Shown here: positions 1 through 64,000 of the stretch, piece by piece
Layout: every line of letters begins with the position of its first letter
Position numbering within the stretch: position 1 is the first letter of the stretch
NCBI RefSeq assembly: GCF_044704955.1
Contig: NC_091984.1
Location: 177,878,001-177,942,000 of the forward strand
Reading direction: 5' to 3'
From: Pristiophorus japonicus
Lineage: Eukaryota
DNA length: 64,000 nucleotides
Program-made: the position numbers and the translations under genes
Notes under the pieces: generated by a model
Database searches by the model: none
Told to the model about the DNA's origin: nothing
The model's input: only the letters and a program-made list of their open reading frames with translations

Positions 1-1202
1 TTTGTATGATAACACTCCTGTGAAGCGTCTTGTGTCATTTTACCTCGTTAAATGCAAGTTGTTATTTTTGTTGGTAGAACAAAAGTAAAGTGCATTGATA
101 ATGAAAGAGATCATGGATTCTTAATTGACTATAAATTGAAGCTATCGCAACAATCCTCGGTGGCAGTGAGTAAAGTATATCTGACGTTGGGCTGCTTTAA
201 GAGTTGACTATTGAGCTGAAATTTTAAGTTATCCTGCCATTTTATTAATCGGTCGCACAACAGCACTTAAATACTGTGTACAGTTCTGCTTACCACAGAA
301 CTAAAATGATATTGCAGCTTTGAAAAAATAAAAGTGAGAGCAACCATTATGATTGATGCGATGGGGCAATGGAGTATGTGGAGCAGTTATATAAATTGGG
401 CATGTTCTCACTGGAAAGGATGCAAATGAGATAGATTTATTTCCGAAAATAGTATTTTGAGATATAGTATAGGAGCAATTTGAGACGTGGCATGTGGTAC
501 GTCTAGCTTGCTTGGGGGGAACAAATCTTTGGATATATAGTTTGCAAAGATCTCCACCATTGGGGATTTGCTCGCATCATGTCCCTGTCTGTTATTTACT
601 AATGGATATAGTCCGATTGCTCTAATTAGTCAACACTTCCGTTGTAATTGACGATGCGACTACCAGAATGGTAGAAGGTGAACTAGATGGAGCGTGTACG
701 TTATCATCCGGCAAACCCTATGTTCCTTAAAATAAATTAATAAATAAATTGTGATTAGAACATGTAATGGGAAAATATTCAAAAAGGAAAAAATAAAAAA
801 AAGGACGGAGCAACAAAAAAAAACAGATTCTAAAACGGAACGCAGTGGATCGCGATAACCAGCAGCGCATCTCTTCAATGTCTGATGCCAAAAAGAAAAA
901 AACATGATTAACGATGGAAACGTTGGGAACAAGAACACGAATGGACATGAAAGAAAGTGTGTGAAAAATTAGGAACTAATGTGAAATATAGAACGCAAAA
1001 GAAAAACCCAGAGAGACTAACGACTGTCACAGGGAAAAGAGAAGGATCGACAGATTAAAAATCAAAAAACGGAGAGCAGAAGATTGCATTTTCAAAGGAC
1101 ACGCTGTAATTGTGGAAAGGAAAGCACACGGTCCAAAAAAAATTGAAGAAACGGATCTCAGGAAGTGCAAACAGTGGATGGTATGTTACGTTATATCCTG
1201 TT

Positions 1203-2520
1203 TCAACAACAACAGTAAATTGTATTTATATAGCACGGTTACCGCATTAAAACGTACCAGGGCGCTTCACAGGAGCATTATCAATTAAAAGTTTGACACC
1301 AAGTCACAGAAAGAGATATTAGGGCAGATGACAGAGGTAGGTTTCAAGGAGTGTCTTGAAGGAGAAGCCGGAGGTAGAGAGGCGGAGTGGTTGAAGGAGT
1401 GAATTCCAGAACTTAGAGCCTTGGTAGCTGGAGGCATTGCTGCCAGTGGTAAGCAATGGAAACTGGGGATGCACAAAAGGCCAGAATTTGAGAGATCTCG
1501 GAGTGCTGTAGAGCTGGACGAGGTTACAGAGATAAGGAGGGGAAAAAACATGCAAATGTTTGAGTGCACGGATAAGAACTTTCAACTCGAGCTTTTGCCA
1601 ATATAATTCAGCGACCACAGGGGTGAGGGATGAACATGACTTGGTACGAGATAGGATACGGCAGCAGAGTTTTGGACGAGTCCAAGTTTATGGAGAGTGC
1701 AGGATGGGTGGCCGGCCAAGAAAACATTGAAATAGTCAAGACTAAAGTTAAAATGGACGAGAATGAGGGTTCCAGCAGGAGATGAGCTGAAACAGGGGCG
1801 GAGATGGGCAATCATGACATATCTCCAGACAGGTTGAGAAAGATAAGGAGGACAAGTTTACCACAGTCATAGTCACATAGGATGTCATTTGTGACTTTGA
1901 TTATGGCCGTTTCAGGCAGGATTGTTAAACTGATTGTAAGGATACAAACAGGAAGTTGTAGGAATAATTGGCACGGATTTGGGATTCAAAGATTCTGTAG
2001 AGGAAAGGGAGTTTGGAGATGGGGCGTCAGTTTGCAAGAACACAGGGGTCAACTTTTTTGATGAGAGGGCTGATGTCGGCAGAATTAATTTGGAGGGGCA
2101 CACTACCTCAAGAGAGGAATCTGTGAACAGTGTCAGCCAGCAAGCGAAGTTGTGCGATCAACAGTTTGGTGGAAATAAGGTTTAGAAGCAGGAGGTGAGT
2201 CTTGTGTACAATATGAGCTCGGAGAGGGCATATGGGGAGATAAGCGAGAAACTCCAGAACAATGCGAGTTCCGGGCTAGGGTGCGAGGGGAGGGGGGACT
2301 AGGGACGCTGGCTTTGGGGATTAGGGGAATGAAGGGACGGGGGCCGGGACGTTAGCGGAAGATTGGCTTTGGGGGAAGGGGAAGGAAGGGAAGTAGCATT
2401 GACAGCTGAAAAAATTGTCTCAATCTTAATGACAAATAAGTTCATGTGCACTTCGCAATTGTTGCTGGAGGTGAGAGTGGAGGAGGCAGGGGAGAGTTTT
2501 ACGAAGTCACTTGGTAGTGG
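1203..2520 (-). mobile_element. L2-clade LINE fragment (3' end)
   Basis: Starts with the reverse-complemented tail aacaacaac...tttatatagc and gcgcttcacagga; ORF remnant LDYFNVFLAG..LHKLGLVQNSAA. Confidence 0.8.
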
Positions 2521-2529
2521 AGATGAGAT

Positions 2530-2757
2530 GGTGGGGGTAGTAAAATAAGCGTCAGAGCTGAGTGACATGATTCTATTATGGACATTTGAGAATTTGAATT
2601 CTGTTTTCAAAATCTGTAAATTAAAAAGTAGTAAATGTGAACATGAAACTATTGGATTGGTGTAAAAAAAAAACAAATTGTTCACTAATATCTTTTGACG
2701 AAGGAAACGTGCGGTCCTTGCCGGTTCTGGCCTATATGTGACTCTAGTCCCACATGG
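2530..2757 (+). mobile_element. SINE fragment, MetaSINE-like core (paralogue at ~23880-24120)
   Basis: catgaaactattggattg..gttcactaat..aaggaaac..ccttgccggttctggcctatatgtgactc resembles a conserved SINE core known from fishes; family assignment is from memory. Confidence 0.5.
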
Positions 2758-3382
2758 TAAGACTTTTCTTTTCTTATTGGGCTTGAAAGGTAAGAGACTG
2801 ACTCTAGAATGGGTAAACAGCTCAATATAATTTATTGACAATAAAACATAACAGATTTCCAGATAAAGATGTCACACAATGCTATGCCGAAAGGCCAGGA
2901 GAGAAGCAAGTGTGATCAAAACCTTCTTCTCGAAGATTGAAGTGTTTCAATATTTGTCGATGTCTTCTTATTTAAAAGCTGCTTGTAATCTCCTCAAAAT
3001 TACTATAAGCCGCTCTGTTTCCATCTATCCTTTGCCTTTCATTTGTTGCTGGGCAGAACAATTTGTTGCGTTTCTCTCGCTCCAGTAGAAAGCTGTCTTA
3101 TCTTTCAACTTGTTTATCTTTGATTGTCAGCAGAATGAGTCAGTGCCCTTGGCTACAGACAGTCCTTTTCAGCGCGGCTTGGGGCAATTACAAATGCTCC
3201 TGGTCTCTGATTTCGGTCAAGTTCCCATAATCATTTGATGTTTGGTTACAATTGCTCGATTCGAAATGAGTCTATCTGAAATTTTGTTTCGATTGTATTG
3301 GCTGCTTCTGAATTATCCTTCATTTGCTGTTCTTACATTTAACCAAGTCATGGGGAGTTAAACAGTGCAGGGAATTGCGACG

Positions 3383-6300
3383 GGCGCTATATTTGCAAAA
3401 TATTTTGCGCGCACCAACCTAACGACGGCCGGAACTATGCAGAAGGCAGATCATGATGTCAATCAGTGTGCAATGTTGATTTGATGCCTGTGCTGCCACT
3501 TTCGAGCTCTGCGCTGCAGCCTGCACCACCTATTAACTGTTGCAGCTGAACACGACATTTAATAGCATGTCGAAATCCTCACCAGCTTTACTTAAAGGCA
3601 TCATGAACTAATTACAGGTTCGTTGCTATATTCTTTCTTCTGGCTGTTGGTGCAATTCTACACGTTCCGGGAGCTTTCCATACTTGCTTAAGGTGTCAAT
3701 AATCTACAGGGAGTGGTCTGGCTGGCACTGAAATACTTTTTTGGTGACGTCTAGGCGTGTTGAAACCTGTTGCTTGCAGACATGGGTGGCCTAGTGACTG
3801 GGAGAATGAGGAGCGGTCAGACAGAGGAGAACAAGCAGCTCGAAAATGAAGGAGAAAGAAAAAGAGAACGGCTCTCAGCAGGAGGCTATATCTGCAGCGG
3901 ATGTTTAGTGAGCATTTCTCTTCCCTGAACTTCAGCGATCACCAAAGCATGAGTCATCTGCACTTCGCTAAAGAGGTCGTGACTGAAATCGGCAATTCTG
4001 CAGCCACATCTCTAACCTCAGACGAGGGCAAGGATTGCATTTGCCTGTGCCTGTCAAGTTGACTGTGGCTCTGTACTTTTATGCGTCTGAATCCTTCCAG
4101 GCTGTTGCTGGAGGTATAAGCAATATCGCGCAGTTTGCAGTACACTGCTACCATAATAGAGGTCACTCTGGCTCTCGACACAAAGAAAGACAAATTCGTG
4201 TAATTTCGTTTTTGTGAGCGATAAGCTGGCGGAGTGAACACGATGGTTTGCGTGGATTAGAGGCATGGTGCAGGGTTCCATTTACTGCATGTGCATTTAT
4301 GTGCGTGCGCTCATGTCAACTCAGCCATTTTGCGGAAAGGAAAGATATTCCACTCTATCATTGTTGAGCTTGTTTCCCGCTACAGGCAGCACATCATTCA
4401 AGTCAATGCCCGGTATCCTGGCAGTAATGCCGATGCATCATTCATTCTGCGTTAGTCCTCTGTGAGAGCCCGATTTGAACCACCACGGCAAATCAAAGAG
4501 GTTATTGACGACAGTGGTTATGCACACATAAGGTGGCTCAGGACACCGGTCCGGTACCCACGCACACTTGCACAGCAGGCCTAAAGTGAGAGCCATGCTG
4601 ACTCAAGGAGTGTTATAGAGCACACCATCGGCATCCACAAGCAATAATTCACTGGGGGAGCCCTGCAATACTCAGCTGTGCGGGTTCAATATTTGTGGTG
4701 GTATGCTGCAGGCTGCAAAATCTTGCCCTTATCAGGGAGCAGCCACTGCCATCACCAATCAGGCGAGAAGCTAAGGTGCCGGAACACAAGAAAGAGGAGG
4801 AGCAGGAAGTGGAGAGGGAGATGGTGAAGGAGCCGCAAGAGGAGAAATAGCAAGAGGAGGAAGAGGAAGTGAGACTGCAACGTAGACAGCCTCTCTTTGT
4901 ATGAGGTCTACGTGATCAAATAATTACTGAAGAATACCAGGAACCTCAAACACAGCTCTTCATTCACCAACAGACCCACAGCCTTTACCTTTCCTCTGTC
5001 ACTCTCCAGCACATTGTCCACTTTCCCAACAATGCATAAATAAAATATAATACAAAATACACATTCCTATACAAATGTATAAATTAAATCATGACATAAT
5101 GCATACAAAAATAAAATAATCATGCTTTTATAATCTCTTAGTGCCTCTTCCATGTACCTTTGCCACTCCTAGTGCTTCTACAAGTTGCTACCGCAACGAC
5201 GAGAGCGTGGCTCGTGGAAAGCCGCTTACATTCAGTTGAGAAGACTACTGATGGCATTGGTGGGCAACCTAGAGCAGCTCTCAGCGTGGAAGGGACGGCT
5301 TCAGACTGCATCATCTCGGTCTGGACTGCAGCAGTCTGGGCTCGCTGACTGACATTTCACAGCAATGACACTGGTGGAGTGGCAGGGGTGGGGGCACGAA
5401 TGTTGTCATCCTGGGAGAGAACAATTGGTTCGTACACCATGGAGCCATTGCGAAACTTCCAGGGTGGTGTCTCAGCAATCTCACTAACCTGTTAAAGAAA
5501 CGATTGCTGCAGTACAGTGATGCCCTGAAAACCATTTTGAACACTAGTATCCAATGCCACAACGGTAGCACTCTGAGGTTACTTGGCAGCAAGCAGAGAT
5601 TGCATGACAGCAGTTGAGCTTGCAAGGCAGAAAACTGAGATTGTGTAACATCAGTTTCATCTTCCACTGCAGCATTCATGCTCTTAGTGGAAGCAGCGTG
5701 TGCTGCAATGGAAGTTGAGAGCGAGACCATCAGAAGATGCATCATGGTTGGTTCCACAGATGTGCTAATGGTGGTGACAAAACCCGGTGCCAATTTGGTG
5801 CTGGACTTCTCCATGCTTCTTGTTATTGAGCGAATGATTTCCAGCAGGGTCCCCATGCACCAAGCATTCAGGTGTTTACACTCTTCAGCCTTCTTCTGTA
5901 GCCTGCCCCATCGAAGTCCACACATGACTCCTCTGCAGCAGAGCTAGTTTGTGATCTCGACTTCCAGCGACCTGGCACTTGCATTATCTTTTTCCTACAC
6001 ACTGGCTTCTGCACACTTGCATCCTGTGTCCCACCACATGATTATCCTGCGTCTATCCTATCCTCTGAAATAAATGCCGTGCCATTAACTGAGCTTGGAC
6101 TGTAAGATGGAGTGACAGTGTCTTTTCATCTTCACTTTCTTCTTCCTCTTTCTCCAGTGCCTGGGCAGGTTCCAGTTCTTGAGTATATGCAATGACAAAT
6201 CGACAGGGGTTGGGTTATAATGAGTGGAGAGGAGAAATTAAGAAGTGCATGTATATACCCTCAGCAGCTTCTCAGTCTTAAGTGATTGAGGGATGTGAGA

Positions 6301-6900
6301 GAAGATGAGAGAAGAAGGATTAGCTTTGCAGATGCCATCATCTTCAATTGCTTCAGCCCCGTCTGTTGACACGTCTCAGTGATGCCCCGTCCATGATGGC
6401 CATCGGTGTCTCCTCCATTGGGGTAAAACATGGAGCCATGCTAGTCTCCCTCCAGTTAATTTTTGCCCGCTTCCTCTTATGTGCCACCTTCTCCTGCAAA
6501 AACGAGGGAAGTGCAACAGCGAGTGTCGTGTAATATGTGTGTGTGACATGGCAGTAATAATTTAAAAGCTGTTAATGTTTGCGAGTTGTGTGATGTGGGT
6601 GTGATGGTTGCAATACTGCTAGGTGTGTGAGGGTCAGATAAAGCATAAAAATAATAGGGTTGAGTCCTGATTGATAGAGATTGTTGGCAATGGGGATGTA
6701 ATGGATGAGTAGTGGGTAAGGCTCGCCGTGCAGTTGGCAGAATGTGCCATTTAAAGATGAACCCACTGACCTTGACAACCCGAGGCAGATCATTAAATTT
6801 CCTGTGGCCAGGTTCTTGCAGCTATACTCCTATCATTGACCTCCGACTCCTGATCCTCTGGGAATACGGGACATCTGCACTCCTTTCCACCTCTTCCCCC
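3383..6900 (+). mobile_element. PIF/Harbinger DNA transposon (degenerate): HARBI1-like transposase on + (~3782-4930), Myb/SANT-like partner gene on - (~5150-6880)
   Basis: LPVPVKLTVALYFYASESFQ, VQGSIYC (IDCTH-like), ARYPGS, VIEHTIG motifs and an acidic tail. The - strand exon EVNDRSIAARTW..RKFNDL is typical of Harbinger Myb-like proteins. Confidence 0.85.
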
Positions 6901-6924
6901 ATCGCTATAATCAATTCTTCTAGT

Positions 6925-8343
6925 TTATATATCTAATCACAGATCTTTTCTGGCAGGTATGCTTCGCTAAATGTATCCCATAGGACCATCTTCTCCACTT
7001 CCTTACAGTAAACTGTGAGGTTGCATTTTTGGAGCCTCACCAACATTCTTTGAAATTGTTTAGCCCCGTTTTTAGTGCCACATTACAGATGCCAATTTAT
7101 ATTGGCGCTTTCAACGTTCACCATGTCCCAGCCATTGATCTAGGATTCAAATTTATTGGAGGTGAACACAATTACCAAAAGTTCTTTCTCGATCTGTGCA
7201 TATCTGGTCAATCTCTGCTGATAATGTTCTTGATGCATAGGCGATTGGTTGTCTATTCCAAATCTTTGCTCCTCCAAGTCCAGATTCAGATGTCTCACAT
7301 TGTAGGATGATTTCTTCCCTAGGATTTAAATAATGGAGTACTGATGTGTTAATGACCGCAACTTTGAATAGTTTTAATGGCAATTCTTGTGATTTTCCCC
7401 AGATCCATTCAGCATCAAAACTCTAAGCTGCTTCGTGATGTCTGTCAGATGCCGGAGAAACCTGTTCAGATATTGAACATGTCCAAGCAGTCTTTGTATC
7501 CATGCTACATTAGTTGTTGATGTCATTTTCAAAATTTGTTTAACTTTGGTTGGAGCAACATATAGTCCTCTTCGCGTATCAATATGCCCAATGATAGGTA
7601 CTTCTTGCCTACAAAGTTTCAGTTTGTCCATGCTTAACATAACACCACGTTTGTTGCATCAAAGAAAAAAGCTTCCAGGTGTTTGTTATGGTCTAGAATT
7701 GCGTCTACAAGCGTCTCTCCATAACCAAGTGTTACCAAATCACCTGCGATAAACGCTATCCCTTGCAGTCCTTCCACCAGCTCATGCATGTTGTAAAACT
7801 TAGGGCACTGAGCTGTTTCCAAATGGCGTATGCTTCCAACGATATCAAGCAAACGGTGTGCAATGTGATAGCAGTTCATCGAGACTCATATTGCAGACAT
7901 TCAGAATCATGATGATTTTAGCATTATGTTGGCGTGTAGCTTCATCTTCAAAAGACGACCGAGGATAATGCCCTAATTTGGTAGCCTTTGTGAAATAAGC
8001 AGATGCATAGTGCGTCATTCTTCTTTGGTACGACTACCATCCAACTGATCCATAAGAGTTGTTACAGGAATGATGATGTAATATCTGACCAGACCATCTA
8101 GGCTTTACTTCCGCTTATCCCTTAAAGCAATTGATGCTCGACCTGGGAGAAGTTGTACCGGTTCTACTGGCTTTTTCCGTACTCTCCATCAATTTGTCCG
8201 AAACCATCACTGAAGATTCGAGGATGTTTCTGTATTAATCATTCCCTGGCTCGTGGTTTGTAGTTGTCCAGCATGTATACTGATGCATCACTAAAGGGCG
8301 TTCTATTAATTTCATAATTACCTGTATGCTTAATGAAGTTCAT
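6925..8343 (-). mobile_element. Gypsy element B fragment (RT-RNase H), paralogous to 48700-50122
   Basis: ORF pieces QPIAYASRTL, IQRLLGHVQYLNRFL, LVEGLQGIAFIAGD; visibly colinear with 48.7-50.1 kb. Confidence 0.85.
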
Positions 8344-9152
8344 AGAAGCATAGAAACATAGAAAATAGGTGCAGGAGTAGTCCGTTCGGCCCTTCGAGCC
8401 TGCACCACCATTCAATATGATCATGGCTGGTCATGCAACTTCAGTACCCCATTCCTGCTTTCTCTCCAGATCCCTTGATCCCTTTAGCCATAAGGGCCAC
8501 ATCTAACTCTCTTTTGAATATATCTAACGAACTGCCCTCAACAACTTTCTATGGTAAAGAATTCCACAGATTCACAATTATCTGAGTGAAGAAGTTTCTC
8601 CTCATCTCGGTCCTAAATGTTTTACCCCTTATTCTTAGACTGTGACCCCTGGTCCTGGACTTCCCCAACATCGGGAACATTCTTCCTGCATCTAAACTGT
8701 CCAATCCTGTCAGAATTTTTCTATGTTACTATGTGTTCCCCTCTCATTTTTCTAAATTCCAGCGAATATAAACCTAGTCGATCCAGTCTTTCTTCATATG
8801 TCAGTCCTACCATGCCGGGAATCAGTCTGGTGAATCTTCACTGCATTCCCTCAATAGCAGGAATGTCTTTCCTCAGATTAGGAGGTCAAAACTGTAGACA
8901 ATATTCAAGGTGTAGCCTCACCAAGGCCCTGTACAACGGCAGTAAGATCTCCCTGCTCCTCCACTCAAAACATCTCGCTATGAAGACCAACATACCATTT
9001 GCCTTCTTCACCGCCTGCTGTACCTGCATGCCAACTTTCAATGACTGATGTACCATGACACCCAGGTCTCGTTGCACCTCCTCTTTTCTTAATCTGTCAC
9101 CATTCAGATAATATTCTGCCTTTCTGTTTTGGCACCAAAGTGGATAACCTCA
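8341..9152 (-). mobile_element. CR1 LINE 3' end
   Basis: (catagaaa)n tail; QRDLGV..KKANGMLVFIAR..LYRALVRLHLEYCLQF. Confidence 0.93.
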
Positions 9153-9360
9153 TGGATCCCTGGACTCCCGATGGGCCTTTTGTAGTCCTCACGAACTCCC
9201 GCCTCCTGCTGCGATGCTGACGCGGATCCGCGGACTCCCGCTGGGCCTTTTTTAGGTCTCACGAGCTCGCACCTCCTCCTGCAATGCTGCCGCTGATCCT
9301 CGGACTCCTGCTAGGCCTTTTGTAGGCCTCACAAACTCCCGCCTCCTGCTGCGATGCTTT
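9151..9360. repeat. Tandem repeat, 3 x 70 bp
   Basis: Units at 9151, 9221 and 9291 share gatcc..ggactcc.g.t.ggcctttt.tag..ctcac.a.ctc.c.cctcct.ctgc.atgct. Confidence 0.9.
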
Positions 9361-10142
9361 TTCGCCAATTAACTAATATTTTCGGCAATTATCTGATCTC
9401 CTTGCTGAAATGATGAATTTCAGCACTTCCATGGGCTCAGGACCGTAGTGCTGTTCCAACTTAGTTAGAATCTGCTTCCGTGGTGTGTCATTTGGCTTGA
9501 TGGGAACAAGCACATTTTTCAGGGTTTCATACACCTCGGGCCTGCTTCAATAAAAAAAAAAGCCCTCTACAACCACCCGGTTATAGTTTTCATCTTTGGG
9601 GACTTCGATGATACAATTTGTAGTAAAAAACATTTCTAGCCACTCCACATATGCTCCAAAAATCTCATGGGTCGTGTTGAAATGCACCCAAGCACGTTAT
9701 TGTTCCCATAGTTGCTGCCACCTGGACTCTGGCAGTTCAGACAAGTGTGCTTGTAATTTTCCTTGGATTCTTAGTTGTTTTGCAAACCAAGGATCTCTCT
9801 CGTCTCTCTATTGTTTGGCTGGATTCATCCACCAATACAAATTTCAGCTGGGGTATCCAGGAATCCCATCCTACGTTATCAATGTGGTATATTCCCTATG
9901 ACATCACAAACACACTGCACTTATAAGATGGCTTCAACTCCTTTGTTATTATATTAAACAGCATTAGTTGCATTGTCAGACTAATCCATTAAGTGGAGCA
10001 GTAGTCAACTAGGTGAAGCTATATATTACATAGTCCAATTCTACTTTTCTGATAGAATGCCATGAAAACATTCAAACCAGTCTATTACACTGTAAAGTTC
10101 TTAGCCCATTCAAATGAATAAGCGCCAGGGTATCATTAATAA

Positions 10143-11000
10143 TGGCCCAGATTTTGCAAGGACGATGATGGCATACACTGCACGTACATTGTCATAAGCC
10201 TTGTAAAAGACCTTTCTAATTCTAGGCTTCTGCATACACTGCACATGCGCGCAAGCTCAGAATTTGAGATGTGTCAAGTTTAGCCTTGACAGATCATAAC
10301 AACCGAAACAAAAATCCCTTTCGCTGGTGCAGATTTAGGCTATTTTCCTCACTACTGTCCAGAAAATGCCCACGTCACACTTAGACCTGTTTAAAGCAGG
10401 CATAGGGCATGCTTTCATTAAGATAAGGTTAATAGAAGTGTTAAATTAAAAATGCAAAATTAAAAAAATAATTCACAATCATTTAAAATTAATTTATGCA
10501 AGGTTTGGCTCGGATTAAAATGTTTAAAATGCTCTTCAAAAATAATTTTTTGGTGTATATGCTTCAGTAAAGGAACTTACAATTAAATTTAAAAATGAAA
10601 ACATTTATTATTATTCCAGTTGTGTAAATTATTTAACTATTTAAGGATTCCTCCTATGCTAATGGTGATTCCAAATTGACTCCCCATAAGCATGATGACG
10701 ATCCTCCTTTCTGATAGAAGGACCTGGCCCATATGATCCCTGGGACGCCTGCATCTGTGGGATACATGGGCCTTTGCACAGGCATATATCTGCAGCAAGA
10801 CCGAAGTCTCCAAAGCCCAAGAGCCAACAGATAGGTTCGGAATTCTTTCGGGTCGGAGTTGTACTGCCCCGACCACAAATTGCGGCGCAATGTAATCAAA
10901 ATGGTAATGTCTGTGATCGATGCTCAGATCTGGAGTGCCATTGGCCCTTTCTACAATCTTGCCTGTAGTTCTAACTTCTTGCAGAAAAAGTGCGGTTCCA
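10143..11000. mobile_element. Non-autonomous DNA transposon/MITE (related pieces at ~31220-31640 and ~55230-55880)
   Basis: Shared ctgcacatgcgc...gat.tgtcaag...ttga.agatc segment and AT-rich centre with 55230-55880. Confidence 0.5.
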
Positions 11001-11409
11001 TTTTAAGTATTACCTTTCGCTATTATCTCTGGGTGGTGTTAATGCTTATAAATAATGCTACATATTTCCAAGAGCAAATGGCCGCGACAAACAAAAAATC
11101 TGAACAATTTAAAATATTACAATTGGAACCCTTATTGTTTTGCTGATAATTAGTTGGAAGAAATTGCATATCTTTAACATGTTTTCATTCGAACAAGCTG
11201 AGCATCTACATCTGCCAACACCTCAGCCTGTACTGCAGAAAATAAAATCAAAAGATGGACTAAAAATAGGGACAGAATATATGACTATAAATGGCGAATA
11301 AATGACATCTTCGTCCCATTACACTCACCCGCTAACCCGACTTAAGCTGCAGACTACCATGATGAATTTTATTGGGATTCTCGCGATTCCAGACAAGGTA
11401 AAAGTAACC

Positions 11410-11745
11410 CCATCAGTGCAGTTTTGGATATCTCCCGCTGCAGTTATGCTGGCGAATCAGGAGAAACTCTGAGCAAATTTGGTCTTCACTCTCAATGTGA
11501 AATGCTACGGGAGATTGAATACCAATGTAATCAAAACCTTATATTAGCATGTATTTGTGGTCTACAAGACCTTTCTTACTGTTACCACAATTTAATCACA
11601 CTTTTGTGTCAAGGTGGTCCCGTTATAAATCCTAGGTCCACCTCTATGATGGAAAGTGCAAATGTAAAGTTGTAACTTTATAAATGCAGCCTCTGGCAGA
11701 GGTGCCACTATAATGTCTCCGTTTTGCACTAAGCAGCCACTCGGC
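11410..11745 (+). repeat. Duplication block C, copy 1 (non-TE-looking sequence ~1.5 kb upstream of the IgL leader; matches ~60585-60925)
   Basis: taatcaaaaccttatattagcatgtatttgtggtctacaagacctttcttactgttaccaca vs taatcaaaatcttatatcagcatgcaattgtggtctacaagacttttcttactgttatcaca. Confidence 0.88.
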
Positions 11746-11954
11746 CTGCATTGTAGGGAACGTGCTATGCACAGACCAATTCTAGTTTTATGATTCTCAA
11801 ATTGGTGGAAATGTTGCTATTTATATATAACTAATAATATAAAAACAACTTATTATATAAAAATAAAGTTAGACTGCATGACTTAAACATAAGGCTGTAA
11901 TACGTATACACTAATTCACTTACCCCCTTCTAAACATGAGGGCAGAACTTGACG

Positions 11955-12060
11955 AAAATAAATACAGACAATGCTGGAAACACTCGGCAGGTCAAGGAGC
12001 ATCTGTGGTGAGAGAAACCGAGTGAACGTTTCAATTTGATGATTCTTCATCAGAACTGCT
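11955..12060. mobile_element. Short repeat fragment resembling a Penelope-like element terminus
   Basis: aatgctggaaacactcggcaggtcaaggagcatctgtgg..gaaac.gagt.aacgtttc..cttcatcagaactg, a motif I recognise as a common chondrichthyan repeat. Confidence 0.5.
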
Positions 12061-13134
12061 GAGGTAGATCTTAACTTTATACGATGATAGATAATATAAA
12101 ATATGTCGCCCGTTTATACTATCCCACTAATCCAGATCTGCACGTATGTTTCATTTGGACTACGTTTGATTTACTGCCCATGCGCATCGCAAGGGAGACC
12201 AACCTGTACTGCTTATTAAAAATACATAAAGTACATAAAGTATAACATAATATATTCACGTAATACTAGATGCACGTAATATAATACCATATACGGATTT
12301 AAGATATACCGAAATTATAATATCAGACACCCGAAACAGCTTCAATGTTATGACACACTGTTGATAATTTTGACCTTAGACCATAGTGTAAAAACGCGCA
12401 ATATCAGCTTGGTCGCCGGTTAAACATCTCTACCTGTTCAGTTTCCATTGAAGTCAAATACAATAGCAACATGCGTATCATCATTCTAATTTCATGCGTT
12501 CTAAGTGTCCTTTTGACAAATGTTTGTTGCGCTTTTCAATAGCACAGAGATATCAGGCACGTCTGTCAAAACTCTGCAGAAGTTTTGCAGAAATAATTTA
12601 TAGTGAATTGTTTCGTCCGCCTGGTGCTTTCAATCAGAGAGCTTCAAAGCACCATTCACAATAGTAGCTCGTGTAATTTGTGAATTTTCAGATTCAAAAC
12701 AAAAATATAAGTGAAGTGATATGGGACAAATCATGTGCAGAACGGCATCTGCCGCCAGGTCACTTTCTCGGACCCAAAGTTTAGGTGCACGTTTTAGTTG
12801 GAACATTTCTCTTCATTCATCTTCGGCAACTAAAATGATCACCAATAATATGATTTCAACATGGAAAGTTTTTGTTATAAGCTCTGTTAGGCTGCACAGA
12901 AAATATGCAATATAAATGAAAAAGGCTACGGATAGTGTTAAAGTAGATATCAAAAACATATGGGTTCAATTATTTCTATGTCCCTGTTCGTTTAAGAATA
13001 AACCTAGGAAAAAAAATACATTTAAGTATTCAGAAACACAAAAGACGAATACCGTTCCGTATCTTATGGCAGTTTGAGATTATGTGACAAATAATAAGAG
13101 TCTGGCAGCTTCTAATTGGCGTCAAGGTGTAGAC

Positions 13135-13211
13135 TGATTTGCATAAATACTGAGCACCCCGCAAAACCTCTTCATACGGTTGATAAGTGAAATTGGCGAG
13201 GTAGTTTATAA
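13135..13211 (+). promoter_or_regulatory. Ig light-chain promoter: decamer/octamer TGATTTGCAT (13135-13144) and TATA-like TTTATAA (13205-13211)
   Basis: ATTTGCAT at 13137-13144 in the light-chain orientation, ~60 bp upstream of a TATA box and ~120 bp upstream of the leader ATG; the classic vertebrate IgL promoter layout. Confidence 0.9.
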
Positions 13212-13264
13212 CCCATTTCAACTGGAAACGGTCGCCGTGTCAGAGCTCCATTCAATTCTTTGCA

Positions 13265-13313
13265 ATGTCTTACTGGATCCGCGTCGTCAATGCGTTGGTG
13301 TTTTGCGTGGTTT
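13265..13313 (+). CDS. IGL: Ig light-chain leader (signal peptide) exon, MSYWIRVVNALVFCVV
   Basis: ATG at 13265, 16 codons with a hydrophobic core, one extra base, then GTGAGT donor at 13314 (phase 1). Joins in frame to the acceptor TTTTCAG ending at 13451. Confidence 0.92.
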
Positions 13314-13451
13314 GTGAGTATTTTGCTTTCAATGCCTGATTAGATTTCACCTTGAAAAGTGTGTACTGTGGAACATTTCACCCCAATTTTAATTACAAAA
13401 GTATTACTCTCACTGACCTTCCTCTTTTCTGACATTGATCTTTATTTTCAG

Positions 13452-13796
13452 ATTTAAACGCGCAAGTTACGGTAAACCAGCCGCTTTCGATGTCAACCTC
13501 TCCAGGAAAGGACGTACAAATAAATTGTACCGTGTCTAGTGCCAGTTTAGGAAGCAATACTGTCTACTGGTATCAACAGATTCCGGGGGAAATTCCCCGA
13601 CTTCTGGTCTACTATTGGTCCGGCAGCAATATCAACAGAGGCCAGGGTATTTCAGAACGGTTCTCCGGCTCCGTATCAGGCAACACGGGAACGTTTGCAA
13701 TGTCTAATGTACAATCAGAAGACGCTGCGGACTATTACTGTGCTGTGTGGTCTAGCGGTTTAATTTTCGGTAAAGGAACGAGACTGAGTGTGGGCA
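13452..13796 (+). CDS. IGL: Germline-joined V-J exon of a lambda (type II) Ig light chain
   Basis: Translation (Y)LNA-QVTVNQPLSMSTSPGKDVQINCTVSSASLGSNTVYWYQQ...RFSGSVSG...SEDAADYYCAVWSSGLIFGKGTRLSVG. Has both V-domain cysteines, WYQQ, DxAxYYC and the J motif FGxG in one frame with no RSS between V and J; GTAAGT donor at 13797. Confidence 0.96.
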
Positions 13797-14104
13797 GTAA
13801 GTAAAATCCGTTCATTTGTACAGTTCTGTGTTTTGTTTAGCTTGGAACAAAATAATTAGTTGAGTAATGTATTATTTGTCTCAATTCAAGTGTTTTTAAA
13901 AGTGAAATTTTCGTAATAATGTGTTTTTATTGATCGAGTCTCGCTTGGCACCTCAGTTGGAAGAAACACTAACTAAATGGGCGAATAATTGTCCAGTGTC
14001 ATAAGGTTTTCGCCTGTTATTACGAGAGATTGTATCCCCACTTGGTGCTGAATTAACTTACCTCCAACCAGGATAAGAATTGGACTCCATATGGCAAAGT
14101 GATG

Positions 14105-14850
14105 GCTGGGGAAGTGTCGCTGTACAGAAGGACCTGGGTGTCCTTGTACACCAGTCATTGAAAGCAAACATGCAGGTGCAGCAAGCAGTCAGGAAGGCAA
14201 ATGGTATGTTGGCCTTCATTGCAAGAGGATTTGAGTACATGAGCAAGGATGTCTTATTACAGTTATACAGGACCTTGGTAAGACCGCACCTGGAATATTG
14301 TGTGCAGTTTTGGCCTCCTTACCTAAGAAAGGATATACTTGCCGTAGAGGGAGAGCAGCGAAGGTTCACCAGACTGATTCCTGTGATGGCAGGACTGTCG
14401 TATGAGGAGAGATTGGGTGGACTAGGTCTGTATTCATTAGAGTTTAGAACACTGAGGGGGAATCTTATTGAAATGTATAAAATTCTGACTGGGTTAGATA
14501 GACTGGAAGCGAGGAGGATGTACCCCCTGGCTGGGAAGTCTAGAACAAGGGTTCACAGTCTCAGGATACGGAATAGAAAATTTAGGACCGAGATTAGAAG
14601 AAATGTTTTCACTCAGAGAGTGGTAAACTTGTGGGATTCTCTACCACAGAAGGCTGTGGAGGCCAAGTCACTGAATACGTTTAAGAGGGAGATAGATTTC
14701 TAGAAACAGAAGGCATCAATGGGTATGGGGGGAAATTGGGAATATGATAATGAGCTAAAGGATCAGGCATGATCATATTGAATGGCGGTGCAGACTCGAG
14801 AGCCGAATGGCCTACTACTGCTCCTATTTTCTATGTTTTTGTGTTTCATG
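14105..14850 (+). mobile_element. CR1 LINE 3' end inside the J-C intron
   Basis: ORF 14080-14703 KDLGV..LYRTLVRPHLEYCVQFW..FTQRVVNLW; tail ttctatgttt. Confidence 0.95.
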
Positions 14851-15213
14851 CTTGATCGAATCCCAATGATTCTGTTGTAAGTTGCGTTGACCGCATCTCA
14901 GGTGACAGATTCGAGCCACGGTATGATGTCCCGTCACAAATATTACTAACAGTCGTTATCTACAGTCGCACGAGAAGTGCTTTTTAATCTTTCCTATATT
15001 TGCTTGCATATTTCTCTTCGCACTTCCTGATCACTATTGGGCGGCTAGATTTTAAAACGCCGAGATATTTGATCTGTATTACATTGCCTGTACACATAGG
15101 ACATTGATGTTCCTATATTCATAAAATACATCAGTGATAGGTCGGTCTCTCCTCTTGATAACTTAACAGCTGAACCATGTGAACGCATCACTATAAGATA
15201 TACGAGGGTCAGT

Positions 15214-15395
15214 GGCGTATATATTGACACTGTGCGATAGTGTGAAACAGGTGAGAGCGAATCGACAGCACCTTTTACATCTCTCCTGAGCTTTGTTTAA
15301 ATTGAATTCAATGGAAATAAAAATGCAGATTTGAAACGGGCTTGCGATTCACTGCCATCCATTTTACACTATCGCACGAAGTCAAGATTTATCCC
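15214..15395. mobile_element. ~180-bp MITE in the J-C intron
   Basis: Long imperfect TIRs: ttgacactgtgcgatagtgtgaaa (from 15224) and ttttacactatcgcacgaagtcaa (to 15385). Confidence 0.7.
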
Positions 15396-15600
15396 AGTAT
15401 CTTTAAACCACCTTATTCACTGGAGCATTTCAGCTGAAAAATAATTGAAGTGCTCATAGTATGAACGTAATTTTCTGACATATGTATATTGCAAAGGGGT
15501 CTATTGATGCAATACGAAATATATGATTTTGAACTAATATTATGCTTCAGCCGAAGCAATTCCCCAACAATACTAAACCGTGATCGTTTTTGTTAAACAA

Positions 15601-15923
15601 ATCCGCGGGCCCTCGCGGTGACCGTCCTTCCGCCTTCATCGGATCAAATCGCAGCGAAGAACACGGCGACACTGGTATGCTTGGTAAACGGCTTTATCCC
15701 GGGCGCTGTGGAGATTGAGTGGACTGTCGATGACATTGTGAAAGGGAATGGTGTTGAGACCAGTCGGCTCCAGCAGGAGACGGGCAACACGTTCAGTGTG
15801 AGCAGTTATCTGACTCTGCCAGCCTCAGAGTGGAACTCACACGAGCATTACTCCTGTGTGGTTAAACACGAGACTCAGGCAACCCCGCTTCGATCAAACA
15901 TCGCCAGATCCAGTTGTATCTGA
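15601..15923 (+). CDS. IGLC: Ig lambda (type II) constant exon; canonical splice acceptor mutated (AA at 15599-15600), so possibly a pseudogene
   Basis: (N)PRALAVTVLPPSSDQIAAKNTATLVCLVNGFIPGAVEIEWTVD...FSVSSYLTLPASEWNSHEHYSCVVKHETQATPLRSNIARSSCI*: C1-set domain closely resembling shark lambda/type II C, with penultimate Cys for the heavy-chain bond. Confidence 0.95.
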
Positions 15924-16218
15924 TTCGGAAACTGTGCTTACCCGAGCTCAGAAAGTTCCTTTATCTCCATTCATTTCTTTCATGTGTCAAAAAAGTTAGA
16001 ACTTTATTGTATATCGGAGGTTTTAGAAAAATACCCTTCGTCGTTTAAGATTTGTTAATTTTAAATACTCTACGATTTAAAGATTTTCCTTGTTAATTGA
16101 AAGCTCAGTGTTAATTAATCCAGGTTATATGCATCCAGTAACGTGAATTAAAAGGCAACAATATGATTATTGCATCTAAGAATTTTCTTAATGCTAATCT
16201 ATTCATATACATCTGTTG

Positions 16219-16224
16219 AATAAA
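16219..16224 (+). terminator. Polyadenylation signal of the IgL gene
   Basis: AATAAA ~300 bp after the C stop codon, followed by T-rich downstream sequence. Confidence 0.7.
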
Positions 16225-16309
16225 ATGATTGATTCAATCTCCAATGCAATACGGTTTTTCATGTTTTTTTTTTATTTTCGATCCAAAGTAAGACAAATCT
16301 ATAATGTGT

Positions 16310-17770
16310 CGGATCTTTGAAATAGCTGTCCATTTAGTCCCACTGTTCTGCTCTTCCCCATCCGCCGGCAAATTTTCCCTTGGAGTACTTATCTATTACA
16401 CTTTTACAAGTTATTATTGAAGCTGCTTTCAGCACCCTGGCAGGTGGTGCATTTTATAGCATAACAGATCGCTGTGTAATCTGTTTCCTAATGTCGCTTC
16501 TGGTACTTTTGGAAATTATCTTAAATCAGTGTAATCTCGTTACCGAGGCTGCTGCCACGGTTAAAAGTTTACTCTATAAAAACCTTCATGATTCTGAACA
16601 CTTCTAACAAATCTCCCCAAATCTGATCGAAAGAAAACAACCCCGATGTCTCTAGTCTATCTACTAAACGAAAATATTTCAACTCTGGTATCATTCTGGC
16701 AAATCTCCTCTGTACTCTCTCTAAGGCCTTGCCATCTTTCTTAAAGTGTGGTGCCAAGACTTGGATACAATATTCCAGCTGGGGCCTGACCATTGTTTTA
16801 TAAAGGTTTAGAATATAAAGTCCTTGCTTTTCAACTTTCTGGATCAATTTCAAAGCCAAGGATTCCGTATGCCTTTTTAACAATCTTCTGAACCTGTCCT
16901 TCCACCTTCAAAGACTTATAAACCTACAGCCCCAGGTCTCTCTTTCCTGCTTCCCCTTTGAAACTATACCATTTAGTTAACATTGCCTCCTGAAGTCTGT
17001 CACTATTCTCCTCACAGTTTACTACATTTCCGAGTTTCGTTTCAGCTGCAAACTTTGAAATTATGCCATGCATATGCAACTCTTGTAATTAATATATTTC
17101 AAGACGAGCAGTGATCCCAACAACGAGCCCTGGGGACACCACTTCGCACTTCCTTCCTCTCTAGAAAAACCGCTGTTCAGCACCACACTCTGCTGTTTGT
17201 CCCTTAGCTAATTTCGTATCCACGGAGCCACTGCTTCTTTAATCCCGTGGACTGCAATGTTTCCTGCCAAACTATTATGTGGCACTTTATAAATCGCCTT
17301 TTGGAAATCTATACACACAACATCAGCCACACTGCCGTCATCAACACTCACCGTTACTTCATCAACAAGTTCAATGAAATTATTCGATTAGCCTTGAACA
17401 AATCTGTACTAGCTCTCATTTATTAATCCAAGTTTTTCTAAGTGTCAATAGATTTTGTTTCGGTTATTGTCTCGAAAAGTTGTTTGATCCATTCACCTTT
17501 TTTGAATAGATGTATAATATTTGCAATGCTCCAGATCTCTGGCGCCGCTCCTATATTTAAGGCGGATTGCAAGATTGCAGACAGAGACTCCAACATTTCC
17601 AAACTTACTTTCCTCAGCAAATCACGGTGCATTCCATCTGTACCGGGTTACTTTTCTACTTTAAGCACTGCCAACCTTTTAAGTACCCCAACTTTATTTA
17701 TTTTTTATTCTATACAATTTCTCTACTACCTCTGCCTTTACTGTGATTGTGCCAGCATACATATTTTGTG
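16310..17770 (-). mobile_element. Old CR1 LINE fragments
   Basis: LYKTMVRPQLEYCIQV..ALERVQRRF; WSIANIIHLFKKG. Confidence 0.85.
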
Positions 17771-18690
17771 GTGGTAGCTGAAGACGATGGCTTTGGTCTT
17801 CCCAATATTTAATTGGATGAAATTGTTGCTCAGTCAGGACTTGATTGAAACACGCACTCTAACAATATAGACCCACTACAGGGGGTCGAGAGAGCTGCTG
17901 TAAAAGTAGAGCTGCGTGTTACAAGCATATACGTGGAACCTGAAACCATGCCTCAGATAATGACACCAAGGGGCAGCAGGCAGACGATGAACTGATCCTT
18001 GCTGGAATCCAGAATTAACAGTGTGGATGGGAAAATAATCCATTCCTGGAGGTGTTCTGGCTTTGATTGTGTAGGTAACTGTATAACTAAGGAAGGAAAG
18101 GGCATTGGAAGAGGTTGGCGTGGTAAACCATGCCAAAGGTTGCGGAGAGTTCGAGAAGGAGGAGGAACAATTCTGAGCCATGGCCGCAGTCACAGAGTAT
18201 GTCATTTTTAACTCAGATTTTGGCTATTATAGTGTTGTGGCAGTGATGGAACCCCAATTGTAGAGTTTCAAACACGGAGCTGCGGAAACATGGCTTTGGG
18301 AGGCACTAAGACACTCAATGATTTTGAAGTGGAACCGGAGGTTGTAGATGGTGTGGTACTTTACAAGGGCAGTGGGGCCGTGTGTTTTTCGAGGACAGAA
18401 GAGATGATAGCAGTTTTCAAAGAAAGTGGTCAGTGTTTGAGCAAAGGTAACTGTTTACAATGTTAGCTGGCCAAGAATGGAAGCGGGGTGGCCAGCATTA
18501 TAGCGAGAACGTGTTAAGGAATAACATGTGGTTCCCCTGGATAAGATAAACTTTGAACGGGGAATAGGAGCAGAACTAGAGAAATGTACAGAGGTGGGAC
18601 AGAGAGGAAGGGGGAAACACAGATGCAACTGAGTGGATAGTCTAAATCTTCGTCACAGAGAAATCCATGAGCTCCTCACACTAGCTAAAG
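17770..18690 (-). mobile_element. L2-clade LINE fragment
   Basis: HGFRFHVYA..TQLY (RT YADD region) and gtcttcccaatatttaattgg. Confidence 0.7.
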
Positions 18691-18694
18691 GCTA

Positions 18695-19770
18695 GTAAAT
18701 ACGGATTTATGAAAGGGAAATCTTGTTTAACAAATCTGTTAGAGTTTTTTTTAGATTGAAGCTAACCGGGTAGATAAGAATTTGTATTTGGATTTTGAAA
18801 AGTATTTGCTAAGCTGCCACACAATAGTTTATAACAGAAAATTATGGTTCATGCGATTCGGGGTAATATATTCACATGGATTGAGGATTTGTTAACGGAC
18901 ATAAAGTTGGAATAAACGGCTAATTTTCGTGTTGGCAGGCAATAACTAATGTGGCATCGCAAGGATGAGTGCTTGGTCCTCAGCTTTTTACAGTCTATAT
19001 CAATTACTTAAATGAGCCAACCGAACGTATTCTATCCAAGTGTGCTGACGATACAAAGCTAAGTGAGGTTGTGAGGAGAATGTAAAGAGGCTGCAAATGG
19101 ATATAGACAGGTTAAGTGAATGGACAAGAACATGGCAGGTGGATTATAATGTGGATAAATGTGAAGTTATCCACTTTGTTAGGAAAAATAGAAAAGCAGA
19201 GTCTTTTTTAAACGGTACGAGATTGGGTAACGTTGGCATTCGGAGGGACCTGAATGAGAGAATGTTTTCATGCAGGTACAGCAAGCAATTAGGAAAGCAT
19301 GTGGTATGTTAGCTTTTATTGCAAAAGGATTGGAATATCAGAGATAAAAAGTCATACATAAACTATATAGCGCCTTGGAGCTACCACACCTGGATTATTT
19401 GCACAGTTTTAGTCTCCTTACCTTAGGGAGCGGTCGGAAGATTGCAACGAAGGCTCACTAGACTTGAGACTAGACCCAGGGATCATAGTCTCAGAATAAG
19501 GGATCGGCCATTTATGACTGAGCTGGGGAGAAATTTATTCTCTCGAAGATGTGTGAATCTTTGGAATTCTGCACACCAGAAGGATATGGATGCTCAATCA
19601 TTGAATGTGTTCATGACAGGAACGGTAGAAATTTGGATACTAATGGAAGCAAGGTATATTTGATAATGCAGGAAGTTAGTTTTGACGCACAAGATCAGCC
19701 ATGGTCATATTGAATGGTGGAATAGACTCAAAAGACCCAATGACCTACTATTATTTCTTATGTTCTTTAG
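18695..19770 (+). mobile_element. CR1 LINE fragment with 3' end
   Basis: DIDRLSEW..YNVDKCEVIHF; HSLRIRDRPF; tail atttcttatgtt. Confidence 0.88.
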
Positions 19771-20039
19771 TAAAAGGAATATGTTTATTTAAAATAATTT
19801 AAACTAATTTACAGAATCCTGTCCAAATTATAAGTGTATTTTCAGGGAATACACGCCAACCCAAGTCGCATAATGAACTTTTCCTAGGCTCATTCTCATG
19901 CAATTGCAACATGTATGATTATTCCTTCAGTTGATCCGGGATATTAGAGATATTTTGATGTTATTTTCTCGCCAAATGAAAAGCATCCCAAATCAGAACA
20001 CGTTTTACAAAACAAGCCTTTCCTTGCTCCCCTCACAGG

Positions 20040-21432
20040 TACTCTACAACGCTCCTCCCTCAAATCCATACACCAATCCTTCAGCACCCATTGACCTTCC
20101 AACTCTCCGACCGCCATCCCAGGCTTGACTCACTCTTAGAAAAGGCTACTGCTTCCATCTGTGACTCACTTGGCATCCTCCAAAGAGTGCATCATGGCAA
20201 TCGTATTTATGTCCGAACAAGTAGCATAACAAATTTCCCCATCCTACTCTCCCACCAATCTTCCCACCCAGTACGCCCACTGGGGAATAATCTTACCAAT
20301 CTCTTATCCTCCACGCTCACCGCTCCCAGCGCTGCGCCCGTGGATTCTGACAATGAACCATTTCTGCATCTCCCTCTAGAATATCCGTTCACTTGTGTGC
20401 ATTTCCCTTCCTATCCATGAGTTTATTCCGGATGATTGCATCAACATCGTGTCCTAGACAGAAACATGGTTGACAGGTGAGAAGACCTTCCCACTTAATG
20501 AGGGCTCCATTTTAACACCCCATCTCCAACCTGCCATTCCTCACCAAAGTCATTGAACAAGTTTTTACCTTCAAAACCATGCCCATCTTACCTGCAACTT
20601 CATGTTTGAATCTCCATTCAGGTTTCCGCCCCTACCGCAGTCCTGAAGCGGTCTTCACAAATGACACAATTGATGCCCTATGTGAATGTGACAGTATTGA
20701 ATAATCCCGCCTCATCTTTCTCGATATGTCTGCAGCCTTTAACAGAGCTAACCACCCCATCCTTCTCCAACGCCTCTCCTCCATCGGGCTTTGTGCAATT
20801 CCAACCTTGCCTCAGTTCATCTGTTGCTGAAACTATTACCCATGCCTTTTTTTACTTCTAGATTTAACTAATCTAATGTTCTATGAGCTACTTCCCAAAT
20901 TCGACCCTCCATCAACTTGAACTCAGCTAAAACTCTGCTCTCCTTACCCTAACTCGCATCACGTTCTGTTCAGCCATCTGACCTTTACTTCCTGAACTAC
21001 ATTGGCTCCCTGTCTGGCAATGCCGTTATTAAAAATCCTTATTGTGTTTTCAAATCTCTCCTGGCCTTGCCCCTCTCTATCGCTGTCACTTCTGCCTGCC
21101 CTACAAACATCTGAGATCTCTGCACTGCTCCAATTCTAGCCTCTTGTTCGTTCCTAATTTTCATCGCTCCACAATTGGCGGCAGTGCCTTCAGCTGCGTG
21201 GGCCCTAGGCTGTGGAATTCCCTCCCTAAGCTTCTCCACCTCTCCATCTCCCTCTTTCTTACTTTAAGACGCTCCTTCAAACCATGCTCCTGTTTCAAGC
21301 GTTTGGTCACCTGTCCTGGTATCTTGTTTTGTGGCTCGGTGTCAAATTTTGTTTGATAACGCACCTGTGGAGTATCTTCGGTCATTTTACTACGTTAAAG
21401 GCGCTATATACATAAACGTTGCTGTTGTTTTT
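20040..21432 (+). mobile_element. L2-clade LINE fragments with 3' tail
   Basis: GGSAFSCVGPRLWNSLP; tail ttttactacgttaaaggcgctatata..gttgctgttg. Confidence 0.8.
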
Positions 21433-22566
21433 GTTGATGGAACAAAACTAAAGTGCATTGACAACGAAAGAGATCATGTGGTGCTAACTAACTTTAAGCT
21501 GAAGATATCGCAACAATCCTCGCTGGCAGTGAGTAAAGTATATAAGACGTTGGGGGATATTAAGAGGTCAATATTGAGCTGAAATAGTAAGGTGATCCTG
21601 TCACTTTATAAATCATTGGTACAACAGCCCTTAGAAAACTGTACAGTTCTACTAGCCACAGAACTAAAAGGATATAGTAGCTATTGAAAGGAAAAAAGTG
21701 AGAGAAAACTTTATGATTGAAGCAGTGGAGGAATGGATTTTGAGGAGTAGTTACGTAAATTGGGCATGTTCCCATTGGAAATAATGCAAATGCGATAGAT
21801 TTGTTTCCGAAAATAACATTTTGAGATGTAGTATAGGAGCAATTTGAGACGTGACATGCGGTATGTCTAGGAACCTGCGGGGAACTGATAACTTTGGATA
21901 TATAGTTTGCAAAGACCTTCACCATTGGAGATTTCCTTGCATCGTCTTCCTGTCTGTTATAGACTAATTGATAGAGATCGATTGCTCTAATTAGTCAACA
22001 GTTCCATTATCATTGATGATGCGACTACGAGGATGATAGATGATGACATTTATGGAGCACGTTTATTATCTTGCGGCAACCCCTATGTTCCTGAGGATAA
22101 ATTAATAAATAAATTATGATTAGAACAGGTAATGGAAAAATATTCGAAATAGAAATGATTAAAAACGAATGAGCAACAAAAAAGGCAGATTCTAAAACGG
22201 AATGCAGTGGATCGCGGTAACCAGCAGGGCATGCCTTCGATGTCTGACGCCAAAAAGAAAAAACATGATTAATGATGGAAACGTTGGAAACAAAAACATG
22301 AACGTACATGAAAGCAAATGCGTGAAAAATTAGGAACTGATGTGAGCTATAGAACGCAAAACAAAACCCAGAGAAACTGGCAACTGACACACGGAAAAGA
22401 GAAGGTTCGACAGATTTAAAATGAAAACACGGAAAACAGAAGATTGTAAGTATTTTGAAAGAACAGATCATAATTGTGGAAAAGTAAGCAGACCGTCCAA
22501 AGAAAATTGAAGAATCCGATTTTGGAAAGTGGAAAATGTGCATGGTATGTTACGTTATATCCTGTT

Positions 22567-23860
22567 TCAACAATAACAACATCAATAAATTGCATGTATA
22601 GAGCACCTTTACGGTATTAAAACTTGCCAGAGCGCTTCACAGGAGTGTTATCAATCATAAATTTGACATTGAATCACATAAAGAGATAATAGGGCAGGTG
22701 AATGAGGTAGGTTTTAAGGTGCATCTTGAAAGAAACGCCAGAGGTAGAGAAGCGGAACGGTTGAAGGACTGAATCCTAGAACTGAGGATGCACAAAAGGC
22801 CTCAATTTGGGAAGCGCATAGATCGCGGAGAGTTGTAGAGTTGCCGAAGGTTACAGAGATAAGGAGCAGTAAACGATGCAACTGTTTGAAAACACGGATA
22901 AGAATTTTCAAATCGAGACTTTGACAATATAAGTCAGCAAGCATAGGGGAGAGGGGAGAACAGGACTTGGTACGAGATAAGATCTGGCAGCAGCGTTTTG
23001 GACGAGCCAAAGTGTATGGAGAGTGGAAGATAAATGGCATTGAAATAGTCAAGACAAGAGGTAGCAAAGGCATGGATGAAGTGGCCAGAAGCGGATGAGG
23101 TGAGGCAGGGGAGGAGATGTGCAATCATGTCAAAGGCTCTAGACATGTGGAGAAAGATGAGGAGGACAAGTTTACCAGAGTCACAGTCACATAGGATGTC
23201 ATTTGTGATTTTGACATTCGCCGTTTCAGGCAGGATTGTTAACCTAATTGTAAGGATACAAACAGGAAGTTGTGGGAAAGATTGGACCGAAATTGGGAGG
23301 CAAAAACATATTCAATGATTCTGGAGAGGAAAGGGAGTTTGGAGATGGGGCGTCAGTTTACAAGAACAGTGGGGTCAACTGTGGATTTTTTGGCGAGAGT
23401 GGTGATGATAGCAGAATTAATTTAGAGGGGCACAGTACCACAAGAGAGGGAACTGTAAACAATATCAGCTATCATGGGAAGATGGGTGATCAACAGTTTG
23501 GTGGAAAGACGGTCTAGGGAGCAGGAGAAGGGTCTTGTGGACAATATGATCTCCGAGAGGGCATATGGAGAGATAAGAGAGAAACTCCAGAAAAATGCGA
23601 GTTCCGGGCTAGGGCGCGGGTGGAGGGGGGATTGGGGTCGCTGGCTTTGGGACTAAGGGAAGGAAGGGATGGTGGCGGGGATGTTAGCGGAAGATTGGCT
23701 TTGCGGGATGGGGAAGGAAGAGACATCTGAAGGAATGGCCTCAATCTTAGTGACAAATAAGTCCATGAGCACCTCGCACTTGTTGCTGCAGGTGAGAGTG
23801 GAGGAGGCAGGGGTGAGAGGTTTCATAACTCACTTGGTAGTGGAAATGAGATGGTGGAGG
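22567..23860 (-). mobile_element. L2-clade LINE fragment (paralogue of 1203-2520)
   Basis: FIHAFATSCLDYFNA; same position within the duplicated block. Confidence 0.8.
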
Positions 23861-24859
23861 TAATGGTGGATCCCGGACGCCAAAATGCCTGGTGGACAAG
23901 TAATAAGCATTAGAGCTGAGTGAAAGATTGGACACGATTCCATCATAGCTGTTTGTGAATTTTAATTCCGTTTTAAAAATCTGTTAAGAAAAAATAATAA
24001 AAGTGACCATGAAACTATTGTATTGTTGTAAAAACGAAACCCATGTCACTAATATATTTTAATGAAGGGAACGTACAGCTTTTACCGGTTCTCGCCTGTA
24101 TGTGACTCTAGTCCCACATGTAAAGATTTTGTTTTTCTTATTGTGCTTGAAAGGTAAGAGACTGACTCTAGAATAGTTAAACAGCTCAATATAATTTATT
24201 GACAATAAAACACAGCAGATTTCCAGATAAAGATGCCACACAACGCTATGTGGGAAATGCAGGTCAGAAGCAAGCATGATGAAATCCTTCTTCTCGGAGA
24301 TTGAAGTGTTCCATTATTTGTTCATGATTCTGATTTAAAAGCTGCATGTGATCTCCTGAAAATTAATATAAGTCTGTCTGTTTTCATATATCCTTTGCCT
24401 TTTGTTGGTTACTGGCAGAATAATTTGTCGTTTTTTCTCACAGTTCAGTAGAAATCTGTCTTATCTTTCAGCTTGTTTATCTCTGATTGTCAGCAAGAAT
24501 GAGTCAGTCAGCGACCTTGCTACAGACAGACCTTCTCAAGACAGCTTGGAGTAATTACAAATCTAGGAAGGTCTCTGATTTCGGCCAAATTCCGATAATC
24601 CTATGCACCATTGGCGTTTCGTTACAATTCATCGATTCCTCGGTAGTTTATCGATTCGAATTGAATCTATCTGAAATTTTGTTTCAATTGCACTGGCTGC
24701 ATCTGAGTTATTCTTCTTTTGCTGTTCCCACCTTTAACCAGGTCATGGGAAGTTTAATTGAGCCCTGCAGCGCTAGTTTTATCGGAATGACGAGGCATCC
24801 TAAAGGTCGAAAAGGGCATCTGTGATGCGCACGCATACTTCCGTCGAGTGATACGCTGG

Positions 24860-27800
24860 ACGGTATATTTGCAAAAGAGTTTCCTCGCACCTACCTAACG
24901 ATGGCCAGAACTATGCAGAGGGCAGATCATGATGTCAATCAGTGTGCAATGTTGTTTTGATGCTTCTGCTGCTCTTTTCGAGCTCTGTACTGGAGCCTAT
25001 GCCACCAGTTAACTTTGCGCAGCTGAACACGACATTAAACAGCATGAAGGAATCCTCACCAGCTTTTCTTAAAGGCATCATGAACTAATTACATTTTAAT
25101 TGTTGTATTATTTCTTCTGGCTGTTGGTACAATGCTTCACGTTTTGGGAGCTTCCCATACTTGTCTAAATTGTCAGTAGTCTACGGGGAGTGGTCTTGCT
25201 GGCACTGAATACTTCTTTGGTGATGTAAAGGCTTGTGCTGAAACGAGTTGTTTTGAGACATGGGTGGCCTAGTCATTGGGAGAATGAGGAGCGACTAAGC
25301 AGACGAGGACAAGCAGCTCGAAGAGGAAGGAGAAAGAGCGAGAGAAGGATACTCAGCAGGAGGCCATGTCGCCCAGGTTTTCAGGGAGCAAACCTCTTCT
25401 CTGAATTTCAGCGACGACCAATACATGAGACATCTGTATTTCACTGAAGAGGTCTTGACTGAAATCTCTCAGTTCTGCTGCCACAACTCAAACCTCAGAA
25501 GAGGGCAAGGACTTAATTGCTTGCGTTTTCAATGCGAGTCTGGCTCTACTTTTACACATCTGAATCCTTCCAGGCTGCTGCTGGAGATATAAGCAATATC
25601 TGCAAGTTTGCAGTACACTGCTGCCATAATAGAGCTCACTGAATCTCTCCATATACAGAGAAATAAACTCCTCTTTTTTCATTATTGTCAGAGACAAGCT
25701 GGTGGAGTGAAAACGATGGTTTGCGCGGATTGTAGATATCCCCATGGTGCAGGGTTCTATTTACTGCTTGTAAATTGCTGTGCCTGCGCCTCATGTCAAC
25801 TCTGCCATTTGGCGGAAACAAAAGGTATTCCACTCTCTCAAGCTGGTTTCTCACCACAGGCAGCACATCATTCAGGTCAATGCCCGGTATCTTGGCAGTA
25901 GTCACGATGATTTCATTCTGTGTTAGTCCTCTATGAGAGCTCTATTTGAACCACCACGTCACAGTGTGGTTACTGAGCGACAGGGGTTATGCACACATAT
26001 CATGGCTCGTGACTCCGGTCTGATATCCATGCACATGTGCACCACAGACATGGGAGTATTACAGAGCACACCACCGACATCCACAAGCAATGATTTCACT
26101 GCCTGGACAGTCCTGGCGGAGCCCTGAAATACTCAGCTTTGCGGCTTTCAATATTTGTGGTGATTTGCTGCATGCTGCACAATCTTGCATTTACGTGGGA
26201 GCAACCACTACGGTCACCTATCAGCCGAGATGCTAAGGTGCCAGAACACGAGAAGAAGAAGGAGGAGGTAGTGGAGGAACCGGAAGAGGAGGAAGAGGAA
26301 GTGAGGCTGAAATGTAGACAGCCTCTATCTGTATGAGCTCTACGTGGTCGAAAAGTTAATGAACTATACCAGTAACCTCAGTCACAAATCTCCATTCACC
26401 AACCGGTCCACAATCCTTACCTTTCCTCTGTCACTCTCCCTCATAGTGTCCACGTTCCCAACAATGCATCAATAAAAGATAACACACAATAAACATTCCT
26501 ATAAAAATGTATAAATTAAATCATGTCTTCATGCATACCAAAATAAAATAATCACGTTTTTGAATTCCCTTAGTGCCTCTTCCATGTATCTTTGCCTCAC
26601 CTAGTGCTCCTACAAGTTGTTTCCCCAATGGCGACAGCATGGTTGGTGGATGGCTGTTGACTTTCAGTTGAGAAGACTACTGATGGCATTGGAGGGTAAC
26701 ATGGAGCAGCTCTCAGTCTAGAAGGGCCGACCTCAGACTGTATCATCTCTGTCTCGACTGCAGAAGTCTGGGGTCGCTGGCTGACAGTTAACAGCAATGA
26801 CACTGGTGGAGTGGCAGAGGTGGAAGCACGAATTCTGTCATCTTGGGTGAGGACATTAGGCTCGTACATCATGGAGCCACTGCCAATCTTCCGCGTGTTG
26901 CCTCAGCAATCGTACTAATTTGTTGGAGAGCAGATTACTGGAGTACTGTGACTCCCTGAAAGCCCCTTTGAATACTAGTATCCAGTGCTACTTTGGCAGC
27001 ACTCTGTGGTTGCTTGGCAGCAAACTGTGATTGCACAACAACAGTCTCAGCTTCCACTGCAGCACTCAGACTTTTAGTGGAAGCTGCTTCAGCTGCAATG
27101 GAAGTTGAGACAGCGGTCATCAGAAGCTGCATCATGGTTGGTCCATAGATGTGCTAATGGAGGTGCCCATCAGTTTCATGTTAGAACAGATGGGTACCAA
27201 GATCTGTGCAAAGCCCTGTGCCAAGTTGGTGCATACGTTCTGGCAGGGTCCCATTGCACCAACATTTGGGTGTTTACACTCTTCAGCCTTCTTCTGTAGC
27301 CTGGCCCAGCGAAATCCTCATCTGACTCCTCAGCAGCGGGATAACTAGTTTGCAATCACGGCCTCCAGCGAGTTGCTTCCTGCTACCTGCATTATTCTTG
27401 TCCCCACCCTGGCTCCTGCACACTTGTGCCCGGTGTCTTGCGAGATGCATGTCTTTCATCTATCCTATCCTCTGAAATGCATGCAGTGCCATTACCTAAG
27501 CTGATGTTGGCGACGGTAAGATCCAGTGAAAGTAGCACTTCATCTTCACTTTCTTCTCCACTTCATCCAGTGCCTGGGCAGGTTCCATTTCGTGAGCATT
27601 TGAAATGAAAAATGGACAAGATTTGGGTTTTAGTGAGGCGATCAGAGAAAATAAGAAGTGCATGCTTACACCCACTGCAGCTTCTGAGTCAAAAGTGATT
27701 GAGGGATGTGGCAGAAGATGAGAGAAGGAGGATTAGGTATGCAAGTACCGTTATCGTCAATTGCTTCAACCTCGCTTGTGGCCATGCCTCAGTGATTCTC

Positions 27801-29340
27801 CTTTCCATGACGGCCAACGCTATGTCCTCCATGGGGGTAAAAGATGGAAGCGTGCTTGTCCTCCTCCAGTGAATTAATGTTGCCTTCTATTATGTGCTAC
27901 ATTCTCCTACAACAAAGAGGGAAGTGTGTCAGTGTGTGTCGTGTAATATGTTTGGCTGATATGGAAGTCATGGTTCAACAGCTGCCAGTGTGTGCGAGCT
28001 GTATGATGTGGGTGTGAAGGTTGCAACAGTATTACATGTGTAAGGTTCAGGTAAAGCATATGATTGGTAGGGTTGAGTCCTGATTGACAAAGATACTTGG
28101 TAGATAGGTAATGGGGATGTAATGAATTATAGAATCGTAAAATGGTTACAGCACGGAACAACGCCATTCGGCCCGTAGAAGCTGTGCCGACTCTCAACTA
28201 GTCCCACTCCACTGCGCTTTCTGCATAGCCTTGCAAGATTATTTCCTTCAGATAGTTATCCAACTCCCTTTTGAAAGATAAATTTGACTCTGCCTCCACC
28301 ATCCTTTTACGCATTCCAGATGTTAACCACTCTCTGTGTAAAATGGTTTGTTCTTATGCCACCTTAGGCTCTTTTGCCAATCATCTTAAATCTTTGTCCT
28401 CTGGTTCTCGACCCTTCTGCCAATAGGAACACTTTCTCTCTATCTACTCTGTCCAGAACGCTCATGAATTTAAGCCCATTTTGTCGAACTCCTTTTAGAA
28501 ATCCATGTACAATATGTCAACCGCATTACCCTCATCAACCCTCTCCATTATTTCATCAATAAACTCGATCACGTTGGTTAAACACGATTTGCCTTTAATA
28601 AATCCGTGTTGGCTTTCCTTAATTAATCCACCCCTAACCAAGTGACTGTTAATTTTTGCCCTGAATACTGTTCCTAAAAGCTTCCCCATGACTGAGGTTA
28701 AACCGACTGGCCTGTAGCTTCTGGGTTGATCATTGCACCCTTTTTTGAACAATGGTGTAACATTTGCAATGCTGCAGTCCTGTAGCACCACCGCCACATC
28801 TATGGAGGATTGGAATATAATGGCCAGTGCCTCTGCAATTTTCGTACTCAATTCCCTTAGCATCTTTGGATACATCACATCCGCTCCTGGTGATGTATCT
28901 ATTTTAAGTAAAGCCGGTCTTTCTAATACCTCTTCTTTATCATTTTTTATCCTATCAATTATCTCCACTACCTCCTCTTTCACTATGTCTATGCCAGCAT
29001 CTACTACCTTGGTGAAGTCAGATGCAAAGTACGCATTTAGTACCTTAGCCATACCCTCTGCCTCCATGCGTATGCCTCCATGTTGGTCCCCTAATCGTCC
29101 CGACCCCTCCTCTTATTACCCATTTATTTTAATATGCCAATGAGGCTAGTGCTGCTGTTGCTAGAACGTGCTATTTAAAGATGAACTCACTGTTCTTGAA
29201 AACTCGTGGCAGATCATTAAAATTCCTGCGGCCAGCTTCTTATAGCTGTGCTCCTGGCATTGACCTATGCCACTAACTCTTGCTAGTGCTTCCTCATCCT
29301 GTCTCCGGAGGGCCTCCTGCACCCCTGAGGATACAGCACT
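24860..29340 (+). mobile_element. Second copy of the Harbinger transposon, interrupted by CR1 (~28128-29140)
   Basis: Colinear with 3383-6900; includes VVICCMLHNLA and an E-rich tail (ORF 26139-26336). Confidence 0.85.
28128..29140 (-). mobile_element. CR1 LINE (internally deleted) inserted in the Harbinger copy
   Basis: ORF 28495-29067 ANVTPLFKKG..YRPVGLTS..QHGFIKGKSCLTN. Confidence 0.9.
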
Positions 29341-29341
29341 T

Positions 29342-31220
29342 AGGAATATAAGAAATAGGAGCTGGAGTAGGTCATTTGGCCCCTCGAGCCTGCTCCACCA
29401 TTCAATAAGATCATGGCTGATTTAAGCATGGACTCAGCTCGAATTCCCTGCCTGCTCCCCGTAACGCTTTATTCCCTTGTCGCTCAAAAATCTGTCTATC
29501 TCCGCCTTAAATATATTCAATGACTCAGCCTCCACAGCTCTCTGGGGCAGAGAATGCCACAGATGTACAACCCTCTGAGAGAAGAAATTCCTCCTCAACT
29601 CAGTTTTAAATGGGCGGCCCCTCATTCTGAGACTATGCCCCCTAGTTTTAGTTTCCCCTATGAGTGGAAACATCGTCTCTGTATCCACCTTATCGAGCCC
29701 CCTCATTATCTTATATGTTTCGATAAGACCACCTATCATTCTTCTGAACTCCAATGAGCATAGGCCCAACCTACTCAACCTATCTTCGTAAGTCAAGCCC
29801 CGCATCTCCGGAATCCGCCTCGTGAACCTTCTGTGAACAGCCTCCAATGCAAGTATATCCTTCCTTAAATACTGAGATAAAAACTGTATGCAGTACTCTA
29901 GCTGTGGCCTCATCCATACCCTGTACAGTTGTAGCAGGACTTCTCCACTTTTATACTCCATCCCCCTTCCAATAAAGGCTAACATTCCATCCCTCTTCCT
30001 GATTATTTGCTGTAGCTGCATCCTAACATGTTATGTTTCATGCACAGGGACCCCCAGGTCCCTCTGTACTGCAGCACTTTGCAATTTTCTCCATTTAAAT
30101 TATAAGTAGCTTTTCTATTTTTTCTACCAAAGTGGATAACCTCACATTTTCCCACATTATACTCGATCTGCCAAATTTTTGTTCACTCATTTAGCCTGTC
30201 TATATCCCTTTGCAGATTTCGTATGTCCTCCTCACAAGTTGCTCTCCCATCCATTTTTGTCTCATCAGCAAACTTGGCTACACTGCACTCTGTCCCTTCA
30301 TCCAAGTAATTAATATAGATTGTAACTAGTTGAGGCCCCAGCATCGTTCCCTACAGACCTCACTAGTTACTGTTTGCCAACCGGAAATGACCCATTTATC
30401 CCGACTCTCTGTTTGCTGTTAGTTAGCCAATCCTCTATCCATGCTAATATATTACCCCCAACACCGTGAATCTTTATCTTGTGCAGCAACCTTTTATGTG
30501 GCACCTTATCTAATGCCTTCTGAAAATCCAAATACACCACATCCACTGGTTCCCCTTTATCCACCTTGCTCGTTACATCCTCAAAGATCTCCAGCAAATT
30601 TGTGAAACATGATTTCCCTTTCATAAAAACATGCTGCCTCTGCTTGATTGAATCATGCTTTTCCAAATGTCCTGCTACTGCTTCCTTAATAATGGACAGC
30701 ATTTTACCAATGACAGATGTTACGCTAACTGGTCTATAGTTTCCTGATTTCTGTCTGCCTCCTTTTTTTAAAATAGGGGCGTTACATTTGCGGTTTTCCA
30801 ATCTGCTGGGCCCTCCCCAGAATCCAGGGAATTTTGGTAGATTACAACCAATGCATCCATTATCTCTACAGCCACTTCTTTTAAGATCCTGGGGTGCAAG
30901 CCATCATGTCCAGGGGACTTGTCCGCCTTTAGTCCCATTATTTTACCGAGTGATAGTGATTGTATTATGTTCCTCCCTCCCTATAGCCCTTAATTAACCA
31001 CTATTGGGATGTTTTTCGTGTCTTCTACCTTGAAGACCGATGCAAAATATTTGTTCAAGGTCTCTGCCATTTCCCTGATCCCCATTATTAATTCCCCAGT
31101 CTCTTCCTCTAAGGCACCAGCATTTACTTTTGCCACTCTTTTCCTTTTTATGTACATGTAGAAACTCTTACTATATTTCGTGCTAGTTTGCTTTCATAAT
31201 CTATCTTCCCTCTCTTTATT
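29342..31220 (-). mobile_element. CR1 LINE ORF2 3' portion
   Basis: ORFs 29434-30021 and 30367-30801 (YLDFQKALDKVPH; FFSQRVVHLW). Confidence 0.93.
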
Positions 31221-32344
31221 GGCCAAGAAATCTTGATCGCCTGCTTCCTGTGAGTAAGTGGGTATAACATTTTTTTTTATATGTGCATTTATCTTAGCCT
31301 GCTGCACCCACATGAGGTCGCGGTCCTGAAGCCTCCTCTGACTGTGCTTCACAGCATGTGCATATCAGGATGTGCGCAGGCCTGGATCTGGAGTCACATG
31401 GCTCTGGGCAGCCAATCAGGTATAGTATGTTCTCATTCAAAATAATGGGAACTCTGTAAGTTGGAGTACCCATTATTATGAATGAGAAACAGGCCCCAAA
31501 AACACACAAAACCATAATAGAAAAATAGAAAAAATACACAACGTATTTTTATTAATTTAAATGAAAGTTATTTATGTATTTAAATAATAAATATTTCGCC
31601 GATTTTTAAACAAATTTTTAACTTGTTGGGCATGACGATTTAAATTTCCTGGTCCGGTGTGCTGTCATTGGTCCTTTGGGTGTGTGTTGTGGGCTCGAAA
31701 AAGGTGGTGTCTGGGTTGTTCAGGGCAGTCTGTGAACCGCAGTCTCGTTTGGTCCAGGTGCTTTCTGCAAATTTGTCCATTGTCTAGTTTGACTACAACC
31801 AACCTATGTCCTTCTTTAGCTATCACCGTGCCCGCGATCCACTTGGAACCATGTCCATAGTTTAGCACATACACAGGGTCATTCAGATCAATTTCCTGTG
31901 ACACAATGGCGCGACCATCGTTTACCTTTTGTTGCTGCCGCCTGCTCTCTACCTGATCGTGCAGCTTGGGGTGAACCAGCGAGAGTCTGGTTTTAAGTGT
32001 CCTTTTCATGAGTAGCTCAGCCGGGGGCACCGCTGTGAGCGACTGGGGTCTCGTGCGGTAGCTGAGCAGTACTCGGGACAGGCGGGTTTGGAGTGATCCT
32101 TCTGTGACTCGTTTAAGGGTCTGTTTGATGGTTTGTACTGCCTGCCCATTGGAGGCTGGTTTAAACGGGGCCGAGGTGACATGTTTGATCCCATTGCGGG
32201 TCATGAATTCTTTAAATTCAGCACCGGTGAAACATGGCCATTGTGACTGACCAGTATGTCAGGCAGGCCGTAGGTGGCGAACATGGCCCTCAGGTTTTCA
32301 ATGGTACCAGTGGCAGTGCTTCCCGATATTATTTCACATTCAAT

Positions 32345-33323
32345 AGAAATATAGAAACATAGAAAATAGGTGCAGGAGCAGGCCATTCAGCCCTTCTAGC
32401 CTGCACCGCCATTCAATGAGTTCATGGCTGAACATGAAACTTCAGTACCCCCTTCCTGCTTTCTCGCCATACCCCTTGATCCCCCGAGTAGTAAGGACTT
32501 CATCTAACTCCCTTTTGAATATATTTAGTGAATTGGCCTCAACTACTTTCTGTGGTAGAGAATTCCACAGGTTCACCACTCTCTGGGTGAAGAAGTTTCT
32601 CCTCATCTCGGTCCTAAATGGCTTACCCCTTATCCTTAGACTGTGACCCCTGGTTCTGGACTTCCCCAACATTGGGAACATTCTTCCTGCATCTAACCTG
32701 TCTAAACCCGTCAGAATTTTAAACGTTTCTATGAGGTCCCCTCTCATTCTTCTGAACTCCAGTGAATACAAGCCCAGTTGATCCAGTCTTTCTTGATAGG
32801 TCAGTCCCACCATCCCGGGAATCAGTCTGGTGAATCTTCGCTGCACTCCCTCAATAGCAAGAATGTCCTTCCTCAAGTTAGGAGACCAAAACTGTACACA
32901 ATACTCCAGGTGTGGCCTCACCAAGGCCCTGTACAACTGTAGCAACACCTCCCTGCCCCTGTACTCAAATCCCCTCGCTATGAAGGCCAACATGCCATTT
33001 GCTTTCTTAACCGCCTGCTGTACCTGCATGCCAACCTTCAATGACTGATGTACCATGACACCCAGGTCTCGTTGCACCTTCCCTTTTCCTAATCTGTCTC
33101 CATTCAGATAATAGTCTGTCTCTCTGTTTTTACCACCAAAGTGGATAACCTCACATTTATCCACATTATGCTTCATCTGCCATTCATTTGCCCACTCACC
33201 TAACCTATCCAAGTCACTCTGCAGCCTCATAGCATCCTCCTCGCAGTTCACACTGCCACCCAACTTAGTTTCATCCGCAAATTTGGAGATACTACATTTA
33301 ATCCCTTCGTCTAAATCATTAAT
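32345..33323 (-). mobile_element. Young CR1 3' end inserted in the Gypsy A integrase
   Basis: Uninterrupted 273-aa ORF2 C-terminus (32442-33263); splits DAFSK|(W)IECEI. Confidence 0.95.
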
Positions 33324-36300
33324 GATTTTGAAAAAGCATCCACCACCACCAGGAACATTTTACCGAGAAACGGGCCTGCATAGTCGACATGGATCCTCGA
33401 CCATGGTCTGGAGGGCCAGGACCACAAACATAGTGGTGCCTCTCTGGGCGCGTTGCTCAACTGAGCAAATATGCTGCATTGCTGTACACAGGACACTAAG
33501 TCAGAGTCGATACCGGGCCACCACACGTGGAAACTGGTTATCGCTTTCATCATTACTATACCCAGGTGTGTGCTGTGGAGATCAGAGATGAACGTATCCC
33601 TGCCCTTTTTTGTTAGCACTACGCGGTTATCCCACAACAGGCAGTCTGCCTGAATGGACAGGCCATCCTTTCGCCGCTGGAACAGCTTGATTAGCTCATG
33701 CATTTCAACGGGGATGCTGGTCCAGCTCACATGCAGTACACAGTTTTTTTTACTAGGGACAGCAGAGGATCTTGGCTGGTCCAAGTCCTAATCTGGCGGG
33801 CCGTGACAGGTGATTTATCATTTTCAAATGCTGCCATGACCATCAACAAGTCTGTGGGCTGTGCCACCATCAGTAATTTTGCAGGCTGCGCCATTTCCAC
33901 CCCAGTGGTGGGCAATGGTAGCCGACTGAGAGCATCCGCACAGTTCTCGGTGCCTGGCCTGTTGCGGATAGTATAGTTATATGCTGATAGCGCGAGTGAC
34001 CACCTTTGTATGCGGGCTGAGGCATTAGTATTTATCACCTTGTTTTCAGCGAACAGGGATGTGAGGGGCTTGTGATCGGTTTCCAGGTCCAATTTGAGGC
34101 CAAACAGGTACTGATGCATTTTCCTTACCCTGAACGCACACGCTAATACCTCTTTCTCAATCATGCTGTAGGCCCTCTCGACCTTAGACAAGCTCCTGGA
34201 AGCATAGGTGACAGGTTGAAACATCCTCCCAATATTAGATTGTTTAATAAATATCCGACTCCGTACGACGATACGTGACATGCTAGCACACGTCTTTTAC
34301 ACGGGTTATACAATACAAGCAGCTTGTTGGAGCATAAACTGTTACTTTGTTTTTTCCCCATACCCAGTTCTCACCTTTGCGCAATAACATATGTAGGAGC
34401 TCTAAAAGGGTGCTTAGCCCCGGTAGGAAGTTACCAAAATAGTTGAGGAGTCCCAGGATCGACCACAGCTCCGTTACGTTCTGTGGCCTGGGCGCAATCC
34501 TGATAGCCTCTGTCTTGGCGTCTGTGGGCTGAATGCCATCCTCCGCGATATTTTTCCCCAAAATCTCCACTTCTGTTGCCATGAAGACACATTTCGATCT
34601 CTTCGGCTGCAGCCCTACGTGATCCAGTTGCTGCAGGACCTCCTCCAGGTTTTGTAGGTGCTCGGCGGTGTCCCGAGCCATGACCAATATGTCGTCCTGA
34701 AAGACCACTGTGTGTGGTACCAACTTGAGTAGGCTCTCCATGTTTCTCTGGAAGATCGCTGCAGTCGACCGAATTCGAAACGGGCATCTGTTGGAGATGA
34801 ACAATCCCTTGTGCGTGTTGATGCAGGTGAGGCCCTTCAAAGACTCCTCCAGCTCCTGCGTCTTGTAGGCCGAAGTCAGGTCGAGCTTGGTGAACGTCTT
34901 GCCTCCTGCTAGCATCGTAAATAGGTCGTCTGCCTTAGGTAGCAGGTATCGGTCCTGTAGCGAGAAACAATTAATAGTTACTTTATAATCGATGCAAATC
35001 CTGACCGTGCCATCACTTTTGAGTACTGTAACAATCAGCCTGGCCCACTCTCTGAATTCCACTGGGGAGATGATGCCCTCGCGTTGCAGCCTGTCCAGCT
35101 CTATTTCCACTCTCTCCCTCATCATGTGAGGTACCGCTCGTGCCTTGTGGTGAATGGGTCATGCCTCTGGGACCAAGTGGATCCGCACCTTTGCCCCGGA
35201 AAAGTTTCCAATGCCTGACTCAAAAAGGGAAGGAAATTTGTTAAGAACCTAGTTACATGAGGCCTCATCGACATGTGATAGCGCTCGGATGTCATCCCCC
35301 TTCCAGTGGATTTTGCCCAGCCAGCTCCTTCCATGCAGTGTGGGGCCATCGCCCAGGACAACCCAGAGTGGCAGTTCATGCACTGTGCCCTCGTAGGTAA
35401 CCTTGACCATGGCGCTGCCCAGGACAATGATAAGCTCTTTGGTGTACATTCTCAGTTTCGTGCGGATGGGGCTCAGGGCTGGTCTGAGTACCTTGTTGCA
35501 CCACAATCTCTCAAACATCTTTTTACTCATGATGGATTGGCTAGTGCCAGTGTCCAGTTCCATGGCTATGGGTAAGCCATTGAATTTTACATTTAGCATT
35601 ATAGGTGGGACATTTCGTCGAAAATGTGTGCACCCCGTGTACTTCAGCGTCTGCCTCCTCTCTCTGAGGCTCGAAATTGCTTTGATCCACCATGGACCGA
35701 TCTTCCTCTGCCTCGTTCGAGGTGCCCCATTGTTCCACAGCTCTTGCAAACATACCCTTTGAAGCGGCATGAATAGGCTGAATGGAAGCCTCCACAACGT
35801 CAAAAAGGTGTGAATTGCCTTGCATTCATACTTTGTTGGGGACTCTGAGTCATCTGGGTCACCTGAGGCCTGCAGGCAGTTGCAGACTCATGGGTTCTGC
35901 CATGTTTATTTCTGCTCGCAAACACAGTTCGAGTTAATTTATGAACATTGCTAGCACTTGTGTGCTGAGAGATTTGTTTGGTGTTATCACTAGTGGACAT
36001 AAACGTCTGTGCTATTGCAATGGTCTTACTGAGGGTCGGTGTCTCTAGTCAAAAGTTTTCATAGGATGGTCTCGTGGCCAATGCCCAGTACAAAAAAGTC
36101 TCTGAGCATTTGTTCCAGGTAGCCATCAAACTCACATAGTCCTGCATGTCGCCTTAGCTTGGCAACGTAGCTCGCCACTTCCTGGCATTCAGATCGCTGG
36201 CACGTGTAGAACCGATACCGCGCCACCAGCACGCTCTCCCTCTGGTTAAGATGCTCCTGAACCATTGTACACAGCTCCTCATACAACTTATCTGTGGGTT

Positions 36301-36528
36301 TCACCGGAGCCAGAAGATTCTTCATGAGGCTGTAGGTCGGTGCCCCGCAGACTGTGAGGAGAACCGCTCTCCTTTTTGCAGCACTTCCTTCTCCATCCAG
36401 CTCGTCGGCTACAATGTACTGGTCTAGCCGTTCGACATAGGCTTCCCAGTCCTCACGCTCCAAGAACTTCTCCAGGATGCCCACAGTTTGCTGCATCTTT
36501 ATGTTGGATTCGTATTCTCGTCACCAGT

Positions 36529-36740
36529 TATTGTGTTCATAACTCAGATGAGGCTGCACACAGGGAGGTTAAAGTAACAGTGACCTCAGTCTTTAATAAG
36601 ACACTCCAGAGTGAGAAACAGGCCTTAGGAGCTGGCTTATATACAGTGCTCCCCAAGGGATGCTGGGATCCATTGGGACTTCAGGGGATGAGCTCCCTGT
36701 TGGCAGAACATGGGAGTGCATGCTTTACAGATACACAATA
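36529..36740 (-). repeat. 5' LTR of Gypsy element A with adjacent tRNA-Ser-type PBS (TGGTGACGAG, ~36517-36526)
   Basis: 212-bp segment with terminal inverted repeats TATTGTGT...ACACAATA, internal TATA and ATTAAA on the - strand, directly upstream of the PBS and gag ATG. Confidence 0.8.
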
Positions 36741-36787
36741 GATACCACCCCTTATTTCCTTAGTTAGCTACTGATGGTTATCCCTTC

Positions 36788-37446
36788 TGTTAATATGAAT
36801 GTTTTCTCGAAAGAATCACTCAACACTCAGAATCGGTTCCAATGCCAAAGCGGCCTTTTATTATGCCGGCAGGGAGGAAGCCTCTGGTCTAGATCCAGGC
36901 ACCTCTCTCCACCGAACAAAGAAATCCATCGATATTTATATGTTTTACAACAGTTCATTACAGTTACTTCAGCCCATATCGGCTGGACACAATCCAATCA
37001 TAACGATTATAGATTACATATAGATTTCTTTAACCCAATAGAATTCCCCTGAAAACTCAGGGGCTGTATGTTCGGTTCTTGTCAGCTCGGGCTGATTAAT
37101 GACCTTGTTATGTGAGGCAGCCCCCCCCCCCGTTATCTCTGTTCCTCGGGGCTCTACTGTGTGAAGTCATTGATTAAGGACATTCCATACCAGGTACTAT
37201 AATGGTTCGTTATAGTTATCTTGTCTCAAGCGGATGATCCAAGGCATTCCTGGTAGTGGGCCTCACAGGGTCATTGCTCGGTCAGCCTCAGTCAACAGTT
37301 CATTGCTTGACTAACTGAGTTCCCATCATGCTTGGGCAGCCATTTTATATGTGTCCATTTTAAACATATATGCGTATAGATATATTCAGCAGGTGCCTAA
37401 TGCCTAGTGTATATATATATTCAGCAGGTGCCTAATGCCTACAACA
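36788..37446 (-). repeat. ERV 3' LTR (~660 bp) preceded by polypurine tract
   Basis: - strand PPT GAAAGGGGGGAAT (37459-37447) directly followed by TGTTG. TATAAAT near 36935-36941, AATAAA at 36857-36862, ends ...TTAACA at 36788. Internal 26-bp tandem duplication (37381-37406 / 37416-37441). The U5 end is less certain than the U3 end. Confidence 0.75.
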
Positions 37447-37583
37447 ATTCCCCCCTTTCGTTAAAGGGACTAATCCTAGTCCCCCTTTAACTTACCACCC
37501 TACCTTTATCAGATATTGTGCAAGCCCGGTACTCCCTGCCTCAACGTGCTGGCCAGTCACGCGGTTTCAGGAGTCCCGGTTGC

Positions 37584-39648
37584 TTAGATCAAATTGACAA
37601 ACGCCAAATCCTCCTGCCCCTCTATGAGACAGGCTTGTTTAATATCCGGGGACCGGGCATGGGTCCCTCTTCATTGCGCATGGTGTCTGCATGCCTGGCA
37701 GGCCATTATGTCCCATGTTATTATTCGAATCCAAGGATGGATGTTCACATTTATTCCCCAGTCCCAGATCTTTGTCCACCAACTCTGACTTTGTAAGTCT
37801 ACATCGATATCTTCTTCCAGTACTTTGATTTTAGTTTGCAGTTGGTAGTAGAGTTTTATGGATTGACCCACCCGGAGCCTCAATTCCCGTAATACTTCGG
37901 TTGGATGTGGGATAGGGACATGATCTGGCTCGTCATAATCCTGCAAATGATCGTGGAGCTGATCGGTTACAATAACAACTTCGGGCTTCTGGCTCCTAAC
38001 CTGGGTGATATGCGCTTGCCCAATCGTGACAGGTCGTAGCGGCGCAAAGCAAAAGTTCGGCTGTGGTATCGGGCACTGCAGGTCATTATACTGGCATGAA
38101 CGCTCGGTAGTAGAGACGCAGTACCTTCCCTTTCCTCCGTAGCCTGTTCTCGCAAAGTGCCTGTGTGCGGGCACTATTTCTAGTACACATCCATCGGTTC
38201 GGTTAAACCCGCACTCGTCTAGCTCCCCTCGGCCCACCGGGTGGGGACATACTGTGATCTCCCCCCTTTGCTTGCATTCTGTTAGGGAAATCCTGGTAAG
38301 TATATCGTTTTGGCGAACGGTGGAGGTGGTGGTCAGATAGTAACGTATGGAGACATTTTCCCGCATTACTCGATATTCTTCAGTTGGTACAGGGGGAATG
38401 GCCCTGAGTCCGGCGTGGCTATAGGGATCATCAGGACTATCCCTGTCCCAGTAGTCCTACCCATCTGGCAATCTGGAATCGCTGGGTACATTCGGGTCAG
38501 TCCCTTCAGAGTGCACTTATCCAGTGTCCCTCTCTGGTTAGCCAACTGAGCTAAATGTGAACTGTCTATCCAATCGGGTACCTCCCCGCGTTGGATCTGA
38601 TCGAGATTGTGGCGGATCTCTCCCACCATCCACAGACCATAAGCGTGACAGTGTTGCCCCTGTCTTTGTTTTCCAGTATCTTCTCTTTCTCTATCAATGA
38701 GGTGATTGATGGTTTTGGCGTGAGCTTCCAGGACTGAGATGCCATCCAACTGGATTTCGGCACCCTCCTTTCCTAGGTTGGCTTGGTCTTCCTGGTTTTG
38801 CTCCACCCTTTCTAACAACCCCTTCATCACTCCTCTAAGCTGTTCCACCCTCTCGTTTAACTCTTGTATGTCTATCGAGTTCACTACGGAGGTCCCTGTA
38901 TTGAAACCGGTAGCAACATCATTAACTATTCTCCTCTTTATCCTGGGGGCTGACTCCTGTCCTCGGAATCTACTGGCACCCATTGCATCGGCAGCCTGCT
39001 GCATTACAACTCTACTTAATACATTGTACATTTTCCTTTACTGTTCTGTGCAGTATTCCGGCATCTGGATGCCTGAAATATTGATCAGGACAGGCACAAT
39101 TTCATGTTTAACATTATCATACAATTATTCCCCTTCGTTGTACATTACGATCCCATTTTCTGGCCCCTTGGTATTTATCGGACAAGGCAGTTCCTTGGGC
39201 AATGTAGTGGCTCGTACGGGGCGTGACGTCGGCGAAGGGGAGAAGCACACATACAGTGATATTGCAGCCGCTCCCACCTCCTCGTAGTACCCACACAGCC
39301 CCACTCCCATTTTGCGGATGACTGATTGCTGGGACTGTCCCGGAGGTGCGCAAATTATGCCGAAAGTACATTCATCGGGCCCTTTGGCATCCCTCCGTTT
39401 AATGCAGCTGCTCCTTATACCCGTGGAGCACTGAACACATACCCGGTTCTTATTTGGATTCACTTGTAACCATGCATTAAATAAGTCCTGTCCTTGCTCC
39501 AATCCTTAGTCGCTGGGACACACACTCCATCCATCAAATTGAACAAAATTCCATAGTTCATGTGATTGTTTATTTCCAGCGTGCTCTGCTGTCCGTCGGT
39601 GTCGTCCAGGGCTATCCATATTACGAGTAGCATCGTCCGTATTCCCAT
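37584..39648 (-). pseudogene. env: ERV env, foamy-TM/paramyxovirus-F-like class I fusion glycoprotein; disrupted
   Basis: Signal-like MGIRTMLLVIWIAL at 39648; Cys-rich N-terminal domain; Pro/Thr linker; RIKR furin site; fusion-peptide-like IVNDVATGFNTGTSVVNS; heptad repeat; long Cys-rich region; Trp-rich membrane-proximal WWTKIWDW. Stops at 39125, 39038 and 37671; frameshifts near 39500 and 38366. Confidence 0.9.
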
Positions 39649-39755
39649 TCTGATAAGTATTATCTGTAATTTTAAACAGACGGCCTGGTCGTCACCAGGG
39701 GATAGGTTCTGCTCTATGAATATCCTCGTCACCCTGCGAAATCAGAAGTACAAGG

Positions 39756-39956
39756 TTATAGTCGAACCATTTCGAGCTGAATCTGTAGGGCGTGCGCCCG
39801 TGTCTTTTCCCACTTAACTATTACCCAAACTCCTATTACCACCAAGACCAAAGCTATTCCTCCGAATACCCCTTCCAAAAGGGTGTCTAATCACTCCTGG
39901 CATTTTGCAGCATACCATTCTGTCTCGTCTAGGCGTATCACCCTTGGCTCGGCCAT
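39756..39956 (-). pseudogene. Small ERV accessory ORF (66 codons, one internal TGA) encoding a predicted single-pass membrane protein
   Basis: ATG overlaps the pol stop (TAATG, 39958-39954). Reads MAEPRVIRLDETEWYAAKCQE*LDTLLEGVFGGIALVLVVIGVWVIVKWEKTRAHALQIQLEMVRL*. Confidence 0.65.
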
Positions 39957-42145
39957 TACCCTTCTGAGCTATACCTTTTTAATTGCGACCAATGCTTCCA
40001 CCACCCTTTCCCTCTCATATCGACACATGCACACGTGTCGCTAGTCAAAATGATGTCATATGGTCCGGTCCACCTTGGGGCAAACCTCGTCCTGTCGGGG
40101 GTGACTTGTACCAACACTTTGTCGCCTACCTGTGGGAGGTGCGTGTCGGCATTTCCTTTGTTTTGGATCTCCAAGTCCCGAATGATCTGTTGCTCTACCA
40201 CCTCTTTTCTTAGTTCCTTCAACTGTGAATCTAATTGTTTTACATATTGTTTAATCCGACTCGTAAAGGTCCCATGTCCTCTCCCCCCGCTATGATACCT
40301 TCGGGGAGCGTCATGGCCCTCCCCGTCATTAATTCAAAGGGGGTCAGACCTGTGGTCTGGTTAGGGGTGGCCCTAAGTCTCATTCGTATACAGGGTAGAA
40401 CGTCCACCCATTCCTTCCCGGTTTCAGTTATGGCTTTGGCAATTGCTGTCTTAAGGGTACGGTTCATTCGCTCCACCATTCCCGAGCTCTGTGGATGGTA
40501 CAGGATGTGGAACCGTTGTCGGATTCCAAGCAGACCGCATGCCCACTTCATGATCTGACCCGTGAAGTAGGTCCCCTGGTCTGAGTCAATTTGGAGGGGC
40601 ACTCCCCACCGTGGGATTATGTCGAATGCGAGGCTCTGCGCTACGTGGATGCTCCGCAATCCCGGGTGGGAAAAACCTCAACCCACCTGGTAAATTGATC
40701 AATAATGACCAGGCAGTATTTCTTTCCCCGACTGTTGGGTAGGGGCCCTGTGAAATCAATCTGTAGATTCTCCCACGGGCCCCTGGGACGTGTCTGATGT
40801 GCCATTTTGACCTTTATGGGTCTGCCTGGATTATGCTGTGCGCATACTATGCAACGCTGGCAATGCTTGGCTACGTCTCGCCCTACCCCGGGCCACCACC
40901 ATTCTTTGAGTAGACGGCTGAGCATTCCGTCTCACCCAGTGTGGTCCGGCTCATGGTGTAGCCGGAGTAGTTCGGTCTGGATTGAGGACGGGGCAACTAC
41001 TTGTAGTCCCTTCCTCCACACCCCATCCTCCCCAAAGCTGGCCCCTTGGCTTTCCCATAGTGAACGTTCCTCCGAGCTACTCTCTTCCTGTACCTTACGG
41101 ATATTCAGCTCTCCTGGTCCTATCACGGCTACTTTGATTATCTGGGGCTCATCTTCTTCCGCTGCACTTCTGGCTGCTTGATCTGCCAGCATGTTTCCCC
41201 GCTGTTCCCTGCTTTCTACCTTTTGATGCGCCTTGATCTTTATTACTGCTGCCGTAGCGGGTCTTTTAACAGCTCTTACCAACTCCCGAACTATATTCTC
41301 GTGTTTAATGTGCCCCCCTCCTGAGGTTATGTACCCACGTCTGCTCCACGCTATCATGTAGTCGTGTACTACCCCGAATGCGTACCGGCTGTCGGTATAG
41401 ACATTTACACGCTTCCCCTCTGCCCATTTAAGGGCTTCGGTCAACGCTACAAGCTCCGCCACTTGGGCGGACACTGTTCCTTCCAGTGCCCCTCGCAGGA
41501 GGGTGGCACTGTCCTGGTCTACCACACCCCATCCGGTGCGGAATTGCCCGTCGATATATCGTCGGGACCCATCAACGTAAAGGGTTAAATCGGGGTCGCT
41601 CAGAGGTTCATCGGCTATCCCCCCTTCCGTTCCTTGATCTATTTCAGTTTTGCAACTATGGGGTTCGCCTTCGGTCACTATTCCCTCCGCGGGATTAAAA
41701 CCTATATCCCTGATTACTTGTATGGACTGGTCTTTGGGTAATAGTACCGCCTCCCAGGTAGCCCGTCGGGCATCTGACACCGTTTTTAACCTCCCGGTGT
41801 TTAGTAATTCCACTATGGTGTGTTTCTTGTGTAGGATTAGCTGTCCCGACATCGTCACTGGTTCGCATATTCTTGCAGCCCAAGCGGCGCAATCGAGGGC
41901 AGCCACACACCGATGAAGCCCCTTCACTACCGGGGACTCTTGTGTTGCGTAATACGCGACTGGTCTCATTACCCCTCCCTTTTCCTGGGTTATGATGGCG
42001 CTGTAAAAAACCCCCTCGAGATCATAATATACATGGAACGGCTTCATCATGTCAGGTAGCTTCAGCGCCGGGGCTGCCAATAATTCAGCTTTTAATTTCC
42101 CATAGGCTTCTTTTTGCTCCAATCCCCACTCTACCTGCTCTACGT
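39956..42145 (-). pseudogene. pol: ERV pol, 3' part: end of RT, tether (connection) domain, retroviral RNase H, integrase with GPY/F C-terminus; frameshifted
   Basis: ORFs 40932-42122, 40641-40925, 40240-40659 and 39956-40222. Motifs: LKAELLAAPAL..RPVAYY (tether); YVDGS, SAQVAELVAL, YTDSRYAFG, KAH, GNMLAD (RNase H); H-H..CQRCIVC, QIDF, DSDQG, SSGMVERMN (IN D-D-E); WTGPY. Confidence 0.95.
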
Positions 42146-42508
42146 ATCCTTAACGACTACCTACCACCGCTCTGCCCATTGGTCCGACCCTGTTCACAGG
42201 TTTGGATTCCGTTAGTCGCTGTGCACCGCCTGATTCTACCCCAGGGTATATTTCAAATTATTCTACTGGGTCTGGAAGATGTCTTTCGGTATCACGATCC
42301 CACGGTTCAAGTGTGTTCCGGGCACCTACTTAGTTCCTGGCCATCACGTGGGACTAAAGTCCTCTTAATTCATGCTCAGGCTAGGTGTTTGAGATATTGG
42401 ACCATCTCCTCATGTCGATCAACCAGCATCCACCTTCGGCACCCGTTATAAAATTTTTGTTTAAGGTATACTCACCCGGTTTCTCCAAGGGCATTTAGCG
42501 ACTTCAGA

Positions 42509-42526
42509 ATCCTGTTCATGACGCCA
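42509..42526 (-). promoter_or_regulatory. ERV primer-binding site complementary to tRNA-Ser
   Basis: + strand GAATCCTGTTCATGACGCCA (42507-42526) matches, as I recall the sequence, the 3' end of a vertebrate tRNA-Ser(CGA) (GAATCCTGTTCGTGACG-CCA) with one mismatch. On the - strand it follows ...TAACA-G. Confidence 0.8.
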
Positions 42527-42565
42527 CTGTTAGCGTGAAGGCTCGCTTTAAATAGCAAAAGGGAC

Positions 42566-42753
42566 TCATTGGATATATTCAAGAGGGAGTTAGATATGGC
42601 CCTTACGGTTAAGGGGATCAAGGGGTATGGAGAGAAAGCAGGAAAGGGGTACTGAAGGAATGATCAGCCTTGATCTTATTGAATGGCGGTGCAGGCTCGA
42701 AGGGCCGAATGGCCTCCTCCTGCACCTATTTTCTATGTTTCTATGTTTCTATG
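42566..42753 (+). mobile_element. CR1 3' terminal fragment next to the ERV 5' end
   Basis: ggctcgaagggccgaatggcctcctcctgcacctattttctatgtttctatgtttctatg. Confidence 0.9.
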
Positions 42754-43224
42754 ACTTATGATATCGGACTCCCTGCCGAGGCGTGCCGCCAATGAATTAT
42801 GTGGGTAATGCGGGCTACACGTAGCAATCATTTAAAGCAGCAGACAGCATTAATATAATGCCCTGCTTGCATCGCAGTCAACCGGCAAGGTTTAATCACA
42901 CAATCCAAACTCTGTGTCACTTTTGGTGTCTTATCCAATTTAACCCCCGTGCTCTTTTACTGAAATGACTCTAAGACATAGAACAACCTGCTAATCTAGG
43001 TTTCAAGTCTATTCATTTATCCATCTCATGGTTCCAGGATGAAAATCTCCCTGACTGTTCTCACTCCATCGGCGTTAATATTGTCCATAATAAAATGCCA
43101 AAACATTCTTCCGTTCCCGCTCCAGTCAGAGAGGGATTGAACATTTACTGCGAATATGATCATACCCTTGAACCTGTATTGTGCTCATCACAGGTACACT
43201 GGTTAATCAAAGACATTCTTTTAA

Positions 43225-43557
43225 TGGTTACAACACAGAAGGAGGCCAATCGGCCCCTCGAGCATGTGTTGGCTCTCTGGAAGAGGACTTCAACTCGTCC
43301 CATTCCACCGTCCTTTTGCCACAACCCTGCAAGTTTTTTCCTCCAGGTATTTATCCAAATCCATTTCGAAAGCCAAAATTGAATCTGCCTCCACTACCCT
43401 TTCAAGCAGGGAATTCTAGATCCTAACCACTCGCTGTGTGAAAAAAGATTTTCCTCGTGTAGTCTTTGATCCTTCTGTCAATCACCTTCAATTTGTATGC
43501 ATTGGTTCTCGAAGTTTCTGCGAATGGAAACAGTTTCTCTCTATCTACTCTGTCTAG
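43225..43557 (-). mobile_element. CR1 3' terminal fragment
   Basis: acacagaaggaggccaatcggccc...tttctctctatctactctgtc. Confidence 0.7.
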
Positions 43558-43782
43558 GCATAAGGCATTGAAATTAGAAGAAATTCAAGTCACCGTGACA
43601 GTCATACAAAGTTCTTCAAATACTATAAATTAGAATAAAAATGAATACGATAATATCACGCTGTATAAGATGAAATATAATAAACATGATTCCCACCGAA
43701 GGATGCTGCCCCACTTTACAAAGAAAATGGAATACCACTTAATGATTATTTGGAGTAATATGGTTTCCCTTACAATTTTGCA

Positions 43783-44555
43783 ATGGGACAAAATTATTCT
43801 GCGCTCGGTAACCCGCTCAGTTCGGGACGTCCTGCAGCAGGCACGGAAGCCCTATCCCGGCCACTGAATTAAGCTCACTACCCCTTAAAGGAAGGTGAGC
43901 ATAATCTCCCGTGCTCCACTTACTTTAGGGGCGGGACGAGCGCCGCTAACGAGTGACCATCGGAAGCACTACACAAATACTTCACGTTACATTAATGTGC
44001 TTCAATGCCGCTCCCCTATGCTTACAGAGGAGGGCACCTGCGCAATCTGCAAGGCCTCTGATGTCCTCCACTGGACCGCCAGGGCAGAATGGTACCCGGC
44101 CTGCAGCGCGGCACCCAAATGGAGTGTGGGTTGCAAGATCGTGGCCTGGACCACGCAAATAAATAGGTAAATGAGCTGACCCGAGAATCGACAAAAAGAT
44201 GTAAGATGGCGGCACGGGGTGCAAGAGACCTTCCGTTTAACTTCCGCCCTATGAGGGGAAGTCGGCCAGCTTCGTGACGCGTGAGGCTGCCATTGACTCC
44301 TGTTGGCGTCAGCCTCGTGGGCTTCAAGGCTATTTCCCCCGTGGCGCTGAGGGGTCCGCATGCACGGCGATGACGTAATAGTTGGCTGTGCAGTGGCCAG
44401 CCGTACTACACATGGCACGGCCTCTGCCAATTCCTGGGCAATTTCCCAGTAGCTAGCAGTGCCCCCGCCCCCACCGTGATAAGTGTAAGTGTCTTGCGCC
44501 CCATTACCGCCCACCAGAGATGATAATCGGCCTCTCAAAAAGGGGAAATTTAGCC
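43783..44555. mobile_element. GC-rich non-autonomous DNA transposon/MITE
   Basis: CpG-rich island in AT-rich background, bounded by ggacaaaatt...aaatttagcc (degenerate TIR-like ends). Confidence 0.45.
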
Positions 44556-44729
44556 GATTAAGTCTCTCACAGCTCCCCCATGCCCCCCACCCCCACTCAA
44601 CCCACGTCTTCTTCTGGGATCTTGGGGTTTTACTTACGATCCACACTTTATCTTGTTAACATCACATACCTGTGCGTTTCTAATCTAAGTTTTATTTGAC
44701 TAATATTGAGCACCACGACTTGGATATAG

Positions 44730-45265
44730 TAACAACAATAATGACAACTTGCAATTATATAGCGCATTGAACATAGATAGTAAAGCGTGCCAACACGCTT
44801 CACAGACGAATCATCAAACACTATTTTTTCACTAAGACACATCAGGATTTATTAGGGCAGAAAAGCTAGGTGTTAAGGAGTGTCTTAAAGGAGGAAAGGG
44901 AGCCATAGAGCTGGAGACGTTTATGGAAGAATTTCCAAAGCTAATGGCCTGGCAGATGGAGACTCGGTGGCCAATAGTGGAGCGATTAAAATCGGGAATG
45001 CTCAAGAGACTAGAATTGGAAGATCACAGATATCTCGGATGGGTGTAAGGCTGCAAGGAATTACAAAGATAGGGTGGGGTCCTGGAGAGATTTGGAAACA
45101 AGGATCAGAATTTCATAATCGAGGTGTTGCTCAACCGGGAGCCAATGTAACATTTGGATGAGCTCAAGTATACTCAGGGAGATAATGGGAGGACTGCGAG
45201 GAGCGTGATAGAATAGTCAGATGAGCTGCGCCAGGTACGGAGTCAGGCGATGCGATGGAAATCAT
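44730..45265 (-). mobile_element. L2-clade LINE 3' end
   Basis: aacaacaat..aacttgcaattatatagcgc..cgcttcacag tail. Confidence 0.75.
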
Positions 45266-45267
45266 AA

Positions 45268-45805
45268 TAAACATAGAAACATAGAAAATAGGTGCAGAAG
45301 CAGGCCAATCTGCCCATCGAGCCTGCACCACCATTCAATATGATCATGGCTGATCATGCAACTTCAGTACCCCACTCCTGCCTTCTCTCCATACCCGCTG
45401 AACACTTTAGCCATAAGGGCCACATCTAACCCCCTTTTGAATATATCCAACGAACTGGACTCAATAACTTTCTGTGGTAGAGAATTCCATATTTTCGCAA
45501 TTCTCTGGGTGAAAAAGTTTCTCCTCATCTCGGTCCTAAATGGCTTACCCTTTATCCTTAGACTCTGACTCCTGGTTCTGGACTTCGCCAAAATCGGGAA
45601 CATTCTTCCTGCATCTAACCTATCCAATCCCCTCGGAATTTTATATGCTTCAATGAGATCCCCTCTCATTCTTCTAAATTCCAGTGAAAATAAGCCTATT
45701 CGATCCAGTCTTTCTTCATATGTCAGTCCTGCCATCGCGGGAATCAATCTGGTGAACCGTCGCTGAACTCCCTCAATAGCAAGAATGTCCTTCAATAGCA
45801 AGAAT
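45268..45805 (-). mobile_element. CR1 LINE 3' end
   Basis: ORF 45364-45801 KDILAIEGVQRRFTRLIP; (catagaaa)n tail. Confidence 0.93.
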
Positions 45806-47921
45806 AATACAATATACAGAAAGCTACTGCGAAAAATAAGCTCTCCTCAAGCATCACCAAGTTATAAAGAAACCGTCCCCTTATCTTAAAAGTTCCTCCA
45901 TCAATCATTTATAATTAATTCTGAATAAGTATTTTTTTTGTAACCTTCAATTATACCAATATCAGTGTTATTGCACAAGATCCAAATCCTAAATGTTGGA
46001 ATTCCAAAATAATATATCCCTCTCTACTTTAGGCATCAGTGTGTTTAAATCTACCTTGAATCTTTCCTCAATTTGTACTGAAGGATTTAGGACTTTTCGA
46101 CATAGATTTTTCACTTGCTAAAGGAGCAAGGCTTGGTCCATCATATGATGAAAGAGAGACCTGTTAGATTTGACTGTAGAAGTTGGCATTATGGGAAGCT
46201 TGGGAAGTTCGAAAAATATTTTTCAGATTATTTAGAAGGCTAACTGAGAGGATGTACTTTCTCGGACCTAAGTAGCAATCTTAAGGATAGGATAACAGCT
46301 TAGCTAGGCCTTGACAGTCTGAGGAAACTGTTGTAAACTGAAATGCTGTAGCAATAGCTTTTTTGAGCCAAGGAATAGAGGGAAGCGGAAGGTAGCAGCA
46401 GCTTGCTTTTGCCAGCGAGAAGGGTACAACATGAACCATTCTCAAATAAAAAGAGAAAGACCAGAGAGAGCGTAATGTATAAGTATTTCTATAAAGGTTA
46501 GGCGAGGCCATATGTTGCTTATCCTCGTTTTATTGCCTATACCAGTTAAACAGGAGTTCCGGGACTCAGAGCTGAGAGATCCAAAGGTCACTAACCAACA
46601 GCCTGGACACATGCAAGACACGTGATGGAGACACAGACGCCAGACACGCAATAAAATTCGTATTTTTCGTTGCATCCTTTCCCTCACAGAAGAAAATATA
46701 ATGTGTACTCGTTTCAAACGACAAATATTACATTGTTTTTCCTCATCTTCAAAAAATGTGTACATATAATGGAACTCTAAAATGTAACCAAAACAAAACA
46801 CACAATCACAAAGAGGCACTCTGCAAATCATAGTGCTTCAGTCGAGCTGGAGGCTTTCACTGTCTTCCAGATCTGTGATCTGCTATTGGTTTCTGAATAC
46901 CGGGTTGTTTCCGGTGTTTTAGGTGTCGTCACAGGACTTGGAGACTGTAGACAGTTTAGAGGACATCTGAGGACCTGCGCTCCAGAAAAGGCCTCCATCT
47001 GAGGACTGTTGTTTACAGGCGACTCATCAGAATAGATCAATTGACACCATTTCCTCTGGCATGACGAGCCTCCTGCTTACACGCCGAAGCTTCTAGGATC
47101 TATCACACTTGTGCATATACCAGCACTCCAAGTACTCTGGCCAGGGAGTTTCATCCACACTGTATCACCAAGATCTATTGCTTGAAGTGCTGCAGCATGT
47201 ATACTGACGTTGTTTCATGTCGGCAAGGGCAAAAGTGTCTTCCTCAGTCGAATATCGACGCAGCAGAGTGTTTCAGCTATAAGAAATAGATGTCTTGCAT
47301 CTACGAACCATAAGTCTCTGTACAGAGCATGGGTCAACACTTTCATTTGATCTAATAGAGCTAAGAACTCTGACTGGCCGGTCTCTTTGCTTTTCATCAA
47401 GAGCAATTTGATGGTTTTGATGGTAACCTTGGCTTTGCCATCGGACTGCGGCTACTGAGGTGACGTAGTTCCGCCTTAAAATCCCCATGTCTTGTCAAAT
47501 ACTGCAAAATGCGCTGACGCGAATTGTGTATCATTAACTGAAACTGGTAGTTCAAATGTCACAAAGATTTCTTGAGTTCTCTCAGAACACTGTTTGTAGT
47601 AACTGAAGTGAGCCTGACTACTTAGATGCAGTTAACGTAGCAATCGCACATGACGAGCCGGGTGCGGCAATTTGGCTCACAAACGTCAGCATCAATCTTT
47701 GACCAAGGCCCATCTTCAATCTCCTGATATACTAGTGGTTCCTTACTTGGAGAACTGTAATGAGCCCTGTTAAAGTCCTGGACCAATAGAGGCTGTCATG
47801 GGTTCTGAGGATACAATCTTCAATGCCAGTGTCCATTGAATGTGCGAATAACATTAATTCCTTGCTTAGTGCAGCTGGCACTACGAGTTGCTGTCCCTTG
47901 AATATCAATTCATGATGGATC

Positions 47922-48510
47922 GCTGCTGAAGCCCTCAACCATGCCTTTGTTAGCTCTAGTCTTGCCTATTCCAATGCACTGCTGACTGGCCTCCCACATT
48001 CTTCCCTTTATAAACTAGAGTTAATCAAAAATTCGGCTGCCCATGTCCTAACTCGCATCAAGTCCCATTCACCCATCCCCCTGTGCTCGCTGACCTACAT
48101 TAGCTTCCGGTTAAGCAATGGCTCGCTTTTAAAATTTTCATCCTTATTTTCAAATCGGTGCATGGCCTCGCCCCTCCCTATCTCTGTAATCTCCTCCAGC
48201 CCCACAACCTCCGGAGATGTTTGCGCTCCTCTAATTCAGCCCTCTTGAGTATCCCTGATTATAATTGTTCAAACATTGGTGATCGTGCTGTCTGTTGCCG
48301 AGGCCCCAATCTCTGGAACGCCCTGCTTATACCTCTCTGCCTCTCTAGCTCTCATTCCTTCTTCAAGACGCTCCTTAAAACATAGCTCTTCGTCACTACT
48401 TATGTGGCTCTGTATCAAATTCTGTATTTCATAATACTCCTGTGAAACGCCTTGTGACGATTCACTACGTTAAAAGTGCTAAATAAATACAAGTTGTTGT
48501 TGTTATTGTT
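47922..48510 (+). mobile_element. L2-clade LINE 3' end nested in Gypsy B
   Basis: HGLAPPYLCNLL..LWNAL; tail aaatacaagttgttgttg. Confidence 0.85.
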
Positions 48511-51500
48511 AGGTCATCTTGCAAGTCAAAGTAGGGGTAGAAGCATTCTGCTTATACCGATTGATCCCATGCCATCCTTGCTCAATGATCACGCGTAGTT
48601 GCTTCTGAAATGGGTCATCCGCTGTCGCATGCTTGCGTTGTTCCCATCAGGAGTCTCCAACCAGAAGTGATTCATCAATTTTTTCCAGCTGATGTGCCAA
48701 ATCACAGGCTTTATCTTCTGGCAGGTATATATCACCTGGGACCATCTTCTCCACTTCCTTACAGTAAATTTTGAGGCTATATTTTTGGAGTCTCACCAAC
48801 ATTCCTTAAAATTGCTTCGGCCCGTTTTTAGCGTGGCTTACTTTTTGATTTCAGCTAAATTGGTCTGTATGAACGTTCGCCTTGTCCCAGCCATTGATAT
48901 AGGGCTCAAATTTGTTGCAGGTGAACATAATTGCTAAAAGTTCTATCTCGATCTGTGCATATCTCGTCTATCTACGATGATAATGTTCTTGATGCATAGG
49001 CGATTGGTTGTCTATTCTAAATCACTGCTGCTCCAAGTCCAGATTGAGTTGCGTCACATTGTAGAGTGATTTCTTCCCTCGGATTACAATAATGGACGAC
49101 TGGCGTGCTAGTGACCGCTACGTTGAGAAGTTGGAATGCCAATTCTTGTGATTTGCAACAGAACCGTTCTGCGTCCTTCTGCATCAAATCTCAGAGTGCA
49201 TCCAGGATATCTGACAAATATCTATCAGATAGAGCAAGTCCAAGTAGTCTATGTATCCATGCCACATCGGTTGATTTCCAAAATTCCTTTAACATTGGTT
49301 GGACCATCACAAAGTTACCTTCCTGTATCAATGTGTCCAATGATAGGTACATCTTGCCTACAAATTTCAGTCTGTCCATGTTTACCTCAATGCCACGTTT
49401 GTTGCAGCAATGAAGGAAGCTTCCAGGTGTTTATCAGGGTCCAGAACTGCTTCTTCAAGCTTCTATCCGTAACCAACAGTTACAAAATTATCTGTAATGA
49501 ATGCTATCCCTTGCAGCCCTTCCACCAGCTCATGCATGTTGCGATGTTAAACTTCGAGCACTGAGCTGATTCCAAATGGCATATGCTTCCAACGATATCC
49601 ACCAATCGGTGTGTGGAATGCAATTATATATGATGTTACTTCATGGAGACTCACATTACGGACGTTGAGAATCATAACTTTAGCACCATTTTGCCGTGTA
49701 GCTGCATCTTCAATAGTCGACCGAGGATAATGCTCTCATTTGATAACTTTGTTTAAGTCTTTGTGAAAATAAGCTGATGCATAGCGTGCCATTCTTCTTT
49801 CATACTACTACCATCAAACTGATCTATGAGAGCGGCGTTATTACAAGAATGATGGTGTCTTGTTTGACCAGGCCATCGAGGCTTAACTTAAGCTTTTTCC
49901 TTAAAGCTACTGGTATTCGACCTGGGGCGAGGTGGGCCGGTTCCACTGCCTTTTTCGGTACTCTCCATCAATTTGTCCTAAACCATCACTGAAAATTCGA
50001 GGATGTTTCTGTACTAAGCACTCCGTGGCCCGTGGTTTGTAGTTGTCGAGCGTATAAACTGATGCACCAATAAAGGGCGTTCTATAAATTTCATAAATAT
50101 CTGTATGCTTAATGAAGTTCATGCCCAGGAAGGCCTTTCTATCCAGCAACAACAACAACAACTTGTATTTATATAGCGCCTTAAACCTAGTAAAACGTCC
50201 CAAGGAGCTTCACAGGAGTGTTATAAAACAAAAATTTAACACGGATGCCAAATAAGAAGAAATTAGGCAGATGACGCCAGCAGAGGATGTATTGTAGTGC
50301 TATTGATGAGCTTACACCTAAATTCAGGACATTAAACCTGGATTCATATTTGTCCTGTAACGAGGACCCTTGAATCGTTGTATGCTTCAATCATGGTCTT
50401 AAGTGGTTCAACCTATGTCAGTTTAAAATCTTGTGAACGCTTTTAATACAGGTGAAGCGGAATGAAGTTACATTGTGCACCAGAGTTTATTTGGAATCTG
50501 ATTAAATTTCCTGACTCGAGTTTAAGTGTAGCACACTGTGAGACATTAAACCAATCGCACTGACCACATTGATGACGAAGACTTGTTTTGTTTTTGGTTC
50601 GTTTTAGCTGTAATTTTATGTTCAGGTGATTCTCTTCAACAGCATTTTGCAGTGAAATAGTTGCTTTGGCCACACTTCTGCGCGTTTTCCCAAAGTCAGC
50701 GCACCGCTTTCCTCTGTGAAACTCGTATCTCTTCCCGCAATTCCAGCACACGCTATCTTTGGAGAGAAGCTGACGTTGTCCCGAAGCTTGACACTGTCAT
50801 GCCTTGGGGTCTCCTTGGTTTACTGCACGGTACGTTCTGTGCACACAAATCCCCGATGACTTTGAGTTGCACTACCATGCTTCCAGATGCACGATACATC
50901 TCGTCCTTCTTCACAGGGTTAGGTTAGACTCTCGAAGCAGTCTCTCTCACAGTTTGGTGTCTGCAATCCTAACTACAGGCCTGTCTCGGAGTATCTCTTC
51001 TGGCGTTGTAGAGTGGAAATGGCAGCCATGGTCGAGTTTTAGCAGTATTGTACGATACTGGTCGTATGTTTCACTATTTTCTTGTATTCTTCAGTAGAAC
51101 TTCGACCTCTCAAAGAAAACGTTCTTGCACGGATAGCAGTACTGAGAAAACGTTGCCAGTCCCGGCACCATCTTGTCTCTGTCTGCAGCTTTGACCCAGT
51201 CCGACCACGGGGAGTAGACGTGGAGTTTCTCCCTGATCAATGTGAGAAGTGTTGCCACCAGCACTAGTATTCTTTTCAAGCTCCATCACAAGAACATAGT
51301 TTTACCAGGCTAGCGCGATTATGTCCACTTTTCAACAGCATTTGTATCGTGGGTGTCGAGAGCTGGAGGTGGTGGTAGAGAATCACCTGGCAGCATCTTG
51401 AACAAGCTTTAATTGTCGAGTAACGGTTTTTAATTGTCGTGCAGGCTGTTGATACGTCCGCTAAAAGTGAAAGTTGTTTTAAACAATCACTACCACTGCT

Positions 51501-51544
51501 GCCACCACGTGTAATTAACTCTTTAAAGAAATCGCAAGGGTATA

Positions 51545-52106
51545 ATTTGTGGAGCAGCGTGGAGGCTCCGACCTGCGTGAGAACACCAGCGGCAGGTCTG
51601 GGCCATAAAAGGAGCGGCCATGGGCAGCGTGGGGGCATACCACTTCAGGAAGCAGCGCAAGCTGGTGCAGGAGGGCGACGGTACGAAGAGTGACGTCATC
51701 AAGGTCCAGGTCGGTGATTGGAGCGTGGGAAGTTAGAGCAGGAGCAGCGAGAGACTGTGGAGGGATGTGATGGGGTCCAGGAGGGGCGTGAGTTTGGGGC
51801 CAGGAGCCCAGGGGCAGCACGGGCCAGCCCACACTGTGATATGTGTGCGCACTAGGTCTGTGCAGCAGAGCACATCTCCAGTCGTCTTAATTAACCTTTA
51901 CCACTAGACCAAGACCCAGCTCTGTGAAGCCCGTGTGGTGGCTGGTGTACAACAACCACCACACATTAAAATAATCCACGCACAAGCATCTTCCACCCTT
52001 CAGGACCTGGAATATTAGGTCCTTCATTAAAACACCTGTGAACTCATCATTTTTTGGCGTGGAAGCAATCATCCTCATTTCGAGGGACTGCCTATGATGA
52101 TGATGA
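51545..52106 (+). mobile_element. Non-autonomous RTE-tailed retroposon inserted in the Gypsy B 5' LTR
   Basis: GC-rich non-coding body ending gtggaagcaatcatcctcatttcgagggactgcctatgatgatgatg, the same tail as the RTE LINEs in this window. Confidence 0.8.
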
Positions 52107-52719
52107 TGTTGAATATCCACGTTTTATTAACTATACGAGTCAAACATCAAGAGTTGCAGGAGCCAGAGCTGAGAGCGCCATGAATCATTAACCAATAGTG
52201 TAGACATATGTGAGACACGTGACGGCGACACAGACGCCAGGCATATGCAGAAAACGGTCTCTTTGTGTCACAGCTAGAACACCAAGAGTTAAGACAACGA
52301 AGATTTCAACGCTCAATATTCAGAAGCAGAACAATTTGACCATTCTCAGTTTCGATTTGTACCACTGACTAGGTTGCAAACATTTCCATCTGTAAACCTG
52401 TTGTATTAATGTCAATAAAACCAATTGATACAAATGTTTCATTCTTTGTTTGGTTTTATCTATGGATTAAACTAAAGATTAAAGACAAAGTTAAAAATAA
52501 ACCAATAGTTTGAAGCAGCAAATAAGGAAGCCATTCGGCACATCGTGCCTGTGCTAGCTCTTTGAAAGTGCTATCTAATTAATCCCATTCCTTTGCTCTT
52601 TCCCCATAGTCCTGTAAATTTCTCCCATTCAGGACCTGGAATAAGTATTTATCCAATTTCCATTTGAAAGTAATTACTGAATCTGCATCCACCACCATTT
52701 CAAGCAGTGCATTGCAAAT

Positions 52720-54290
52720 GATCATCTTCATCATAGGCAGTCCCTCGGAATCGAGGAAGACTTGCTTCCACTCTTAAAATGAGTCCAGACGTGGCTGAAC
52801 TGTCCAATACGAGAGCCACAGTCCCTGTCACAGGTGGGACAGATAGTCGTTGAATGTAAGGGAGAGTGGGACAGATTTGCTGCATACTCTTTCCACTGCC
52901 TGCGCTTGATTTCTGCATGCTCTCGGCGATGGGACTCAAGGTACTCAGCGCCCTCCCGGATGCACTTCTTCCCCTTTGGGCGATCTTTGGCCAGGGATGC
53001 CCAGGTTTCGGTGAGGATGTTGCACTTTATCAGGGAGACTTTGAGGGTGTCCTTGTAAAGTTTTCTCTGCCGATCTTTGGCTCGTTTGCCGTGAAGGAGT
53101 TCCAATAGAGCTTTAGGAGTCTCGTGTCTGACATGCGAATGATGTGGCCTGCCCAGTGAAGCTGATCAAGTGTGGTCAGTGCTTCAATGCTGGGGATGTG
53201 GGTATGGTCGAGGACGCTAATGTTGGTGTGTCTGTCCTCCCAGGGTATTTGCAGGATCTTGCGGGAACATCAGTGGTATTTTTCCAGCGACTTGAGGTGT
53301 CTACTGTACATGGTCCACCTCTCTGAGCAATACAGGAGGGCGATAATTACTACAGCCCTGTAGACCATGAGCTTGGTGGCAGATTTGAGGGCCTGGTCGT
53401 CAAATACTCTTGCCCTCAGGCGGCCGAAGGCTGCACTGGCACACTGGAGGCAATTGAGACCTGTCATCAATGTTTGCTCTTGTTGATAAGAGGCTCCCGA
53501 CGTATGGGAAACGGTCCACGTTGTCCAGGGCTGCATTGTGAGTCGTGATGACTGAGGGACAGTGCTGTGTGGTGAGGACAGGATGGCGGAAGACCTTTGT
53601 CTCACGGATGTTTAGCGTGAGGCCCATGTTTTCGTACGTCTCAGTAAATACGTCAATTATGTCCTGGAGTTCAACCTCTGTATGTGCGCAGAAGTGGACA
53701 TTGTACGCATACTGTAGCTCAACAACAGAGGTTAGGGTGGTCTTGGACCTGGCCTGGAGATGGCCAAGGTTGAACAGGTTCCCACTGGTTCTGTAGTTTA
53801 GTTCCACTCCAGCGGGGAGCTTGTTAACTGTGATGTGGAGCATGGCAGCAAGGAAGATTGTGAAGAGGGTTGGGGCAATGACGCAGCCCTGTTTGATCCC
53901 GGTCTGGACGTGGATTGGGTCTGTAATGCATCTATTGGTAAGGACCATGATCTGCATGTTGGCGTGGAGCAGGCGGATGATGTTGATGAACTTTTGGGGG
54001 CATCCGAAATGGAGGAGGACTCTCTATAGACACTCATGGTTCACAGTGTCAAAGGTATTTATAAGGTCGAAGAAGGCCATGTATAAGGGCTGGTGCTGTT
54101 CCCTGCATTTTTCCTACAGCTGTCACGTTGCAAAATTCATGTCTGTTGTGCCCCATAGGGGACGAAATCCTCGGCCACAGGGAGAAGACAATTGAAGAGG
54201 ACTCTAGCGACAACATTCCCAGTGGCTGATAGCACGGAGATTCTTCTGTAGTTGCCACAGTCGGACTTGTCACCTTTTTAAAAGATGGCC
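52720..54290 (-). mobile_element. RTE-clade LINE, 5'-truncated
   Basis: (cat)n aggcagtccctcgg tail; TGIKQGCVIAPTLF, LQYA, FPYVGS, C-terminal CPTCDRDC..HVWTH. Confidence 0.92.
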
Positions 54291-56074
54291 ACGATCATTC
54301 TGAATGATAATAACTCGCTGTATATTTTTTTCATCATATCACCTCTGGTTCTTTTGCCAATTATCTGAAATATGTGTCCTCTGTTTACCGAACTTTTTGC
54401 CACTGGAAACAGTTTATCTTTATTTAATCTATCGAAACTATTCATGAGTTTGAACAACTCTTTCCTAAATGGTGTTCCCCACATTTTAACACAATACTCC
54501 AGCTGCGTTGTAGCCAACGTTTTATAAATGTTTAGCATAAATTATTTGCTTTTCTACGCTATCCCTCTATTTATGAAGTGAAAGATCCTGTATGTACTAC
54601 TAAAAGCTTTCTCAAATGTTCCTACCACCTTCAAAGCCTTGTGTACATATACCCTCAGATCACTCTGGTCCTGCAAATCCTTTCAAATTGTATAATTTTG
54701 TTTGTATTGGCTCGCCTCATTCTTCCTACCAAAATGAACCATTTCACATTACTCTACATTAATTTTATCTTCCGTATGTCAGTCCATTTCACCAGTCTGT
54801 CTGTCGTCCTGAAATCCGTTACAATCTTCCTCACATTTTACTACATTTCCCAGTTTCGTGCCATCGGCAAACTTTGAAAACACTCAAGTCCAGACCATAA
54901 TATATATCAAAAAGAGGAGTAGTCCCAACACCAATCCCTGGCGGACACCATTGCACACTTCCCTATAATCTTAAAAACAACTGTTCACATCTACTGTGCG
55001 CTTAATGTCCTTTAGCCAATTTCGTATCCACAGCCACCGCTGCTATAATCTCATGGGCTTCAATGTTGCTCACAAGCTTATTACGTGGTACTTCATAACA
55101 TGCCTTTTGAAAGATCATATACACAACATCAGCTGCACTGCCCTCATCAACACGTTCCGTTCCTTCATCAAAGAACTCATCAAGTTAGTCAAGGATTATT
55201 TAACAAATCTGTGCTGGCTTTCATTTATTGCGGTTGAATTCATGGCTCCTACGGGTGTGTACGAGATGCACACGTGCCGGTAGGGTCACTGCAAACTCCA
55301 GGTTCAGGCATTCCCTGCACATGCGCTGAAACCCGGAAATTGCGATCTGTCAAGAATCCTCTTGATAGATCCCACACATCCAAAAGAAAAGGGCCTCCAC
55401 GAACGGAGATTTGGGTTATTTACCCAAATTCTGCCCAATGAATGTCCTTGAAATTCTTATGCTTAAAATCAGACATGAGGCCTGCTTTTACCAATGTAAG
55501 AGTTAAAAAAATAGAAAAATAAAATGTTATCACTCATTTGTATATTAAAAATCCTGTCCATTAAGGCAAGCTTATGCCCTTTTAAAACATATTTTAAAAA
55601 ATGTTTATGAAATATATTTGTGTATAAAATATTTAATTAAATATAATTTTAATTAATTTTAAATATACAATGTGTTTATTTTAAATGTATTTAACGTGGC
55701 TGTCTGTTTTTGGGGTCAATCCCATTCATAATTACGTTATTTCAGTAGAAACGGAACTCAACATAAGGATGAATGAGAATCCCACGACTTTCATTGGGAG
55801 GGCTGGCCCACGTGATCGCAAGAATATTGCAGGTCGGTCGCATCTATCTGCTGGGAGCCTCCGACTGCAAAATGTGGGTCAATAATCCACATTTTACCAA
55901 ATGCATAATTGTATCCTGGATTATTGTTTCTCAAAGTAACCCCACCAGCGACTTTAGCCTGACTGGCCTGTAATTGCCGAGTTTATCCCTCTCGCCTTTT
56001 TTGAATAGGCATGTAATATTTTCGAAACTTCAGTCCTCTGGCACAAGTTACATATCTAAGCAGATTTCGGTACA

Positions 56075-56365
56075 TTAAACCGAGGCCCCGTCTGCTCTCT
56101 AAAAGATCCTATGGCACTATTTCGAAAAAGTGCAGGGTGGTTATCCCCAGAGTCCTGGCCAATATTTATAATTCAATCAACATAACATAAACAGTTTACC
56201 TGGTCCTTATCACATTGTGGTTTGTGACAGCTTGCTGTGCGCACGTTTGCTGCCACGTTTCCTACATTACAACAGTGACTACACTTCAAAAGTACTTCAT
56301 TGGCTGTAAAGATGTCCAGTGGTCCGGGAAGGCGCTATATAAATGTAAGTCTTTCTTTATTTCTT
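56075..56365 (+). mobile_element. DeuSINE (SacSINE1-like) 3' fragment
   Basis: ttaaaccgaggccccgtctgctctc..aaagatcc.atggcactatttcgaa (Deu domain) and tail ggcgctatataaatgtaagtctttc. Confidence 0.8.
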
Positions 56366-56879
56366 TCAGATTGGAAGATTGTGGCTAGAGCCTCTGCAAT
56401 TTCCAACCTTACTTTCCTCAGGAACATAAGATGAAAGGGGGTGAGGTTTCTACTTTGGGCGTTGCCAACCTTTTAAGTAACTCCTATTAATCTATTTTAG
56501 TCTGATCCAATCTCTCTACTACCTCTGCCTTCACTGTGACATTAGCTGCCTCCTATTCTTTAGTTGAGACAAATGCAAAGTACTCATTTAATACGTCAGC
56601 CATGCCCTCTGTCTCGAGTAGAATGTCTCCCTTTGGTCCATAATCGGCTCCACTATTCGTTTGACTACTCGTTTAACATTTATATGTTTGGAAAAGATTT
56701 TTGTATTCCATTTTACGTTTCCCGCTAATCTATTCCCATACACTCTAATTACACTTCCTATTTCCTTTTTCAGTGTCCTCCTTTACGTTTTCTATTCTGC
56801 TTAGCTCTCTAATGAATTACTATCCCGACATTAAAAGGCAGGATAAGCGAATGTCTCATGACTCCCCGGTTCACCCTAT

Positions 56880-59766
56880 CGTGGAAGCAGCGCACCAGGG
56901 TTATCAATCCGAATGTCACAACTCTCGACGCAACAAATGAGGCCAAATAGGAATTCTACTCCATCCTCTGTCTCGAGTCCCTACGGATGGCAAACTGATC
57001 CTCTTCTGCGAATTCAATGCCAGGGCCGGTAAGGATACATTATTCTGGGGAGGCGTGATCGACAGAGAGTGGGTAGGGAAAAACAACTCCAGCAGTAACC
57101 TGATCCTGACAAAGTGCCTAGAACACGACCTTGTCATCACCAACACCTTTTTCTGCCAGAGGGACAACTATAAGTCATCATGTCAACATCATCGCTCCAA
57201 GCACTGGTACCTGCTCGACTATGTCATCATCTGAGCGAGATATGGCAAGGATGTACACTTCACCCATGCCATGACAGGAACTGACGACTGCTGAATGGAC
57301 TACTATCTAATATATTCTGTCATCAACGTTAAGATAGCCCCAAGGCATCCATGGCAAAAGAAGCAACGCCACAGAAAACGCCACTGGGGCACGCAAAGAC
57401 CCAGTTAAGAGAGCCCTATACATCCAGCGCCTCACTGCCAAACTGTTGACCCTCGATGACCCGAGACGCAGAGTGCCCACAGCACCTGGTCTGCACTCTA
57501 GGCCACCATAACTAGCACCTGCGAAGGGACGCTCAGTCACTCAACCAGGAAACACCAAAACTGGTTTGACGAGAATCACCAGGAGATCCAGGAACTACTA
57601 AACCGCAAACACAGGACATTTCTGAACTTAAAGCAGCAACCCAATTCAGGAGCAGCAAAGCAACACTACAGACGGCTGAAGGCTGAGATCCAACAAAAAA
57701 TCCACGACCTAAAGGTGGGTGGAGAAAGTACAGGAGATCCAGCAGTTGGCCAACAGCCATGACGTGCAAGGATTCTTCACCACAGAAAAGTCCACCTATG
57801 GCCCAAGCACCCAAGGTCCCACCTACTGCTGGCAAGAACGGGGAGACACTCATTAAGAACACCGAGGCAGTCAGGGCCTGCTGGAAGGAGCACTTCAAAA
57901 ATCTCCTTAATCGAGACTCTGCCTTTGACCCGAGTGTCCTCAGTTCCATCCCGCAGCATGCTACCCACCACCATCTCAGAAGAACCCCAGCCCTGCACAA
58001 GGCCATCTGTAAGCTCAAGAACAACAAGGCATCAGTAGCAAATGGCATCCCCACTGAGGCACTAAAGTATGGTGGAGAAACACTATTGGCACGAATGTAT
58101 GACCTCATCTCTCTTATCTGGAAGGAGGAGAGCATGCCAGGAGTGCTCAGAGATGTCATAATCATAACCACCTTTTAAAAGGGGGACAAATCCGACTGCA
58201 GCAACTACAGATGAATCTCCTTGCTGTCGGCCACTGGGAAAGTGATTTCTAGAATCCTCCTCAATCGTCTTCTGCCTGTGGCTGAAGAGCTGCTCCCAGA
58301 GTCACAATGCCGATTCCGTCCACTAAGGGATAAAATGGACATGATCTTCACCACACAACAAATATAAGAGAATGCAGGCAACAGCACCAACCCTTGTACA
58401 TGGCCATCTTTGACCTCACAAAGGCCTTTGACATTGTCAACCATAAGGGACTCTAGATCGTCATCCTCCATTTCGGCTGCCCCCAAAGGTTTGTCACCAT
58501 CCTCCGCCAGCTCCACGACAACATGCAAGCTGTGATCCTGAACAACAGATCTGCCTCAGAACAATCCACATCCGCACCAGGGTCTTAGCAGGGCTGGGTC
58601 ATCACGTCAATGCTCTTCTCGATCTTCCTCGCTGCAATGCTCCATCTCACTCTCAACAAGCTCCCCGCTGGAATGGAAATAAATTATACAAACAATTGGG
58701 AACTTGTTCAACCTTCTTCGCCCCCAGGCTAGATCCAAGGTAGTCCCATCCTCTGTCATTGAACTACAGTATGTGGAAGACGCTTGTGTCTGCACACATT
58801 CAGAGGCTGAGCTCGAAGCCATCATCAACATCTTCACCGAGACGTACGAAAGCAAGGTCCTTAAACTAAACATCCATAAGACAAAGGTCCTCCAACAACC
58901 TGACCACACCACACAGCACTGCCGCCCGGTCATTAAAATCCATGGTGCGGCCTTGGAAACGTGGGTCATTCGCCATACCTCGGGAATCTTCCATCAGCAA
59001 GGTCAGACATTGATGATGAGGTCCAACACTGCTTCCAGTATTCCAGCGCAGCCTTCAGTTGCCTCGGGAAGAGAGTGTTTGAAGACAAGTATCTCAAATC
59101 TGGTACCAAGCTTATGGTCTACAGGGCAGTAGTGATACCCGCCCTCCTATATGGCTCAGAGACGTGGACCATATACATTAGACATCTCAAGGTGCTGGGG
59201 AATTACCACCAGCGCTCTCTCTGCCAGATCCTGCAAATCCATTGGGAGGATAGACATACGAACATCAGTATTATTGATCAGGCCAACATCCCCAGCATCG
59301 AAGCACTGACGACACTCGGCCAGCTCCGTTGGGTGGGCCACATCATCCACATGCCTGACATGAGACGCCCAAAGCAAGCGCTCTATTCGAAACTCATATA
59401 CAGCAATTGAGCCCCAGGTTGGCAGAGGAAATGTTTCAAGTACACCCTCAAAGCCTTCTCGATTAAGTGCAACATCCCGACCGGCACCTGGGAATCCATG
59501 GTCCAAGACTGCCCTAAGTGGAGGAAGAGCATCCGCGAGGGCTCTGAGCATCTCGAGTCTCATCAACGAGAGCATGCAGAAACCAAGCGCAGGCAGCAGA
59601 AGGGGCCTGCAGCAAACCAAACTCCCCACTCATCATTTCCTTCAATGACTGGCTGTCCCATCTGTGACAGAGATGGCAATTCCTGTATTGGAGTGCAGAG
59701 TCACCTGAGAACTCACTTTTAGAAGCAAGTCTTCCCCGATTTCGAGAGACTGCCTATGATGATGAT
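56880..59766 (+). mobile_element. RTE-clade LINE (endonuclease C-terminus, RT, 3' tail), degenerate
   Basis: NGIPTEALKYGG, SPYLGN, ALLYGSETW, CPICDRD..HLRTH; tail gagactgcctatgatgatgatg. Confidence 0.92.
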
Positions 59767-60094
59767 GGATGAAAATAATTCATGACACGGTAAATGCTAT
59801 CAGTCTCCTGAGCCACATTAGCCATTTCATGAGTGGAATCATCCACTTGATTGAGCATGATTGGGGCCGTTCTTCAGTGCACCTTCATCATGCATTTCAC
59901 ATAATAGGTGCGTCATGAACAAGATGCCTCATCTGCACATATGCTGCTATCCTACGTCCTACTCTTCTAATTTAATTTAAATTTTCTGGATTTACTTTCT
60001 CCGTAACATTTGCAATCTTACATCATCATCATGCTGAAAGTTGCATGCTTGAATAATCATCAGGACCTTCATTGGAGCTCTACAGAATCGTAAA

Positions 60095-60540
60095 CCAATG
60101 GCTCAGTTGGTAGCATCCTCATCTCCGAGTCAGAAAGTTGTGAATTCAGGTCCCGCTCCAGAGACTTTAGCAAAAATCTAGGCTGACATTCCACTGCAGT
60201 ACTGAAGAGATGCTGCACTGTTGGAGGTGCCAATTTTGGGATGAGACATTAAAGTAAGACCCCGTCTGCTCTCCCAGGTGGATGTAAAAGATCCGATGGG
60301 AATATTTTGAAGAAGAGCAGGGTAGTTATCCCCATATCCTGGCCAATATGTATCCTTCAATCAACATCAATAAAACTGATCATCTGGTCATTATCAAATT
60401 GCTGTCTGAAAATTGACGGCTGCATTTCCTACTTTCCAACAGTGACTGCACTTCGAAAGGTACTTCATTGGCCGTAAAGCATTTTGGGACATCCGGTGGT
60501 CGTGAAAGGCACGATATAAACGCAAGTCTTTCTTTCCTTT
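60095..60540 (+). mobile_element. tRNA-derived DeuSINE (SacSINE1-like), near full length
   Basis: A box tggctcagttggt, B-box-like aattcaggtcc, Deu domain ccccgtctgctctc..ggatgtaaaagatcc, L2-like tail atataaacgcaagtctttc. Confidence 0.85.
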
Positions 60541-60584
60541 CGAGGCCGTAACCTCAGGAGAAACATCAGCGGAAATACCATGTG

Positions 60585-60925
60585 CACAGTTTCCGACTCT
60601 CACGCTGAAGTTATTGTTCCCAATCAGGAGAAGTCCTAAGGAATGTCAATGTTCGACATTTGGTCTTGACTATTTATGCACAATGCCACGGGAGAAAGAA
60701 AACCAAAATAATCAAAATCTTATATCAGCATGCAATTGTGGTCTACAAGACTTTTCTTACTGTTATCACATTGTAATCACACTCATTGTCAATTTACTTC
60801 ATTATAAATCCTGCGTCTAAATCTATAATGGCAAGTTATGTAAAGTTGCACCTTTAGAATTACAGCCGCTGTTAGTGGTGGAACTTTAGTGTTTCCGTTT
60901 TGTACCACACAGCCCCTCGACTACA
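60585..60925 (+). repeat. Duplication block C, copy 2
   Basis: Matches 11410-11745; cut off by the RTE insertion at ~60928. Confidence 0.88.
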
Positions 60926-60927
60926 CC

Positions 60928-63900
60928 CATCATCATCATCGGCAATTCCTCAGAATCGAGGAAGACTTGCTTCCACTCCAGAAATTAGTTCTTTGGTGGG
61001 TGAATAATCCAGTACGAGAGCCATAGACTCTGTCACAGGTGAGACAGATAGTCGTTGAGGGAAGGTTGGGTAGGGTTGGTTTGCCGTGCGCTCTTTCTGC
61101 TGCCTGCACTTAATTTCTGCATGCTCTCAAAGTGCTCAATGCCCTCCCGGATCCACTTAGTGCGGTCTTTGGCCAGGGACTCCCAGGTGTCAGTGTTGAT
61201 GTTACACTTTAGCAGGGAGGCTTTAAGGGTGTCCTTGAAACGATTCTGCTGCCCACCTTTGGCTCGTTTGCCATAAAGAAGCTCTGCATAGAACACTTGC
61301 TTTGGGAGTTTCGTGTCTGGCATGCGAACTATGTGGCCTGCCCAGCAAAGCTGATTGAATGGTCAGTGCTTCAATGCTGGGGATGTTAGCCTGGACGAGA
61401 ACACTTATGTTGGTGCGCCTGTCCTCCCAGGGAATTTGTAGGATCTTGTGGAGACATCATTGGTGATATATCTCCAGTGACTTGAGGTGTCTACTATACT
61501 TTGACAATGCCTCTGAGCCATACAGGAGGGCGGGTATTGGTACAACCCTGAAGACCATGAGCTTGGTGGTAGATTTGAGGGCCTGGTCTTCGAACACTCT
61601 TTTCCTTAGGTGGTCGAAGGCTGCACTAGCACATTGGAGGTGGTGTTGAATCTCCGCATCAATGTCTGCTTTTGTTGATAAGAAGCTCCCGAGGTATGGG
61701 AAATGGTCCATGTTGTCAAGGGCTACATCTTGGATCTTGATGACTGGGGGGCAGTGCTGTCCGGCGAGGACAGGTTGGTGGAGGACTTTTGTCTTGCGGA
61801 AGATAAGCGTAAGGCCCATGCTTTTGTATGCCTCAGTAAATACGTCGACTATATCCTGGAGTTCAGCCTCAGAATGTGCGCAGATGCAGGTGTCGTCTGC
61901 ATACTGTAGCTCAACGACAGAGGTTGGGGTGATCTTGGACCAGCCTGGAGGCAGCGTAGGTCAAACAGCTTCCCGCTGGTTCTGTAGTTTAATTCCACTC
62001 CAGCGGGGAGCTTGTTGACTGTGAGGTGGAGCATGGCAGTGAGGAAGATTGAAAAGAGGGTTAGAGCGATGATGCAGCCCTGTTTGACCCCGGTCCGGGC
62101 GTGGATTGGGTCTGTAATGGATCCGTTTGTAAGGATTACAGCCTGCATGTCTTCGTGGAGCAGGCGAAGGATTTTGAAAAACTTTTGGGGGCATCTGAAA
62201 TGGAGGTGGACAATACATAGACCCTCGTCGTTGACAGTGTCAAAGGCCTTTGTAAGGTCGAAAAAGGCCATGTATAACGGCTGGCGCTGCTCCATGCATT
62301 TTTCTTGTAGCTGTTGCGCTGCAAAGATCATGTTCGTTGTGTCGAGTAGGGGACAAAATATGCACTGTGACTCCGGAGGAGTGCCTGGGCCATAGAGAGA
62401 AGAATGCTGAGGAGAACTCTGGCGACTCTTTCCCAGTGGCTGATAGCAGGGAGATTCTCCTGTAATTGCCGCAAGTCGGACTTGTCCCCTTTTTAAAAGA
62501 TGGTCACGATCACTGCATCTCTGAGATCTCCCTGTATGCTCTACTCCCTCCAGATGAGAGAGATGAAGTCATGTATCTGCGCCAACAGCGCCTATCCACC
62601 ATACTTTAGCACCTTAGCAGGGATTCCATTGGCTCCCGTAGTCTTGTTGTTCTTGAGCTGTTTTATGGCTTTTCCTACCTCGTGCAGCGTTGGAGTTTCA
62701 CTGAGGTGGTGGTGGGTCACATGCTGTGGGATGGAGTCGCAAACACTCGAGTGAAGTGCAGAGTCTCGATTGAAGAGATCTTCGAAATCCTCCTTCGAGT
62801 GGGCCCTTAGAGCCTCTGTGTCCTTGATGAGTGTTGCCCCATTCTTGGCCAGCAGTAGGGTGGGGCCTTTGGAGTTTGGACCGTAGGTGGACTTCACTGC
62901 GATGAAGAATCCTCGCATATCATGGCTGTCAGCCAGTTGTTGTATCTCCTGTGCTTTCTCCAGCCACCACCCGTTCTTTAGGTCCTGGGTTTTTTGTTGG
63001 ACCTCAGCCTTGAGCTGCCTGTAATGTTGCTTTGCAGCTCCCGAGTTGGGTTGTTGCTCGAGGCTCAGAAATACTCTGCATTTGCGATCTATTAGTCCTT
63101 GGATCTCCTGATCATTCTCATCAAACCAGTCCTGGTGTTTTCTGGTTGAGTCAACAAGTGTCTCCTCACAGGCACTGGTTACAGAGGCCTGGAGGGCAGA
63201 CAAAGCACTCTGGGCATTCAATACCTCATGGTCATCAAAGCACGCCAGATTAGCTGTGAGGCGTTGGCTGTATATGGCTCTCTTAGCTGGGTCCAGAAGT
63301 GCCCCGGCATTGATTTTTTTGCTGCACTGCTTCTGATGTCCCTCTGCTTTGGGGCTATGTTAATGTCGATGATGGATCGGATTAGACGGTGGTCCATCCA
63401 GCAGTCATCAGCTCCTGTCATGGCATCGGTGATTCGCACATCCTTGTGATCCATGGCTCGGACGATGACATAGTCGAGCAGGTGCCAGTGTTTGGAGCGA
63501 GGGTGTTGCCAAAATGCCTTGTATTTGTCCCTCTGGTGGAACAGGGTGTTGGTGATGAAATTTTCAGGTTCTAGACATTTTATCAGGAGTAGGGTACCGC
63601 TGGAGTTGGTTTTCCCTACCTCCTCTGCCAATCACGCCTGCCGAGAAGGCTGTGTCTTTGCTGACCCTGGCTTTGAAGTCACCTAGGAGGATCAATTTGT
63701 CGCCTGCGGGGATGCAGGACAGGGATGTTTCAAGGTTGGAATAAAACCCCTCCGTTGCATCAAGTGTTGAGGCATACACACTGATGATTGTGGCACATTG
63801 GTTCTGGGATAGGGTGCGTCCAAGAGTCATGAGGCATTCGTTAACCCCGCAGCGGGAGTCATTGAGGTGGTCGACCAGCTCGTTTTTGATGGCGAAGCCG

Positions 63901-64000
63901 ACTCCGTGAAGGCGGCATTCCTCCTCTGGTTTTTCTTTCCAGAAAAAGGTGTAATCTCTACCTTGTTCCTTGAGCTGGCCTTCCCCTGCCTGCCGGGCCT
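60928..64000 (-). mobile_element. RTE-clade LINE, near full length, running off the window
   Basis: AP-endonuclease (ATIISVYA, LLGDFKARV, LLDYVIV, DHRLI), RT (FFDLTKAFDTV, GVKQGCII, FPYLGS) and (cat)n tail at 60928. Confidence 0.95.

Follow-up and report, generated by a model that had tools for sequence, protein, structure and literature searches.

The window, a 64,000-nucleotide stretch of Pristiophorus japonicus DNA, contains a dead provirus extending from 42539 to 36788 on the minus strand, on which all of the proviral features described below lie. Only the terminal ~12 nt of the 5′ LTR remain (42528-42539), and these match the LTR end of full copies of the element. The remnant adjoins a LINE 3′-end fragment on the plus strand (42540-42752), the rest of that LTR being gone; the LINE piece recurs at other places in the 64-kb window, in which a single LTR match was found. 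The primer binding site (PBS; 42509-42526), ascribed to tRNA-Ser in the earlier note, was found to pair, with a single mismatch, with the 3′ end of the tRNA-Ser(CGA) encoded by a gene (L054) of the same genome. Perfect complements of tRNA-Ser(CGA) make up 13 of the 24 PBSs inspected in the family. Rfam gave no match at the PBS, and ARAGORN detected no tRNA across the window. The stretch from 42508 to 42136 was identified as the 5′ leader rather than pol, a refinement of the first reading, and shares 78-95% identity with the leaders of 20 copies recovered through env. The leader ends at a deletion junction with a 6-nt microhomology (42136-42141), at which ~2.9 kb of gag, protease, and reverse transcriptase (RT) sequence was lost. 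The junction pattern occurs once genome-wide, with up to two mismatches allowed, and is thus private to the window copy. Because of the microhomology and the single occurrence, the alternative that the leader-tether junction represents a spliced or amplified variant was rejected. An element with gag, protease, RT, RNase H, and integrase at 31.6-36.7 kb was also considered as the lost 5′ half and rejected, as it lies downstream, has one RNase H, and groups with Gypsy.

What remains of pol begins with the tether, the degenerate first RNase H or RT connection (41742-42128; PF17919, E = 3.8e-11; PF17917, E = 5.1e-7), followed by a catalytic RNase H of the MLV type (41160-41591; PF00075, E = 2.5e-22) and an integrase with zinc finger, core, and C-terminal domain (39956-41000, start approximate; rve, E = 0.003; MLVIN_C, E = 8e-5). 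These Pfam matches reproduce the domain order that had been proposed from the letters. A stop at ~40932 and frameshifts at ~40640 and ~40250 disrupt the integrase. A 66-codon open reading frame (ORF) with a single membrane helix, a candidate accessory gene, follows at 39756-39956 and is broken by a stop in the window. The env gene (37584-39648) encodes, in order, a signal peptide, a Cys-rich head, a Pro/Thr linker, an F2-like part, the furin site RIKR (38944-38933), an F1-like part, and a membrane anchor; it is disrupted by three stops and four frameshifting indels, and 13 codons are missing from the anchor. A polypurine tract, recognized by its sequence (37448-37459), precedes the 659-bp 3′ LTR (36788-37446), which has TG...CA ends, an AATAAA at 36862, and an internal 35-bp duplication at 37374-37441. 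Since it has no promoter LTR, lacks gag, protease, and RT, and carries a broken env, the window copy cannot be expressed or mobilized on its own. No indication of a host function was seen in this dead fossil.

The genome contains many copies of this family. Full-length copies with gag, protease, and RT, whose recovery had been recommended in the earlier note, were found (e.g., L049); they are flanked by 4-5-bp target-site duplications and have the organization LTR, PBS(Ser), gag, TGA, pol in frame, small membrane ORF, env, polypurine tract, LTR. The Gag of a full copy contains two CCHC zinc knuckles (Pfam zf-CCHC, E = 3.8e-7). The PBS complementarity suggests that reverse transcription would be primed by tRNA-Ser, and the in-frame arrangement suggests that Pol would be produced by read-through of the gag stop. 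Env would be translated from a leader-to-env spliced RNA: a shark gene model (P0002) joins the leader frame to env, from which we infer a splice donor at 42165/42164 and an acceptor at 39664/39663. The ATG of the small membrane ORF overlaps the pol stop (TAATG). This ORF is stop-free in 18 of 21 pol-bearing copies, and its shared variants have a pN/pS of 0.28 (p = 1e-4).

All 20 of the closest env copies that were fetched lack pol. In these copies, the pN/pS of env was 0.16 for shared variants, compared to 0.72 for private variants, with CpG columns removed (p = 8e-11), which shows that the shared env variants in copies lacking gag and pol have been under purifying selection. Pol-less and pol-bearing copies are intermingled in the env tree, and the selection may therefore have acted in helper viruses. 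Amplified ERV families usually lose env. The many copies that keep env and lack pol are the reverse of this, and offer a tractable case for studying complementation in trans. The spread of the family was likely driven by Env-dependent reinfection together with such complementation.

In the window env, the motifs RIKR, LDQIQRGEVPDW, LYQLKNI, LTECKQRGEITVCP, and GRYCVS occur in that order across two frames, as had been read previously, and in a full-length copy whose env frame is open, neither CX6CC nor an LQNR-type immunosuppressive motif is present, in agreement with the earlier note. The fusion peptide that it placed after RIKR is only weakly hydrophobic (Kyte-Doolittle mean 0.45). All eight matches in an Env search were shark proteins, the best with 86% identity, which points to a shark host. 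The Env has relatives in sharks, frogs, and a skate, with N-terminal heads that differ among them. Pfam searches of single Envs and of all 50 alignment members gave no PF00523 for the family Env and no F match other than Baculo_F (E = 0.0011) in a single chimeric relative. PDB searches with the family Env, by sequence and by profile, were blank for F similarity, and an IMG/VR search returned one weak and irrelevant locus. A diverged sister element in the same genome matched PF00523 (E = 0.0055), and the language-model neighbors of the Env were Fusion_gly/Baculo_F at 0.93. The N-terminal head folded alone (pLDDT 47) had no Foldseek match at E ≤ 0.001 and no usable match in the Atlas.

The fold was modeled from the open env of L049, not from the broken env of the window. 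The model is of moderate quality (pLDDT 65, pTM 0.46), and TM-scores are low (0.2-0.35 by query). Searching the PDB gave 258 matches at E ≤ 0.001, including the hPIV3 F protein (E = 5.8e-11) and foamy virus Env (E = 3.7e-7, Z = 7.9); NDV F reached Z = 10.2, and unrelated helical bundles up to Z = 8.8 (VIA). Among predicted models in BFVD, Foldseek matched the walleye virus Envs, WEHV-1 (E = 2.5e-14) and WDSV (E = 1.5e-9), which ranked 2 and 14 among viral matches. The earlier note had proposed a structure search and held that an Env without similarity to F or foamy Env would speak against its reading; with matches to both, and with the language-model neighbors, its assignment of the Env to the paramyxo/pneumo/foamy F type was borne out, and we predict that the family Env is a fusogen of the paramyxo/pneumovirus F type. 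If it works as F and foamy Env do, furin cleavage at RxKR would leave the F2-like part intertwined with the F1-like part, and the latter would refold into a six-helix bundle. The ~125-aa Cys-rich head, which varies among relatives, is likely the receptor binder. Because foamy Env and walleye epsilonretrovirus Env also match, the F-type fold is not specific to lokiretroviruses.

The lokiretroviral identity proposed in the earlier note, which would make this the first lokiretrovirus from cartilaginous fishes, has in its favor the tether with a second RNase H, as well as an Env of the F type that includes an RxKR site and whose motifs, by eye, follow the order seen in the Env of Loki-Xtr. Such an element would be new, as none of the six chondrichthyan genomes in Wang & Han contained a lokiretrovirus, and the note was correct about the reported host range. 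However, Pol speaks against it. The RT of L049 has the motifs LPQGFHNSP and QYVDD, whereas PFG is present in 24 of 24 lokiretrovirus RTs. The window RNase H best matched MLV/XMRV RNase H in the PDB (E = 6e-36), with no foamy protein among its 14 matches at E ≤ 0.001, whereas lokiretrovirus RNase H clusters with that of foamy viruses (PMC7947760). Placement with Gypsy outside all retroviruses was rejected (p-AU = 0.0078), and an SMC Pfam match is absent from the three L049 ORFs scanned. The tree rows contain no lokiretrovirus, walleye virus, or CGIN1 sequence; a lokiretrovirus, which we regard as scarcely credible, was ruled out by RNase H type, RT motif, and the test of placement outside all retroviruses. 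The suggested extension to a new host class is likewise not supported. The alternative wording, a related deep lineage, fits only loosely: the family belongs to a lineage of sharks and teleosts, as yet without a name, that lies between class I and the snakehead-like grade. The absence of CX6CC and of an immunosuppressive domain is not diagnostic of lokiretroviruses, because gamma-type hallmarks are likewise missing from the exogenous epsilonretroviruses of walleye (PMC9967133).

Phylogenetic analyses instead placed the family inside ordinary retroviruses. In an RT tree of 38 rows, L049 falls in a four-row clade with shark proteins (100/97), nested in an 11-row shark and teleost clade (97/89); an RT+tether+integrase tree agrees (100/100 and 95/91, respectively). 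Foamy-like ERVs have reportedly been found in cartilaginous fish, and a foamy-like shark ERV would account for the matching Env fold, for PFV integrase as the best PDB match of the integrase, and for an AU test in which grouping with the single foamy-like row was not rejected (p-AU = 0.077). Yet both careful trees separate L049 from that row (92/95 and 93/98), and Pol matched MLV RT (3e-108) ahead of Ty3 (3e-55) and foamy Pol (7e-50), whereas a foamy-like control (P0055) matched foamy Pol best. With an RNase H that has no foamy match and two CCHC knuckles in Gag, this identity is very improbable. Foamy Gag is not known to contain CCHC zinc knuckles, and foamy Pol is translated from its own spliced mRNA. 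A basal epsilon-like virus (class I, clade Mu), sharing the unusual Env of the walleye viruses, would explain the rank of their Envs in BFVD, the MLV-type RNase H and MLVIN_C domain, the in-frame gag-stop-pol arrangement, and the position of class I as sister group in the RT tree (81/93). Against it, the class I clade of 14 rows (99/96), whose references are unnamed fish, amphibian, and amniote ERVs and not WDSV, does not include L049; placement among epsilon-like rows was rejected (p-AU = 2e-6), although this row set is itself not monophyletic and lacks named WDSV or WEHV Pol; and Gag has two CCHC knuckles. We consider this origin unlikely.

The remaining proposal, true membership of the snakehead retrovirus clade (clade Huo), as in elephant-shark CmiERV lineage I, with a different, F-type env, would refine the main reading without contradicting it, and its chances are about even. 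RT identity is higher to snakehead retrovirus (SnRV) Pol (41.6%; P0226, recognized as SnRV through comparison by eye with its published RT) than to foamy-like (33%) or gamma-like (35-38%) sequences, the accessory ORFs of SnRV have a parallel in the small ORF located between pol and env, and CmiERV-I has, by eye, a Ser-type PBS, similar LTR termini, and the same CAA-TGA gag end. The relation to SnRV is a polytomy in both trees; the clade is recovered in neither, but is not rejected by AU tests (p-AU = 0.076 and 0.138). A CmiERV-I-like row by eye (P0225) lies outside the clade of the element, and CmiERV-I env is of the gamma type by hand translation. The trees place Pol near SnRV, not provably with it.

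We hold with considerable confidence that the element is a dead provirus with an internal deletion and belongs to an abundant ERV family whose Pol falls among ordinary retroviruses, near the snakehead-like grade and separate from both class I and foamy-like elements, and whose Env is predicted to be of the F type. With this Env on an orthoretrovirus-type Pol, the family bears on the origin of retroviral env and is not a shark lokiretrovirus; the presence of an F-like env is not enough to call an element a lokiretrovirus. These findings suggest that F-type envelopes are more widespread among retroviruses than has been described. Since no retroviruses other than lokiretroviruses were then known to carry an F-like Env, Wang & Han left open four scenarios of how retroviral env arose; foamy Env was added to the set in 2024. 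An orthoretrovirus-side Pol with an F-type Env, together with the predicted walleye fold, makes the scenario of an ancestral F-type Env and gamma-type replacement testable by comparing Env and RT trees. More speculatively, and with odds that we would put somewhat against it, this unnamed lineage of sharks, skate, and frogs may have kept an F-type Env ancestral to Retroviridae, uniting lokiretroviruses, foamy viruses, walleye epsilonretroviruses, and itself, with gamma-type Env a later replacement. The head would be an exchangeable module at the N terminus, Cys-rich in this family and Ig-like or missing in its relatives, the small membrane protein would be SH/Vpu-like and coupled to pol by the stop-start overlap, and the "env-only" satellites without gag and pol would have been selected to supply Env in trans.

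Among known systems, SnRV is akin in Pol, on which this comparison is based, with the same LPQGFH.SP and LQYVDD motifs and a small extra ORF. A shark host was already known for the snakehead-like grade from CmiERV lineage I (PMC4422223), which shares the PBS type, LTR termini, and gag end noted above. Its Env carries an immunosuppressive domain (LQNR) and CX6CC (CmiERV scaffold 2), whereas the F-type Env of the family carries neither, and neither SnRV nor the CmiERV-I-like row was recovered in one clade with the family. Lokiretroviruses, defined by an RT sister to other retroviruses, a group I RNase H with foamy viruses, and a CGIN1-related integrase (PMC7947760), share the tether and second RNase H, an arrangement common to all retroviruses, and an F-like Env with coiled coil and membrane anchor. 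They differ in RT motif, tree position, and RNase H type, and their Env lacks the additional Cys-rich head ahead of the F core; the MLVIN_C match of the family integrase is only suggestive regarding a CGIN1 relation. The walleye viruses are similar in predicted Env fold, RNase H type, and an Env without gamma hallmarks (PMC9967133), but their Envs are much longer (1159-1317 aa in the BFVD models, compared to 707 aa), and the family differs in its Pol outside the sampled class I clade and its two Gag knuckles. Foamy Env and paramyxo/pneumovirus F (PMC11468914) share the predicted nested F-type core, furin cleavage, and long heptad repeats with the family Env at 11-16% identity, whereas the variable domain of the family is N-terminal and its Pol and Gag are not foamy-like.

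The provirus at 42539-36788 on the minus strand of the window is real and dead. Six-frame reading and Pfam searches on that strand recovered the tether (PF17919, E 3.8e-11; PF17917, E 5.1e-7) and, after it, a second RNase H (PF00075, E 2.5e-22), then parts of an integrase (rve, E 0.003; MLVIN_C, E 7.9e-5) and pieces of env with all the motifs quoted in the earlier note. A polypurine tract (37459-37448, minus strand) precedes the 659-bp 3′ LTR (TG...CA, minus strand). A tRNA-Ser(CGA) gene is present in the same genome, and its 3′ end is complementary, with one mismatch, to the primer-binding site (PBS; 42526-42509, minus strand), in agreement with the tRNA-Ser PBS previously claimed. Among the 24 family PBSs readable in 40 fetched loci, 13 match tRNA-Ser(CGA) perfectly and two are of another type, which we take to be Ser(AGA). 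The 5′ LTR is a remnant of ~12 nt adjoining a LINE 3′ fragment, presumably CR1, and no second LTR was found within the 64-kb window. Relative to copies like the full-length L049, ~2.9 kb is missing, deleted at a 6-nt microhomology, and the deletion junction occurs once in the genome. One stop and two frameshifts interrupt pol; env is broken by three stops and four frameshifting indels, and its membrane anchor is 13 codons short. A degraded Gypsy-type LTR retrotransposon (31600-36740, minus strand; gag-PR-RT-single RNase H-IN), interrupted by a LINE piece, starts ~50 bp past the 3′ LTR; it was rejected as the missing half of the provirus, being a separate element with a single RNase H. One LINE family has left several 3′ fragments in the window, on both strands (29300-30200, 32340-33360, 42540-42752 and 45260-45850).

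Genome searches with env, pol and the LTR gave 2567, 1181 and 3947 first-look candidates, respectively, which are not copy numbers, and 40 of each were scored. Of 39 further env matches the 20 best were fetched, and of 39 further pol matches a selection of 20. One copy, L049, in which the gag, pol and env frames are all open, served as the annotation reference: its gag frame has 469 codons and two CCHC knuckles and is followed by a TGA, an in-frame 1178-codon PR-RT-tether-RH-IN frame, and env. All 20 env-match copies (L011-L030; 6.1-7.6 kb, paired LTRs) have the leader and env without a match to the window pol, and keep at most 17% of gag, inside a degraded A+T-rich stretch. Both LTRs were present in the stretch fetched for 19 of the 20 (K2P 0.011-0.040, median 0.031), and in at least 10 of these 19 a target-site duplication of 4-5 bp is clear by eye. 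These distances correspond to 2.5-9 My at the mammalian rate or, with the shark rate that PMC4422223 assumes, to 25-91 My. Pol coverage was at least 75% in all 20 pol-match copies, and gag coverage at least 86% in eight. Ten copies at ten different places (L039-L048) lack gag and share 99.4-99.8% identity with L040 across pol-env; they form a very young gag-less subfamily in which poly-A runs within pol vary and ~146 nt of the env head are lost.

The env of the 20 pol-less copies bears the mark of purifying selection: variants common to several copies have a pN/pS of 0.13 (0.16 without CpG columns), compared with 0.74 (0.72) for private variants (p=8e-11); the shared-variant value for pol is 0.08. 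Repeated recombination with helpers, instead of selection within satellites, is a live alternative explanation of this signal, because pol-less and pol-bearing copies intermingle in the env tree, although a 10-copy pol-less clade has a support of 99. Alongside the gene order, PBS complementarity, LTRs, target-site duplications and selection observed in the family, a life cycle may be proposed. The UGA at the end of gag would be read through to make Pol, and the gene model P0002, which joins leader to env, suggests that env mRNA is made by a leader-env splice. Env would be cut by furin and refold like F, its head may bind the receptor, and reinfection, with complementation in trans, probably accounts for the spread of the family. 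A further, conserved ORF of 66 aa with a single membrane helix (window 39956-39756, minus strand; L049 7547-7747) has an ATG overlapping the pol stop (TAATG). It is stop-free in 18 of 21 pol-bearing copies, with a shared pN/pS of 0.28, and a diverged homologue is detectable in six of 20 pol-less copies. By analogy, we consider the ORF to resemble SH/Vpu, and the overlap to resemble stop-start coupling.

The family Env is F-type in its predicted fold, as the earlier note had proposed from motifs. A model built with AlphaFold on 50 aligned rows (pLDDT 65, pTM 0.46) matched hPIV3, RSV, Langya and NDV F in the PDB, hPIV3 being the best (E 5.8e-11) among 258 matches at E≤0.001; foamy Env came at rank 26 (E 3.7e-7). 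TM-scores were low. In BFVD, WEHV-1 Env and one unnamed protein led (both E 2.5e-14), with lispivirus and baculovirus F also matched, WDSV Env at rank 14 and feline foamy Env at rank 39. VIA-align placed NDV F first (Z 10.2, 354 aligned, rmsd 17), then hMPV F (8.8) and foamy Env (7.9), on a scale where unrelated helical bundles reach 8.8. Atlas features concur (0.93, with low recognition), and Pfam and PDB searches by sequence or profile gave no sequence-level support for F. The same genome also contains a sister family that has diverged (L052, 1357-3058, minus strand), whose integrase is related and whose env start matches PF00523 weakly (E 0.0055). The F-matched core spans residues ~169-560; N-terminal of it are a Pro/Thr linker and a Cys-rich head that occurs only in shark relatives; neither a Foldseek search with a model of the head alone (no match at E≤0.001) nor the Atlas pointed to a fold for this head. 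Among other relatives, P0102, P0089, P0094, P0123 and P0109, from frogs and unnamed sources, all share the F core, behind an Ig-looking N-terminal head (as in P0102, V-set E 0.045) or without any head (P0109), and several copies from Mantella have a full-length ORF of 677 aa. Near-length homologues were from sharks in 8 of 8 cases. A representative search gave 56 matches, of which 10 were looked up and eight had names (sharks, a skate and frogs). A link between foamy Env and F is described in the accessible part of PMC11468914, and walleye virus Envs without gamma hallmarks in those of PMC3758190 and PMC9967133. The predicted walleye Envs Q9WHI8 (epidermal hyperplasia virus 1) and A4GTG3 (dermal sarcoma virus) match the F-type model in BFVD.

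The provirus belongs to a variant of known retroviruses and is not a lokiretrovirus, the identity favored in the earlier note. According to the accessible part of Wang & Han (PMC7947760), lokiretroviral RT is sister to all retroviruses, lokiretroviral RNase H clusters with that of foamy viruses, and none of six chondrichthyan genomes was positive, in keeping with the statement in the earlier note that the reported hosts did not include cartilaginous fishes. Three results rule lokiretroviruses out: L049 reads LPQGFHNSP where 24/24 lokiretroviral RT rows in the available supplement of PMC7947760 have PFG; the window RNase H matches MLV/XMRV (6e-36), with no foamy chain among 14 matches; and an AU test rejected placement outside all retroviruses (0.0078). 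The best match of L049 Pol was MLV RT (3e-108), ahead of Ty3 (3e-55) and foamy (7e-50), and a fish foamy-like control Pol matched foamy best. RT identity was 72% with the nearest relative, 60% with the next, which sits in a shark cluster, and 45-52% with teleost ERVs. It was 41.6% with SnRV, and lower with gamma-like rows (35-38%) and with the foamy-like row (33%). P0226, nearly letter for letter the published SnRV RT by eye, was used as the SnRV row in comparisons and trees. The careful RT tree (38 rows picked from 69) placed L049 in a four-row clade with shark proteins (100/97), itself inside a shark+teleost clade (97/89), with class I (gamma and epsilon) separate (99/96). The shark+teleost clade and class I were sisters with a support of just 81/93, and below them SnRV, ENS-3 and a CmiERV-I-like row formed a polytomy. 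An RT+tether+IN tree (30 rows) retained the shark (100/100) and shark+teleost (95/91) groups over an unresolved backbone. In AU tests, placement among epsilon-like rows, themselves not a clade, was rejected (2e-6), and placement with SnRV (0.076, 0.138) or the single foamy-like row (0.077) was not.

The literature covered, outside subscription papers and Repbase entries and partly in accessible portions, included PMC10699275, PMC12193657, PMC11521997, PMC12583693, PMC13709493, 10.1101/2023.10.26.564294 and 10.1101/2021.11.05.467493. It yielded no F-type Env for a shark ERV other than lokiretroviruses and foamy viruses, and no statement of an F fold for walleye virus Env, although walleye Envs may be listed in supplements such as Viro3D Dataset EV6. 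Earlier work had described SnRV-like ERVs in the elephant shark (PMC4422223), and the SnRV-like clade Huo is present in all vertebrate lineages (PMC6001957, PMC4977317, PMC8922424), as the accessible parts of these papers report. CmiERV lineage I of the elephant shark has in common with the window family a Ser-type PBS and a CAA-TGA gag end. However, the Env of that lineage, translated by hand from the available supplement, is gamma-type, unlike the predicted F-type Env of the window family, which is therefore a different family.

Follow-up and report, generated by a model that had tools for sequence, protein, structure and literature searches.

A family of endogenous retroviruses (ERVs) in the shark Pristiophorus japonicus carries, between pol and env, a small open reading frame (ORF) that is almost certainly a real gene under selection, judging from how its codons vary among copies. 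It would be an accessory gene for a membrane protein, apparently undescribed in the openly accessible literature. Taken as a whole, the reading that we favour is a little likelier to be right than wrong: an accessory gene whose product crosses the membrane once, N-terminus out and C-terminus in, is translated from a spliced RNA of its own and acts as a membrane adaptor beside Env. The copy from which the analysis started lies in a stretch of 64,000 nucleotides, referred to here as the window.

The provirus in the window (Table 1) is a deleted one, with the 5′ LTR end, primer-binding site and leader fused straight to the RT tether, with gag, protease and most of RT absent, and with an env disrupted by stops, frameshifts and deletions. 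As the preliminary description had noticed, a 66-codon frame interrupted by a single TGA at codon 22 follows pol, and its ATG (39956-39954, -) overlaps the pol stop (TAA, 39958-39956, -), whose last A it shares; the frame closes with a TAA of its own (39758-39756, -). The same description saw a hydrophobic stretch flanked by KWEKTR and an acceptor-like site about 20 nt past the ORF, and both are present (AG at 39735-39734, 22 nt after the stop). It also had the ORF almost exactly filling a gap of about 200 nt between pol and env; the frame is there, but pol stop and env ATG (39648) are separated by about 310 nt, 200 of them taken up by the ORF. Likewise, the N-terminal segment does have the net negative charge described, but the single Cys mentioned with it, Cys19, is private to the window copy (0/29 others). 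Shuffling of the gap in the window copy gave an ATG-led frame of at least 66 codons with at most one stop in 772 of 5000 trials. A frame of this kind in a single copy is therefore within chance, and the case for the ORF rests on the family.

Table 1. Features of the provirus in the window.
Feature	Position	Strand	Remark
Small accessory ORF, 66 codons + stop	39756..39956	-	Broken here by TGA at codon 22 (39893-39891)
Predicted transmembrane helix, residues 29-47, GxxxG at its start	39816..39872	-	Acidic/neutral before, basic after
TAATG, pol stop overlapping ORF start	39954..39958	-	A/AB branch only
33-nt synonymously frozen block in integrase, CAG end	40223..40255	-	Candidate ORF splice acceptor (putative)
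Donor-like GT, 21 nt past frozen block	40196..40207	-	A copies: weak; AB, B and C: strong in many
Branch-point-like motif + pyrimidine tract + AG directly past ORF stop	39733..39758	-	First acceptor towards env
Second acceptor, 15 nt ahead of env ATG	39663..39700	-	One contig and one public gene model join it to a leader donor
env, own ATG, signal-peptide-like start, furin-like site at 38944-38930	37584..39648	-	Probably F-type, by language-model features
pol remnant: tether, RNase H, integrase with MLV-type C-terminal domain	39956..42141	-	Broken in window copy
5′ LTR end, primer-binding site, leader with two donors (42475, 42164)	42136..42536	-	
Polypurine tract + 3′ LTR	36787..37458	-	

A decayed LTR retrotransposon, in which pieces of gag, protease, RT, RNase H and integrase could be recognized by inspection, adjoins the provirus at 33311-36520 (-) and is presumably Ty3/gypsy-like. 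The window also holds LINE pieces at 32340-33100, near 42600-42720 and at 45262-45850, which we take to be CR1-like.

Family members are numerous. The genome yielded 1591 candidates by DNA search (40 of them scored) and 2641 by search with the small protein (150 of them scored); with thousands of candidate copies, some having identical LTRs, the evolution of the gene is measurable. Related copies are organized LTR-gag-pol-ORF-env-LTR and have two zinc knuckles. The RT is MLV-like and is accompanied by RNase H and an integrase C-terminal domain, with gag and pol in one frame separated by a stop: pol lay in frame behind a TGA in 13/13 copies read, and it is at this TGA that gag-pol readthrough would occur. 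Scores of the pol were 345 bits with XMRV/MLV, 182 with Ty3 and 148 with foamy virus; MLV was far ahead of the other solved matches, in a comparison set without a loki sequence. On these scores, rather than on a tree of reference viruses, the family is placed among the class I (gamma/epsilon-like) ERVs. Its primer-binding site (42510-42526 in the window) resembles, we assume, the 3′ end of tRNA-Ser.

To judge the ORF, we turned to the other copies. In the 29 closest of them, codon 22 is a sense codon in every case (29/29) and the frame is open for 66 codons in 23, while TAATG is kept in 30/30 close copies. Across all groups the full-length ORF is open in 47/75 copies; since copies were sampled by their similarity to the ORF region, such open fractions are biased upward, the ratios given below being unaffected. 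Subfamilies B1, B2 and C encode a 79-residue version with 50-56% protein identity, and the two forms differ by an in-frame indel of 13 codons in the tail, both ends being conserved. Between distant subfamilies the dN/dS of the ORF was 0.17, 0.20, 0.10 and 0.28, and in the closest pair 0.51 (counted per column over 56 of 75 aligned copies, with 19 near-duplicates omitted), compared to 0.12-0.22 for env and 0.03-0.07 for pol. Values below 1 throughout (0.10-0.51) were confined to the ORF frame; the other two frames of the region gave 0.60-2.37 and contain stops, whereas no group in the ORF alignment has a stop column. Selection acts on N-terminus, helix and tail, and the stop codon and C-terminal motif are conserved.

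Private variants numbered 81 nonsynonymous to 25 synonymous, compared to 19 to 30 for variants shared by at least three copies (p=1e-5; three groups, 46 copies). This contrast is the pattern to be expected of neutral decay after insertion combined with selection during replication. The expectations set out in the preliminary description for other copies, namely a sense codon at position 22, a retained ATG and a dN/dS below 1, were thus all borne out, and with them its proposal of a selected accessory gene for a small single-pass membrane protein.

The ORF is lacking in sister families with a related pol. A sister lineage in the same genome, with a pol 49% identical, has two other env types, one with a gamma-type motif (6/20 sister-family loci). 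Its gap between pol and env measures 116-137 nt, and no ATG-led frame of more than 25 codons was found there (14 of 20 loci, those in which both ends of the gap could be located). In this sister pol lineage (loci L126-L145) the gamma-type env belongs to one subgroup and an unrelated type to the other, and env must therefore have been swapped at least twice in the clade. A search for more distant ORF-bearing families, starting from a piece of Mustelus Env, returned known groups only.

Two kinds of derived element are also found. In a sample of 25 elements chosen by env, 22 were pol-less, 2 had pol and the full ORF, and 1 had lost nearly all of the ORF. The pol-less elements keep just the helix and tail of the small protein, behind an internal ATG, the first 29 ORF codons being gone; shared variants in this shortened ORF numbered 4 nonsynonymous and 3 synonymous. 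In this very numerous group gag-pol has been swapped for about 2 kb of unrelated sequence (loci L081-L092, L100 and L102-L125), its env is under purifying selection (shared variants 16 nonsynonymous, 30 synonymous), and two copies (L102 and L111) are recombinants with an A-type tail. The other kind is a young non-autonomous subgroup with 40 equal-scoring matches, of which four were read (L043-L046; LTR pairs 99.6-100% identical). Most of its gag has been exchanged for AT-rich filler, and pol and env have frameshifts, often at lengthened runs of A; the small ORF was intact in the four copies read despite the pol frameshift upstream.

The predicted protein is simple in plan. The best hydrophobic 19-mer covers residues 29-47 in 13 of 14 aligned proteins and 34-52 in the remaining one, and the net charge is negative before the helix and positive after it in all 14, a distribution that on charge alone suggests an N-out/C-in topology. 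AlphaFold returned a single long continuous helix (pLDDT 81). Among the 47 open copies P4, E11, W14, Y19, E21, G29, F31, G33 and W49 are invariant, so that the GxxxG formed by G29 and G33 is found in 47/47, while 42/47 end in EMVRL or a close variant and 42/47 have at least three K/R after the helix. The best-conserved parts lie outside the helix, namely the N-terminal segment with its aromatic residues and the five C-terminal positions, and no conserved polar residue was found within the helix (residues 29-47).

We found no homologue of the small protein outside this genome. It matched nothing in Pfam, among PDB sequences, in the ESM Atlas or among viral folds, and a comparison with 5.8 billion proteins gave 486 candidates, none at E<=1. 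The sole match among 1.84 billion representatives, a Cys/Trp-rich repeat protein scored over 10 repeats, was rejected.

How would such a protein be made? Within integrase, the family copies share a synonymously frozen block, a run of 11 invariant codons that none of 20000 permutations reached, with no other run as long as five across the 734 informative codons of pol. Synonymous constraint gives way at a CAG located 266 nt upstream of the ORF ATG; at the matching codon, ORF-less sister families have CAA in 14 of 16 cases and CAG in none. The preliminary description had looked to a dedicated splice acceptor upstream of the ORF, and the frozen block with its CAG provides a candidate, whereas the acceptor just past the ORF lies downstream and cannot serve it. 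We point out that the block is A-rich and has no pyrimidine tract, and that an acceptor score did not pick it out. The pol-less elements, which are the commonest carriers of env (22/25), copy well without the block, indicating that copying does not require it in cis. An in-frame micro-exon would be formed by the 21 nt from the block to the donor-like GT (40202-40222, -); small regulatory exons occur in lentiviral pol. Two further sites were considered, one acceptor-like (173 nt upstream) and one donor-like (ORF nt 41); both are explained by conserved codons and were set aside.

One contig joins a leader donor to the acceptor just ahead of the env ATG, with GT..AG ends, skipping the ORF, and a public shark gene model has the identical leader-to-env junction. 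The ORF is not on the main env RNA, a point on which the contig would be weak alone, having only 27 letters on its short side and coming from a run of unrecorded kind. Contigs from two runs of unrecorded kind cover the ORF, and the lack among them of a joint into its upstream region or at the CAG is uninformative either way. A rise in depth over the 3′ half of the ORF was discarded as evidence of expression; it coincides with the loose end of the pol-less junction type.

We consider it an evenly balanced proposition that the ORF is translated from its own spliced RNA. A leader donor would be spliced to the CAG that closes the frozen block. Between the block and the ORF lie 2-6 AUGs in 48/48 block-bearing copies, one of them in strong context in 10/48, and the ORF AUG has a purine at -3 in 55 of the 56 copies counted. 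Ribosomes would reach this AUG in its good context by leaky scanning past the weaker ones. Alternatively or in addition, they would restart after a mini-ORF of 17-20 codons, which an integrase Met about 60 nt upstream opens in 48/48 block-bearing copies and which ends at the pol stop; a restart of this kind would explain why stop and start have stayed adjacent.

The same gene might instead be expressed from unspliced genomic RNA, by termination-reinitiation after Gag-Pol, with the frozen block as an upstream reinitiation element, which we regard as possible and rather unlikely. The proximity of stop and start speaks for it: the pol stop lies no more than 8 nt from the ORF ATG in every group, overlapping it as TAATG in 40/41 A-type copies and preceding it by 4 nt in 18/19 C copies, by 7 nt in 5/7 B1 copies and by 7-8 nt in B copies. 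This model also sidesteps the problem of the upstream AUGs. Exact spacing of stop and start is dispensable in BM2, according to the accessible part of PMC3035654, and reinitiation without the calicivirus motif is described for RSV, CHV1 and SART1 in the parts consulted of PMC10275272 and PMC5972666. However, the sequences expected to drive the process are not apparent. UGGGA, given in what was available of PMC3035654 as the core of known reinitiation signals (motif 1, some 40-90 nt upstream), occurs within 120 nt upstream in 2/56 copies, both times at -108. Synonymous constraint is absent from the last 120 nt of pol (3/23 codons invariant vs. 41/185 elsewhere), and no consistently stable fold was found in the last 110-120 nt.

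Output is a further difficulty for reinitiation: as pol lies in frame behind a TGA, it is presumably a minor readthrough product, and very little of the small protein would result. Moreover, the purine at -3 that the family keeps is reportedly unneeded in reinitiation of the TURBS type, as far as the sources consulted go, and the young 40-copy subgroup has an intact ORF behind a frameshifted pol (four copies read). The coupling of pol to the ORF through TAATG, as first proposed, therefore stands as an overlap in the A/AB branch, is missing from B and C copies (0/19 in C-type), and does not establish reinitiation.

Env gives the ORF its context. Its relatives were found in sharks only (8 proteins), those of Mustelus, Heterodontus and Chiloscyllium being 47-73% identical; it matched nothing in Pfam or PDB, with no retroviral Env family among the Pfam results, and the gamma-type Env was not found in the ORF-bearing family. 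In language-model features it matches Fusion_gly and Baculo_F clusters at 0.91-0.92, where recognition is low, and its structure model has a pLDDT of 31. In its apparent layout a furin site comes first, ahead of long helices, a beta region rich in Cys and a helix at the C-terminus. We take Env to be likely of F type, on the lead of the language model. The pairing of an F-type env with an MLV-like pol may itself be undescribed, and would bear on how retroviruses swap their entry machinery. The spacer between the two env acceptors (39649-39733, -) is conserved, with a second CTAAC-type motif and a dN/dS of 0.24-0.54 in the env frame; in several groups its phase-0 reading is an exon of 13 codons with PNxW-stop at the end, and a further spliced product from it is possible.

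The ORF accompanies the F-like env type, and sister lineages with other env types are without it. This co-occurrence may be mere linkage from one recombination. One could go further and see the small membrane protein and the F-type fusion protein as a two-gene cassette that replaces the ordinary env of the sister lineages and parallels, in a retrovirus, the pairing of SH with F in negative-strand viruses. The small protein would then be a dedicated Env cofactor or an independent fusogen, its expression relying on a restart at the pol stop that needs no motif and is guided by an element 270-300 nt upstream. We judge this combination unlikely.

As to function, we lean towards an adaptor, rather than a channel or fusogen, as the probable role, because conservation lies outside the helix, pore residues are missing and the ORF is tied to an env type. 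In this scheme the protein would self-associate through GxxxG, and its aromatic N-terminal helix and EMVRL-type tail would serve, during assembly and release, to bind Env or one of the host's membrane proteins, as Vpu or SH do. Weighing against our preferred explanation as a whole, pol-less elements have spread with the start of the ORF missing and one element is left with almost none of it; neither homologues nor fold matches hint at a function; and env has four invariant runs, one of them of 11 codons, so that such runs are not unique to the block within the element.

Of the two roles that the preliminary description had suggested, that of a restriction-factor antagonist is a conjecture, and that of a viroporin, an oligomeric ion channel easing entry or release like M2, BM2 and SH, we find doubtful. 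Size, a single helix, N-out topology and GxxxG all match the viroporin class, and the ORF, like SH, has an F-like fusion gene as its neighbour. However, polar or ionisable residues like those in the HxxxW of M2 and BM2 are not conserved in the helix, the residues that selection holds most firmly are in the N-terminal segment and the last five positions rather than in the membrane, and the searches of PDB and of viral folds gave no match.

A small fusogen of the FAST/sORF2 type, promoting cell-to-cell spread, is very unlikely, although the protein has the features by which, in the part of the preprint consulted, sORF2 was screened for (60-210 aa, one helix, N-out, polybasic; 42/47) and some insect sORF2 genes sit downstream of pol. 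The myristoylation motif MGxxxS/T is absent (0/47 open copies), the amphipathic moment is only modest (0.12-0.28), and the sORF2 elements described there have no env, whereas the ORF travels with one. Finally, that the frame encodes no separate protein, having arisen by chance or serving env as first exon or leader, is extremely improbable: the chance frequency noted above, a phase-2 site resembling a donor that most scored copies have at ORF nt 41, and the dN/dS of the spacer in the env frame would fit it, but N-terminus, helix and tail are equally selected up to a conserved stop and C-terminal motif, the pol-env ORF frame alone is selected while the others have stops, splicing from nt 41 to the first acceptor creates a stop in B and C copies, and env has its own signal-peptide-like start, with public shark Env models containing no ORF residues. 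A leader split off from env by a frameshift was rejected in view of the family copies together with this start and these models.

Among known systems, the A branch resembles influenza B BM2 and calicivirus VP2 in its UAAUG overlap ahead of a small membrane protein (PMC3035654, in the part accessible). It differs from them in that the overlap is not family-wide, UGGGA is not conserved, the upstream ORF is a minor readthrough product and HxxxW is absent. The lokiretroviruses share the gag-pol-env order and a dual RNase H, and have an env like paramyxovirus F, which the shark Env may resemble, as described in the accessible part of PMC7947760; there, their RT is sister to all other retroviruses, a placement apparently different from that of the shark pol, which scores highest against MLV/XMRV (345 bits), and neither a lokiretrovirus from cartilaginous fish nor one with a small membrane ORF is reported in that part.

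Fish retroviruses provide further points of comparison. The acc3/acc4 genes of foamy-like fish ERVs are likewise pol-env accessory ORFs under purifying selection, and are likewise not assigned a function in the accessible parts of PMC5210030 and PMC5512871; unlike the shark ORF, they are 334-465 aa long, are reported without a TM motif, and go with a foamy-type pol and mostly a tRNA-Lys primer. No ORF separates pol from env in infectious fish retroviruses, as the part of PMC5210030 available implies. Among complex retroviruses of fish, snakehead retrovirus has small ORFs that lie on subgenomic RNAs, ORF1 having 52 aa (PMC12193657, part accessible), and no homology of the small protein to this ORF1 was found. 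The accessible parts of an elephant-shark ERV paper (PMC4422223) and of a preprint on anamniote Env mention no such gene. Insect sORF2 and other FAST-like proteins are alike in size (63-107 aa), in having one helix, N-out, with a polybasic flank, and in that some follow pol (bioRxiv 10.1101/2025.03.14.642691, part accessible). The shark ORF is distinguished from these by the missing myristoylation motif, the presence of env and its setting in a vertebrate class I element.

HIV-1 Vpu is a protein of about 80 residues with a helix near its N-terminus and a cytoplasmic tail, encoded just before env and sharing the env mRNA. The shark product has no sequence or fold match to it, has a longer luminal N-terminus and a short basic tail, belongs with a class I rather than a lentiviral pol, and is skipped by the env joint. 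It is nonetheless like Vpu in being a small protein with one helix and a cytoplasmic tail, encoded directly ahead of env, suggesting that Vpu/SH-like proteins arose independently in the retroviruses of cartilaginous fish.
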